From Orbicella franksi (Eukaryota): a stretch of 64,000 bases of DNA. Below are positions 1-64,000 of the stretch, one piece after another (position 1 is the stretch's first letter; every line of letters starts with the position of its first letter). The translations under genes and the position numbers were made by a program. The notes beneath the pieces are model-generated. The model saw only the letters and a program-made list of their open reading frames with translations. It ran no database searches and was not told where the DNA came from. The stretch covers positions 10,044,001-10,108,000 of the forward strand of contig OZ116698.1 in NCBI GenBank assembly GCA_964199315.1. The letters run 5' to 3'.

Positions 1-901
1 CCCGAAAAAGGCGAAGTGTCCGGTATATTTCGCAGATTTTCTATCAGCTTTAAGTTGAAATAAGAATCATGAAATATCACATACCTGAAAATCCGCAATC
101 TTTTGTCTTTTAAGTCTTTTGAGTTCCAGAAGCTCTCTGTATTCCTCCGTATGCCGCAGATCAACAGGCACAGATTCCTCATCCTACAGATAACAAACAC
201 AACACATGCACTACCGCCCAAAGGTAAGTTATCACCTCTCGTCTCGTTTCTCTCGAGAAGCGTCTCGGTAACCGTGAAGAAAAGCTCCGTAAAAAAACCT
301 GTCGGCCGTCTGTCGGCCTGTCGAGATGTATTACTATTTGTTTACGGGTTTTTGAAACCGTTTTGTTGATCGGGTTTATCACTCTATTCCTGTCTATTCT
401 ACAGCAAACATTCTATTTTAGAACTGTCAGTAACTTGTGCTAACCTGTCGGTTTCGGGAGCTCTTCTTCACAATTACCGGAAAATAGATCCGCGATCCTC
501 GGGAGGCGTCTCGTACTGGACCAGAACAAGAAAGTTCAACACAAAATGGCAAGCTGGGCGTCCTTGATTTACGAGATACTGAAAAAACGTAGTATGAATC
601 CGAAGGCGTTGGGAAGGCTTTTTAAGGGGAGGGGAGGCATCTTTCTGGGCGATTGAAAATTACACCGGGTGAGTGCATTCTGAGAGTCACTCGCCCAAAT
701 GGCGAGTGTTGTCAAAATTTAGTTACTGACACTGCCGACGTGACAATTCTCAAAGTGCTCGAGTCAAACAACTTATTCGGGAACTTTTCGCGTTTCACTA
801 GGTTCAGGAGGATTTGAGGAAAACGACTTTTGTTTCACACAGTAAAACGCTTAAATTGCTCATTCCTAAAATAACAACTCAAATTGAACCTGTCATCTTA
901 C

Positions 902-3900
902 CGACAGATATCCAGCTGTGTCATCCGTAGCTACACTTGAGATGTCATCCTCTTCGTCCATCAGCACTTTAGGTTGATACGAAGGAAAGAACGTGGAATT
1001 ACGAAAACCAAGAGTTTGGTAGTAATGGGACGACCTTTTGCTCTGAAAGATTTCAAAACATTGCTTAAAAAATATAACTTTTCGCACTGGATAAGAAAAT
1101 CTTTCAAGCACTCAAAACGGCACTTCTCTATCGATGAAAATGTTAAACCAGCAAACGCCTAAGCCAGAGCCTCATATATTGTCTATATTGCCAGATTTTC
1201 TGGCCACAAAATTAAAACTATCTACGCTAACCGCTTGTGGTTCATTGAGTAATCACCAGGGCTGTGCTCTAGAAGCGCCTGGTGCCACAGGCGGCAAACT
1301 TTTGCCTTTGGGCGACTGGAAAAACTCACTTTTTTTCATATAAGCTTCAATGCTGGGCACCCAGGATTTGGGCTCCTCGTAATTTTCTTAGACCACAGCC
1401 TTGGTAATCACAGAAAACAATTCTTCCGTCTTCTCCAACCCTCTGGTCCAGCTCATCTTCAGTGTATCCCACAACCTCCCTATCAAAACCCATTTTTCAC
1501 ACTCACCCTGTTTCCTGGTCGAGGTAGATTAGGCATACGTCCCGGAACAGGTAATCCTGCTCTCGCTAATTTGATGAAGTATTTCTGGACACGACTGGCA
1601 ACCTTGAGGAACAAGAAGCATTCTTAAACAAACGTGAACGAGGTTATACAAATACACGAGAGTCAAATAGCCACCGATATAGAAAACAGTGTGTCAATCT
1701 AAATTGTTGGAGATTAAGGTAGTAATGTATTATTTTATATATTATATAAGAACCTTAAGCAAACCACGACGACGAAGGCAAGGAGAAAGTCACCAAACAA
1801 AAGTTTTAATGAGCAAAACAATGGCTGTGCACGTGCGTTACAAGTCTTTGTACATTTCTTTGCCGTCCTCTGCAAACCAACAACGTGAAAAGACCAAGTT
1901 CTGCGCAGTTTGAGGAATGCAAACAACGACGAGTAATCTTTGGTTTCCGTGTGGAATTGAACGCTGTCATTGCATATTTAGCCTGAGCACGATTTTAGAG
2001 CCATTGGCGTACTGAAAAGATCTAGACAATTGCGAATTTTGCTGGTGAAATATAAACTCATTTTTGACTAGGCATTGTCCTCGGCGTCGTTGTTGCTTAA
2101 GCTCCCTGTCAAGGTTTGTTGTTCGCCCTTGTCCTCCTTCCTTCTCATTCGCTGAGATCTATTGGGAGCGTGCGATCTATCGGTAGCGTTGCATTTATAG
2201 CGGTAGCGTGGCTGAGTGGTTATAGGAGGCAGCGTGGCAGAGTGGTTAGGACGCCGGATTTGAAGTCCAGAGGTCGCAGGTTCAATCCCCGTTCTGACCA
2301 CCAACTGGAGTTTCACAGCACACCCGACTACTATTGTTAAACGCTACTGCCAGTTAGGGTTTTTAACCTCGTTATGTTTAATTTGAATAATTTGACACTT
2401 AATTGCTTGACCCCACTGGCATTTGGCTTTAAACACTGATCAAGAGTAAATAAGCACTAAGGTAATTAAGCACTAGTTAACTAATCTACTTATTTTATTG
2501 TACATCAAAGAAGACAAAGAAGGAACCTGTTTGAAAGTTCTGTTTCCCAGAGCAGCTGCGATTTTCTCCCACCTCTTGGCTTCCACTTCTTCCTGAGGGT
2601 AAATCTGCAACAGCTTTTCTAATTTAGCCTGAAAATTAAAAATATTGCCTTGTCAGCTATCCTCAAATCTGGTTAAACTTTAAAGTCACTGTATTCTGTA
2701 GTGCCAAGCTTAAAATCAAAAAGGTCAAAAGGTTCAGCCTAGGCAATCCATTATTCTGGTCAGTGGACATACTGTACATGTACAGGTAGTGTAGTGTGTG
2801 TAGTGTTCTTGAGAAATACTGAACCTATCTCCCTCCGAAAATGTGAATGGATAACAGCAACTTCTTGGGGGAGCAACCTGATATGATGTTTGGGGTTACC
2901 GGCGATGAATCAGCACCCCATCCAGGGGGGAGTAGTGATACCTGAGACACTTACATGTAATGGCATAGCAAATAAAGCGATTCACAAAATACACTTTTCC
3001 CATGTATTAAATTATCAAAATCTATCCCTTTCCTAAAACTAGTCTGCAAAACCTGTCAGACCTGTTCTTCAGCTGTCCATGGTTGATTGAATGTTACTGG
3101 TTTCATCTCATCACAGTGACGACCTCGCACCAGTTTTCCGTTTGTAAACTCGCTATTTCTTGGAGTGAAAACACTCGTCAGACTGAGGAGCAAATAACAA
3201 CATTATGCTGGATAAGAAGTGAGTTTCTGGACAGTTTTATTTTGGACAAAACGTCCCATGCTAAGTTGTAGGTTAAAAATGGCAAATGGCTAAGCAACAC
3301 ACCTGTCGAACCTTGCAAAAACAGTTTGAACATTTTGTACTTAATTTCTTATTTCATTTGTTTCATATTGGGATTGGGCCAATAAATTCATAATCATTAC
3401 CTAGCATCATAGGTCTGCACCGCGTGCAAAGTGGTCAGTAGATAATATATACATGTACTCCCTTTCACTCTCAGCCACAAATTCCCAACAACAGTTATAA
3501 CAGTTCACTTATAACTACAGGTTAATTATTAAAACCATACAACATACAGCAAGACATGAACATGATACCAACCTTTCCCTCTCCAGTGGCTTGCCTTGTT
3601 TGCTGGCTACAAACTCTCCCCCAAAGACACTATACACGTTGCTCTCTGAAGAAGCAGCAGATGCAAATTCACCGGTGTCAGAAGTTTGTATTGATGGCTC
3701 ATTTGCTAAAGAAAAAATTACAAATCAGATCAGACAGTCTAATTCAATATTCTCATAAAGTTAAAAAAGAGACTTAGGATATTGACATTGTTAATGCCAG
3801 AGATGCATTCACATCAATCAGACATTATTTGCATACAAACAAATATACAAATATCAGAATTTTTTGAAAAGCGAAAAATTTATGACAGGTAAGATTTAAA

Positions 3901-6900
3901 GATTTACATGTAAAGCTGGCCCAACCCCCCCACTTGCGGACAAAGAACTGGATAATAATAAGATTTAAAGGTTTGTCATGTAGTATTAACGGGTAGTACG
4001 TCCATAGACATTCGTACAGGATGTTGAAGGAAAAGTTTGTGTTCAAGCACAGTGGCCCATCAGTCCTTATCTCTGGTCTCAGTACCTGCAGTATGAAGCA
4101 GCTTATTGGTAGGAATATTTCTACTCCCCCCTGGATGGGATGCTGGTTCATCACAGGGTTACTCCCACGCATTAAATTTGCCGTTACCCATTTGTACATA
4201 GTGGAGAGAGGCACTGTGAAAGTAAAGTGTCTTGCCCAAGAATACCACACAATGTCCCCCAGCCAGGGCTCAAAACCAGACCACTCAATCCAGAGTCCAG
4301 CGTACTAACCATTAAGTTACCACACCTCCTTTCTTTGAACATCTGCAAGTTCATTATGTTACATGTACATGTATTATACAGTTATCTATCCTTCTCCACA
4401 CATTACAGCACCCTGATACTAGGATAAAGTGTTGCCATCATAACAATATTTTTTAATACCTTTTCCCAGGTTGTTAGAGGCAGCTCTAGTGAGGTGGGGA
4501 TTGCTCAATCTCTCTCTATCTATTGTACTCAGAGATACTGTATACTCTTCCCAAGGAATAGACGGAAGCTTAACTACCTTTTGACGAGATGGAAGATCTA
4601 TATGTTCCTAGATGTAAAACAAAATGACAAGGCATCAGATTCCATGTAGCAAACCTTAAGCAGCCATATTTCTCAAAATTCAACAACTCGTGGTCAGCCC
4701 ATTATAAAGATGTAACTGAGCAATTGTCATCACACAATGTGATATAAAATCAAGTTAAACATTTAAAACTGTGTTTACAACTTTCCCACTAAAGAATCTA
4801 TAACCAAAACATAATTGTCAGTGCAAACTGCACATGTATCCTCAGGTTCCCAAATGTACCATTGATTTACCGGAACAGTAAACATAGGTCAAAACCATTT
4901 TTTTTAATCAGAAAACTTGCAACATCACATTCTACCCTGTTTTGTAGCTTCTCCACAAAACTAATAGGATCCTGAAGAGCTTTAGCTTGCTGTTGATAGA
5001 GAACGTCAAGGTCCTTTGAAATAAACCAAACACAAAAAGTTACGAATAAGCATGAGTATTGGTGTTACTAAAATATAGCCTGAGAAAGCCACTTTTACAC
5101 ATGCCTAGAAATAAGTTTTTATTAGTGATCTCAAAGGTTCTCATGTGAGGCACAGGGATGAGCTGTGTAAGACACGGCACTTTTATCACAGTGACTGCAA
5201 AATTCATCACAAATTTTTATTCAGAGGAACTGTGATAATCAGCCAGTTTAATTCATTACCAGGCAAAGCAACAATGTTAGCACTATACGTCATCCCAAAC
5301 TGAGGCTTGCCAAGGCACCTCTAGGATGTGTCATTATACTAGTATGGGTAATCAAATGGTGACAAGTAGAGGAAGGAAATAATTTTGTGCATGTTTTGTC
5401 AAAATTCTTACCAATAATTTCCTGAGCCTTTAGGCAAGGTAAGTTATTTAAATTTTGACGACTTGCAGTGAAATCATTTTTTTAATTTCACAAGTATACT
5501 ATTTGATAACCTTTTAATATCATGGGTTGCAAATTACTTACAATCATGGTTTTGACTTGTTTACCATTTTGAATTTTGCACCAAATATTGCCATGGCAAT
5601 TTTGTAATTTCACATGTGAAATTTTATAAATAATTATTAACGCTGAAATTGTACACCAAAATGAAGGAGTAAAGAGTCACCACGATATTATTACAATAAC
5701 ATTGTATCGCTCGCCACTGAAATTTTGTTTTTAAGTGGGGAATTTTTTAACAACCAAAACTTGATGTTTGTTTCCCTTTGTCTCACACGTTACTTTTTCA
5801 TGATCCAAAACAAAGGAAATCACATTGACAAGAAACATTTCAACCAGCAACCTACATCTGTACTAACCAGCTGCTGTGATGGGACCAAGAATTTTATTTA
5901 CAACTCAAGAACAATTACATTTTGTGCTACGTATTACTACATATAAAAAATTACACTATCTGATCACCTTTACAGCCTGACTCCTCTGTGATTCCAAAAC
6001 CAACAGGGTTTGCAGTAGCAAATGATAGCTAGAGCAATAACAAAACAGTAGTCTTCTAAGCAATGTCTCCTTTGAAACAAAAATCCTTGATACATCAATG
6101 GAGGCTGCCCTTTTTTGTAACTTTCATTACAGTTTATAATACCATGATACAAACTACTATTGCACTTACACTTAAGAATCAGAAAATATCTTGAATTCAC
6201 TGTCTTTTGGAAAGTTATATCTATCATGGAACTGTGAGTGGGTGTTTAGTAAAAATGAAAGATTTTTCTAAGACTTAAGCCAAAATAGTCCATGCTGACA
6301 CACTGTACTTAGTGTTACAATGAAGATGCTTTAGATGTATATGTCTGTAGTACTACTATAAGTCAAGAGTATGTAACTTTACAGCATCAGTGTAAGATCT
6401 CTTTCTCTGCCTTTCTCAGACTAGCAGGGTTATTAGTTGCTAAAGAAACTGTTGTACTGTATTGGCAGGCAAAAAAAACACTTAACTAATATTATCAATT
6501 ACTCCCATGAGCTGATAAAGGTAAATTAACTACTGTCGCAAAGTTGAATATTTCGCAGAATAGATTTACCTTTATCAATGCATGCATGGTTGACAATTAA
6601 CTGTTTAGTCAGAGTAACACCCATCTCTACAACATCACTTACTGCTTATTATCTTTCAGTGCCAAGTGATCAGATTCAAAGTAGAACCGATCGTAATGAT
6701 CATCCTCAGCTTCATCATGGACGAGTACCTGATCATACCACATGTTGACACCTTTGGCAGAAGATTCCTTTTCCAGCCCACTTACTTCCTTGTCTGCCCT
6801 TTCCTCAAATGTTTCTGTCCTTGCACTAGAGATCTTGATGCTAATTTGCTGAGAGCCTTGATCATCCAAAGCACTGTTTGATCCCACATCTACATCAGCT

Positions 6901-7199
6901 TCATCATCTTCCTCAGCTTTGTTTGTAACTGTTCTTATGACACTATCTCGATTCGAATTGTCAGATTTAGTAGGAAACAAGTCTGAAGCTCGATTATACA
7001 AGCAGTCATTTGATCCAACATCTAAATCAACTTCAACGTCCTCATCACTTATATTTGTTTCTGTTTTTATCTCAGTTTTCGTTACTCTATCTTTCGTGAC
7101 TGTTGCTCCAAATGCAGCTGCTGTCGAGCAAAGCTTTAAGGATTGGTTTTCCTTGTCTACGGCTGGACTTGATTCATTTGTTTTCGTGTTTACCTTCAT
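902..7199 (-). CDS. ZZZ3: ZZ-type zinc finger-containing protein 3 (ATAC complex subunit); partial, 3' end with the ZZ finger lies left of the window
   Basis: Phase-consistent GT-AG exons (-): 6643-7199, 5968-6028, 4936-5013, 4460-4607, 3573-3705, 3062-3182, 2527-2628, 1507-1602, 902-1042. They give [40 protein letters not shown]...[10 protein letters not shown] and a SANT region [78 protein letters not shown], typical of ZZZ3. The start codon is uncertain. Confidence 0.92.
1749..2106. mobile_element. non-autonomous TIR element (MITE) in ZZZ3 intron
   Basis: Imperfect terminal inverted repeats: AACCTTAAGCAAACCACGACG at the left and CGTCGTTGTTGCTTAAGCTCCCT at the right. Confidence 0.6.
2226..2480 (+). 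mobile_element. tRNA-derived SINE (family 1)
   Basis: A box (TGGCAGAGTGG) and B box (GGTTCAATCCC) in a tRNA-like head, then a body (GCCAGTTAGGGTTTTTAAC...TTTGAATAATTTG...CCCCACT) that recurs at about 51845-52010. Confidence 0.75.
4040..4330 (-). mobile_element. tRNA-derived SINE (family 2)
   Basis: Reverse-strand copy with GGCAAGACACTTTACT...CAGTGCCTCTCTCCAC...AAATGGGTA...CATCCAGGGGGGAGTAGAAAT; homologous to copies at 13795-14070 and 39697-39980. Confidence 0.85.
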
Positions 7200-7669
7200 G
7201 AGTAACCTCAGTTCCACAAGAAATGAGTTTCAGTATCTCAACTCCTCGCGTAAATAATTAGCTTTCTGTGTAGTACTAACATTACTGTTATAGCCGAACA
7301 CGTGCTGCAAAACTCACTGTTGTATAAACATTCTATCCACTAGAAGAAGCTTCGTGAACAAACCATGAAAACGCCAGTGTCAACGACGACAGCAATGAGC
7401 TTAATTCAAAAGCCTCTCAAATTTCGAGTACTATCTTCTCCATAGACAGGTTTTTATGACCATAGTTTGATTCTTGATCATTTAAAAGTTACATACATAC
7501 TCTCAGCTACAAAATACACTTCTGCTAGGACAAATCGTCCGCCATCTTTGAACTGCGCCCACTGTAGCCCAGAGGTTTATTCTTTGGGAAACAATAATGT
7601 CATTTAGAACTGATCATAGTGTAGCAAACTTTCTGATTATCCTTTCCAATACTAATGGCAATGTACTTA

Positions 7670-8030
7670 TATTTGGAAAATAGTCCAAAGAATATACGCT
7701 CGCTGATTGGTTAAAAATCATGTGTCTATTCAACAATTTTAGATTATTCGCTCCCACTTTCTATCGCGTGATAGTTCACGAGGGAGCAGCCCGAGTCAAC
7801 TATCATGCATAGAAATCGAGAGCGAATAATCTAATTGTTTTAGTATAAATCTACCAGTCATTCAAAACTTTATCTAAATCCTCTTCACAGACATTTAATT
7901 AGAAAACGTAAAGGAGCGGCCGTCATTTTGTTGACCAGCGCACACGTGTTACGCTACTCACTATCTATCACAGAATAGATAGTGAGTAGCGAAGCCAATC
8001 AGAGAACGCTAGTAGATTTATACAATTAGA
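7670..8030. repeat. interspersed non-coding repeat (CTGATTGG / TAGTATAAATCTAC family)
   Basis: Related copies at about 8360-8570 and 63500-63610 (ATCTAATTGTTTTAGTATA...AATCTAC; GAATAGATAGTGAGTAGC..AGCCAATCAGAGAAC). Confidence 0.55.
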
Positions 8031-8575
8031 TTATGAGCACGCCCTACGGGCGTATAATGACTCGCGCGCTTCACACGTGAGGACCGCGCTTACGGCGCTT
8101 CGCGTCTTCCGAAAACGTCCGAAAACGACTGTTTTGCAGTTTAGACTATTTTCTAAATATCAGTACATTGCCAGGCCAAAAATATCAGAAACATCATACA
8201 TTATTTCAAAATGTTTAGAATTTTTTTGAGCAATCCTCACCACTCGAGTGCACTATTGACAAGAGATGAAGTGTAATAGAGTCAATCCCCCATATAGACC
8301 TTATTGCTAAGGTTATCCCTCTCAAGGTATTTTTAGGTATGGTATCGAGTATTGAGAGCGAAGAATCTAATTGTTTTAGTATAGATTTACTAGTCGTTAA
8401 AAAATTTGATCTAAATCCTCCTCAAAAACACTTCGAAAACACAAAGAAGCGGCCCCAGCGCACACTCCTACACAACTCATTATCTACAACAGAATAGATA
8501 GTGGGTAGCATAGCCAATCAGAGAACGGCATTCGTGATAGAACGCTAGTAGATTTATACTAAAACTCGATCGTAT

Positions 8576-8581
8576 AATAAC

Positions 8582-8620
<39 letters not shown>

Positions 8621-9000
8621 CTAATATTTCACAAGGAGGCCTCCAATCACCTAGGGATGGTTTTCAGGAGGGTCCTCTAAAAACTAAAAGTCTAAAATAT
8701 ACATTAAATGTCTAAAATACAGAAGTAATAAAAGTTAAAAACGTGTTACTAAAACTAAGGTTTAAAACTAGACCTAAGATTAAAAATCTACTGCTAACTA
8801 AGGTTAAAAATGGTTAAGTAAAAACTGTTTCAGTTTGTATTTAAAAATCCTTTTTGGTATAAGTTTCTTTAGCTCACTTGGCAGTGAGGCCCAATCGGTT
8901 ATTGCTTTATAGTACGTTTTGTTTCTGCCCCATTCCGTTCTTGGCTTGCTAATTTTGGGCATGCAACCATTTCGGGTATTGTAATCGTGTTGTCGCAACG
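8576..9000 (-). mobile_element. 5'-truncated LINE 3' end with (TTA)n tail
   Basis: ORF 8804-8998 (PRTEWGRNKTYYKAITDWASLPSELK...FKYKLKQFL) resembles the C-terminus of CR1/L2-type ORF2. It is followed on the - strand by a short UTR and a (TTA)n tail, seen as (AAT)n at 8576-8618. Confidence 0.75.
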
Positions 9001-11577
9001 CGGTACATATTTTCTATTTCTTAAATATCATTTCTAGTTTTCGGGGAACATTTTCCTAAAAGCCTTGTGATACACGATGAGTTTCTTACTGATATTAACG
9101 TGTCTCACAACCGCTAGTTTCTACATAAAACCCAGAATTTGGTGATTATTGGACTCCGTTACAAAAAGACAAGTCTAATCACCGATGCATTTTTAGCGAC
9201 GTTCATCAAAGCGAGACGCGCAGCTGGATTGGGGCATAAGTCATAACTCGCTTCCGCTTTTCCGGTTGAACGACCCAACCTTCACCACTCGTGACGAAGG
9301 GTTGAACAGGCCTTAAGTCAGACTTAAACTGACAACGACCCAATTTTGTATCCAGAGCCCTCGCCCCACTTGACCAAAGGCCATGGAAGTTCCCATACAT
9401 GAAGTATCTGAAAGAAACTACCGCAACGCGTTGCCCCGCTTGTCGAGGATGACGCGGGCTCCATGGACAATATCATGGATAGTAAAGAGACTTTCTACTA
9501 TCCATGGACAATATTGAGACAAAGCAGCTTCAGTTCACGATGAGCTCGAGAATCGAGGAAATAGGGAGAAGCAATGTACTCGTATCAGTACATACGGGCT
9601 CATAGAATCAAGATTAAACCATTTAATTATGCTTCCCTTTACTAAACTAACAAAGTTGATTATCATCTAACCACAGCATCATGTTACTAATTCACGACGT
9701 TCGTGCTAATTATTTCCGTGCATCCTTACTGCGCTTGCAAATTCACACGCCACGTCATGCATGAGCGCGCTAAGTAATAAAATGAACAATAATAGGGCAT
9801 TGCCATTGCTATAGCTTTGCCTGGATTTAACGATCTTGGACGTTCAGTGACCCCTATGTTTCTTTTGATGGATCATTTTCTCTACCGATTTTCTACGTTT
9901 AGCGAAAAAATGAAGAAAATCTATCAACTAGAAGTTTGAATTTATTGCAATTTTGTTTTAGCTCTTCGTTTATCTGTGCGACGGTTTCAAATGCCTCTTG
10001 AAGGGTTAAGTTTTGTGAAAACGTTGGTAACATTTGGAATTATTTACGCAACAGACCCACTTCTAGAAAATACTGGTGACTAAGATCGTTTGCCTCCGTT
10101 GACTCACCTTCGATAATTTTAATTATAAACCCCTGTAGACCATGCTGAATTACGCGCGCCAATTTTTCAAAATTAGGGTAGTTTTCCACACGCTTTATCT
10201 CTGAAACGAAGTCGGTGATCCCCAATTTTGTTTTGCATTTCTGACACAAGTAACTCATTATCTAAACGCATTAAAAATTTAAAAAGAATCTATCGACTGG
10301 AAAATTTTCGTACGAGCGTCCTTAAAAAAGTTTTAAAAGCAGGCCTAGGAACAGTTAAAAGAAATTTTTATCTGTGGGTATTGCAAACTGCATGTAATGA
10401 GGGACAAACAGTGAAGATCAAAGAATTCAGCTCGTACCAGGGAGCAAGCTTCCAGACATCCTAGGAGACCTAGCAAACAATCGGAGCGAGTTGCATTACA
10501 TTCTACAAACAGTTTTAAACCAACAGCTCTTTATTGCTTCCTAATTAAAATACCCTAGAGTAGATGTTTAGACAGCTTTTAAGAAAACCTTTTTCTAAAC
10601 TGACTCCTTGTTAAACCACGCCTAAACGCAGTCTGCGTGAATACTGTGGCTAGTCCAAGATGTAATTATGGTACTTTTAGTAACAGTCTATCGTCTTTCT
10701 AAGGCATTTTAGTTAGGAAGCTAAAAGGTCCCCATTGCTGCATCCCAAAAGCAAGGTACATCAGGATTACACTACGCGACTGAAATGTTGCTTCTTTCTT
10801 CCTCAAAGCCATGATGATTCTGCAGAAACGAAACACAATCATACTGTTTTAACAAGACATTGCGATAAAGGAATCATTTTGTCTGCATACCAAACTCAAA
10901 GTTTTCTCGAGTAATCGCGGGGTGAAAGTCACTTTATTCAAGGTGTTTTTTTCAGGTAGCGTGGCAGCTGTATCAGCTCCTAAGAAATTATTTCGTTTAC
11001 TAATGAACAACTTGTACGCATGGTTGAGCGCCTGGGCCCAGCTTACCGCATATCATTTTAAAAGCCCCTTCACGTGTGCAAGCAAAATTACGGTCGCATG
11101 ACTCAAGAGGTCCTTCAGTTGTTACCGTTCGTACCTAGATCTCCCACAACGACCTTAAACGTTCATATGACCTACAAAAGGATCTAAGTATGAGATTGTT
11201 GTGATAGACTTAACAGTAAAGACATGACCATCATCGCCAACATCTTCTGTAGCCTGCATGAGGTCGCGACAGTGTAAAGTACTCGTTGGAATCACAAAAG
11301 GCTTCATACGGAGCGTGTCCAGAATCTCGGCCATTAGTTTACACCATAATAATTATCCTTATAGTTTTCTCTGTTAAACCCTGTATCGTGAAACGATGGG
11401 TTAAGGCCAAGTCTACATTTGAGCCAAGTGCTAACCCATTTGGCCGATGCCTTTCTCCGGTTTTTTTGTAGCGTGAAGAGAACTTCTTTTTACCCCAGGA
11501 TGGGACGGTAGTCCATCGCAGGGCTACTACACAGTATTTCTTTCCCTGATACCCATCTGGCACTGAGGAATGAAATA

Positions 11578-12282
11578 CTACACCGGGATGGAGAGAGGCA
11601 CTGACGCACAGTATGCCCGGTCGGGACTCCGACAAACTTTGACTACTCCAGCCGGTGGCCAGCGCACCAGCATTTGGTATGCGCTAGTGCAGTGAAATCG
11701 TAGGTATACTAAATAAATTATGTATTGTTGTACGTATGTAATTTTTCTTATCCTACCTTCTTGCACAGTTGCATGTACTTCAACTACGTTGAAGTCAGTT
11801 TGGGTGCCTTTGTCCAGATTCGTCATAATGGCTTGTTCGGAGACCTTCGGCAAAGCACTCTCGGCTGTCACCGAAGACAGACCCGTTTCAGTAGAACCAC
11901 ACTTGTAAACACCGCTGTCCACGACAGACTCAACGGAAATGGCAAGATCTCCTGTGATTGGAGGGCGATTGTGAGTGGGTTGACGCATGCGTGGCCATGT
12001 TCCTACGCTGGAGATTCTTTGGATTGCTCGCGCGGGCACTGCTTCCTCCTGCTCTTCGATAGTCTCCAAGACTACGTGGTCTGTTCCCGCTGGGTCACCA
12101 GCTGTGAAAAAAGCCGGTGTATCTACTCCAGGAGGGGACCCCGGGATGACTACCTGAGAAGGGTCATCGCCAAGGACCCAGTCCAGTTTTAAAGTCGCCC
12201 TGTTGATTTCTCGTTTCGTTTTAGCTTGGGCCTGAGAGCCTTCCTCGCCATCAACACTGTCCCCGGAGATTGATTTAGACAT
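11578..12282 (-). CDS. uncharacterised protein (about 234 aa from ATG 12282)
   Basis: Long ORF MSKSISGDSVDGEEG...REINRATLKLDWVLGDDP...VPLSIPV*, GC-richer than its flanks, with a possible splice acceptor near 12342. No family recognised. Confidence 0.6.
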   Translation of the reverse strand: MSKSISGDSVDGEEGSQAQAKTKREINRATLKLDWVLGDDPSQVVIPGSPPGVDTPAFFTAGDPAGTDHVVLETIEEQEEAVPARAIQRISSVGTWPRMRQPTHNRPPITGDLAISVESVVDSGVYKCGSTETGLSSVTAESALPKVSEQAIMTNLDKGTQTDFNVVEVHATVQEGRIRKITYVQQYIIYLVYLRFHCTSAYQMLVRWPPAGVVKVCRSPDRAYCASVPLSIPV

Positions 12283-12833
12283 ATTTGGACCAGTTTGGCA
12301 AAACCTACAAGCTGTAGAAAGGAGCGTTAAAACCAGAATAACCTGAAGATAAATCAAGCAATCGTACTTCTTTTTCCGGTTTTTGTATCTAATCAGAGAA
12401 ACGCGCGAGCACAATAGGTTAACAAAGATCGTGAGAAGACATGACAGATACTACAAGTCATTGTTTTGTGAACACAGATGTTCAATTTTTTCAAAAAGAA
12501 AACGTTAATTACGTTAACCTTATATTGTAGTCACGTGTTTTGCGTTCTTGCGTTCCCCGAGTGGCTAGCTATAGCAATGCTTCAGCGAAAACGTACAACG
12601 CCACGATAACTTCAATGTTATTGGACAATGTTAGACTATGGCGTCATTTAACCATGAAAGGTTTGGAAAACATATAGGGCTAACTAAACGCGCAAAATAT
12701 CAGACCGTGGTGCACAGTAATATGCCGAGTTGACAGCACTAGAACAGATTCGTAAAATACCCCCGCGTATTTTGTATCAAACCGGTCGATAAGGTGTATA
12801 TATTTTATACAAGAAGACATGTCATTGCTAATG

Positions 12834-14576
12834 TCATACTGAGCATGTGTGATTGCAACCAGAAAGTAAAGGACTAAGAGAGTAAAGAACGTTTTGGAAC
12901 ATACGTGACAGCAACTTCTTGATTTCCATGCGAAACTTGGGGCTGCAGAGCAGGTAGCAGATCACGTTAACAACACAAGGAATGCACTCTATCATATCTC
13001 CCACGTATCCAAGAAAATAGGAGGGAGTGTACACCTGCAGCGACTGCAGGATTACTAAGATAGAGGCAGGCAAGGTACAGACTGCGAAGACTACAGCAAT
13101 CAAGACAAAAACCTTGAGGGACTTCTTAATAAACATCAGGACATGTTTGCTGCTGGCTTCGGTCCTGATTCTCCGGTTGATATTGATGTAAGCAATAAAG
13201 TAAGCGATCATTTCTACCACAAGTGGGAGAGTGTAAGTGGCCGCTGTCACAGCCAGTCTGTACCCTGGGGCCCACTTGTCAGGATCGCACGCCACGAAGA
13301 GAACACCCACGCGGAGGATGACTGAGGTGATCAAGACACTCAGGAAAGCCTGCGGAGATAATACGTTAGAAAGGGTATTATCTGAGATAAGTTACAGACA
13401 TCTTGCCATCACCTCAACAGCTGCAAATGATCGAAGGATGGGAGCCTGCTAGTTGGGAGGCATCGGTCCTTTTTACTTAAACTGTAAAGCACGAAGGGTG
13501 AAAATGTTTCGAAAAAAGAAACAAAAATTGCTTACCACAAAGTGACTATCGTCTTGATATATTTACAATCAAATCAGATTTCTCCCTGGTGATACGTACG
13601 CCCACAAAAAAATATAAGGAGAGCAGCAATAATAATTTGTGTCAGAGCCATCGACGCTCAAATGATCAATTAATCATGTTAGTGACTGCAGTTAAACTTT
13701 TAGAATAGATTCACAATCAGTCGTACGTTCTTAGAAGAGACGAAAGGAATCCTTCTATCTCCCGAGGTGCTGCATTGCGAAGCATAAAAGTCTGTATATA
13801 CGAGCCAAGTGGCACATCAGGCCAGAACGTATCCCGATTCCGTAGCATGAAGCGACTAGGAGTGTTTCTATTCCCCCCTGGATGGGATGCTAGTCCATCG
13901 CAGGGTTACCCATAGCATTAAATTCGCCGGTACCCATTTATACACCTGGAGGCACTGTGAGAGATAACTGTCTTGCCCAAGAACACAACACAGTGTCCCG
14001 GCCAGGGCTCGAACCCGGACCGTTCGATCCGGCGACGAGCGTACTAACCATGAGGCCACCGCGCCTCCCACTTTTTGCGAAGCTTCAAGAAGACCAAAAT
14101 GTTATGAAGTACTTGCGCAAACGATGACAGGGAATTTGTCAGAAAGTGACACGCAGCTGCGACCAACTGACCTTTTTCTTGACTCCGGAAATCTTTCTTA
14201 TGGAATAGCACATCGTCGGAGAGCATACAGACATGGATCTTTCCAAGCTGATCAGCATCAGGGACAGAGAAGAAGCAAACCTGGCCGTACCCTCCATGTA
14301 CAGCAATGACTTACAGACCGGTCTGCTTATCTGTACCTCCAGGTTCTTTATCACGATAATAGAGCAGGTAAGACACAGATATATCACGTCTGCTGCCGCC
14401 ATCTGAACTATCAGGTAAGTGCTGAGGTCACGAAAAGACTTGTTTCTCAGAAATACCATGAAGAGGAAGGTGTTGGTGATAATCGTGATTAAAAAGATGA
14501 ACGCGTAAAATCCTGTTACGATGTGGTCGAACCATCGCTCCTCTTGGCTTGCAGTGGCAATTAAAAATCCCTTCAT
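12834..14576 (-). CDS. orphan rhodopsin-like (class A) GPCR
   Basis: Exon 14172-14576 carries TM1-3 (ITNTFLFMVF, LIVQMAAADVIY, CK..LMLISLERS). Exon 12834-13349 carries TM4-7 (FAVCTLP, CVVNVICYLL). Phase-0 junction AAG|gtcagt...ccgcag|GCT gives 306 aa. A phase-compatible upstream exon may exist at 15473-15587. Confidence 0.85.
13795..14070 (-). mobile_element. tRNA-derived SINE (family 2), near full length, in GPCR intron
   Basis: Head GGGAGGCGCGGTGGCCTCATGGTTAG...GGTTCGAGCCC plus the same body as the copies at 4040 and 39697. Confidence 0.88.
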
Positions 14577-15625
14577 CTCTAAGAAAAACGGAAAAAAATA
14601 AAGTATTGGTGATCCGTGGCAGAAAAATCAGGGGTGTCTTGGGGAGCTGACTTGAAATTTTCCAAAAGAAAGTGACTGATTTCCCGATAGCGAAACATTT
14701 TGACGCCGCCCAACACTCTCTGCATTCCAAATACTGCTATTACCTTTATTATGTGGCTAGCTCCGTAAGCGGGGAAGATAAACCGAACATTGAGCTGTGA
14801 TTGGCTACCTGAGCGGACAAGACGGAGCTATGTTGCTCGCTCGGAATTATATCCGCTGTGTCCCGCAAGAAAATAGCGTTCTCTTTCCATATGTAATATA
14901 TTCTTTATTGACCAAGCTTGTTCAGTCAAGATAGGCGGATATTGGTCTCGTTCTTTTTTTGCGTGTTTATGGACCTAGAAGGAGTCGAGGCCCATAAACC
15001 CGCAAAAATTGAAAAACACTTGGCCGATATCCAGCCATCTTAATTGACCTCAAGCTTGGTCAATAACCTATAATGTATAATCAGCTCACATAATTTACCG
15101 GAATGAGGAACCACCCCCTGGAAGCAGCATGAAATGGACCTGATCTTCAGAATCGGAATTATTGAGCCGAATGGTCCATACATATATGCAGCCTGAGTCA
15201 TTTTCTATGACTATGAGCTACAGCTGCTGTAGGCACTTCAGACTAAAATTTCTTCACGTGTCCGTGCAACAGACTTCACCCACTCCGTTGAAGGGTTGTG
15301 GCTAAAGCATTTGCGTTCTCAAACCTTTTGGCATTTTTTCTCGATATTACAACATTTTCTTCTCTTTTCTTTTATATTTTTATGAAACATATATCCCAAC
15401 AGAGATATTTCAGGACTCGAATTCGCAAGCTGTGTCTACTGAGCTGATACCTTGCAATATCAAGTCACTGACCTGAGTATATAGTCGATTTTTTTTTTCT
15501 TTTTTGGCAGAATTGGGTACGGTGGAAACCTAATCGTACGTTTTCGTTATACCTTGGTGGCATATCAGCCTTGTTTTGTCTTGCCATGGGTATTTTGGCG
15601 AGAGGCAGTCGAAACATCGTCAGCA

Positions 15626-15630
15626 TCATT

Positions 15631-15664
<34 letters not shown>

Positions 15665-15690
15665 ACATCATCGTAATCATTATCATGATT
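15626..15690. repeat. (ATC)n microsatellite
   Basis: Direct reading of the tandem CAT/ATC units. Confidence 0.9.
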
Positions 15691-18600
15691 TCATGTTCCT
15701 CTACTGGAAAAATGATTATAGCGAAAAATGGCTCGACCAAACTTGTCTGATGTGCTAGCGGTGCGTGGCCCAAAGGTACGATTAGATACAATCAGCGCTG
15801 ATCAAGTGTCAAGCACCACACACCCGACCACGTTGAATATATATAGAATTTATCGCTCAATTTATTCAAAGTACAATGCAGCTGCATTCGTCACCAATAC
15901 AAATCCATGTTTACGAGATTTCAAGACAATCCCTGATAAACCCCAACAAGAGATATTGGCAGTTAACGCAAATTCCATAATTCTAATTTTAAAGAAATTT
16001 TTTTTCTCTTATTTTGAATTAAGTACGACAAACGAACAATAGAGACGTAGAGTCGAATGCTCTATTTTGTCTGGAAACACATGGAGTTCGTTCAATCAGG
16101 CGTTTTTACAGGTCCACTCAAATGGAAGCGGGAAAGGAAAATCAACCTTGATCCCAGGCTATCTCGTGTCAGCGACAAACACCGCGAGAGCAACACCGCT
16201 GCGTTACAAGAAAAAATGGCGGCTGCTCGTGGTCTAAATGACGCGACAAGTCCTTCAGACAGAGCAAAAAACTTAAAGAATGGTTCAAAAAAGTGTTCAT
16301 TTTAATTAAGAAAACAGACGCTTATATTACAATTTTCATTGTGTTTGATTGCCATGTACTCGGTTGCTCGTCATTCGCGTAATTAGTAACTACCGCACAC
16401 TAAAACACGTAATCAGATTTTTCTCATGATAACATCTTTTCTGTCGAATTTAATCATTTCAACAGAACTTTTTCAAAAGGAAGCGTTATATTCCTCTTGT
16501 AAAGTAAATAAACATATTTTATCTTTGTCAAAACTAAACTTATCCCAGAGTAGGACGCTACTCAATCCTATTGTTCAGGAGTCAGTTAAATTGATTTTGT
16601 GTCTTTTGGTCGGAGTTCGCACATTATATAACGAAACTGAGCAATTTAGACTATAAGAGCTACAAAAATATACAGATCCAGTTGACATATTTATTTTGCT
16701 ATTTCTAGGAATCATTGCACTGTTTTCTGTTCTGTAAGCCACCATTTCTTCGGACACGAATTTCGAAAAAATCTAATTTATTCGCAACAAAAAAGAGTTA
16801 AAAGAAATACTAACAGCATCTTGTTGCAAACTTAACTGATGGCCTGAATTAGGTCCTTTAGGAAAGAAACTTTAATTAATAACATTCTAAATGAATGGTC
16901 GACACTCGACCAAACGAGACGGAAGAACAGAGAACATTACACAGTAATGAACTTTTAATTTAACGAAAATGTGAAAAGATTAAGAAAGAACAGTATCGTT
17001 GAGAACTATTTTTGTTCTCATGAACGTTTCTTTCAATTCAGAAGAGGTAGTCTGATATTTTTTGTTTTGAGTTAACCAATTTTGTCTGTTTGACGTCTCT
17101 CTTACGTCGATGAATTTCGGATAAATTTATGTCCGATAAAAAGATACAAAAAGCAACTGTGTTTGGCTAAGCTAATATCCACACGGCTCATAAAATTTGC
17201 TTTAAAACGCAGAATTTGGTCCTAGTTTGTCAAAAAAGAATTTCCTGAACAATGAGTTACCTATTTGACTAATGTATCCTGTTAAATTTCAGATGCGATA
17301 AATTAAAAAAAATATACACTGTCATTTTAGAAACTAAAATTAGACCGGTAGTTTCCTTTACCTTAGCTTAGCTTTGGTCTCCGTGCGCTTGAAGTAAAGT
17401 TAGCGAGGTAATCTTCCAGTACGATTTTTCCAGTTTACTCGTCGGATCATCAAACTTAGCAGAGCAGTAACTGCCTCTATACCCTAACAAAGTGGACGAA
17501 AACATCATACTCCTTTCAAGGGTACTTTTAATATTCCAGAGAGCCAATCAGAATTACTTAAGGAAACCTCAAAGTCTCTCACCTGGTTAAGTTAAGAATG
17601 GGTGCGGTCTCTTTACTTCATTTACATTGACGTACTCTTCTTTGTGGACGGAAGACAATGTTTTTTATCCACGCGCCGACGTTTGAGTGATATTTCAAAT
17701 CTCTCTTGAAAGCCATTTGACATAATCATTGAGCACAAATGAGAAAGAAAAGTAAAAAGTTAAAAGAAACGACAATCAAGGTGTAATGTTTCACAATCAA
17801 ATGAATAGTGCATGACGCCTTCTCGGGCGCACGCGAAACACACGACATGGACATCAGATGTGTATTATTCCTCTCTCAAGCTCTATACTTAAGAAATGCC
17901 CCACGAGTCCCTTGAACTTTTTCGGTCTACACAAGAGCCTTTCAATAGGCGAGTGGGTAAACCAAGAAAATGCATGTGACAAGTGGGATATTCCGTGTTA
18001 TACCACGAGAGAGCGCAGCATGACTATTTTATTTATACCATGCCATAGAAAATACAGTGATCAACACAATCAACGCCACACAGGCGCGGCGCATGATGGG
18101 AATGTTGGATGTCATACCGACGATTATACAACGGCTTTCCTGTACTCTGATTAGCCTAATTCTCTATGGCGTGGCATAACTTCACTGCACTGAAGTTTAC
18201 CTTTAGTCGACTGAGTTCGTAATATTTTTAAGTGACCCGCCGAATCAGACTCAACTGAGTTTTTTTTCCTCTTGAATCAGGTGTAACGTGTAACAAAGCT
18301 AAACTTTGGAATGCGTCTCATTTATCTTGAGTGTCGTAGTACATGAGGTAAGTCATTCATAACGGTTATCTGGGGCGGATACAGGATTTTAGAGAGGGGG
18401 TTTCGAGATACGGACCGCCGAAGACTGTCCCCTGTCTGAGGGGGTCCGGAGGCAAATTTTTAAAATTGAGATTCTCGGAAATAAGATTTCCGGCATTGAG
18501 GCCAAGTCAGCGTGTCAGGCAACGTTGTAATTCCATTAAGGATTGAATGCACTTACATACATTTTTAAAAGTTCTATGACGTTAGCTGTTTTAATTTAAG

Positions 18601-20220
18601 GGGTTCGACCGGACCCCCCCCCCCCCCCCCCGATTATATGAAGAAGGAAGATTGTGATAAGCATCCATGTGTTAAGTTCAATGCTGTTTCTCGCTAGTAT
18701 CGTATACGCAGTTTTTGTGCATTTGATCGGGGTATGGCTTTTCCTAGCACTGACCAGGAATGGGGTTCGTATGTACCTTGCACGTAAACTGCAAGATTTA
18801 CTACTTGCCACTCTTTTCCTATCCACTATCTTGTTTAATAAGACCCACGTAACTGATAAATACCCCCGCCCCCACCAACAAACTTGCAGCATGCACAAAA
18901 CAATGGTGACTGTATTTCACACTTTTTCAGGTCAAGAAAAAAGCCATACTTCCTGCAGAACACAACCCCTTATCTGTTAAACAAGCGACTCTAACCAGTG
19001 ACGGAGCTATTGTACGAAAGAGTCTCACTCATTTTAAGACCTCGCGGCACAAAACACTTCAACGCCGTCACATCTTCACTCCGCCTCAATCTCTCTCTCT
19101 AACCAACGAAACTAGGCGCACATAAACTAGGCGAGAGTTCCAAGGCAACTTCAGACAGGACAACTAATATCATTTTAAAGTTCTTCTTAAAGACAGTTGT
19201 CGTTTCACTTGTCGCTACAACCACAACTCTAAATATAACTAAGCCCTTGGCTTATCCTAATATAAATCTATTTACACTCTCTATTATCATAGGAATTATT
19301 TATAACCTTTTTCTTGCCGTTATTACCTGGGCGTTTAATCTTCATGTTAACATCGAAGTACTCTAAGAAAATGATCAATAACTGATCAAAACGGCTGAAA
19401 AAAGCTGGGAAAATCACCATTATACCACTATGCACGAACAATACTTAGTGAACTTTCAACTTTCTTAGTTTTTGCTTGTACCAAAGAAACAAGAAAACCA
19501 CTGCTGACGTCTCAAATGGCTTTTCGCGGGAAAGAAAGCGCGTTCCTCGCCCGCAAGCACATCTGAAATACGAGACAGACAGCCGGAAATTCGCCTGCGT
19601 TCGCAGCCTATTTGTTTGCCAGATTTATCGGACATACATGCACTTGTAACAAGCATTCGTCAAGATAAAAATCGGCTTGGATTGAAAGTAGCCTCTAGAG
19701 GAATGTATAGAAATATGAAATCTCAAAGAGGCGCTTTCAAGCACTGATTAACCCTTCGCACTACATTTTAACTCTTTTCCCAGGTATCTCGACTGTGAGT
19801 TTTTTTCTGAAACCGACGTTAGTGGAAATTATTTGACATCAATTAAATATAAAAACGCTGTGTTTTGCGCGTGATAAAGAAAACAAACTAGTAAGTCAAT
19901 AATATTTTTTGCGCTGCCACAGAACAGGGCCGATTTACTACCTCGTAAACCGTTTATTGTATGGCCGTCTGCCAAACCGTAGCGTTCAGTTATGAAAAAA
20001 GAACCTGTAAAGTAGTAAACGTAAAGGCTTCCTAATGGCATAGGTTGAAGAAATGTTTTCAAACCAAAGGTAACATGAACAAAACATTAACATCTTCGAT
20101 AACATATGGACAAAATAAATCTATCTTTCTTAACTCAACATTTGTAAAAATTAAAATAACTGGAGGCTATCGGAAGTTGACAATGTCGTTGCCGTCACCG
20201 CTAATGGGTTGGTCAAGGTT

Positions 20221-23200
20221 CTACGTATTGGCGGGTGAACACTCTGGAGAAGGCGTATCCAGAGACCTTGCCGTGAAAACCACTATCTTGCTGCTTTCCA
20301 ACAACGCACCCCTGTCACAAAAGCTGTTTTCTCGAAGGTTGGAGTAGACAGATTTTTTGGGACGCGGGTGACCTTTGTAATATGAATCATCTGTCTGTGA
20401 GGGCGTATTCCTTGTCATATTCACCTCGGTGTTGGTTCCCTGATGTTTTACTGGCGTTAAGTACCTGGCCATTTTCCTAGTCGAAGTCTTAATGACGTGC
20501 TCGAACGCTTGACCGTTGAAGCTCTGGAACGCTTCCAGTCGAGCTTTCTGCAGGCGTGTCAGGGGCTTGGACTCTACAGGCGTTATACTGGATCGGGCGG
20601 AAGCCTCGGGAGGACTCTGTTCTGGAATAGGGGCCATTCCACTCAAGCTGCGCACGTGCTTTTCTCGTGCGTACACGTGATCTTCACATGTTTCGACAGG
20701 AGGGGTTTCATTGGCTGCATTCTGCATTGAAGCATCTGCGATTTCATTTACTTCGTTTGAATCGCAGGCTTCTGTTTGCATTTCACTGTCTCTGGACCCA
20801 CCAATTTGAGTAGATTCATCAACTACCTGGAGACCTGTTTGGGAAGAAAATTCTGCAGTGTGTTCATTCAGGGCTATCTCGACATCAATACCACTTTCTT
20901 GTTGGCAAGTACTTTGTCTATCACATGTTACCATGCCAACTGGCTTCAGCGAATCATCAAGGATTTCCGGTTTCTCAACTGATTGACAGGTGTCGTCAAC
21001 TGTCACTGCCACGCCCTCAGATGCGGGTGGACTATCCTTGGACTTCCAAACATTTTCCAGACTCTGTCCTCCGAAACTCTTCAGAGCCTCTAACTGCGAA
21101 GCTTGAACCTTTGTTAGTCGACTTCCTTTGGTAGAGCTTTTTCGCCGCATTATGGCTGAACTTCTTCTTCTTGAGGCTGACCTTCTGTTTTGTTTGCCCT
21201 TACTGGTGGATTTTCTCTTTTCTTTCACACTTTTTTCAATGGATCTCCTTCCGAAACTTTTCTTTGTGTCCTTTTTGATAGTCTCAACGTTCTTGATTCC
21301 TGAAAGGTTGGCTTCAACTCCAAGTCTTCCTCGTCTCTTGCCATTTTGTTGTTGCTCTTGTACCCTTCCTTCTATAAGCGTGCTAAGAGGAGCATTTCCA
21401 AAAGCCTGCTGCGCTTCAAGTTTACATCTCTCTAGTCTAGTAAGTCTCTTTTTTGCATTTTGTGTTTCAGGTTGTGTTTCTGATTTCTTCTCTATGACAC
21501 TAGCTTTTCGCTTCTGGCCAAGGGAAATATTCTTAAATGCTTCATTAGCTTCCTGTCTGGCTTTTTCCATTCTACGGAGAAAAATAGAAGGATTATTGAT
21601 TGGCTATTATAATCCCAATCAAATGCAATTAACAAATTTGCAGACTCTGCATTTCACAAGTCACATTTTATTTTCACCTTGAAGTTCATAAGATCTGGGA
21701 GTATATTGGCTTAAAACTGTCATCAGTGCATTGTGGGTAAAGGGTTAAGTGGCCAATCAGGATAGTACTTAGTTCCTACATTCACTTCACTGGTACCCAT
21801 TTTTAGAAAATAGCCCAAAGCAAACACGTGCACTGATTGGTTCAAAAGCATGTTTCAGATTCTATAACTTGATAGAAACACGGAACTAGCACTAGCTGTT
21901 GACATAATGATGGCCCAAGAAAAGAGAATTTACATTTTGACAATCAAAGTAAGCAAGTTGTTTCCTTTTTTTCTGTTGTAGTATTTTATAAAAGAAATAG
22001 AAAACATGTTTTCTGTGTTTCTGTTGAGTTATAGAAACACTTGTGAAAGTTTGGGAGAACCCAAAAAAGTGCATGGGAACATGAGCCAAAGCTGTGGAAA
22101 CAATCAAATGTCAGCTCGTGTTCCCACAATATTTCCTATTCTCCCAAACTTCCACTTGCATTTCTATACTTGTTGATAGAAACATGGTACATTCTTTCTA
22201 TTTCTGAAACACAGTGAGACTCAAAAGCATTCTTGTTCCCAGAGCCAGGTGTCCTTCATAGCCAGCAGGGCCAAGGTGGCTGTGAAGACACATGATTTGA
22301 TTGAGTAGCCTCTTGAAGTAAGATTTTCATTAACTCAACACCATTGACTTGCTGCAAATATCTGGCTGATCTCAAACTAAGTCATATGATCATAAAACCA
22401 ACAAACCTTCAGGAGTTTAAAACTGGCTTACAGGGAGAATTTTCAGTGAAGTCCTCTAAAACGAAACTTATGTAAAATTCTCCTCCCAACAAGGATGTTA
22501 TTACAATTTTAAATTCCCTTCGATAAAGTCTGTTAAAATCTGTTGGTGCTGCAATCAAATGAGTCGAGATGGAGATCACTTTTTTGGGAAGGAAACCAGT
22601 ATTGAATTTAGCAAAAATCTTGGTCCAAAAATTTGGCGAATTAAATCATGTGCCTACAGAACCAGCGTTTCCCCATGTACAGCCTCAGGCCCCATGAGCT
22701 AAGATGGATTGGTGGCTTTGGGGACAAGGATCGACAAAAGGACAACTGTGACCCCATGCGGACAAAACTAGCAATCAGTCACTTGAGTCTGGCACACTGT
22801 CTAACCGTTGTTACTGATCCAAGGTGCACAAATATCAATAATAGGGATTGCCCTTTGGGCAAATTCTAACTATAATGCACTAGGCTGAAAGTCATTCTCC
22901 CCTGCCCCCCAAAATTTCACCTTCTACCAGACTTCTGTAGTCTAAATTTCTGCAAAAATTTTCCAAAGAAAGTTTACATGCCCATTGAAGGACAGAATCC
23001 ACTAACCCAACTGTAAAATCCACTAGCCCAAGCTATCAGACACAGTTTTCCTTGCAACCAGGGCTTGAAAAAAGTGCTGTCTGGTCACCCAGGGCAAGTA
23101 GATTTTCCTTTCCAGCAAGTAACGTTTCATTCTCACTTGCCTGCTTGGCAAGGGCCCAGGCAAGTCATCTGCCAACTAAATAAAACAATGTAAACTAAGA

Positions 23201-24667
23201 CTTGCCCAGGGCAAGCTGGAATATAAGTTTCTTACAAGCCTTGCACCCTATGATCAAAGCTCTCTTACCGAGTTGGTCTCCTGATTGACTCTTTTCTTGA
23301 GGATGCACTTTTAGCTGCAGTCACTTTCAGTTTTGACTTAAAACAGTCTCTCTTCACAACCAATGAATTAAATGGGCAGTTTCCAAAGGCAGAAAGTGCC
23401 TCACGTCTTGCTTGCTCCACCTGTTTTCCATTGAAAGAGAAAAAAAAAGTCTATTACGATATTGTTATTATTATATTGTCACAGATGCATTCCTGTGTGG
23501 GGCTGTATGGTTTTGATGTGAGACAGTTCAGAAAAGGCCATCCAGCCTCACACAAGTCTGCAATAAATGAATAATTCATTTGGTGAGTACAATCCACAAC
23601 ATTGTTTACCAATATTTTTTCTACAACTTCCCAACAAAGTCAAGCTTATTATGGATGGTAATTATGATAGAGTACTTTCTGACAGAGTTTAAATTGGCAG
23701 GGCAAAAACATTTATGGCTGTTCAGTCTTGGTCATTTTGCAGGGACGTCCTTTAGCTTGGTCTGTATGCCATGACCTTACTGCCAGCCAAAATTATATTT
23801 TCTAGTCTGGCCCCTCCACACAGTTGTGATTTAAGGCATGATATTGCATCTTCAAATGAACGAAGATCAGCAAACATGCAGATATATGTTTCTTTATGAG
23901 TATTTTATTGATAGACTGGTAGTATTTTCAGTCACTAAATAATACCTTTGTGAGCCTTTTCTCTGATGATGTGTTAATGGGAGGTACATTTTCCTGTAGC
24001 ACTGGATTTTTCCCTGCAATACAGTATAACATTAAAATGTTTTGTTTCTGGTGATGTAAATTGAAGGACTAGAGGCAAAGGGTGTACCGTGTTAACAGCT
24101 TTTCAACAAGCCTTATTGAGCCAACATTTTGGTTTGCTGTTGTTGAGCAAAATGCTTTAACTGTTTGATACAGCAATGTTGGAAGATGGAAGATATTCGT
24201 AAAATGTGTTGCAAAGCTAAGAATCGTTGTACTGGCAGTATAAAGTCTTAATCAGACATTTTTCGGCAATTTTAACATATTTAACTTAACGTCTTACGTT
24301 TAAGCTTATTTACACTAATTGTACTGTAATGAACTAAGCTTACATGTACTGTAATGCCAAATGATGGTTATGCAGGATTTAGCTCCGTTTCAGACGAACT
24401 CAAAAAGCCTTATCATTCCCATCGATTTTAAGCATTTTTGTAACCAGTCCGTTTTATCGGTGTTCTGAAAATCCAATTAATAGTAAGATTGCGTTCCTAA
24501 AACAAGATCAGAAAATGTTTTGTTTTGCTCGAAAAACCACACAAACAATCCGGGGAGCGCAAGCCGAGCTGAGGTAGGTTTTCGTCCGCGATTGCTACTT
24601 TTGCGCTGTACTAATCACATACACACGACTCACCTCCATCCAGACTGACAATTACATCAGATGCCAT
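20221..24667 (-). CDS. uncharacterised 534-aa low-complexity protein with five dispersed LT[RK]xxxARxEAxxxFG repeats
   Basis: Exons 24634-24667, 23946-24013, 23269-23420 and 20221-21571, all GT-AG with matching phases (1, 0, 2); total 1605 nt, open frame. The repeat motif is only completed across exon junctions, which supports the model. Confidence 0.85.
23059..23243. mobile_element. small hAT-like MITE
   Basis: Termini CAGGGCTTG...CAAGCCTTG and internal inverted GGGCAAG motifs. Confidence 0.5.
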
Positions 24668-24862
24668 GATAGTGCAACACAATAGTTTAGATTTGGGAGA
24701 GCAATAAGACAATTATGTTTAGCGATTTTCGCTCGATCCGTTACTTTGAAATTTTCCCTCCAAAATAAACACGAAATGCACCTGCGCAGAAACAATTACC
24801 GCATTGTATTAGATCGTGGGCTCGTAAATTTCGCTGGAAATACTGCAAGTGTCATTACAAAG

Positions 24863-27800
24863 ATGAAGCCAGCCGAAAACTCACTGAGTTTCTTCACCAA
24901 AAATCACTCAAAACACGATTCTCAATGGAGAATGACAGGGGAAAACGTTTCAGTAGTTTGCGTAGCGTGTTTGGTAGAGCTTTTGGAAAATGCTGATGTT
25001 CTCCACCTTCGAAAACGCAAGGCCCTTCGTGAGGTTGTCTTTCTTCTCTCGAACAGCCAAGTTCTCTTGGAACTTCTTTCCCAAAATGCGAGAATCACCT
25101 CCCACCTCTGCAGTGTAATAATGGATCTGTTGACCTCAGAGAACGAACTTCTGATGAACACGGCAATCGAAGCTCTTGACATCGTAACGGTCAAACTACG
25201 ATCAGAAAGCCTGGTTGCAGAAATTGTGGAAAAGTTGGAGAACCAAATAATCAAATTGAATAACTTGAAGAAATCCTATCCTTTTGTTGTGGCCTTGGGG
25301 AGATTTCTAAAATCAATTCCGGCTTTATCTCAAGTAATCGCTAAAGATTCGTCCAGTTTGATGGAATATTTGCTTTCCAACCTTCTGTTTCCGGAAGATA
25401 ATGTCAAAGCAGCTTTTCTTTTCGTCCTCGTGCAGATTTGCTCGAACGAGGAGGCGTTGAACGGGTTGAGTTTGCAGATCAAAGAGAAGATATGTAAGCA
25501 AACATGCGCCGTTATCAACTGCTCAATCGGCATGGATGTTCAAATAAACGCCCTTAAAGTTTTGAAGCTGTTTGCCAGACAATCAGACGTGCTGAAGTCT
25601 GTTTTGAAGCCCTCAAACACGGGCAACTGCGCAATGGTGGAAAGCTTGAAGAAATTGCTGCTGTCACCAAACGAAGCAATCCAGATCGGAACTATACAAT
25701 GTATCACTCAGATATTAAGAAATGACCCAGCGGAGAATGATTACACTAGAGTCTTCCTGACCTGCGGAATTGGAGAGATGTTACTTGAAGACTTGGAATG
25801 CTCCAGTGACATAATTCTGGGGTCAGTGTTCTGTTGTTTAGATCATATGGTTAGAACTCAAATCTTTTACTCCGAAGGCTACTCCGTGTACGGTATAGAG
25901 TCAGTAATCGTTGGTGTATCGAAAGCCATCAAGCTCAAGAACCACGAAATAATCAGGCAAGCCACTCATGTGTTAGCACTGATTTTATCAAAGCAACCCT
26001 CTAACGTCCAGCTCTTTCCAAATGATGAGCTCTGGAAGAAGTGTGCTGGCGTGCTGTTCGAGTGTCTGCAGTCTGCAGACCACAGGGTGCTGACTCAGGC
26101 AGCGAATGCAGTGGAACATTTTCTGAACATCGACTTCTTTCCCCCATCAATGGAGTTTGAAGCTGTTATTTCTCTTGTGTCAAGCATTACATCACATTTA
26201 CAGAAGTTCACCAAGCCAATGATACATTTTAGAAATATTCCCAAAGGTAAGCTATACGCACCACATGCAACCTTGAAGATTGTCATGCCAACACACTATC
26301 TTTAATTTTAACCATAAAAGTTTCAGAAGAATGGCAGTGGGGTGACAGAACAAATACATTCCCATTGACCAACTTTTCGACCTTTTTGCATTTTTGATTT
26401 ATTTTTAGTTTCCCATATTCCTTTCCCAGCAATCTAATCTTGGCATTTTTCTTCCTTTAATATTATGAACTTAACTGAATTTCTTACATAACTATTAAGT
26501 CTTGTTAGAATTACTACACCCATCCCGTTACGAATGTTAACTGCCAGCGTGTAGCCTGGGTCACTGAGAGTATTTTGCATAGGTGGGAGTTATCTGACTT
26601 ACTTCAGTTTTGCAATATAAACGGCCATACGGGGCATGCATGTAGTTAAATGAGACAGGAGAACTAGTGGGATAGAGCGGAAAGAAGGGTGCTTTAATGT
26701 TCAAAACTACTTTTCACAATTATAAATTCTTTTAACTATTTAGGGGCACTCGAGACATTTCTGTGTACTCTATTAGAGGTACTCAAGAAGAGTTTCCAGT
26801 TTGTTCAAGATTACCAAGATCGCAAACCATCCTATACAGCCCTGCTAATACAGAATGAAGCATCAATTTCAAAAGAGAAAGAAGTGCTAGGCCAGTTTGT
26901 GGAGTCGTTGTGGAAAGTCATTGATCAAACATGCGTTCCAGCCTTAGTGGTGAACTGTGAGGCTATTGAGAACCAAACTGTGTTTAAGAACGTTTTTGAG
27001 ATCCTACATCTCTCCGTGTCTTCGCTGAGTATCTGCAGGAAGGTTTTTGCCCAAAAGCTTGCCTCAGGGTCGTTTGTTCGACTGTCGCTTGAGATCAAAG
27101 AAAAATTCCATAGAAGAGCAGAGAGCAGTGAGCTTGGAGATGCAATAGCAACATTCTTGACAGAACTTTGTCTTACACTCAGTGATGCCTCTGACAGCAT
27201 TCAGCTTGGAAAATTGTTGAAGACAACTGACATTGGTGGTATTTATTCCTCAACAACGTGCTTGAACTTGCTGACCCAAAGTGCAGTAAGGCAAGGTACT
27301 AATGAGATCATCGACGACTCACTCTTCAGCACACAGTGCGCTTGTATTGAGCTGATGTATGTGTCGTTTGCTCACGGTGACGAGATAGTCCCTGTTGAGC
27401 ACCTTATGACAAGTCTACACAAGTATCTTGTCTTGCATCAAGATCTCAGAATCGTGCCTCGCGTCTCACTGAAACATTTATTGTTTCTCTGGACGGGATG
27501 TTACAGAAGGCTAAGGACATTACCACTGCAATCTACCGTCGTCGAAAACATGAAAGCTTCCCAAGAGATTCTAGAGCAAAGTTTGGTGAAGTTCAAAGTA
27601 GATGAGTTTGAATCCATTTACATTCATGACCCTCTCTTCGTTTCCTGGATATTTTCTCGTGAATCTCTGGCACAAGCCTTTGGACGACAGGCTTTGATCA
27701 GCTTTCTAGGAACAGACACAGCACAGGACTCTCCCATTAACGCAGAACTCTACAATCTTCTAGCAACTAACTTACAAAGCTTTCGCACGTTTGTCTCGCT

Positions 27801-29205
27801 CGTTGAATGTAACGAGGAAGCTATCGCCGATCGTGTAGTGACCATCCTGGAAAGATTGATCGGCCAAGATTCAGACGCTTCAACAAAGTTAAGCATGTCC
27901 AATCAAAGGTCACTGGCAACTCATATAACAAGTATTTTTCACAAGCTTTTCCTGAGCCACAAGGCTAATCCTCTTCAGGAGCACTCAATTACTGCCATGC
28001 TGAATGTGATGGTGGCTGTCCAAATGAAGAACCTGGCATTTGACATCAAGCTTTTGTACCATGTCATTAACTTGTTGACATCAACCAAATGTTGTCAAAC
28101 ATTCTCAGTCGTCGCCTTCAATTACCTGAACGTGTCGTTAGCTTGGGACACACACAGAGAAAACCAGAGGGTTGCTGCAGTGCTTCTTTCCAACAAAGGG
28201 TTCTGTAGCTTTGTCCAAGAGATTCTGAATGCCAGCCCAGCCAAAGATGATGGACAGCGGAGGGATTCCCTGGAGGATATCAATTTACTAGCGAGTATCT
28301 TGATTCTCATCTCGTCCCTTGCAAACTCCCAGATGCTGGCTCAGAAAGACGACCAAGATGCATTCAGAATTGACAAGAACTGCATGATGAAACTCGCCAA
28401 TAAACGGCAAAACATTTTGGGACTTTCAAGTCTTGTTTTCTGGGATTCCTTCTTTAGAACAACAGGTGAATCAGAAAACCCTGTCGTGGTGTTGTCAGTT
28501 AGGACCCAGGAGAAGTATCAGCCCCTTGAGAAGCTATCCGATGTGGATCTCCACGTATTGCTTGTTTACCTGCAGAACTCCTTGATCCATGACAGTGAGA
28601 CTGTAAGGCAATGTGCAGTGAAGTGCTTGGACAGCTTCCTAACCTACGTTCCAAACGCCAGCTACTTCGCAACTAATCCATGGAACAAAATCGTTCTGGA
28701 ATCACAGTTATGTGAGCTCAATGTTAACGTTGTAACCCCGAGCTTGGTTCTGTTTTGTTTGCTCATTCTGCAACATGCAGAGGCTGATGAACACCAACTG
28801 TCTAGCGTCCTTCAAAATGCAGTGAAGTCCATTCTTGAGAAAATTCCGAGCATTCCGTGTTCAGAGCGAGAACTGTCGTGGCAGTGTATTAATCTCTTGG
28901 TTCAAGTGTTAAGCTCGAAAGAGTTCATGCCATCCAACCAAAAGGGTGCTGTTGCCACTTGGCTAAGAACGTTTAAGGAGTCACTGAAGACAAATTTCGA
29001 GGAGAGCGCCTCAACCAACGAATCAAAGCAGGATGACCTGATCAAAGATATGACGTTTTTCAAATTAGATGCAGTGATTTTTGCAAAGAGCATGCTTAAA
29101 CCACAAAATACCAAGGGTTCTGAGCTCTTGGAAAAAGCATTGCTACTTCTTGATGATAAGAGCGACGAAGATGCGGAAACTGGAAATCAGTCCATTGTAT
29201 TGTAG
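24863..29205 (+). CDS. MEI1: meiosis inhibitor protein 1 (meiotic double-strand-break formation protein)
   Basis: Two exons, 24863-26246 and 26744-29205 (AAAG|gtaagc...tttag|GG, phase 1), giving 1281 aa. Motifs HSKHDSQW, CVACLVELL...LRKRKAL, LKKLLLSPNEAIQIGTIQCI and YSVYGIESVI match MEI1 orthologs in order, and the length matches. Confidence 0.88.
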
Positions 29206-30129
29206 TCTCCAGCAATGACCGATAGAAAATGTCAAAGGGTTGGGGGTACCAGGCACAATACCTTAACTAGACCTTGTTCTACCGGGAGAAAAGGTGATTG
29301 GAACTGAAAGCAAACCAAGCTTGAAAATTGAAGGCGAGTTTAATCACTAAACAGAGTTAACGCACTCATACTAGTCAAGAAAAGATGCTTTTATTAACTA
29401 ATCAAGGCAAAGACTCCTGCTAAGATGACTCACAATCATCTCCAGGAAAACCATTTCAAAACTTTTGCTCAGTTAAAAAAAAAATGGGGAAGGTAGTTCA
29501 GGGCCAATTTAGTTTTTGGAAAATTAATGGTGGCTCTGAATTCCCTAGTAACACAAATTTGAACTTTGAAAAGTGGAATCTTGACATACTGATTACAATA
29601 AATTTGATGACAAAATGGGGGTCACCGACCTTGTCCTTCAGTTGAAAGCACTTAAGACTAAACTTAAGGGTGTTTTAAAAGGTCATACCACTGCCATGAT
29701 ATTGCCATGGTATTGCTATGGTATTGTCAGTACCATTCTGTCAAGGCCAGCAAGAATTGTTACAAAAAATACTATAATTTCTACGGCCAAAATCTTTGCC
29801 CTCTGCATGAATCACTGTTTGCCTTCGCTGCACACTTGTTGGGAGATAGGTGGCTTTCCGCATCTCATATGGGAAAAATTGACTGGCTTCTAAATGGAGT
29901 TCGTAGAATCGACTTCCAATTTAATGGAAACTTGTTTTATTCTGTTCAGTCTTTTATCTCCCAATCAAACTGTTTTTCATAACTTTCTTTTTTGTGCTTG
30001 TTATTATAAGTTATCGTTTCCTTTTTCTCTGACCATGATTTGTTCTTAAAGTTTTTAAAAGCATAAACGGCATAAGCACTCTCTATGAACATTCTTATAA
30101 AAATCTTGTTTAAATAAAAAACGTTGTTA

Positions 30130-30640
30130 CAATTAGCTGGTAAGAGCGCTTCAGCCCCAAAATGTCAAGCCTAGGTGGTCGCTTACGAGAGTTTAGATCA
30201 TATTGGGTGAAAATTGTTCCTCATTAGAATATGGTAACTGCCGAGTCTCAGCCAATGCACCAATGCCGATGCAATGTTTTGTTGATGTAAAAGTCAATTT
30301 CGAGAGAAAAAAATCGGTCCTTCCAAGAGAAAATGATTTTTCTCTTGGTTCTTCCCACTGTGAAACTTCCTTGTCTTGTAGTAGCCAGGAATACGATGTT
30401 ACAGCACCTTATTATCCAATTTTCGCTGTATTATCTGTCAAGCGGTCGCTTATGGGAGGTTTAAAACAAAAGAAAATTTCAAACTTTTAGCTCTAAAAGT
30501 GGTCGCGGTTGCTTACGAGAGGTGGTCGCTTACAAGAGGTTCCAAATATAGTGATTGACTTGGAAACGCTTGGTTTTTTGGAAAACTGCTCGCTGGTAAG
30601 AGGCGGTCGCTTACGAGAGGTGGTCGCAACCGGTAGTCAG
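30130..30640. repeat. interspersed repeat with GGTGGTCGCTTACGAGAG units (MITE-like)
   Basis: Repeated GGTCGCTTACGAGAG motifs at about 30175, 30510, 30525 and 30605. Confidence 0.5.
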
Positions 30641-32479
30641 TTGTTTAACATGTCATAAAAGTAATGCATAGTGGTATAGCAACTTTTTGATTAAAAAAAA
30701 AAACCCTTCAAGCACGTCCACGAATATTTGCCAAAAACAGCACATCAACACTATCTAATTATAATTTGTTTTATGTTTTGTGTCACATGGTCATCCTGGT
30801 GATGAAAACAAAATAATGCAAAGTGAAAGCCCGTAGAGATACATTAGGCAAAGTCTAAAAACACAAGAATAAAATAAAATACAATATCTCTTGCTAATTT
30901 TTTCATCAATAAATAACATTAAAATGGAACATCATATTTAAAAACGTTAAAATATAAAAATAGTTCAAAGTAATAGCTCTTGTATGCGGTAACAACTTCA
31001 AACTCTGGATACCAGTGTTTTGTTGTTGCAAAACAAGAGAAATAAAATTTTAACTGATTATTATTAAATTGAAGGCTCTTAATCTCTGGTTGTAGTATGC
31101 CACTGACAAGCCTGGGACATGGTCTTTGGCAAGACCTGGAAATGCCCATGGAAAATCACTTTATCACTGGCATCGCAATCTGTAGACCTCGGGTACTGAC
31201 AGCTGGTATGCCTACAAAGTGAAGTTGGGTTTGACTTCGTCAGCATGCTGGTGGTTGTCCCCCGGGGTTGGCCATGATCAAAATGTCTTATGAGAGCAGA
31301 ATCAACAGTGGAGAGATATAAAATTTATGACGTACCAGCTTGATTTTCCCACAGTTCCTTGTATTCTTAATTAATCGTTTGCACACCTATTTGAGTACCT
31401 TGGTGACCCATTACAGGTGCACTGGAGGCTTGACTGGAACAGATTGCCGAATGCTAGTAACTGCGATCGGCTGTTATGTCACAGGTTTTCCAGGCTTATA
31501 AGAACCAGTGTTAATTCATTAACCTTATAATACATTTTATAACTCATTCTGATCAAAATATTGATTTCCAAACATAATTTTTATATGTTACCAGATTCAC
31601 TACTTAGAAAGCCCCCAAAACCTGAATCAAACTTTTCTTCCATTAAAAGAAATTTTAAACAAATGTTAGAATTCAGTGAGGAAAAATTGCACGTTTACCC
31701 TGGGGCTTAATAGGGATTAACTTCCCACAACAACAGTAATTACACGACTAAGTTTAGAGAACCAATGATAAAAATCAACAAATCAGGTTGCTCTTCTACT
31801 CTGTTGGTCCTATATTGTCCAACTATTGGACCTGGCACTGTTCTGAATATTAACCGTCATGTAAAAAATCCCTTTCCTTTTCTTTCTCTCCAAACTTTGT
31901 TTTTGCAGGTTTTCTTTCAAAAAACAAGCAAACAAAAAAACCATTACTGTTCACAGTGTCTTAGTTTCCTGTCTTGGATCATGGGATTATTTCTGAAAAT
32001 TTTGATTCAAATACTGCACTGGGAGAATATCAGCTTCATCAGTATTGACAATTCTGCCAAGACCTTGGGAATACAGTGGAACCCCACCTTACAGCCACCC
32101 GTTAATAAGGCCACCTCATTATTACAGCCACTTTATTCTGGGCTGAACAAAGCTCAGAGACTCTTTTTCTTATCTAAAAAACCCCTTTCATATGGCAGAT
32201 TTTTGGGGCTTGTTGGTGACTGGAATAAGGGGTTTTCACTGTATATTTTTCAAGGTTGGCTCTCACACTTGGCTAATAAGATAATAAAAGCTTTAGATGT
32301 ATATATTCTTAAAAAGAAATAAGTAAACTTGATTTTTGCCCTTTTTGATCAAACTTATTTCTGTACAAATTGTGCAATTCAATAATTACAGGAAAATAAT
32401 AATATTAATTAAATACTTTCAACTGATAAAACAAGGTATCATTTTTTAACATTTTGTTAAGTCTACTTTGATGGCAGTA

Positions 32480-35400
32480 TCACTTAATCTTTTTCTCCAC
32501 AGTTGAAACTGTATCCTTGAGACTTTTTGAAGGATCACCTTCCTGGAAAACTTTGATCATTTGTTGGCGCACAGTTTCTGTAAGTTCTGGAACACCATCA
32601 GCTGTGACACCCTCAGTTGGTATGGGGGACAATACTCTCGCTTTCATGGTTCCTACCAGATGGGAAGTTATAAAAGGTCAGCAAAGGATAATGTCTTGAC
32701 AAGGAACCCAAGACCCAGCTTGACGCATGCACACTTTTACCTACCCATTAGAATCACGCGTATAACTGTTTATTTCTTCACTGATGTGTCCCATTCAAAA
32801 CCAAACTTAGCACTGAGGATGGGCTACGCCTAGGCCCGAAACGTCTGCCATACAATTGAGTTTATTTTGGCACTGAATTACTATTGATAATGTTTGAACT
32901 GTTTACTGTGCCCCACAGCCACTGATCCTTTTGGATTACCAAATATCTATTTCAACCCAAGACCCATACTGTCACTACTCTTCCTGGACTCTGTACTGTT
33001 TTCCACGACTTCCTGGTCCAAGCATTTAATCAGATTACTCCTGACCAGCCTGGCATTTTCTAAGGTGTGTGATACTGATTTAATACACCTGGGTAAAGAG
33101 ACGCACTGTAAGGGTGGGGATAAAAGGAGTCAAAAGGAAGAAGAAAAGAGGATAGAAGGGTGAAGTTGGGAAATTTTACAGCATTGCATAATGTTAAAGC
33201 AAGAGAAGAAGCATGGAGAGGCAGGAGCAAAATAGTAGGAAGTGAATTGAATAAGAAGGTACAAGTCAAGATGCAGGGGTGTGCGGACTTTACCTATCTA
33301 CCAATAATTTAAGGAAAAACTAAAAAGAAACTTACCATATTCAAATAACTTGTTCTTCTTGTTAAAAATTGAAGAATAATCATAGATAACAATTGGCACA
33401 ATAGGGAGCTAAACAAAACACGTGCAAAGGTATACAAAGTTAAGCATTTTCCTGATTTTTTTCATTTACACTGCGTAGCTTAATTTTGTTCTCTAATAAA
33501 TACCGCAGTGTATTGATACAGGGAGGCAATTTTGAGACTTTAAGTCTCAAACATTTGGTTTACATGATCAGCACAAAAATTTACTATTGTCTCAAAGTAG
33601 AGTTGATAAGAGTAATGATATCCCCTATTGTTTTTGATTACCACTCTAGCACGAGACCTTTACATTGAAGAGTGTATGGCAAACAAAAGAACAGTCGAAC
33701 CTTGCTAACACGACTACCTTTGGGTCATAAAATTGTCATCAAAGTATGAAAATGACTATCTTTTCTAGTTAGCCTTTTCTCCAAGCCAAAAACATTGGCT
33801 AAAATAACAAGGTGTACTGAGATAAGAGCTCACTATGAAGTGTTTTGTCAAGTTTTCAAACTGATGCTTGGAGCTGGAGGAAATAACAAGTCAAATAAGA
33901 CTTAACATGTAGTCTTGTACCTGAGCTTGCTGGGCTAAGTGAAATGCTCCTCTCTTAAAGGGAAGAAGTGTTCCTGTTTGGCTTCTGGTTCCCTCAGGAA
34001 AAATCCAAAGATTTATCTGAAAATGAGCAAATGAACTAAGCTGTATATCCTGGAGAAACAGGTAATTTACTGAGGGCAAAACCATACACTTTCCAAACAC
34101 TTACACTACATAAATGTTTACAGTCATGTTCTTCAAATTATGTCTAGTAAGGAAAATGCTCAATGTAGCTTTCTTTTTGTAGTGTATTTAGTTTGCTGTC
34201 AAACTCGAGCAGCACACTGGATAACTGATTGATTGCTTTACCCATTGGTTAACTTAGACATGGTGAAGTGAATTTACCTACACTAAATTATAGAATGGAT
34301 GGCATTCTAATAGCCCTCATTTGTTACAAGCATACATTGCATAACAGAAGACAGGATATATCTTTAAAACAATGGAGTGGTTGCCTTGACCTTGGGGTGG
34401 GTGAGTTAACTCACAGAGAGGTGATGCCCAGACATATACTCTCAAGTTACTTGTAGCAGTTTAAAAGGACTTGTGTCACCAGTTTTTGCACTGGAAACCC
34501 AAGGCAGGCTATGTGCATAATCACAAAAATTGTTCAAGAAGCTACATGTTGAAAATAATTATTAATAAATAAAAGTTAGTGCCTTACTTATGTGCAAAGT
34601 ACATGTACCTTAATTAATATGCTCCCCTTGTGTGATTTTAATGTCTGATTTCCTGGCACCAGTTGAAAGGTGGCTCAGGGAACACAGGGACATTAAACTT
34701 ACACAGTAAGGCACTTTTAAGATGATTTCCACCTGGTACTGCGCAAGTCTACATTTTTGTTTTGATTCATGTGAGACGTCACAGAATGTAATATTTTGCA
34801 ACTATTCACATGAAGTAAATTCAAAGTTTCATGTCAACTGCCATTATGGGTGCAAAGCTTTATGCTTTGTTCTTTGTGATATAACTAGATGAAAACACTT
34901 TGTAGCTGTAAAATCAAAGTCACTGTTGGAAAAAGAATATAAAATAAAACCCTAACCCTAACCCATAAGGTAAGCGGTTCATAACCAGTAACATCAATTC
35001 ACATTGTGTAGTTCCAGAAAATATCCATACCTCCCCCACAGAAGGGATTTTTTCCAAGACCCCCCCCCCCCCTCTGAAAATTCCAATTAAACTTGATACA
35101 TTTCTTTAAATGTTTTGGTCTTAGAGAACCCCCCACCCCCCAGGAAGTTCCAATCCCTTCTGTGGGGGGAGTATGGATATTTTCTGATACTGCACATTCC
35201 ATCCAGTGAGACTTACAAACATTGGGGTACCGAGACTGCACAGTACAGAGTGGAAATCATCCTTTACTCAAGAATTCTAGGTTTAATTTGACAAGGAACA
35301 ACATATTTTTTAATTTTTTACATTCAGATATGGTTTTTGAAATTATCCCTTGTAAAATAGGTACTGGGATCCCGCCAAGGTTCCCAGCACTCGCCGGGAT

Positions 35401-37272
35401 CCCGCATCTTCTTTGCTTGAGTAAACAGTCAGTTTCCCTTTTGTTGTTATTTCAGTAAGATTTTCTTTTACTAAAAATGCAGATATCACAAAGTGTTGAG
35501 CACAAGAATATTTACATTTCTTTCAACGTAAAGCGTATCATGCCAATTTGTGTACATGAACTTTGGTGTTTTATCTTCTTGCAAACCAAACAACTGTGAC
35601 TAAATTTTTCTGTTAGCTAATTAATTAAATCATGTTGTTTTGGGTTTTTTTATCAGTCTGTTTTTCTCGCTATCCAGCTGTTTTTAAACTTTAAACTTTG
35701 TACCATGAATTTTGCCATAAATCATTGACCCCACTTTTCTGTGTCACTGACATCTTTAAAAACAAATTTAAGTAGCATAAATCGAACTGCTGTATGGCTA
35801 TATGTGTATGTTTTTTAATTAAGTTAGTTTTGTCTGTATTTTAAATACCCTCAAGCATGTAAACACTGGGAAGATTTAACCTTTATTTAAAAGATGATGG
35901 CTCCAAAAGAAATTTGTGGCAGCATGTCTAAAATTTTGCCGAGATTCCCACAGTGAATCTTGCCAAGAATTTCACTTCCCGCAGCGAATATTGGCAAGAT
36001 TCCCAGCAAGATTGCGGCTAGATTTTGACTGTTGGGAATTTGCTTCTCAGCGAAGATCTTGTCGAGATTCACATTAGGATTCCGGCGTGATTTTGGCTGC
36101 CGGGAAATTGCTTCCCTGCAAGAATCTTGGCGAGATTCGCGGCAGGATCCCGGCAAGATTTTGGCTGTCGGGACTTTTGCTTCCCAGCAAGAATCTCGAC
36201 AAGATTTGTGGCAGGATCCCAGCGAGATTTTGGCCGCAGGGAATTTTGATCCCGCCGGGATTCCTGCTGGGAATAAAAATTCCAGCAGCCAAAATCTGGC
36301 CAGGATCCCGGTCCTCATTTTACAAGGGGTAAATCCTATTTTCATTAAATTATATTTATTAAAATGCATCTCCAGTGGGAAAAGTTGCCGACTTCAATGT
36401 CTTACCTATTGACTAGACACAGTACAGTTTTCCCTGCCTACTGGATCCTGATTGGCCAATTCAAATTTCAAGAGCACCAGCCATATGCTCTTCTAAATGA
36501 TTCAGATTGATGCAACTCAAAGACATGCTGCAGTAGACTGTAGAGATGCAGACCACAGGATTAAAAAACCTATGCTTTCAGAGTTGTCGCATATTGTAGG
36601 ATTACTCCCTATTTTGCCCCACTCAGTAAATTCACTTAGGTAATTGCATTCCATTACTTCTCTTCCTTTCCTAATTGTGCATTACACTCCCACCCTGCAC
36701 CAAGCCCTCCCCTCCCCTATGACAGAATACACGTTGTTACATGTGCGCAGATTTACCTTTTGATCGCAGATCCATTTCGCCGTTTTATCCATTACATTCC
36801 TGGCGCTCTTAGAATGCCCTCTATTGATAAACACGATTCCAAAAAGCCACGCTGCAAAGCCAAATACAGGTGCGAACAGCAATTCCTTTTTCGCCAAGAA
36901 TGTCGTTCTATGTGGTGTCGCCTGCAGTATTACAAACATATCCAAAGAACTCTGATGATTTGCTACAATAATGAAATTCTTTCCTTTGAGAGTGTTAAAA
37001 ATCTCCATTCCTTGAATTTCGGAACGTATTCTGAACAGTCTAACCAGGGATCTGTACACAACACCGGAACAACGATGAAAGTTCCCTACATCAAATGGAT
37101 GAAACGCTCCCACAAAGCTGCAACACATTGCGAAGAACATCATCAAACAATTGAAGCTAAAATACTTTGTGCGGAACCGGAAACTTTTCGACTTCCTGTA
37201 CAGGGCAATGCATCCGATCAAAAGGCCTAGGAGCCCTGATACCACTATTACAACAAATTTCAACTGCCACAT
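32480..37272 (-). CDS. AGPAT1/2: 1-acyl-sn-glycerol-3-phosphate acyltransferase (AGPAT1/2-like)
   Basis: Exons 36757-37272, 33921-34016, 33336-33408 and 32480-32652 give 285 aa, with acyltransferase motifs [26 protein letters not shown] and LPIVP. Confidence 0.93.
32808..32848 (+). ncRNA. minimal type I hammerhead ribozyme motif (Penelope-type)
   Basis: GCA-CTGAGGA-T-GGGC(TACGCCTAG)GCCC-GAAACGTC-TGC: CUGANGA core, stem II GGGC/GCCC, GAAA, palindromic ACGT stem III, GUC cleavage triplet, stem I GCA/TGC. Confidence 0.65.
35003..35190. mobile_element. palindromic MITE
   Basis: Inverted ends CAGAAAATATCCATAC.CCCCCACAGAAGGGA and TCCCTTCTGTGGGGGGAGTATGGATATTTTCTG. Confidence 0.7.
35347..36328. 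mobile_element. non-autonomous DNA transposon with subterminal tandem repeats
   Basis: TIR CCCTTGTAAAAT.GG.AC.GGGATCC at both ends, and GC-rich degenerate tandem repeats (GGCAGGATCCC.GC.AGATTTTGG) at 35940-36310. Confidence 0.65.
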
Positions 37273-37749
37273 AACGTTTTGACGGTGATTCTCGTGAAGG
37301 ACCCGTGAATGTTCAAAGACATCCCAAGATGCAATGGTTTGTTGAAATCCCAGAAGCTCTCGCGCTCCTCGTAAACATATAAGCAGTACTTGCTCTGAAA
37401 ATTTCAGTTCCGAACATAGAAAGGCGTTGTTTTCAGGGAAAGTCGGCGCGAGTTACGACATCATTTTTATCCCCAGTTGCGAATTTGTCGGTTTTAATCG
37501 GCTTAGGGAATATCGTTCCAGCAAATATGAGAGAAAAATTGGAAGTTGTTTTCGACAATTACGGACTGTCGTGGTCGGTACTGCAAAGAGCAACGCTTCG
37601 CCAGGAGAAGCAATTTTCGATCCAAAAAAGTGTCATTTTGCGATCCGATCGCCAAGCCCTAGCAAGATGAAGCATGGATAAAACGCATAAGTGTTCCAGG
37701 AGGGAGATTTTGTTCGAAAATTTCCACGCGTTTCTCAAGAAATGCAAAT

Positions 37750-37775
37750 AGTGACGTCATAAGACGCCATTTTGA
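37750..37775. promoter_or_regulatory. CRE plus YY1-like motifs in the AGPAT/CDK9 bidirectional promoter
   Basis: TGACGTCA palindrome followed by CGCCATTTT. CGCCAT[CT]TT motifs also occur near the ZZZ3 (7540), TYW3/CDC26 (50668, 50738) and 59236 regions. Confidence 0.45.
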
Positions 37776-37945
37776 AGGTGAGTGCGTTGATTTCTGGGAA
37801 GGATTTTTTTCGCATCTTCTCATCCGGGAAACTTGCTTCCTGTGACCTTCATTTTACCGGCGTAAGGAGGACAACGTGGTTTAGTACGCGATTGTCTTTT
37901 CTTTGCCAAAACACACTTTTAAACACTCGTTATCGCATAATTGTA

Positions 37946-40900
37946 ATGAGTAAAGACCTCTTGGACTACCCTTTCTGCCATGATGTCAACAAATACGAAA
38001 GGATGGTTAAAATTGGCCAAGGAACCTTCGGGTTTGTAGACTGTTCAGTCCGCCATTTTGATAGTTCGACTTTGTGTTGATGGTAAGAATTGTTTTGCAG
38101 CGAGGTGTTCAAGGCACGCAACCGAAAGAATCTTAAAGAAATCGTTGCCCTCAAGAAGGTCCTCATGGACAACGAGAAAGAAGGGGTATTTAATGTTCTT
38201 GTAGATACATGATTTGCTTGATTTAGTAGTGTTCCGTGCTTGTTTTGTAGTCACTGAACTTTTGGTGTTTTTTGCACCATTGTTCAGTTCCCGATCACCG
38301 CCCTTAGAGAGATTAAGATCCTTCAGTTGTTGAAACACGAGAATGTGGTGAACCTCTTGGAGATTTGTCGAACTAAAGGTAGGTAAAAATCGCTGGTCTA
38401 TCTCAGTTACGTGATCATTATAATGTTATGTAATTGTATGCAAGGAAGTGACAATGCAGTTAAGGCATTGATGACATATTGTAAATACTGATGAACACTT
38501 CTGTGGGGTGGAGAGCCTGTTATACATGTTCTTTACTTTGGTGCTTTGCTTATTCTCAACTTGAAACTCAAATATATAATACCTGAATTGTAGAGACTAC
38601 CTTCTCTAGTAAAAGAGTTCTAGTAATAATGGTGACTCTACAGTACTGGTGCAGTACTCTACCAACTGGGTTATCAAGCCACACTTAATTTGCAACTGCC
38701 TAAAATCATGTATGTAACTGTGATGATATATCTTTTTAAGTCCCCCCTGCAGTTCAAAAATATATATGAGGTTTCATGTGTTCCCTTGCATGCTTTCCCA
38801 TCTTTGTGTACATTATGAGCTCACAACGTGACCAGCTCCCAGTTAGCTTGATAGCCCAGCTGGTATCTAGAGGACCACTCTAAAATCTCAATGCTCATGG
38901 ATTTTAAACTTTTTCTTCCCATCTACCCTCTTGTGGATATCATCTTGCTGCCAAACCCCCAAAGGTATGAGGCAGTTTTTCCAAAATCAGCAGATAAAGA
39001 CTCTTTGCCTGTTGTAATGTTGATGCCAATCTTGTCACAAAAACCTCCATGATGGAGGACCAGCATAATCAAAATGGTTACTATTCTTATACATGTACAT
39101 TGCTTTGTAATAAATTACACAGAAAAAAAAAAACAAGATTTGCAAAGTCTAGTGTCCAGCAATCTTCACAGGTCCACTCCTTGTGGACCTCTTTTCCTCC
39201 TCTTGAGGCATTCCTCAGAAGAAAATGAGTGGCTTCAAAAATATCAAACTGACTTCTGAAGCAAAAATAATGATCATCGCCACAGTTAAAAGGGATTTTT
39301 GTGGTGAATAATTCAATCACTAAGTTTACAAATGTATGACTATGCAGGTATTTTTTTTCACTGACTTCTTAGCTTCCAGCCACAAAACAGTCCATTAAAT
39401 AAACCTTCTGAACTAAATTAAAATAACGTTTCCAGGTTGAAGCTGCCTGATGAGGTTCTGCAGAAACTCAAACTCAAATTATTCAGGACTATTTTCTTAC
39501 TAGTATACATTGTCATTCTCCAAAAGACCCATTTTTGGTCATCTCTGTATATTACAAAAAGGCATAGCTTAAATGATTCAGAACAACATCCAACAGACCA
39601 ATTCTCTAACATTTTTTTATGTTCCTCCATATTTCTTTGTGTCGTTTAATTTGTATGAAACGGAGTGAACAAGATTTGAGTCCTTAAACTGAACTTTGTG
39701 CGGTGGCCTCATGGTTAGTGTGCTTGACTCCCGAATGAGTGGTCCAGGTTCAAGCCCTGGCGGGGAACATTGTGTTGTGTTCTTGGGCAAGACACTTTAC
39801 TCTCACAGTGCCTCTCTCTACTGTGTACAAATGGGTACCGGCAAATTTAATGCTGGGGGTAACTTTGCAATGGACTAGCATCCCATCCCAGAGGTAGTAC
39901 AAATACTAATTGCTTCATGTACAGAAACCAGGATAAGCTCTGGCCCAATGGGTGATTTGGCTTGTATGCAGACTTACCTTTTATGAAGTGAAATGCTGAA
40001 CAATCCGACACAGACTAGTGATAGACAAACTTGTGTACTTGGTCATTGCATAGTATTGTAGAACAACTTTATTTAGATCACTTCTAATTAAATACTTAAA
40101 GCTATTTGTTTTTCTATTTTGTCTTGTAGCATCTCCTTATAATCGCAATAAAGGAAGTATCTACCTTGTGTTTGAGTTCTGTGAACATGACCTTGCTGGC
40201 CTTCTTAGCAACCACCAGATCAAGTTCTCATTGTCGGAGATGAAAAAAATGGTGCAAATGTTGCTGAATGCACTCTACTTCATTCACAGCAATAAAATAC
40301 TCCACAGAGATATGAAAGCTGCAAACGTTCTCATTACTAAGAATGGTGTTCTGAAACTGGCTGACTTTGGTCTAGCTCGTGCTATTCATCTTAACAAAGA
40401 GCAATCTCAGCGTTACACCAACCGGGTAGTGACCCTTTGGTACAGGCCACCAGAGCTTTTGCTAGGGGAAAGAAATTATGGCCCTCCCATAGATCTGTGG
40501 GGGGCAGGCTGCATTATGGCAGAGCTGTGGACACGAACTCCCATCATGCAAGGAAACACTGAACAACACCAGTTGACTCTGATAAGTCATCTATGTGGCT
40601 CCATTGCACCTGATGTGTGGCCAGGGGTGGAAAAACTGGATCTGTTTACCAAGTTGACCCTCCCGCCAAATCAGAAAAGGCGTGTAAAGGAAAGACTACG
40701 TAGCTATGTTAAAGATCCCCTTGCTCTAGACCTGATTGACAAGATGTTGACTGTTGATCCAGGGCAAAGAATTGATGCAGATACAGCACTGAATCATGAT
40801 TTTTTTTGGAGCGATCCCATGCCCACTGACCTCACGCGCACATTGAGTTCTGTAAATACGTCTATGTTTGAATTTCTGGCACCACCACATCGTGGGAGAG

Positions 40901-40992
40901 GTCAGGTACAGCCACAAGCTGCTGGGCAGGCTCGTGTGGGTCCAGCAAATCAGGCTAATGTTCAGAGTGGCACATTTGACAGGGTATTTTAA
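37946..40992 (+). CDS. CDK9: cyclin-dependent kinase 9 (P-TEFb kinase)
   Basis: Exons 37946-38031, 38101-38185, 38288-38378 and 40130-40992 give 374 aa, with KIGQGTFGEV, diagnostic FPITALRE, HRDMKAAN, LADFGLAR and RYTNRVVTLWYRPPE. Confidence 0.97.
39697..39980 (+). mobile_element. tRNA-derived SINE (family 2) in CDK9 intron 3
   Basis: GGTGGCCTCATGGTTAG (A box), GGTTCAAGCCC (B box) and the shared family body. Confidence 0.88.
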
Positions 40993-42147
40993 GTTTAAAT
41001 TAACATTCACTTGACATTTTTTTGCATGCAGAGAAGTATATACTGTATTTATACTTGAATTTATAGCAAAAAAATAGACTGAAAAGTTCAAAAAAAGAAA
41101 AAAAAAAGAAAAAATTGTAAAAAGCTAAAAAACAAAACAAACAAAATACAAAACGAACTTACTCCTAAAAAACTTTAAAAAGAAGCAAAAAGAACAAAAA
41201 TATGAAGGTCATGTGCTTTAATTTTAAGGCTTTGTTTCTTAAATCTACCGCATTGATTATCAATGCTAAAATACCTTGCCTTGGTTTTGGGAAGGCTTGG
41301 TACAGTTTTGTAGTTCTGTTGAAAGTCAATTTGAAGAGGATAGCTTGGACTGTTAATTAATTAACCTGTGGTCATAATCAGCTACAGGTCAGAATGCTAC
41401 TGGAAAATTGTCATAATTTTGGGTATATGTAGACTGTGCAGAATAGAGTAAAATAGTTGTTTAGGCAGAAGTCATGAAAAGTTTTGCCAGACTTCTCATG
41501 CAAGGCTGTATCATTAGCCAAATGCATATCGGTTAATTTTAGTGTTAACAGAAAGCACTCGTCTGGTTCTTATCCCGACACTAATCATTTCAGTTGTGGT
41601 GAGGGAGTTTTATAGGTAAGCTAACAGCACTATTTTTGAAGGCGTCATTCAGTTTTCGTGAATTTTATTTTTCAAGTATTGCTTTGAGAATCAGGCATTG
41701 CTGCTATAAAGTGTTTTTTGTAATGGCAGTATTTCTCTCAGAATGGCATGTGCCAAAACACAATCAATTAAAGTGGATAATTTAATCAAGCCAGTGTAGT
41801 GATATGCGGTGAAAATATCATGTTTCATTAGTTTGAATATGGACAGTTTCCATTTTATATAAATCGATATCTTAGGGATGTATGTCGCTGCCAAAAAAGA
41901 AAACGAAAAAAAAAAACAGAAAACATTGTCCAAGGTAGATGGATAAGTGCCACTGATAGAATAAGATGTGGTTGTACTAGTAACATAAAAAAAACTGTAG
42001 TAATAAATAAACAAGGCATAACAGTTGTAATTGCATTGATGAGGTTCCTTAGTTGATAATGATTCCTTAGTTGCTGTGATTCCAGGTAATGCTATGCCAG
42101 TTTTTGAATAGTCTGAGCAAAATAATGTGCTACACTAATTCATCAAG

Positions 42148-42288
42148 CCCTGGTTGTTCAGAGGCTGGATAACGCTATCAGCTGGATAAATCATTATCCA
42201 GTGAATAGCGTGGTTTGTTTTGTTAACGCTTATCTGCTGGATAGTGATTTATCCGGTAGATTATACAACTTTTGAACAACCTGGGCCA
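42148..42288. mobile_element. short MITE
   Basis: Inverted ends GCCCTGGTTGTTCA / TGAACAACCTGGGCC with internal GGATA repeats. Confidence 0.6.
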
Positions 42289-42995
42289 GTACCACTTCAT
42301 CACCCAGCACAAGGCATCCATTTCTTCAGGCTATTGTTTTGTAAAAAATAAATTAATAAATAAGGATTAGGATGATCAAAACCCTTCAGCACTTGAAAGA
42401 TAACCAAACTTTCTATTTGTGTTTCCTCCAGTACAAAAAGTTACTGAACTGTCTAGCTTACATTTGATTTGGGACTAGTCTGATGCACTCTCTGACTGGG
42501 GCACAATGTTATCCTATTTAGTAGGTCCATTTTCCTGATTTCTGTTCAGGACCAGTAGGAAGCACATGACACACAGCAAATTCAAATGTCCAGAAACCTG
42601 TTTTTATTGGATCTGAACACTGTTTTCTGCATGGAAATAGATATCTTTATGGCAGCTAGACAGGGTCTGTCCACTGTCAAAACACTTATTCAAAATGAAA
42701 TGGTATCCTAGGTAAGGTTTTTCTTTATTTTTTACTTCTCCAAGAAGTTACTGAAGAACTGTTTTGCCAAGCAACTCTTGCACAAGGTCATGCAAGTTGC
42801 AAGTGATAGTTTTCAGTCCTTTGCATTTTGTGACTGTGGCATGTCGCTGGCATGTCTGGCAGTGTCAGTTGTCTTGATAGTGTCTGATGTGCACACCCTG
42901 GCTCATCTGTTTGAAGATGTCTGTAAAAGAACTCGAGAGGCTTTGCCCATTGTCATTCCGACTTCAACCTTCATAAAGTTACCCCATGCGCCTGT

Positions 42996-45900
42996 TCAGG
43001 ACACTCCTCCATAAAAGGACACTAAGCAATCCAGTGCATCATCATCGTCGGACCGCTTTGGAGTATCTAAATTTGATTGCTGAGAGGTTACATGCACCAG
43101 TGCCAATTCATTCTGCTTAATACCCTTTATTTTTGGTGTCCTCCCTAAAGAAAGAAACATCAATTAAATTAACCTGAACAAATAAAAGTTCCAAGTGTTA
43201 GATGTCAACACTAAGTCTGCAAAGTGTTGTAACCATACATATTATTATAGTGTGGATGCAGCAATTTAGACCCCTATTGCAAATAAGAAAGTAATCTGTC
43301 CATGTCAGTTGCCATCTCCATGCAGATATTACCTCAATTATGGCTAAACACACTATCCTTCCTTGACGGTAGAAACTGCATGTTCATGGAGGAGGCTTTT
43401 TCAGTTGCAGGGTTACCCCAAACATTACCACTTCACACCTGTAGAGAGGCATTGAGTGCAAGTTGTCTTGCCCAGGAACACAGTGCAAGAAGACTTAACT
43501 TGCCTGGGCGAGACATTTCAGTTTTACAATGCCTTCCTATCAGGTGTAGAAATGGACATGTTTGGGGGTAACCTTACAGTGGCATTCCCAGTGCAGTAGA
43601 AGAATCGTCTCTTTCTGTGAATTAAACCAGAGATAAGCATGGATGTTATACGCCACTAGCCTATAGTAGTAGTATGATTGTACCTGTTTTCTGAAGAGTG
43701 CAGTTACTATCATCACATTCACTCAACAACTGCCTCAGATTTTCAAAAAATCTGAAACAAAAAACCACAGGCATTGAATTACTAAAAACACCACACAAAT
43801 CTGACATTTAGAAGAATCGCAAAAGTATTAACCCTTGAGACAATAATTATCAGGATGCACTTTTTTCCACATCGTTCTCCATACGTTTACTAAACTGTGG
43901 TACTGGTGAGGACTAGTTGTCATAATCAATACTATTGACACCATTTTACTCTGAGATCATATCCTTTATTCTCATGAACTTAAAGTGAATTATTTTAAGG
44001 AGAAATAAGATAAAAGAGATAAAAACTTTCTCTGGTAAAATTGTTTAAAGTTGTGAGCTTTCAACAGCCAGTCTGCTGTCTTCGACGGACAAAAATGAAA
44101 TGATAAAAAATGTGCCATTAGATTGGAACGCGGTGTTAATGCGATCAATTTCACGTGGCTACCCACAAAAAGTCACTGCTGATATCATAAGAAAGAAATC
44201 TTCGACTCCTCCAACACCTTCACCTGAAGAACTAGTTGGGATGTTCTTCAGTTGGGCTGACCGAACGAATAGTCAGAGCTTCGCGGTCCTTCCCTACATC
44301 AAAGGTATTACCGAGCCTCTTTCTAGAATTCTCAAAAGTCGTGATATTCGAGTAACGATAGTCTCCCTGTTCCCAAGTTTCGACCTCGGATCGACCACCA
44401 GTGCAATGTTGTTTACAAAATCCCTTGTGGGTCTTGTCCCTGGAGTTATATCGGCGAGACAAAAAGATCGTTTAGTACAAGGCGAAAAGAACATATCAGA
44501 AATACTAAACAATGTGCTAAAGGCTCCAATGTAGCGAAACATGCCTGGACGTTCGATCATACCATCGACTTTAACAATGCTGAGATAATTGACAAAGGCA
44601 ACAGCCGCATTAGAAAGACGCTGGAATCCTGGCACACAGCGAAAACGGTCGAGGCCGACAACAATTTGTGCCCTCTGCCGGGACAATGTAACATTCTTTT
44701 AAACAAACACTAATTTTGCACTTTTAGCATTCTCACATTCTTTCACACGTATTCTATTTAATATATGCCATTCGCTTGTTATATTCAAAAACTTTTAGGT
44801 CTATTTTATCGGGTACCCCGAAAACACTGACCCCCAGTCCGCGGACCCCCACTACGGACCGGGGGTCCGTTTCTCGAAAGCCCCGGAAACTTTTCGGGCC
44901 AGGAAAGCCATAGCAAAATCTCGAACGTTACGATTACAGAACTGTTTTATTTACGTATTCTTAATATGAACAGAGGTTCCCTTCATGCAAGAAGTTTCAG
45001 GCGTATACACTTCTCCGTTTGTAGATACAGATGAACTAATAATGGCTTTACGGGCCCGAAAAGTTTCCGGGGCTTTCGAGAAACGGGCCCCCTGGATTCA
45101 GGCTCGGATGCAATTTAAATCATTGCACATTGCTATTTCCTTTGCTGTGGCCATAAAATATACGAAAGACGCGTACGGTGAAGCCTCCGGGAAGCCTCGA
45201 AATTTGTGCTCTTTCCCCTCTGCCATTTTGTTCAGCCCATTTTCCCGTGGGTTCGTGAACTCATTCCAGGCTTCACAATTTGCTCAGCGGAATAATAGAT
45301 ACAAACAACAATTAACGGCCTAAAACTATGTCTTCCATAGCCAGATTGAGCCACGAATGGAAGGTAAGAACTTTCCTTCTTACCATTGGCATTTCCTTAC
45401 GCTGAAAACAGCTTTTAGGCATTTTTTGGGGGGGGGAGGGGTGGGGGAGGGGTGGGGGGTTGAGGTGTTAAAAACGCGAGTCTGTTGCATTTGCACAGTG
45501 TAACACTCAAAAAATCACCGACACAAGTCTGAATCTATTAGACAATCCATAAGTGAAATCTTTATTTATTATTTTTACACTATTTTAGGATGGTCCGTAG
45601 AGGGGGTCCATAGGGGTAGTCCATGGACTGGTCCGTAGGGTAGTCCGCGGACCCGGTCCGTTGTGGGGGTCCGCGGACCGGGGGTCAGTGTTTTTGGGTC
45701 ACCCCTATTTTATCATTTCATTTTTGTCCATCGAAGACAGCAGACTGGCTGTTGAAAGCTCACAACTTTAAACAATTTTACCAGAGAACGTTTTTTACGT
45801 CTTTTATAATGAATCCTGGTATCGGATCTTCAATATTTTGAGAAATAAGATGCTCGTCACTCTTAGGGGTTACTAACTAGCCTGCGATCAGGCGTTCTTT

Positions 45901-48900
45901 ACCATTAAAATAAGTATACATACGTCATTCAGAGGGTTTGAACGCAAGTTCAAGCCAGAAAGTGATAGTTTTTAATAAACGGAAACTAGTTAAGGTAAGA
46001 GACTATTGATAAAGAATGCACCTGTTTATCCTTCTTTGATTTTCCTCAAGTTTCTTGTTGGCAGCATTCACCAGGAACTCTATATACTGAATGTAAGAAA
46101 CAACATAGTAAGGGGTCTCATTACTTTGCAGGGTTCATACAGGTCATGGAAAACCTGGAAAGTCATGGAATTTGTTATTTGAATTTCCAGGCCTGGAAAG
46201 TGATGGAATTTAAGTGAAGGTCATGGAAAGTCATGGAAAAGCAATATGCTTGGCAAAAAGTTATTTTAAAAATTGAAAAGATAACAAGAGTCAGAAACAG
46301 GCTTTCATTTCAGTAGATTTAGACACAAGCACACATTTTATGCATTATAATGCTGGAAAATATGTTAAATGATTGTTTTGATACTGCTGTGAGAATAACT
46401 GCTTACCTTTGGTCATGGAAAATGCAGAAAAGTCATGGAAAAGGTCACAGAAAGTCATGGAATTTTAAAAGCTTCAAAGAGTATGAACCCTGCTTTGTTT
46501 ATACAGTGAAACCTCTATTAAGCGGACACCCTTGGGACCTTCCCAAGTGTCCGCTTAATAGAGGGTGTCCGCTTAATAAAGGTTTATAACAATTGTGCAA
46601 TGTTTGTTAACAATTAACATTCAACCCCTCTGTACTGTAATAAAGTTCCAGGTTGTTAACGAAGCTATCCAGAGTTCAAGTTCGTCAGCTTTCATTACCA
46701 ACTTTAACTTGTTTGTAGTAATGCCCTTTCGATAAAGCAACGATAATAAGGGTACATTTAATCAACCATTTCAAGGATGTAATCATGCCACATTGTCAAT
46801 TCAGTCTGGTGTCCGCTTAATAGAGGTTTTTAACACTAGAAATTAGCCAAATACAATTTATTTTAGTGTCCGTGTCCACTTAATAGAGGTGTCTGCTGAA
46901 TAGGGGTTTGTTATAAAAGGAAATATAACACGTTAATTTCCGGACCAGGCTAAGTGTCTGCTTAAAGGATGTCTGCTTAATTGGGGGTCTGCTTAAAATA
47001 GGTTTCACTGTGTCTTGCAAAAACAAAATCAGTGATAACATTTCTCTTCACACAAGTTAAAATTTATTTAAGCGCTAAAATGTGATCAGTTGTACAAAGT
47101 GATATAACAAAGAAAGTAGAAATTATCGGGGGGGGGGGGGTACTCCTATACAAGGAGATGCTCTCCCCAAAAGAGGTACCTTTTTCAGGCTTCAGGTAAT
47201 TAAAAAGGCAGGGATTTTACAACTTGAGGTATATGAAAGGGTACTAGGGAAATCTGTCATTTAGGTATTTAAAAGGGACTTCAGTTAAAATATTTTGAGC
47301 AGATGCACCTTACAGCTGTATCATTCATTCAATTTATTAATAAGCTCTACATCATTAATTTCATTTCAATGGTTTAGAAAAGAGATTCAATGTTCTAAAG
47401 TAGGTATGCAAAAAGAGTACCTGTTTTCAATAAAAGCAAACAAAAGGGGTAACTTTTCTGTCAAAATGGTATACAAAAGGGTAAGGGGTTGGACCTTGGG
47501 ATGGAGCCTCCCCGTATAAAACTTTGCAGAGTAACCCCCCCCCCCCCCCCCCCAGGCGCTACTAGCCCTCAGTTCACCCTGCTTACCTACTTCAGCTATA
47601 AGAAGGTAACAAATAAAATAGGAGATTTTGCTGCAAAAAAATTCCACTTTGATTACCTTGTAAGAGACCATAAGTTCTCCCTTATGAGCAAGTGGCACTT
47701 CCAAACTTTGCGTACTTCTTACTGCCTGAAATAAACAGAGAAAAATAATACTCTTCACAAACTATGCAAAAATAGTATTCATCAATTCAAATCAAAAGAT
47801 TTTGTCATTGAGCACTCACTTCAGTCAGAAATACCTACAGAAAAATCCAAGATTTTAACAGAATTTTCCCTTATAGCTGGCAGGAGGATGTAGAAGAATC
47901 CTTGGACCATCACAAAAGTTCAACCTGATGCATATGAGCAAATTTGCTCATTTTGCATTTGGCTGACGTAAAGTTGGATGTTAGTCAATCTCCTGTCAGT
48001 GACCACCTTGTAAATTAGTGTGGCCCCTTTTTTATTACTAACACTTATCTATCTTTTTAAGCCCAAACAAAACTTAGGTCAGTCATTTCCTTTAATTATA
48101 AAACCTCTTTTATTCAACAATCCTGTTTAAAATATGATCAGTTTTGGTGTTCTGATGGTGGTACACCACACAATGGAGGAGTAAGAGTCCCATTGTAGTA
48201 TTACTATGTAAGGATATCCATCAGAGCTGGAAGAATAAAGAAACTTACCGGTAATAGGTCTCTAGGATCTTAACTGACAGTTTGATCTATATTTTGTTTT
48301 TAACTTTCAATCTCATTAGATTAGCACACAGTTATAAGCTGTATAATAATAAAAACTTTATTTGAGTGTCTAGTTACGCACCACTATCACATTGGCCTTC
48401 TTGCCAATGACAATTCCAGAATTTTTGAAACCAGATGTGAGGGCCACTTTAAGCTACAAAAGAAAATAAGAAAGAATTTTGATTCTTTTTATATTAATTT
48501 TATTTAAATTTTCAGTTCTACTATGATTTAAATTACGACACAATCAATTTATGATAAAAGTACATAACATTACTAATATTTCTTACCATTTGTTGTCCAG
48601 CGACAAGGTCTTTGCACTGAACATGCAAAACAAATGGTTCAAACTTGAACACAGCACTTCCAACACAGCCTTTCAAGGATTTAACCTAGTGGTGAATAAA
48701 AAGGCAGGTTGATTTGAACTTCAGTAACTCTAAGAGATATACTATGGTAAAATTTCAAAAGTAACAGCCTCCAAAACTAGCGACCCCCCTAAGTAATGTT
48801 AAAAAATTATGCCTGCTAATGAAACCTGAAAGCAACAATCCTTCAAAAGTACTGACACATTTTCGGAACTGTTTTAATTTACACATTTCTTTCTTTTATT

Positions 48901-50672
48901 TAATAAAAAGAGCTTACTGGTAGTTGTGCCAGCTTTAAACAAACCTTTTGGCTCCCCAAAAGTAATGTGCTCCAGAAGGTTAGGACCCTTCAAAAGTAGC
49001 AAGCCCCAAAACCTGCTTATTCCAAAAGTCATGGGAAGGGTCATTACTTCTGGAAATTGACAGTAGTCTGGTCCATGTGAAGTTTATATGAAATAATTCA
49101 TATATGAACTCCATGTTGGCTCCTTCTTGTCTTACAAGAGACAGAACACGCAATGATAGAACACTGCCCCACAAACCTATTGTTTTCATTGTTTTCCACA
49201 TTCTTTTTTTCCTTTTGCTCTCCATTGTTTTACAACACTGCATCTTCTACACCAAGTAAGAGTCTACAAGTTCATGTAAATTATAGCCTGACTATCAGTA
49301 AACAGATGTCAATTATCACAAATAGACTCATTAAATTTTTATTTCTTGTGTTAATCTCAAGATAGATATATCAGACCCCAGTCGAAAGAGATCCTAACTA
49401 AGGACTAACTACAGCATAACCTAACTAACTGAGAGCAACTTAGAACTGCAGAATACTTATTTAAAGTGTCTCTGGATTTTATTTGTAAATATTACTCCTC
49501 CTCAGGCTTTTACAGTTGTGTGGGTGTGATGAGCTGGGTACAAAGTGCAAGCAAGCTTCGAACAAGTGCAAAACACACATAAGGGGTGACAGGTAGGAGA
49601 CTGCACCTCATCTCTTGGGGTGTCCAATTGATGAAATAAACCATTGATGACTATCGATACCAAATGATACCAATCAATAGACCATTTTACAGTTGTCTGC
49701 TCGGTGACCTGGCCTCTGTATGACAGCAAGGCTAGAGTTGACCTTGTTTTGATACAGACCTCAGTGCTTTTGTTGTGTAAAACAAGTTGTTCTGATGCTA
49801 ACTAGGTGCATTTACATTACAAAAGCAGTGAGGTCTGTATCAAAACAAGGTCAACTCTAGCCTCGCTGCCATACAAAGGTCAGGTCACTGAGCAGACAAC
49901 TGTAAAATGGTCTATTAGTAACTTTAAATGAGTTTCCACACTGTCTCTTTTTCTTGTATGCTAAGTGAATCGCTCACCAACATTTTTTTAATTTGGTCAA
50001 CATTTACAAGAACACTCAAGAAGAACAGTTACTAACAGTGGTATGAGGATGTGCAACATGGCATATGCTTTGTGTTGAGAAGTCTGGGTGTGACATATTT
50101 TGCTAATTGATGAACGGCTTTTGTGTGACGTGACCATTGATTGATCATCTATTGACCGATACCAGTGGATGCCAATTAACTAATTTTATGGATTGATATC
50201 GATTGATCGATTGCTTTTCCAATCATCGATTTCCATCGATTGGGGCTCCATTGCATACTGATCGCTTCAACTGATCACCAAATATGTGACACACGTGGTA
50301 TGCAGGTTATGTTCCAGGGTTATGTATATACTTACAACTTCTTCTTCTGTTGCTGTACTGTGGGTAACATAAAGCCACTCGCAATGCTTCTTTTTCTGAT
50401 CTGCAAGCTGATAAATTGTAATTTTTCAGTTAAATCTGAGTCTCTGAGATGCATCACCCAAAACAAAATACATACATACTGGTATATTCTATCCCCTCAT
50501 AGCTAACCTCGGAGAAAACTGAAATCCTTCCAGAGCAGGAGCTTGTGGTAAAATAATCATCTTTAGCATTAATGTATTGTACTAAGTCCACGATTTGGTC
50601 ATCAATGCTTCCTTTCTTACTAAGATCCACCTGCGAAAGACAAGACGCTTTTTGCTCCTCGAAGGCGGCCAT
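42996..50672 (-). CDS. TYW3: tRNA wybutosine-synthesizing protein 3
   Basis: Eight exons: 50508-50672, 50336-50407, 48587-48685, 48382-48453, 47657-47725, 46022-46086, 43684-43751, 42996-43144, giving 252 aa. Motifs DLSKKGSID, TTSSCSGRI, FKFEPFVLHVQC, SGFKNSG and AVRSTQSLEVPL. Confidence 0.95.
44811..45704. mobile_element. MULE-like MITE with 10-bp TSD inserted in the Penelope element
   Basis: TIR GGGT(A/G)..CC.AAAACACTGACCCCC.GTCCGCGGACCCCCAC; identical flanks CTATTTTATC at 44801-44810 and 45705-45714. Confidence 0.85.
44862..45091. mobile_element. MITE nested in the left TIR of the MULE-like element
   Basis: TIR of about 38 bp, GGGG.CCGTTTCTCGAAAGCCCCGGAAACTTTTCGGGCC, at both ends. Confidence 0.85.
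46129..46492. mobile_element. hAT-type MITE with 5-bp TSD
   Basis: TIR CAGGGTTCATAC/GTATGAACCCTG flanked by CTTTG on both sides; internal (GTCATGGAA) repeats. Confidence 0.8.
46504..47010. mobile_element. Tc1/mariner-type MITE
   Basis: TA|CAGTGAAACCT...AGGTTTCACTG termini and repeated GTGTCCGCTTAATAG motifs. Confidence 0.75.
47128..47552. mobile_element. MITE with G-rich/C-rich ends
   Basis: GGGGGGTACTC at the left end and GAGTAACCCCCC at the right end. Confidence 0.55.
49677..49915. mobile_element. near-perfect foldback MITE
   Basis: About 105-bp inverted arms ATAGACCATTTTACAGTTGTCTGCTC...CAGACCTCA around a short spacer. Confidence 0.85.
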
Positions 50673-50802
50673 TTTGAATTTTTCTTACAGGAAATGCTGC
50701 TGAGATTTGAAACCGTGGGCTCTCAGAAGACATTTGGCGCCATTTTGACAGGTCTTCGTCTTTAATCAGGCACCTCGTAAATCTGACATTTTCCTTAAAA
50801 TT

Positions 50803-51045
50803 ATGCTACGAAGAAAGCCCACTCGGATAGAACTGAAAGGAGAGGACGTAGAAGAATACGAGAAAGCAAAAAAGATGTGGACGAAGGATACAAAGAAAGA
50901 CGATGAGGATGTTAAAGCTCAGAGCTTGCTTGATGATTCTCTTCTGGCGTTGAATGATCCAAAGAGGATTTCGAAAATTCACGAGCGAATAGGATACAAG
51001 CCTGAGACTGTACCTAGCGACGGAACAACGACATTCCATTCTTAG
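50803..51045 (+). CDS. CDC26: anaphase-promoting complex subunit CDC26 (APC12)
   Basis: Single-exon 80-aa ORF starting MLRRKPTRIELKGEDVEEYE, the hallmark CDC26 N-terminus. Confidence 0.93.
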   Translation: MLRRKPTRIELKGEDVEEYEKAKKMWTKDTKKDDEDVKAQSLLDDSLLALNDPKRISKIHERIGYKPETVPSDGTTTFHS

Positions 51046-51844
51046 CAAGTAGCAAAACAGCTTATTGATTCCAACGACAGTTATAGTTCTGTGTTTGCCA
51101 ATGTGACCATAGTAAAGATCTCACCAGACGATCCCAGGCTTATGCAGTAGCCGAAATTGTGTGTACAAAGGTAATTTTTTACTGAACGGAACTACAAGGG
51201 ACCGGCGGAAGATCTGGGAGATGTTTGGGAGATGGGAGATGGGAGATGTTTGGGACATGGATATGGCGAGTAAATGATTGTCGAAGGTATCATAAACTGA
51301 GACTAATAGAGACAGTCTCAGTGTAAGCAGTTATAAACGAGACAAGGGAGGTTAACCCGATTCCGGGACCTGATTGCAGGTTGGAATGAACTGGCTAATT
51401 TGTACAGAGGACAGAGGGATATTCAGCCTAATACATTGACCAATGCCAGAAATTATCTTAGCCAGAGAGAGAGTGAGAAAATAAACCTGCCCAATCACTC
51501 CAAGTATCTTTGTATAAAGCTATATATAAGCTTACTCCTTTCTTACCACTGTGTGTGGGATGAAGAAAGATGCTGGGATTGGTTTTGCAGTTTTTTAAGG
51601 CCTTTTCACAGTTAAATGTAATAATCGCTAGCTTCCCCCTGAAATCAACCCTGGTGCTGACCTAAGCAACATGTCTAAGAATACCATATATTCTTACTAA
51701 TTTCATTAGACTCTTGTAAGTTGCTCAAGCCCAGCATTATTAAGTGAGGGTTTTTTTTCATAACTATTTTTGACAGCCATTCATCTTTTCATTATACAAG
51801 AGCCTATCACACCGCAACAAAGTGCTTGAGGGGTTCATTTACTA

Positions 51845-52020
51845 CTTGGATTTGTTTCTCGGTAGCCCCGAGTTCAAATCTTTGGCCACGCTTATAAATA
51901 GCCAACTGGTTTGCCAGTTGGGATTCTTAACAATGTTATGTTGAATTTGAATTATTTTGTTTCAGTTGTTTGCTTGGCCCACTAGCACTTGTGCTATAAG
52001 CATTGCCGAGGGTAAAATAA
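51845..52020 (+). mobile_element. SINE family 1, 3' portion
   Basis: TGGATTTGTTTCTCGGTAGCCCCGAGTTC...GCCAGTTGGGATTCTTAAC...; shares its body with the element at 2226. Confidence 0.65.
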
Positions 52021-53790
52021 AAGTTTAATTTTAATTAATTTACCACTCTATCTTGGAGCCTGGTAATTTTTTTCCTGAACCAGCTTTTCATTTGTAAAAT
52101 GCAATACAGGGATATTACATGAAAATTCAAATATTTACCTGGGTAGAATTAATTTGAAGACTATGTTAGCAGGTCAAAAGATAGGGTGAAAAGAATCTCT
52201 GAGACTGTTACAACTAGGGATTAATGGGGATTTCTGAAAGGGAAAGTAATGTAAACCTAGTTCCTTTGCTTTATAACTAAGATTCCAATACTCAAAATTC
52301 ATAAATATTGGTTTGCCCTTGAAACATTCCACCTTGTTGAGCTTGGGTAGACCCCAGGAAAAAAATCATGTAAAGAATTGAACAAAAAAATATAAATAAT
52401 TTTTATTTTGTAAACAACAAAACATATCAAATTGTCATGACAGGATAGTCTGTCCACAGATGTTTTTTATTTTTTATTTTCTATTTTTTTTCGCAGACAA
52501 GGAGTGAAAGAGAATGCCAAATGGGAAAAAAATAATATTGTGTGTTAGTGTTTCCACAGCCACACCCCTTGCCTTTTGGCTTGTTCTTGCCTCCTGTGGT
52601 TAATATTTTGCGTGTGATCACGATGAACTCAAGACACAATAGAGGGTCTGTGGACAGACTGCCACAGGATATCTCACAAAAATTGTACGATGCATGCAGA
52701 ATGAATTCAAAAAACTAACAATAAACAAGAAATAATAGGAATGAAATATTTCCGTCACACTTAAAGGCAAGTAACTGTGACTGGGAGAACGTTTTTTATT
52801 AAGATGGTTGTCAAGTAACTGTTCAATCTCTTTGTTCTGTCAGCTTTTTACATCACTGAGGTCAATTTTTTTCGCTAGCTGATCTAGACTCCCAAAGAGT
52901 ATTCACAACGGGGATTTAAGTCACGGAACCCGCGTTGCGTGAAGGTAATCACACAACGCTCCTCTTGAGGGCGACGCGTTGCCCGACAACGCCTGCAAAG
53001 GAGACAATCAACAGCTACAGCTGGATTATGTTTGGACCGTTGGGACTCATGAAATTGTGTTGTTTACTTTATGAAAAGTCACGTACGTATTAATTAAGAA
53101 ACTCGCAAATGAAAGTCGAAGCAACTAAACGGAAATTTTGCCAGACCTAAAAAATTCCACCAGAAGCGTACCGTTTCTGGGGTAACCTGCGGCGATCACG
53201 TTCTGCCAGTTACCCAGTAACAAGCAACGAAAAGGATAGCTTCATCGTTGATTATTTCCTGAAGTTTCTTTTTTGTGTGTGTACGAACAATCCAGTTTAT
53301 GACTGAATATATTTCGGTTTACTCGTGTTAACCAGGTACTCGAGTTTGTCAAGAGGACTCTTGATGTCATAATTCAATTATTATAAATAATTCAACTACC
53401 ATCCGTTCTGATAGCCGGCTTCAGCTTTATTCCCCGCCTTTCGATCGAGATGAAATTTCCATAAAGAGCTTCGTTTGATATAAGCGCTCTGAGGGTGCTT
53501 GCTGTCCGCCAAAAATGCAAGAGTCATATACTCGTGTGCTCTTCGGTATCCGGAGATCTCTAGCTGCCATTATTCTCCTCCGTTCTGGAACATTACCAGC
53601 ATCCGGATATGCTTTTGTTTGATTCCGTGTCCGTCTCTGCTAGCACTGAAGTTTTTACATATGACAGCCAACATGGGGGAAAACTTAACCAAATTGCTGC
53701 TATCTCTTGTTCCAAAGGTTTCCCTCGCTTACTTTCGTGAAGACGGAGACTAAACTGCTTAAGGTTTCACCGCTGGCATTTTAAGGAATT

Positions 53791-54255
53791 TTATACTACA
53801 GTATTTGACCTGTGTCGTGATTTCAAAGATCCGTTAGCATGTGATTTACATTCCGATGTGTCGTTTTGTTTTTTCATGCTTTGGCTGAAACAAACAGGTC
53901 TGTTGCAAGGTTTCTCTGCGTCACAGGATGCAGGGGTCTCCTTTGTGCACCACTCACCGCGCCGATGGCCAGTAAGATGACGAACTACCTCCAATTTCTT
54001 ACATATCTTCGGTTCGTAAGACGAAGTCAGAAGCCTTGCGGAGAGTAATGACTGTAAGGAGCACTTTCTCCTGAACGCCCACTCTTTGTCAAACACAAAC
54101 TCATTATCCGGATCTCGGCCCGATGATTTCGATTTACCAGTTTTTAGTTCGTTATCTTTCGCTACGGTTGCCCCACTGCAATCGTCACTCGAACTTTCAT
54201 CGTCGGGAAGATAATCTTGGTCGCTCACGTGGGTGCTAACACCCAAGTTTTTCAT
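53791..54255 (-). CDS. uncharacterised intronless protein (154 aa), paralog of 57683-57922
   Basis: ATG-initiated ORF with an acidic N-terminus and DNEFVFDKEWAFRRKCSLQSLLSARLL, shared with the neighbouring ORF. Confidence 0.75.
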   Translation of the reverse strand: MKNLGVSTHVSDQDYLPDDESSSDDCSGATVAKDNELKTGKSKSSGRDPDNEFVFDKEWAFRRKCSLQSLLSARLLTSSYEPKICKKLEVVRHLTGHRRGEWCTKETPASCDAEKPCNRPVCFSQSMKKQNDTSECKSHANGSLKSRHRSNTVV

Positions 54256-55164
54256 GATTTTGTTCTGGAATCAAATGCCGCTACAACGCGCCGAAAAGCG
54301 AAACTTTCGTGCAAAACAAAACAACAAAAACAAAGGTTTTCCTTCTGATGTGATCTAAACGAGATTCGCTGTTGATGTCTTTAGAATTAGCCGGGAATTA
54401 GCATAACAACAGCGTTCTTTTTTGCTGTTATTAGCTGACAAAGAGCTAGAACGCTCCAGAGAGTAAACAGTTTAAATAATTTGATACGGCCTGAACAATA
54501 ATCCAAACATTTAAATTTTAAGCTAAAAGGACTATTTACCAAACTATTGGGAAAATATAAATATACCAGAGGACTTTTACAAATTTTAAGGTATATGGGG
54601 CAATACACTTCACGGCTGAAGGTAAAAGAACGTCAAATTGTAGCAACCTATCACCGCATACATTCATTATATATTTAGCGGTACGTTCCCAGAATTGTAA
54701 AGGAAAACCGTTCCCCGCCAAAATAAGTTCTTCCAAGCACGATCCCGCGAAGCCTTAGGATAAATGTGGATTTCTCTAGAAGTTTAAAACGTCGAAAAAC
54801 TCCTAGAAACGAATTAGACATCGCCCAGCTGGTTTTAAAGAATTATTTCTCAAAATAAGGGAGACTGGAAAAGAACAAAAAAAAATCCACATTTCGATTT
54901 ATTTTGATTGTTAGGAATTATTTATAGGCTTCAGCCAAGAGATAGGAAAGGGCGGCGCAAAGGCGGCGCAAACTTTCATCTGCATGCATTTATAAAATCA
55001 CTCGATTCACCCGAAGCTGGTACAATGCCCAGCTGATCTCTAATTTTGTTTCGCCGTAGACAAGGTAAATTAACGTTTTCTAGGGCAAGGAGATAGGAGG
55101 TAGGGAAGATTACTTTTTGTTATTTCCTGCGTTGCTCTACTACGCCCTACATTTAGTGAGTCTA

Positions 55165-55907
55165 GGCCCTTTGCATGACCGTGTCACGTGACTTTGTCAA
55201 TCATAGAAAATGGTCGTCGTACGAAGAGAGTGTTGAAATGTTTAGTAGGATTTCTAATTTTGATGCCATTGACGTTTTGGTGCGAAATTTTAAGACAGTA
55301 TGATGCTGGATTGCAAAACTTGTCGTCCCGCGTCCAGCAGCGTTTTTCTTTACAAGTTTTGTTAATTTTTTAAAGCCTCTAAATAGCCGTAACATCTCAA
55401 ACTTTAGCGTCAGTGGCCTCAAAATTGGAAACCGAAAAAGGTTCATCGCGCCCTTTCCACTTCTGGTATTTATTTCGTACCACAACCATTTTCATCAGTG
55501 TTTGACAAGGTCAAGTGACACGGTCATGCAAAGGGCCCCGTCCACACCTAAGCCGGAGGAATTTGAAAACGCAGCTAGTTCTACTGTTAGGCCTCCCGTC
55601 CACACTAATCCGTCACCAAAACGAAGCTTTTCGAAAACGCTCCTCAAACCTGAGGAATTTGAAAACACCGGCTTTTCGTTTTCGTGTGGAAAGAAAACGT
55701 GTTGAAAACGGAGTTTTTCGAAAACTATGGTGTCACGATATCATGTGATTTCCCTGACCGAGTTTTCCTCAAACACAAATCCAAAATGACCGGTGATTGC
55801 TGCTTTTTAAATTCCTCCGGCGCAGTGTGGACGGAAAACATTTGATGCGGCGTTTTCAGAGTGAAACCTCCGTTTTCAAATTCCTCCGGCTTAGCGTGGA
55901 CGGGGCC
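55165..55907. mobile_element. two fused GGCC-ended MITEs (PIF/Harbinger-like)
   Basis: Element A 55165-55537 (TIR GGCCCTTTGCATGACCGTGTCAC) and element B 55534-55907 (TIR GGCCCCGTCCAC..TAAGCCGGAGGAATTTGAAAACG) share one GGCC. Confidence 0.75.
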
Positions 55908-56185
55908 TTAGTTGATTAGCGTAAAGTTCGTACTAACTTCGCGCGGACTTCGCGTGCAAAAACAAAATGCTCATGAACAACCTTTGGTTTACAGACTCAA
56001 TACCTACCACTTCTTTATGTGTTTATTCTAGATCTTCACTGACGGAATAACCGCCTGTTAATCTCAAACAATTAATGTGAAAGTATTCAGTTCGATAAAT
56101 GCATGCCATGAGCTTTCTACATCTTGAAATTTTGGAGTTACAAGTCACGATTTTTCGAGGATTCCCACCTTCTTTAGCTTGTTCC

Positions 56186-56327
56186 AGGCTCTCGGTCAGT
56201 GGGGACGGTCGGAAATCGGGCGGGCGACAAGCGACGAGAGGGGTCTCCCGAATCCCGCTCGGTGCTGATCCCGCTCGTCGCCCGCCCGCTTTTTCGATCG
56301 TCCCCACTAACCGAGAGCCTGGAACAT
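56186..56327. mobile_element. short MITE
   Basis: TIR TGTTCCAGGCTCTCGGT.AGTGGGGACG at both ends. Confidence 0.75.
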
Positions 56328-57000
56328 GTTACGCCTTCTCTGTCTCACTATAATGGACGGAGCTTCACACCCAAACAGAAAAAAAAGAGTCAGTGATATA
56401 ATCATAGGTTATTGAACTTGCGTTAGGTCCGTATTGGAGAAATATTGGTCGAGTTCTTTTTTCTTTATGGTTTACAGACGGAGCCGGTCGGCAATGCAAT
56501 GAAAAAGTTAGTGAGGGATTCGTCTTGGCTGTCAGTATTTTAAAATTCAGACCGCTAAGGGAACTGATCAGAAACTCCTTTTCATCACTATCGCGGACCA
56601 GTTCAGCGATATAAAAAATACCCTAAAACATTCAGTTTGCATTAATTTCACGTGGGATCTTTGGTTCAGCCGCACTTCGCACGCAACTTTCGCACTTTCG
56701 CCAATTGTCCAATTCAACCATTGCCGTATCTCGAGGAGAAAAAGAAGACCCTAGTATGAAGCCCTTTTTGGGTTTGAAACTTGCCATCTCGGGATATTTG
56801 GGGGTAAGAAAGTTTTAATTTGTGGTAACTTTTTTCAAACCGAATATTCTAGCAGTCATTTACATACACGTAAACTAAATGCAAATGCAAGCCGCCTTTA
56901 AGTTTTATGCTTAGAAAAAAAGGATCGTTGTTTTTTTTTGTTTTTGTTTTTTCATTCTCACAGTCTCTGCAACTGATATCCCTTAGTCTCTCCCAACCAG

Positions 57001-57230
57001 AGTCAAGTCAAGTCAAGGCAAGTCAAGTCAACTTTATTTCACAGCACTTCAACGAATAAACTGATCATGAATTTGGAAATTCCATGAACAAAGAAATTTA
57101 ACTGTGTATCAACCTTGTACAACCGCTTCCTTCCCTCATAACTGATAGCATAGACCACGAAAGATTCAACTCATTGTTCCTTATCATTTTCCTTAGCCAT
57201 TTGAGATCATTGTTTTCTAAACTATGTATA
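57001..57230 (-). mobile_element. retroelement 3' end with (GACTT)n tail
   Basis: On the - strand, AATAAA is directly followed by tandem GACTT units (AAGTC on +). Confidence 0.55.
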
Positions 57231-57682
57231 TATTGTTTTATGTAAAAAACTACAGTTTCACTTCCGGAGAGAGCAGAAAATCAAGATGTCAACTCCCTTG
57301 AAAAGAGGTATAAATAGACTTCTTTCCCAAAACCACAATTAAGCGTCCGCCTTTCTAACCAAAAGTGATAATATTAGCTTCGTCCATTGTTCATGTTTCT
57401 AATTCGGACGCTGTCTTCATGCCTGTATTATATCTTGGCTCTCAGTTGAGTAAATTGACAGTTCGATGATCAATATTTCTCGTGCCAAACTATTCTCATC
57501 GTATTTCGTCATTCCAAGATCAGGTATTATTCTCGTGAGTTAATATGTTTCTCAAACAACTCTTGCGTCCTTCGATGAGCGCAACAATGTCATAATTTCT
57601 CGTATTGAGAAAATATCAGTCACCGACATTGTTTTTTATTCACCGATCAGTGTGACTAAGGCCGTCATCAAGCCAAACAACT

Positions 57683-57922
57683 TTACGAAAGAGCAGTCTT
57701 CATTTTGCCCTCCAACCGTAGCAGCAATCGAGAATAAAGAAGCGAAGACAAGCTGTACCTTCTCTTCAAAGCCCACTCCGTGTCAAAAACACATTCGTTC
57801 TCAGCCGTGGTTTCTACAATGTCTTGATGAATTTGTCCAGTGTGAATGTCGTCGCGGCTCAACGAACTCTCACTGATGTCGGATTCGTCATCGGCGAAAC
57901 ACTCTTCGTACGACGCGTCCAT
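57683..57922 (-). CDS. uncharacterised intronless protein (79 aa), paralog of 53791-54255
   Basis: AAAATG start, acidic N-terminus, and ENECVFDTEWALKRRYSLSSLLYSRLL. Confidence 0.72.
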   Translation of the reverse strand: MDASYEECFADDESDISESSLSRDDIHTGQIHQDIVETTAENECVFDTEWALKRRYSLSSLLYSRLLLRLEGKMKTALS

Positions 57923-60509
57923 TTTCTCGAAGTGCTGTAATGAAATTGCTACCTCCTTCGCTCTCTTGAAGTTTTAACTGCTCCTCAGAGGTCCTCAAAC
58001 GTCAGAGCGCCGGAATCGTTCAAGGTCTAGTTTCGTTTCGAGCTGTAAAACGCTTGAACTGCAAATGTTAATGTCGCACTCAGCGCCCACGGGGGTGTTT
58101 AAAAAGTCACGGGTTTTCCTGTGATCATTTGCCAGAAAATGCTAGACCGACGGAAGGGGCGGAATTGCAACAAGGTAATTAGGCTCATTTTATTGTCAAA
58201 ATTGCGCCAAAATAAACCGCAAAGACAAAACTAAACTACAGAGAAGAAATCCGACGTTTCTGGCATAGTTCAGTAACTTATTGAGAACAGGTTGCGTTTA
58301 ACATTTTTCTGCGTGCGTTTTTATTCTCAGCAACATAATTTTGCTTTAAACATCGAAGAGGGAAGCCCGGGGAGGGAAGCAAATAACTGGGGGTTTAGGG
58401 GGGGTTGGGGAGAGATTGTGATCTCGTTTCACGCACAAATTTTGCAAAATTCACTCGTTTTACATACTTTTATATATTAGCTGCTTTTAACGACGTTTTC
58501 ATATTTCATAAATTCTCGTGTCACTTATGTTTTTTAGTTGCTTTTCACGCGTTGCACACTAATTTTTTGCCCTCGTCACGTTCCGCACATGAGCCCTTTA
58601 TTTTCCCCTTTGCCAATGGTTCATAAAAAGCGTAGAAAATTCGCAAGTTACGTACATGCCAGTATTTGTTTTCGATTCAATCCCCCATTAAGTGCAGGTT
58701 CTATGGCCATTGTCGACAAGGTAAAGAAAATGAAAATTCTCACCATTTTACTGCGAGTGTGAAGCGTTATTATATAAGGCTGGGCTCGTTGACGAACATG
58801 CAAAAAATAAATACAAGAAATAAAGGAAACTGGTGTGCTATCGAAGGCAAGGCCCAGAAATAATCAAGTTTTAAGTGTACAGTTATATAAATATTTTATC
58901 GAAGACGGACTCAATTTTATACATCATTTCCATCTTCCTTTGTTAAAAATTTCTATTTTGCATCATATCTATTTATTTATTTGTTAAATAAGCGGAGTAC
59001 TTCTCAGTGCTGTGGTTGATTTTAATGTTCTTAGGATAAGCTCGCCTAATTTATGGATTCAGTTGTACTTCTCGTTTCCACCAATGCTCGGCTGTCGGGA
59101 CTGAATCTATAGGTACAGCAGTCTGACGAGCATTCCGTCTACTTTAAACTCCGCGTCCACAGGCCTGCGTCCGTCTAAACATACCTTAAAAAATTTACGG
59201 TAGTAAGTAGGACGGGTTAATTAGTGGCCACTTAGGCGCCATTTTGTGAACCCACAGTGCCTAGTACCAGTTCTTCTCAAACCTCTTTCAAGATGGCGGT
59301 CGACCCCTCGTCCGCCATCAATTGGAAAGACGATAGGAACGAGGTTGCTCTTTCTCGACAGAATTTTCTCCCAACACTCGACCAGAGAACCGTCTGATCA
59401 TGAGGACTCTAAGGGTCAATTTTTAACAGATATTCGACGGTGTTTTCGTCTAGTGGATGTCAAAACTCGTCGACTTAGACACGGCAGATGAAGTAAACGG
59501 GTAAATTTTGACGAGTTTTCCGTCAAAAACCTGCCCCGTCCCATTTTCTTGTTATGTTTCTCATCCAAATAATGTGAATTGGGCCGATCTCTACGATGTT
59601 TAGTCTCTCTGGGCTTTTTTTCCCAACTGGTCAATAAAACACTATTCATGCACGACTTCCGGGACGACCTATATTTGGTTTAATTTTGGTATTTTGCAGT
59701 AGGAAGGGAAAACGGTCCTCGATCCTTTTCCTCTGAAAAAACACGCTCCAAAACGTTTCCGGGCAACAATATTGCAATTTCTATCATCATTGTTCTATTT
59801 TTCTTTTTTTTCTTTCTTTTTTTTTTTTTACTGCTCTGCCGAGAACTTGGCAGTTTTAAGATCCTTTCTCAGTTCACTCTAGGACCATCCGCATATGAGT
59901 GTCACTGTCAGCAGAGAGTGCAGAGTCTATAACTGTGGTGTCCATTTACTCAATTATGTAAACCGTCGCGGCGGCTAATGTTTTTCTTTTTCCTTCTTTT
60001 TATTCCCGATCCCGTCTGCCGAGTCGTATTGTTAACTACATTAAGTATCAATTATTTTCAGTGGAGTTTGGAAATTACTCTTGGGCCGCGCCAATCCGTC
60101 AAAAAGAAATTCGAAGTCCAGTGATGTACAAAGGAATTCAACACCTGCTCGAAGGCTCAACAGTGTCAACAGTTCCAACAGTGGCTTTGTTTTGAACGGC
60201 CGCATCCTGCCGCTTTTACTTTTGGCCCATGTCCTGCTCCACTCAAAATTAATTGCACTCGCACCCTTGTCTATGCTCTACAAGACCAGAAATAACCCAG
60301 CAATATGTAGATAAAGCCAAGTTTCACCCAGTTAATAATTATTATTCTTCCACACGCTCATCTGGACATGCTTTTAAAGTATTCCCATCGTTAAGCCTCC
60401 TATCTACAGGAGTAAAACAGATTGCCCAGTCATGTAGTATTGGCAGAATCGTTTGTGTCTTTCAAAGAAGCTATTTTTACGATTTATTACTTATGTTTGC
60501 GATTTATTA

Positions 60510-60881
60510 GATCTATTAGTATAGGTATTCATATGGTTTCGACTTCAATTTGGAATTAATTTGCACGAGTGAGTTTTTCAAAAAGCTGAAATTGTACGAG
60601 CCGCTTCGGCGAGTGCAATTTCAGCTTTTTGAAAAACTCACTAGTGAAAATTGATTCCAAATTGAACGAGAAAAACCGTATGATTACTTATTGATAATAT
60701 AAACACGAAACAATTCGCGTAGAAGGATTTGCCGGAAGATCTTTCTTGAAACTTTTTTCGAAGTTTCCGCACAAAATTTTCGTCATCATTTTACGTGATA
60801 TCATTGGCTGAGAAAATTTCCTACTGTTTCTCAGCCAATCATAATCCAGAATTACGACGTGTAATTTGCACTGGTGTTACA

Positions 60882-60914
<33 letters not shown>

Positions 60915-60945
60915 GAGTAAATTTTTCATGTATATTATTAGATCG
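60510..60945. repeat. interspersed repeat with internal hairpin
   Basis: Internal palindrome GTGAGTTTTTCAAAAAGCTGAAATTG...CAATTTCAGCTTTTTGAAAAACTCAC and duplicated TCAGCCAATCA.AATC. Confidence 0.6.
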
Positions 60946-62569
60946 ATAAGTTTATTAGCTAGCGCAGTCCTAGATATTCAGCAATGAGTTTGGACTTACA
61001 TAGTAAATAATGAATAACTAAATTTCAGAATCAATTTATCCTGATTTATCCCAATCCCGCCTAGCTTGATTAGAGTCTCAGTTCTCCACGTAATTATAAC
61101 GTGTGATTTTCTGTTTTTCCTCACACATCCCGCCGTTAATTTTGAAACTATCCCGCGTCCCGCCTGTCAAAATGAGCAAATCCCACTCAAGCCGAAGTAT
61201 TTTTATCTCGCATCCCTCCATTAAAATTTATTTCATGCCGCATCCCACGTGAAGCGGGATGAGAGTGAAAATGGTAGGACTGGTAACGGCCCGCCAAAAC
61301 TTTGTTGGATCCTCGATTACTCCTAGACGACCTAGTCACATATATAATGCTGAAAAGAAAAAAAAAAAAAAGAAACGATTTTGCCGGCAACGATGGGACA
61401 GCTGGCGATCTCATATCCAAGAATGTACATATCGTCATTCATGTGTCGTTTCGGTGTTTATAAGCTCATAGCCTGGGCCCAACTGAAAGATTGTCACGTG
61501 TTGTCTGTCTCTGCGGAGTAGGGACGAATAGAGAACAAATTTTCATGTTTGCTGGTGTTGGACTGTAAAGCGGCCAGTATTACCGTCCCGGACTTGCTAA
61601 CCATCATTTACCTCAGAAAGGTAAGAACTGTACAACAACATACAAGTCAAATGACAATACTATTATGCTTGCCGGCCCAAATTTAAAACTCGAAATCAGA
61701 CTTTTAGATGTGGCAGCTTCAGTGGGATTTCTATCATAGAAACCTGAGCCGAATGCCTCATCGAAAAGGTCACTTTTTTCGTTTCAACTACCCGGTCGCG
61801 GGGAAATTTTTTATGCAACATCCTAAAGTTTTTTGAACTCGATAATACCACGTTAAAACATTTATTTCAAAATAACTGAACGTATTTAACTCTATTATAT
61901 TTTGTTCCACCATGGATCGAAGTCATTTACATTGTAGAATGGAAGCTGTTCCTTCGATACCGCCAAGAATTCACAAGAATGCATTCAAGTGACTTCTGTC
62001 AAGCAAACAAGACAAGATCGACACTAAACCAATTTTATATACGTTTACCTCTATCAGAATAATCTGCGATTAAGTTTTAACTCTATCGTGTTCCAAAAGG
62101 AAATGAACAATACCATTTTCGACAGTTTTCAATACGCGTTTTAGAAAAATTGCGTTACTCGACACATGCTACTTTACATTTCCGGTTCGACTGCGCGAGA
62201 CTTCCGTTTCTTGACGTCAGCGGCAAACTTTCGTAAACAATGCGTGAAGTGACGTGGCGGTATCATTTGCTATGGTGAGTTCAATGCCGGAAAGTTCATT
62301 AGCATAATATGTTAAAAAGTTAGCTCTTCGTAAACTGTGTTAGACTCACCAAACTTCGTTTTACTTTGCTGCACGTTTAACCGATGTTTTCCTCGGCTCT
62401 TTGGTAAACTTTGGCTTCGTCCCGTTGCGGGGAAGTCAAAGGATTCCGCCATGGAAGGGGGGACCTCTGAAGTGCAAAACATCCTGGTCTAAGCATCGTG
62501 AATTCGCTCTACAGCTTTGTCGTGCGTATAGTTTCTTCATCGGTAGATTTGCTGCGGTCAGCCTACAAT

Positions 62570-63788
62570 ATGGCACAGATTCCAGGCATTTTTAACGCAG
62601 CTCAATTCTTCGGTAAGTTTTTTTGCTTGAAGCTAAAAATCTTTAGGGCTTACTGTCGCGATGAAAACCTGTTTTAGACACCGGTTATAAAGTTCTACCA
62701 GCAAAAGCCGACTTTTCTGAAGTCACGGTTCACAGACTGAAATAGATATTGAAAGGTCGGGCGATTCTCTTTAACTGAGAATTTTCTTGGCGAATTTTAT
62801 CAGCAGGTTATCTTATATTTAGAGAAAACTGCTTACAGTTTATCCTGTGTCGTTTGTGTACCGTTTACAGATATTTTACTTCCGGTTGGTTATTTTCTCG
62901 AAACTTGAAGAACAGAGAAAATTCAACGTGCTTGTTTAATGAAATAAATGGTGAATAGCTTTACTCATGATATCTTAATTTTCATTTCTCTTAAATTCTT
63001 GCAGAAGCAACCCAAGTTTTATTTATAAATAGTGTTATTAATCCTTTTAACACAAAGGATTCAAATTCTTTTGTTGAAAAAAAGAAGGGCAAATATATAT
63101 AATATTTCTCTCTTAGTATTTAGGCATGGAATGTCTGGCAGGGTCTTTGCACAGTAGTTGGTGTGTGTGTGGAACTTATTTGTAAACTAGTGAAACTAAA
63201 TAATACTTGTTCCTTGTTTATTACACAGTTATTCAAGAGATATCATGTGGTTCAATATTAACCTTGGTACATGGTGGTATTTTCCTTTGTTTTTTTGATA
63301 TAAATTGTAATACATTACATTACACCAGGACGAAGGAAAATATCAAGTTGTACAAAGGGTTAAATTGAACTACAACAAATATAGAACAAAATGATTGTCC
63401 AGGAAAAATAGGATGGTCTAGTTTTAAAACTCGCAATAGATGTAAGTAGGTAATGCTATTAAATATAAATATAGACCCACTAGCATTCTATCTGAATGCT
63501 GTTTTCCATGAACTATGCTACTCACTATCTGTTCTGTTGTAGATGGTGAGTAGCCTAGCACAATGAATGACTGGTAGATTTACACTGAAACAATTAGATT
63601 ATTCGCTGTTGATTTCTACATATATATATGGTAGTTGATTTGGGCTGGGCCCTCGTCAACTATGAAATCTTGCGATAGAAATCTCAAGCTCATAATCTAA
63701 CTGTTAAATATTATGGCATTTGAATTTCAGGTAATTCAAGTCCGAAAAAAGGCCAGCAAGATTCTTTTTGGGATCAACAATCTAACAG
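62570..63788 (+). CDS. first two coding exons of an unidentified gene (continues right of the window)
   Basis: Exons 62570-62612 (TTCG|gtaag) and 63731-63788 (ttcag|GT...AG|gtaat) give MAQIPGIFNAAQFFGNSSPKKGQQDSFWDQQSN. Upstream region has TGACGTCA and TTCCGG motifs. Confidence 0.55.
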
Positions 63789-64000
63789 GTAATAAAAGTA
63801 TTTCCTTCGTAGACATAGACATAGCCATTTTTCCTGGACAATTCTGTTCAAGGGGAAAAGGAGCAATGAGAATAACCCTTAAGCCTGGTACATGTCCAAG
63901 AATTCTTTTCTTTTTTATGTTCAGACTTCCAAACCACTAATTTGGATAGTCTATCAACCAATAGGATGTAAGTTGCTGTTGTCTTACCCTGATGTTCTCA

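Follow-up and report, generated by a model that had tools for sequence, protein, structure and literature searches.

A single-copy gene head-to-head with MEI1 in the coral Orbicella franksi encodes a basic, probably disordered repeat protein of an apparently old, unnamed family

Description

The stretch of DNA analyzed here (the window) comprises 64,000 nucleotides of Orbicella franksi (GenBank assembly GCA_964199315.1, contig OZ116698.1, positions 10,044,001 to 10,108,000 of the forward strand). An unnamed repeat gene runs along its minus strand from 24667 to 20221, with four exons (1605 nt, 534 aa) and introns that are all GT..AG. The coding part of exon 1 (24634..24667, minus strand) begins with the ATG at 24667 and supplies residues 1-11 and one base, its junction 24634|24013 being present in RNA; the MASDV start is kept in orthologues P0011, P0023, P0025, P0045 and P0048. 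Exon 2 (23946..24013, minus; residues 12-34) and exon 3 (23269..23420, minus; residues 35-85) are likewise backed by RNA, and the coding part of exon 4 (20221..21571, minus) carries residues 85-534 and the stop codon. The 3' untranslated region (19941..20220, minus) has an AATAAA at 19953-19958, and the transcript contig from run X12 ends near 19941. All four exons are spanned by this 2180-nt polyA RNA contig (depth 197) and by one X1 contig, each of the three junctions is crossed by raw X23 reads, and in the stranded run X21 the first mate falls on the plus strand only, which fits RNA from the minus strand. The spliced four-exon, 534-aa gene proposed in an earlier sequence-only reading is thus borne out by its GT-AG introns and by the presence of every junction in RNA; the gene is real and expressed. 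It is single-copy in its 497-Mb genome. An interspersed repeat of about 210 bp in intron 3 (21860..22070, no strand assigned), which lies outside the gene product, has at least 1775 candidate genomic copies at 86-90% identity, and because it is multicopy the RNA depth peaks there at about 2400.

Five copies of one motif start at residues 30, 81, 126, 235 and 420, and match exactly the five spaced, helix-like copies quoted in the sequence-only reading. All are encoded on the minus strand: repeat 1 is divided between exon 2 (first five residues, 23946-23960) and exon 3 (remainder, 23370-23420), repeat 2 between exon 3 (start, 23269-23282) and exon 4 (end, 21520-21571), and repeats 3, 4 and 5 lie at 21385-21450, 21058-21123 and 20503-20568. 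A pattern fitted to the five copies finds five in the protein, while none of 20,000 shuffles yields even one. Each unit is about 35 residues long and consists of a helix, a Gly-Gly or Gly-Asn turn and a second short helix. The first helix has a consensus of roughly R-L-T-[KR]-x-[EQ]-x-A-x-x-E-A-x-x-[AS]-F-G-[GN], is amphipathic with an N-terminal cap, and is followed in every copy by the turn and a short hydrophobic stretch. Three types can be told apart by what comes at or after the end of the helix: in type A the tail V-V-K-K-x-x-F-x-x-K-L follows, type B finishes with F-K-x-I-x-L-G and a cluster of basic residues, and type C, in the last copy, is followed by S-x-R-K-x-A-x-x-L. Outside the repeats, the protein contains basic clusters and two bipartite-NLS-like stretches, a conserved segment after repeat 5 (20425-20502, minus) with an invariant TPxK site, and a conserved C-terminal helix (20245-20328, minus); this T-P-x-K and two more T-P sites are invariant among corals. 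Over 13 coral sequences, the repeats and C-terminal helix are better conserved (majority-residue fraction 0.76-0.90) than the linkers (0.49-0.71).

The earlier description of the protein as K/R/S/E-rich and probably disordered is supported by its composition (S 12%, K 9%, E 8.6%, R 7.9%; pI 9.6) and by AlphaFold, in which an orthologue of 79% identity has pLDDT below 50 at 356 of its 531 residues. The repeats appear in these models as separate predicted helices of 12-14 residues each along a disordered basic chain, every one of them at pLDDT 70-95. The pTM is only 0.16 for the full-length model, which has no tertiary packing, and 0.23 for the N-terminal A-B-C region folded with a more diverse alignment, in which the helices are again confident; the helices are therefore predicted not to pack together. 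Amphipathic helices with heptad-like hydrophobic spacing, in a conserved A-B-C order and spacing, could in principle bind each other as a bundle within or between chains, but AlphaFold sets them apart at pTM 0.16-0.23 even with the more diverse alignment, and copy number and spacing differ between lineages; we hold such bundling to be very unlikely. The units could also be tandem modules for binding nucleic acid or chromatin, of the SAP or HeH kind, with basic linkers adding affinity. Their size of about 35 residues and helix, glycine turn, helix layout recall SAP and HeH motifs, and the pI of 9.6 and several K/R clusters would suit such a role. However, at E up to 5 neither the Pfam SAP model (PF02037, L..L..ELR..L..RGL...G.K..L) nor another DNA-binding model is reached by any member, the conserved residues are arranged differently from those of SAP, no PDB sequence matches, and the first helix conserves a hydrophobic and acidic face (E-A-L-x-S-F), not a basic one; this explanation appears unlikely.

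The sequence-only reading had recognised no named domain in the repeat, and searches of Pfam, the PDB and the literature agree. A Pfam-A scan of the exon-4 ORF at E up to 1 returned 0 families, a scan of 13 diverse members at E up to 5 returned only scattered sub-threshold chance matches, each in one member, and precomputed Pfam annotation is empty for every homologue. PDB chains gave 0 matches to the coral profile at E up to 10, and the best match to a broad profile (E 0.2, to Hsp70) is a chance one. In the ESM Atlas, a feature search that used orthologue P0011 (79% identical) as query produced no usable match, and no paper was found by literature searches on the Nematostella accessions and motif strings. 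Word-indexed profile searches for named distant relatives, which are weak negatives, recovered only already-known sequences among the 8000 candidates to which each was limited. Among bilaterians, fungi and plants no named relative came to light, so that there is none from which to transfer a function. The motif and family are thus new to the Pfam, PDB and literature resources searched, with no name, model, structure or paper found.

Known short motifs were compared with the repeats by inspection. The RPA32C-binding helices of SMARCAL1, XPA, UNG2 and TIPIN follow the pattern hydrophobic-E/Q-x-x-R/K-x-x-A-L, and the first half of the repeat helix resembles it, with V-E-R-A-R-L-E-A-L in this family beside I-E-R-K-R-Q-R-A-L of XPA; on that reading the protein would bind the C-terminal domain of RPA32 multivalently. 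The known motifs, however, go on as a basic helix (A-L-x-x-R), with a basic C-terminal half, A-[LA]-x-x-[RK], in a helix that binds the RPA32 winged helix, and the helix of this family ends in [AS]-F-G-[GN] (S-F-G-G), not in a basic turn; we regard RPA32 binding as most improbable. Among other candidates, a D-box fits only repeat 1, the F of a PP1 RVxF motif is not conserved, and for the PIP box, PP2A-B56 LxxIxE, BH3, UIM and Sin3-interaction motifs the spacing or key residues misfit or are not conserved across copies.

A profile search gave 62 matches, among them proteins of Nematostella (3e-64), Syssomonas (1e-7) and Pygsuia (5e-6), with many unnamed exon fragments as further relatives; the repeat is not confined to corals. 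When relatives from Nematostella, Syssomonas and Pygsuia are aligned, the three motif types keep their A-B-C order, and the ends of ORFs in the non-coral loci L002 and L011 put introns at equivalent points inside types A and B. Coral members have five copies, and copy number and spacing vary between lineages. By these sequence comparisons the motif is no coral orphan but the mark of an old family, with three types in a set order, that spans breviates, a unicellular holozoan, sponge-like genomes, sea anemones and corals. True homologues are the uncharacterised Nematostella vectensis protein A7RW75 / XP_001636324 (LOC5516173; E 3e-64) and two coral proteins labelled 'hypothetical' or 'uncharacterized', from Desmophyllum pertusum (48% identical to exon 4) and Montipora capricornis (42%). 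All three share with the Orbicella franksi protein the A-B-C motif order, a K-Y-L-[TK]-P right behind the final copy of type C, and a C-terminal helix of the form L-L-E-T-S-x-x-V-V-x-T-A; lacking name, domain annotation and described function, they indicate no more than that the gene is predicted elsewhere.

On the plus strand, the divergent neighbor (24863..29205) includes two long ORFs (24746-26305 and 26884-29205). A direct Pfam scan of this region gave weak HEAT matches only and no MEI1_N, but a neighbor ORF is 55% identical over 476 residues to a coral ORF at locus L001 that carries Pfam MEI1_N (PF28582), and the matching ORFs of other corals have MEI1_N and TPR_PRD1 on record; by this homology the neighbor is MEI1. 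The ATG of the repeat gene (24667) and that of MEI1 (24863) are 196 bp apart with 195 nt between them, which upholds the head-to-head arrangement with a gap of about 195 bp that had been read from the sequence. The same pair is present in six coral genomes, namely Orbicella franksi and five other coral contigs, the distance between the start codons being 156-322 bp in four of the other loci and the order being the same on the fifth contig; both the pairing and the intergenic sequence are kept across stony corals. The two form a divergent gene pair, having starts within 1 kb of each other, RNA from both genes and a conserved arrangement. Outside corals, no MEI1 was seen beside the family gene in loci L002, L004 and L011: the neighbors are an SLC15-like transporter in L002, as also in L003, a reverse transcriptase in L004, and in L011 HIRA on the far side, on a contig that ends 554 bp upstream of the gene. 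Nothing recognisable adjoins the gene in L010, and on the P0050 contig MEI1_N is absent within 10 kb. Members from Syssomonas and Pygsuia are transcripts only, which puts gene order there beyond reach.

The gap between the start codons (24668..24862, no strand assigned; 195 nt) is the shared promoter region and contains conserved blocks in a five-genome alignment. It is crossed by the X12 contig, unbroken from 24633 to 24941, so the gap is transcribed in at least one direction. The block TTCAAA.TAACGGA (24738..24750, minus) is invariant, its core being identical in Orbicella franksi, L001, L005, L006 and L007; within it, the TTCAAA at 24745-24750 on the minus strand, invariant in the five coral genomes, is TTTGAA on the plus strand. 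The CHR consensus is TTYRAA, with TTTGAA as its commonest form (PMC4974476). The block has this sequence, conserved between species, and reads as a putative CHR element beside a Myb-type AACGG core, to which a CHR- or Myb-type factor would be predicted to bind. A TTTGAA beside an AACGG like the Myb recognition element, near likely transcription starts, is the layout of the late cell-cycle promoters bound by Myb-MuvB (DREAM), although the coral intergenic region has a single short element, named from sequence alone. A second conserved feature of the alignment is the GC-rich near-palindrome TGCGCAGGTGCA (24777..24788, minus), which resembles an NRF1 site. Germline and meiotic genes, too, are under the control of MuvB and Myb-type factors, and the promoter block therefore cannot separate cell-cycle from meiotic control.

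That last point, the conserved block, and the close pairing in six coral genomes at 156-322 bp would all suit a meiotic or germline factor co-regulated with MEI1, both genes being driven in meiotic cells by the shared promoter and the helices docking onto MEI1 or other double-strand-break (DSB) machinery, and MEI1 sequence is found in 9 of the 14 RNA runs that hold the repeat gene. Against it, polyA runs X21 and X23 have reads on the repeat gene and zero depth on MEI1 at 24879-25400, and in X12 the contig depth is 197 for the repeat gene vs 5-27 for MEI1, within expression data that consist of a few shallowly sampled colony-level runs. MEI1 is also missing beside the gene at L002, L004 and L011, and the family extends to Pygsuia and Syssomonas, as transcripts whose gene order is uncheckable. 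Folded jointly, MEI1 (residues 1-470) and the 98%-identical P0001 (residues 20-150) scored 0.00, which speaks neither for nor against binding. The germline or meiotic role suggested by the sequence-only reading is not supported by the depth figures and the non-coral loci, and we consider it quite unlikely. A bolder version, in which the family is a missing DSB accessory in early-branching animals that is co-activated with MEI1 by MuvB/Myb-type factors and clusters MEI1 solenoids or partners on chromosome axes through its helices, timed by CDK phosphorylation and KEN-type degradation, seems highly improbable.

We tentatively favor, at somewhat less than even confidence, a nuclear scaffold with several docking helices, possibly coupled to the cell cycle, as the role of this member of an old, disordered and basic family; nuclear location, docking function and cell-cycle coupling are what we infer. 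The helices would be independent docking sites on a flexible chain, which would bring together in the nucleus multiple copies of a single partner or multiple surfaces of one complex, and the family would be coupled to proliferation and the cell cycle without being specific to meiosis. In stony corals a short divergent promoter is common to the gene and MEI1, and its one invariant block looks like CHR plus Myb. The working principle proposed here, copies of a helix-forming motif of about 20-35 residues along a disordered chain, each able to dock one partner surface, is that of the BRC repeats of BRCA2, the GoLoco motifs of LGN/AGS3, and the WH2 and RPEL repeats, to which the repeat protein has no sequence relationship or Pfam match. 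Families this old and constrained usually have a defined partner; identifying it would extend what is known of a conserved nuclear process, most probably a proliferation-linked one. The conserved intergenic stretch of about 200 bp, with its single invariant CHR/Myb-like block, also offers a compact, testable divergent promoter in corals and a way into the control of MEI1 in animals whose meiotic regulation has hardly been studied. Should the repeat gene prove unrelated to meiosis, the pair would still illustrate that genes closely linked head-to-head need not share a function.

For a docking scaffold of this kind, proline-directed phosphorylation would set the availability of the helices, and KEN-dependent degradation may do so as well in other lineages. 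KEN-box APC/C substrates such as sororin and securin have in common with the repeat protein a disordered, basic chain and proline-directed kinase sites, and no other sequence feature. The KEN tripeptide is absent from the Orbicella franksi protein, which has instead a KEN-like x-E-N-x-P-P near its N-terminus, with Q-E-N in place of K-E-N (QENVPP, residues 18-23 in exon 2, 23979-23996, minus), and this xENxPP motif is conserved among coral orthologues. Outside stony corals, KEN itself is present in 30 of 47 motif-bearing matches, in 26 of them downstream of the last motif.

Description

The repeat gene is transcribed from the minus strand in four exons (24667-24634, 24013-23946, 23420-23269 and 21571-20221), with an ATG at 24667, GT..AG boundaries at all introns and a reading frame of 534 residues. 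This spliced model, first proposed in a sequence-only reading, is borne out by RNA: three of three junctions are present, all four exons are joined by one 2180-nt contig from polyA run X12 (depth 197) and likewise by a contig from run X1, and raw reads of run X23 cross every junction. First mates of the stranded run X21 lie solely on the plus strand, as expected for minus-strand RNA, and exon 1 is confirmed by orthologues beginning M-A-S-D-V. The 3' end of the X12 contig falls near 19941, twelve bases beyond an AATAAA (19953-19958, minus strand), and the 497-Mb genome holds one copy of the gene. At exon-4 positions 21246, 21253 and 21311, X21 reads depart from the window in all or nearly all cases and X23 agrees with it, probably reflecting strain or population variation under one species label. 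Intron 3 holds a ~210-bp interspersed repeat (21860-22070) with at least 1775 candidate genome copies, 40 of which were scored at 86-90% identity; RNA depth spikes over it (about 2400 in X1, 1850 in X12), with many reads running on into unrelated sequence, and it probably represents a SINE or MITE family transcribed within many genes.

On its 5' side the X12 contig is continuous across the 195-nt gap that separates the gene from MEI1 (ATG 24863, plus strand) and reaches 24941, beyond the MEI1 ATG. This stretch (24633-24941) runs from exon 1 through the whole gap into 79 nt of MEI1 coding sequence, and terminates at SNPs 24942 and 24946. Because RNA contigs are strandless, either the repeat-gene 5' leader overlaps MEI1, or overlapping divergent transcripts have been merged; raw-read depth drops around 24700, which speaks for a short leader. 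Transcription thus crosses the gap in at least one direction.

The plus-strand ORF from 24863 shares 55% identity over 476 residues with an ORF carrying Pfam MEI1_N at the coral locus L001. Head-to-head synteny, which the sequence-only reading proposed to check, holds in five other coral contigs, where a MEI1_N ORF lies upstream of the homologue on the opposite strand, including in species whose orthologue is just 39-53% identical to the window protein; it does not extend to the non-coral loci examined, where MEI1 was not found beside the homologue. In the four coral contigs with DNA, 187, 227, 156 and 322 bp separate the two start codons, against 196 in the window. MEI1 itself is carried by two very long ORFs (24746-26305 and 26884-29205, plus strand), and the same layout (MEI1_N, then MEI1_N with TPR_PRD1) occurs in all five other coral contigs, among them L001, L005, L006 and L007, so this intron-poor gene structure goes far back in stony corals.

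MEI1 sequence is also found in 9 of the 14 RNA runs holding the repeat gene, and both therefore occur in adult colony RNA. Their levels differ, however: X12 contig depth is 197 for the repeat gene versus 5-27 for MEI1, and the raw polyA runs X21 and X23 have reads on the repeat gene and zero depth at MEI1 24879-25400. These unequal levels, from shallow sampling, argue against tight co-expression, and are still compatible with a germline peak common to both genes. When MEI1 residues 1-470 were folded jointly with the motif types of the family (A to C), the score was 0.00, which the prediction tool treats as no answer.

Alignment of the gap region from five genomes shows a few conserved blocks. 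The sole invariant core reads TTCAAA, one variable base, T-A, ACGGA (24738-24750, minus strand), with three extra bases ahead of ACGGA in one genome. We take its AACGG to match the Myb recognition core, and a GC-rich near-palindrome (24777-24788) resembles an NRF1 site. Conservation of these blocks is observed, and Myb, NRF1 and LIN54 may be the factors recognizing the putative sites. TTCAAA is the reverse complement of TTTGAA, the CHR sequence encountered most often; the element is recognised by the MuvB component LIN54 (PMC4974476). In the coral locus L007 an insertion of about 110 bp (6700-6830), absent from the other four genomes, lies just upstream of the TTCAAA/ACGGA block, which is intact.

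The protein carries five copies of one motif, as originally read (residues 30-51, 81-102, 126-147, 235-256 and 420-441). Fitting a pattern to these copies gave 5 matches in the protein itself and 0 among 20,000 shuffled versions. S, K, E and R are abundant in the protein (pI 9.6), and its suspected disorder with helix-like motifs agrees with AlphaFold prediction from a 13-sequence coral alignment (mean pLDDT 46, pTM 0.16), in which each repeat forms a 12-14-residue helix (pLDDT 70-82) and one additional helix lies near the C-terminus. With a more diverse alignment of the N-terminal 136 residues, helix confidence rose to 95 and pTM was 0.23. The repeat helices are thus confidently predicted yet without mutual packing, which makes their self-association very improbable. 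Across the 13 coral sequences, linkers have a majority-residue fraction of 0.49-0.71, against 0.76-0.90 for the repeats, the C-terminal helix and the stretch that follows repeat 5. T-P-x-K directly after repeat 5 and two more T-P sites are invariant in the coral alignment.

Fifty homologues came from a word-indexed search; all are coral-like, and the only names among them are "hypothetical" or "uncharacterized" protein, from Desmophyllum and Montipora. The coral-alignment profile, scored against 1.84 billion representative proteins, gave 62 matches at E up to 0.001, those with a name beyond stony corals being an uncharacterised Nematostella protein (3e-64) and transcripts of Syssomonas multiformis (1e-7) and Pygsuia biforma (5e-6); many others are short exon ORFs with one strongly conserved unit made up of R-L-T-R-V-E-R-A-R-L-E-A-L-Q-S-F-G-G, then a turn, L-D-D-V-M and S-K-R-K-V-A-R-T-L-E. 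Named members from bilaterians, fungi or plants were absent from the profile matches and from two later word-indexed searches, the latter being weak negatives in which part of the candidates were scored. In alignments of corals, Nematostella, Syssomonas, Pygsuia and further genomes, three motif types follow a fixed order: type A is a helix with a V-V-K-K-x-x-F-x-x-K-L tail, type B a helix ending F-K-x-I-x-L-G before a basic cluster, and type C a helix whose last copy is followed by S-x-R-K-x-A-x-x-L. Binding of nucleic acid or chromatin by these modules we consider unlikely. At the non-coral loci L002 and L011, ORF ends place introns at the coral points (after R-L-T-[KRM] in type A, after T-R in type B), which supports orthology rather than convergence. 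The gene adjoining the L002 homologue looks like a transporter of the SLC15 type; its closest Atlas cluster consists mostly of sponge sequences, a weak hint to the organism.

The repeat was earlier not recognised as a named domain, and database comparison concurs: no Pfam family was matched by 13 diverse members even at E up to 5, the PDB gave no sequence match, Atlas no usable match, and no paper was found under homologue accessions or motif strings. Likenesses to SAP helix-turn-helix, Sin3-interaction and RPA32C-binding helices fail as membership on inspection, and an RPA32C-type binder is extremely improbable. Disordered proteins with tandem helical docking motifs are a familiar general kind, this motif being without description. 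Public annotations already predict relatives as uncharacterised proteins; new here are the recognition of the motif family and of its occurrence beyond animals, the order of its motif types, its KEN feature and, in stony corals, the conserved divergent promoter shared with MEI1.

The KEN tripeptide occurs in 30 of 47 motif-bearing matches outside stony corals, downstream of the last motif in 26 of these 30. Corals are without KEN, and a conserved x-E-N-x-P-P (Q-E-N-V-P-P in the window) precedes repeat 1. To an ancient family of disordered scaffold proteins, probably nuclear and serving proliferation or the cell cycle, we give somewhat less than an even chance, the most of any reading. Its conserved helices would act as independent docking sites, regulated by proline-directed phosphorylation and, in many lineages, additionally by a KEN degron. 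The T-P sites, KEN and CHR-like block together point more to proliferation or the cell cycle than to meiosis. A true meiotic partnership with MEI1 is distinctly unlikely; expression levels speak against tight co-expression. The remaining probability falls to some explanation outside those discussed here.

Some homologues carry further repeats. In P0023 of Desmophyllum pertusum, the linker joining repeats 4 and 5, which is acidic and variable, holds a long tandem M-E-P-V-G-like pentapeptide array (residues ~255-360), absent from other corals. The L011 homologue (555-3156, plus strand) has an N-terminal extension made of eight or more acidic repeats in tandem, each of ~29 residues, then types A, B and C, and its ORF stops just past a KEN tripeptide; a HIRA-like gene with a single 932-codon ORF (3504-6302, minus strand) lies tail-to-tail with it.

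Follow-up and report, generated by a model that had tools for sequence, protein, structure and literature searches.

The 64,000 nucleotides of Orbicella franksi DNA analysed here (the window) carry two old paralogues, ORF154 (A type) and ORF79 (B type), that belong, judged by their sequences, to an unnamed family lacking any known domain. This previously unnamed and unannotated protein family is defined here. In our best reading, which we consider moderately probable, its members are coral-restricted, small, disordered linear-motif adaptors or regulators that dock through a helix and are controlled by a phospho-switch. The two genes are:

53791..54255, minus strand: A-type gene (ORF154), complete coding sequence of 154 aa, C-terminus and stop conserved (ORF list, orthologues, dN/dS)
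57683..57922, minus strand: B-type gene (ORF79), complete coding sequence of 79 aa (ORF list, orthologues, dN/dS)

A preliminary description of this DNA had reported two same-strand ORFs of 154 and 79 aa about 3.4 kb apart, and both were found at these coordinates on the minus strand, separated by 3,427 nt. ORF154 is the sole ATG ORF of at least 100 aa within 18 kb, and the family defined by the conserved block described below has two copies in the 64-kb window. Orthologues of the A-type ORF154 include 24 database proteins that are full length and share 46-100% identity. Those of the B-type ORF79 include 33, also full length and with the C-terminal end kept. Full-length preservation of each ORF in that many database proteins (24 and 33, respectively) excludes a chance origin. 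Furthermore, reading frames, starts and stops of both ORFs are preserved over dozens of species. As this conservation argues, ORF154 and ORF79 are genuine genes.

Two elements are common to both proteins:

54028..54105, minus strand: conserved 26-residue block of the A protein, N51-L76, NEFVFDKEWAFRRKCSLQSLLSARLL (column counts, dN/dS)
57722..57799, minus strand: conserved 26-residue block of the B protein, N42-L67, NECVFDTEWALKRRYSLSSLLYSRLL (column counts, dN/dS)
54193..54213, minus strand: N-terminal acidic motif of the A protein, Y15-S21, YLPDDES (column counts in 40 sequences)
57881..57901, minus strand: N-terminal acidic motif of the B protein, C8-S14, CFADDES (25 B-type proteins)

The common block, first described as about 27 aa long, is present in ORF154 and ORF79 with 26 residues and the consensus NExVFDxEWAxxRxx[S/T]LxSLLxx[R/K]LL. 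BLASTP aligns residues 16-62 of ORF154 with residues 9-53 of ORF79 (E = 5e-5). The block DNAs of the two ORFs differ at many synonymous positions, for instance TCC/AGC for Ser, TTA/CTT for Leu and AGG/CGA for Arg, and the likeness therefore lies at the protein level. In an alignment of 40 sequences (A numbering), N51, V54, S69 and L70 never vary, and conservation of F55, D56, W59, R63 and L67 is at least 90%. The acidic, DDES-containing N-terminus attributed to each ORF was also recovered, its common form being [Y/C]x[P/A]DDES. In this motif of the A protein (local pLDDT of 70 with AlphaFold2), D18 and E20 are each kept in 39/40 sequences and D19 and S21 each in 34/40. Among 25 B-type proteins, E7, C8, F9, A10, D11, E13 and S14 are invariant.

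The purifying selection that had been deduced for the block is strong. Its dN/dS is 0-0.02 in A (dN 0.016 and dS 0.79 against Oculina) and 0-0.25 in B, the latter from few changes, versus 0.27-0.75 outside the block. Over whole ORFs, dN/dS reaches 0.22-0.47 for A and 0.31-0.50 for B. Synonymous divergence together with a dN/dS of about 0.02 argues against conservation of the ORFs as RNA or regulatory elements.

The family has so far been seen only in stony corals, according to every named source of its sequences; both genes have full-length orthologues in many of these corals, the named species being Oculina patagonica, Desmophyllum pertusum and Acropora cervicornis. A block profile was run over 1.84 billion proteins and returned small family members only (21 matches, 51-258 aa). 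Neither ORF has a Pfam match at E up to 10, no consistent match emerged when 40 family members were compared with Pfam at E up to 1, and the PDB profile search gave only a noise match to plexin-D1 (E = 2.2). In this sense, the term orphan, applied to the pair from its letters, is appropriate. Moreover, a full-text literature search with the block peptides matched no paper. Gene models of the family are present in only three GenBank coral assemblies, and one of these models looks mis-spliced.

The genes are arranged in the order B, A, CDC26 (encoded on the opposite strand) and TYW3, and this arrangement is kept in the window, in L022, in L024 and in Acropora (L019). The A and B clades separate with 99/97 support, and Acropora holds one gene of each type. 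The A/B duplication is older than the split between Acropora and robust corals. An apparent second copy of the gene pair in L025 was rejected as an exact 2x circular-assembly artefact. The most distant members are P0056, P0060, P0063, P0064, P0065, P0067 and P0070. P0060 is without a CDC26 neighbour, the P0067 contigs contain no second family member, and P0070 has neither the Arg nor the Ser of the putative kinase site considered below.

Both proteins are predicted to be mostly disordered, with one helix over the block:

54022..54087, minus strand: predicted single alpha-helix of the A protein, residues 57-78 (AlphaFold2, 40-sequence alignment)
57689..57781, minus strand: predicted alpha-helix of the B protein, residues 48-78, to the C-terminus (AlphaFold2, 30-sequence alignment)

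AlphaFold confidence is modest for the helix (pLDDT 65-86, pTM 0.19-0.26) and low for the remainder of the proteins. The helix has a pLDDT of about 65-70 in the A model (mean pLDDT 56, pTM 0.19) and of 70-86 in the B model. Neither protein has a signal peptide or a cysteine framework, and both are predicted to be intracellular.

The adaptor or regulator reading pictures small (about 80-170 aa), intronless, intrinsically disordered proteins built on two constrained elements. The first would be the N-terminal acidic serine motif x-[Y/C]-x-[P/A]-D-D-E-S, which resembles a casein-kinase-2 site. The second would consist of an extended acidic/aromatic piece, N-E-x-V-F-D-x-x-W, followed by a basic amphipathic helix, R-x-x-[S/T]-L-x-S-L-L-x-x-[R/K]-L-L. 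The helix and the preceding aromatic residues would dock on a conserved cellular partner, DDB1 being one candidate among several. Phosphorylation of a site with a hydrophobic residue at -5, R at -3, S/T at 0 and L at +1 and +4 would probably switch this docking, the putative phosphosite being located at the start of the most conserved turns. The PKA-type site noticed earlier is indeed kept as a sequence pattern: the basophilic (AGC/CAMK-type) kinase consensus is found with R63 (-3) in 37/40 sequences, S/T66 (0) in 39/40 and L/M67 (+1) in 40/40, and with flanking hydrophobic residues F/L/W/M61 (-5) in 38/40 and L70 (+4) in 40/40. The genes, the selection on them, their transcription, the predicted disorder with a helix and the lack of a known domain are shown; we infer the docking function, the phospho-switch and any partner from the anatomy of the proteins.

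The preliminary description had read the helix S-L-x-S-L-L-x-x-R-L-L as a DDB1-binding H-box and the proteins as WD40-less CRL4 adaptors or decoys, perhaps phospho-switched, which we consider unlikely. The block is predicted to be helical in both A (57-78) and B (48-78), and there are small viral proteins that rely on an H-box while having no WD40 domain. Type-conserved positions of the H-box are L or V at 7, R at 10 and L/I/V at 12, and the helix-breaking Gly at position 13 is a less stringent feature (PMC9975947). DCAF1 loses its binding to DDB1 when the corresponding L and R, which are three residues apart, are mutated (PMC3928422). The coral block fits three of the four type-conserved positions, i.e. 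7 (L71, with L in 32 sequences, I in 7 and M in 1), 10 (R74, with R in 30 and K in 10) and 12 (L76, with L in 34/40). The misfit is the terminal Gly, which is missing: the five commonest residues at position 77 of the 40 sequences are T (15), S (6), L (5), V (5) and A (2). Moreover, the helix is predicted to continue, by about 12 residues in B-type proteins. L-x-x-R-x-L is also a pattern of low information in a Leu/Arg-rich helix, and the match carries little weight because the DDB1 cleft is plastic, which 'impedes sequence-based prediction' of binders (PMC9975947).

A language-model atlas gave weak matches of ORF154 to WD40, DCAF8 and DCAF12 fragments (scores 0.79-0.85). However, these scores lie within the range of shuffled proteins and the matches were not repeated with ORF79, which retrieved unnamed arthropod clusters only, or with the block alone, which retrieved PRP4 at 0.74, both again within the range of the shuffled controls. 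Furthermore, no DCAF or WD40 protein was among the matches of the profile search over 1.84 billion proteins, the PDB search or Pfam, and these searches revealed neither a WD40 propeller with WDxR motifs nor DCAF homology, one of which defines a DCAF. An H-box would also leave unexplained the N-terminal motif and the NExVFDxxW piece, which is equally conserved. In its full form, this reading would have stony corals carrying two ancient 'H-box-only', WD40-less, phospho-switchable decoys or mini-adaptors in the CRL4 DDB1 cleft, like HBx and UL145, and we give it a small chance. If DDB1 were the partner, corals would themselves encode an unusual CRL4 decoy, a host counterpart to a strategy seen until now mainly in viruses.

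Also of low probability is a role as small nuclear co-regulators, in which an activation-domain-like surface, formed by the acidic/aromatic pieces, would be combined with the L-x-x-L-L / L-x-x-x-L-x-x-x-L helix, preceded by R-R-x-S, as a counterpart of an NR-box or a CREB KID-type phospho-helix, or in which B would alternatively carry a leucine-rich nuclear export signal. Compared with the consensus motifs of KID, NR-box and export signals, L67-x-x-L70-L71 and L67-x3-L71-x3-L75 are conserved, and acidic tracts bearing F, W and Y adjoin these Leu motifs and the Leu-rich helix. However, these are motif matches alone, and Thr or Ser occupies the fourth hydrophobic position of the export signal in the majority of A-type proteins. 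It is quite doubtful that the block is a basic amphipathic helix for binding a Ca2+ sensor, calmodulin or a different one, in which an upstream Trp would serve as anchor and a regulatory phosphosite would lie adjacent. The rule for calmodulin targets associates a basic amphipathic helix with hydrophobic anchors at 1-5-10 spacing. The predicted helix has a net charge of about +4 over K57-L76, W59, L67, L71 and L76 are conserved, and L67, L71 and L76 show this spacing. Here again, however, the pattern is of low information, no homology to known targets appeared in the Pfam, profile and PDB searches, and neither the S69 that never varies nor the acidic NExVFD piece is typical of such sites.

Transcription was traced through contigs, which suggest the following leaders:

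54256..54490, minus strand: probable 5' UTR of the A gene, transcript start probably near 54448-54490 (starts of L003, L004 and L005)
57923..58121, minus strand: probable 5' UTR of the B gene, transcript start probably near 58077-58121 (starts of L009, L010, L014 and L016)

In Acropora, both genes are transcribed and unspliced. The contig L021, which starts 130 nt before the B start codon, derives from RNA since the TYW3 introns are removed relative to the genomic L019, and it contains both ORFs in genome-collinear form. In the window species, the independent, genome-collinear A-gene contigs L003, L004 and L005 start at 54486, 54448 and 54490, respectively, and a TATA-like A/T-rich stretch lies about 20-33 nt upstream of the putative transcript start. 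The B-gene contigs L009, L010, L014 and L016 start at 58077, 58086, 58114 and 58121. The window-species contigs have sharp common ends and one reads into sequencing adapter; these transcript-type contigs are genome-collinear and, taken alone, indistinguishable from DNA. The qualification of the pair as intronless thus holds as far as visible.

It is very unlikely, and already largely refuted, that the ORFs are not independent protein genes but conserved upstream or leader sequences of a long transcript extending to TYW3, or have arisen by chance within non-coding DNA that is conserved. In the Acropora contig L021, the B and A genes are indeed joined on one strand with CDC26 in antisense and TYW3 in spliced form, but assemblers commonly merge overlapping transcripts. 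In addition, the window-species contigs begin 150-235 nt upstream of each ORF and halt about 65 nt before the TYW3 start codon (50672). The codon signal is clear, with a block dN/dS of 0.02 at dS 0.79, and frames, starts and stops are kept.

Several other candidates were rejected: an initial exon of a WD40 gene (both C-termini and stop codons are preserved, and transcript contigs align collinearly with genomic DNA), a transposon or viral origin (two copies per genome, fixed synteny) and a secreted skeletal protein (no signal peptide). The Elongin BC box (SOCS/VHL box), whose consensus [S/T/P]-L-x-x-x-[C/S/A]-x-x-x-hydrophobic calls for a small sixth residue, was rejected as this position (S66-L67-x-x-x-L71) is L, I or M in 40/40 sequences. 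The GoLoco/GPR motif was rejected as well, with no Pfam match at E up to 10 and the D-[D/E]-Q-R triad in no member. Among the Elongin BC box, GoLoco, FFAT, LIR, D-box and cyclin RxL motifs, none suits both paralogues.

The pair already existed in synteny before the two main stony-coral lineages parted and has been retained ever since, and the rate at which its 26-residue module evolves is about as low as that of a core enzyme site. When a disordered protein carries a module of this kind, it is usually a sign that a conserved partner is bound tightly, and the gene pair is therefore a tractable entry to coral-specific regulation. As it stands, we regard it as a solid new orphan family of moderate interest.

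Like the H-box of DCAFs and viral hijackers (HBx, SV5-V, HCMV UL145), the coral module includes a short helix in which Leu, Arg and Leu are spaced like H-box positions 7, 10 and 12 and, like the viral H-box proteins, the coral proteins are small and without WD40 propeller. Unlike an H-box, the coral block is without the Gly helix-breaker at 13 and the B-type helix continues; the module is twice as long, adds NExVFDxxW upstream and comes with no detectable DCAF homology. CREB KID and the PKA inhibitor PKI are phospho-regulated docking helices of disordered regulators. As in CREB KID, where an RRPS site precedes an amphipathic helix, and in PKI, a basophilic kinase consensus lies ahead of the helix or starts it in a disordered protein; however, there is no sequence homology and the family is coral-restricted. 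Small cysteine-rich proteins and acid-rich skeletal proteins are taxonomically restricted small proteins of corals. A and B resemble them in being short, lineage-restricted, without annotation in most coral gene sets and without Pfam domain, but have no signal peptide or cysteine framework, are predicted to be intracellular and disordered with one helix and, instead of an expanding cluster, form a pair in conserved synteny.

The window carries two paralogous ORFs on the minus strand, the A and B genes. They are 3,427 nt apart and have in common a 26-residue block, NExVFDxEWAxxRxx[S/T]LxSLLxx[R/K]LL. The features of this region are:

50454-50672, minus strand: first exon of TYW3 (PF02676)
50803-51045, plus strand: CDC26, 80 aa (PF10471)
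53791-54255, minus strand: A gene, ORF of 154 aa, block at residues 51-76
57683-57922, minus strand: B gene, ORF of 79 aa, block at residues 42-67

The preliminary description had reported two same-strand ORFs of these lengths, a common block and a DDES-containing acidic N-terminus in each, and all of these were recovered. The N-terminal motif reads YLPDDES in A and CFADDES in B, and BLASTP aligns A 16-62 with B 9-53 (E = 5e-5). A six-frame motif scan of the window finds the block only in A and B, and A is the sole ATG ORF of at least 100 aa in the last 18 kb. The DNA of the two blocks differs by many synonymous changes (for instance TCC/AGC for serine and AGG/CGA for arginine), indicating that conservation acts at the protein level. 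The purifying selection previously proposed for the block is borne out by dN/dS (Nei-Gojobori estimates from the window genes codon-aligned to their orthologues in contigs L001, L022 and L024, in L026 of Oculina and in L019 of Acropora). The ratio is 0.00-0.02 in the A block (dN 0.016 and dS 0.79 against Oculina) and 0-0.25 in the B block, versus 0.27-0.75 elsewhere (0.27-0.60 in A, 0.38-0.75 in B). Against Acropora, block dN is merely 0.11-0.16, with synonymous sites saturated.

A word-index search matched A to 24 proteins and B to 33, of which nearly all are full length. Named matches are hypothetical proteins of Oculina patagonica (G003356, G003362) and Desmophyllum pertusum; a cluster look-up added P5673_010249 of Acropora cervicornis. 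Starts, C-terminal ends and stops are all kept in both family alignments. A profile search with both families gathered 76 proteins, whose named sources are stony corals only. Where database entries are longer, this stems from upstream extension or read-through in the ORF call, and no extra domain is gained. Furthermore, the window, Acropora L019 and a further two assemblies of the robust clade (L022, L024) all have the gene order B, A, CDC26 (opposite strand), TYW3, and in Acropora a 165-aa ORF adjoining the B gene has an A-type block. In a maximum-likelihood tree the A and B clades separate with 99/97 support, each of them including one Acropora member; the duplication is therefore older than the complex/robust coral split. 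These sequence comparisons show A and B to be real, old genes. Three distant proteins (P0064, P0065, P0113) branch basally in the A clade yet have a B-like 'YSR' helix and a 'CPADDED' N-terminal motif; they may represent the pre-duplication state or else another anthozoan group. In L025 (ERZ25067879 ctg68488_25x_c), the gene pair is present twice at 100% identity with a period of 9,995 nt, and this second pair was rejected as a circular-assembly artefact.

Transcription of both genes is seen indirectly, from assembled contigs. The Acropora JGI contig L021 lacks seven TYW3 introns found in genomic L019 and therefore derives from RNA. Its sequence, which includes both ORFs collinearly with the genome, begins 130 nt ahead of the B start codon. 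This single contig (1-7642, versus L019 9871-19998) spans B, A, antisense CDC26 and fully spliced TYW3, reflecting either overlapping or read-through transcripts or the merging of overlapping mRNAs by the assembler. Contigs of the window species also begin ahead of each ORF: three, all of different samples, at 54448-54490 (193-235 nt before the ATG of A) and four at 58077-58121 (155-199 nt before that of B). The three A contigs end at 50738-50741 or 51240. One passes directly into Illumina adapter at 50741. This points to a fixed end of the molecule, for which the 5' end of the convergent CDC26 mRNA is the simplest candidate; the ends at 50738-50741 are probably that 5' end. CDC26 and TYW3 lie head to head (50454-51045) with 130 nt between start codons, and this interval is likely a bidirectional promoter. 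Since no contig is spliced within A or B, both genes appear intronless, as first described. In the Oculina patagonica A gene (GCA_052425735.1, L026 10001-10686), the 139-aa NCBI model ACROYT_G003356 has an intron in place of the conserved C-terminus. The genome keeps an uninterrupted 155-aa ORF at L026 10001-10468, so this model is probably wrong (mis-spliced). Between B and A, DNA-type contigs of several samples break at 55559-55615 and 56269-56436. ORFs in 55500-56430 resemble dispersed coral repeats, and no tandem array was found beyond a 31-nt AGTCA run at 57001-57031.

Given the family alignments, AlphaFold2 predicts both proteins to be disordered except for a single helix: residues 57-78 in A (pLDDT about 65-70, mean 56, pTM 0.19) and residues 48-78, up to the C-terminus, in B (pLDDT 70-86). 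Over 40 family sequences, the conserved columns of the block are N51, V54, L/M67, S69, L70, L/I/M71 and R/K74 (40 each), D56, W59 and S/T66 (39), F55 (38), R63 and L/F75 (37), E52 and A60 (35) and L76 (34). These counts divide the module into two halves, the first acidic/aromatic (N-E-x-V-F-D-x-x-W) and the second a basic amphipathic helix. Of the N-terminal motif, 39/40 sequences keep D18, 39/40 keep E20 and 34/40 keep S21. Basophilic AGC/CAMK-type kinases prefer a hydrophobic residue at -5, R at -3, S/T at 0 and L at +1 and +4, and the block fits this consensus (hydrophobic at -5 in 38/40).

Neither ORF has a Pfam match, even with E allowed up to 10, and 40 family members yield nothing consistent. 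A 42-column block profile retrieves 21 proteins of 51-258 aa and uniform architecture from all 1.84 billion representative proteins, with no WD40 protein or DCAF among them, and only a noise match from all PDB chains. The best reading of the family is that of stony-coral-restricted small disordered adaptors or regulators. The single tightly constrained module would dock onto a conserved partner, and the conserved serine of the kinase consensus, which opens the best-kept turns of the helix, would be a likely switch. Established here are the genes, the selection on them, their transcription and their predicted architecture, from which docking and the switch are inferred.

The preliminary description had a more specific, admittedly speculative idea, namely that the block is a DDB1-binding H-box and the proteins CRL4 adaptors or decoys. 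The H-box is a short helix of low sequence conservation, with merely four positions type-conserved above 60% (L/V 7, R 10, L/I/V 12 and a helix-breaking G 13), and the plasticity of the DDB1 cleft 'impedes sequence-based prediction' (PMC9975947). In DCAF1, mutation of an L and an R three residues apart abolishes DDB1 binding (PMC3928422). In the coral block, L71, R/K74 and L76 correspond to positions 7, 10 and 12, which makes three fits out of four. However, position 13 is T/S/L/V/A, with G not among the five commonest residues, and the predicted B-type helix goes on for about 12 residues past the H-box-like part. Moreover, L-x-x-R-x-L is fairly often expected by chance in a Leu/Arg-rich helix, and the other half of the module stays unexplained. 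A language-model atlas relates ORF154 to WD40, DCAF8 and DCAF12 fragments, but at scores (0.79-0.85) that one third of shuffled proteins reach, and this lead was not repeated with ORF79 or the block alone. An H-box seems an unlikely, unsupported identity for the block; if confirmed, it would raise the interest of the family beyond moderate. A calmodulin-type basic amphipathic helix is likewise improbable, and we also doubt a nuclear co-regulator or export-signal helix; like the H-box, each is built on low-information motif matches. A reading in which A and B are something other than independent protein genes is very improbable.

The family is unnamed, lacks a Pfam model and is absent from the literature (a full-text search for the block peptides found no occurrence), and most coral annotations miss it. 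Small disordered proteins that carry a linear motif and are confined to one lineage are already a familiar kind.
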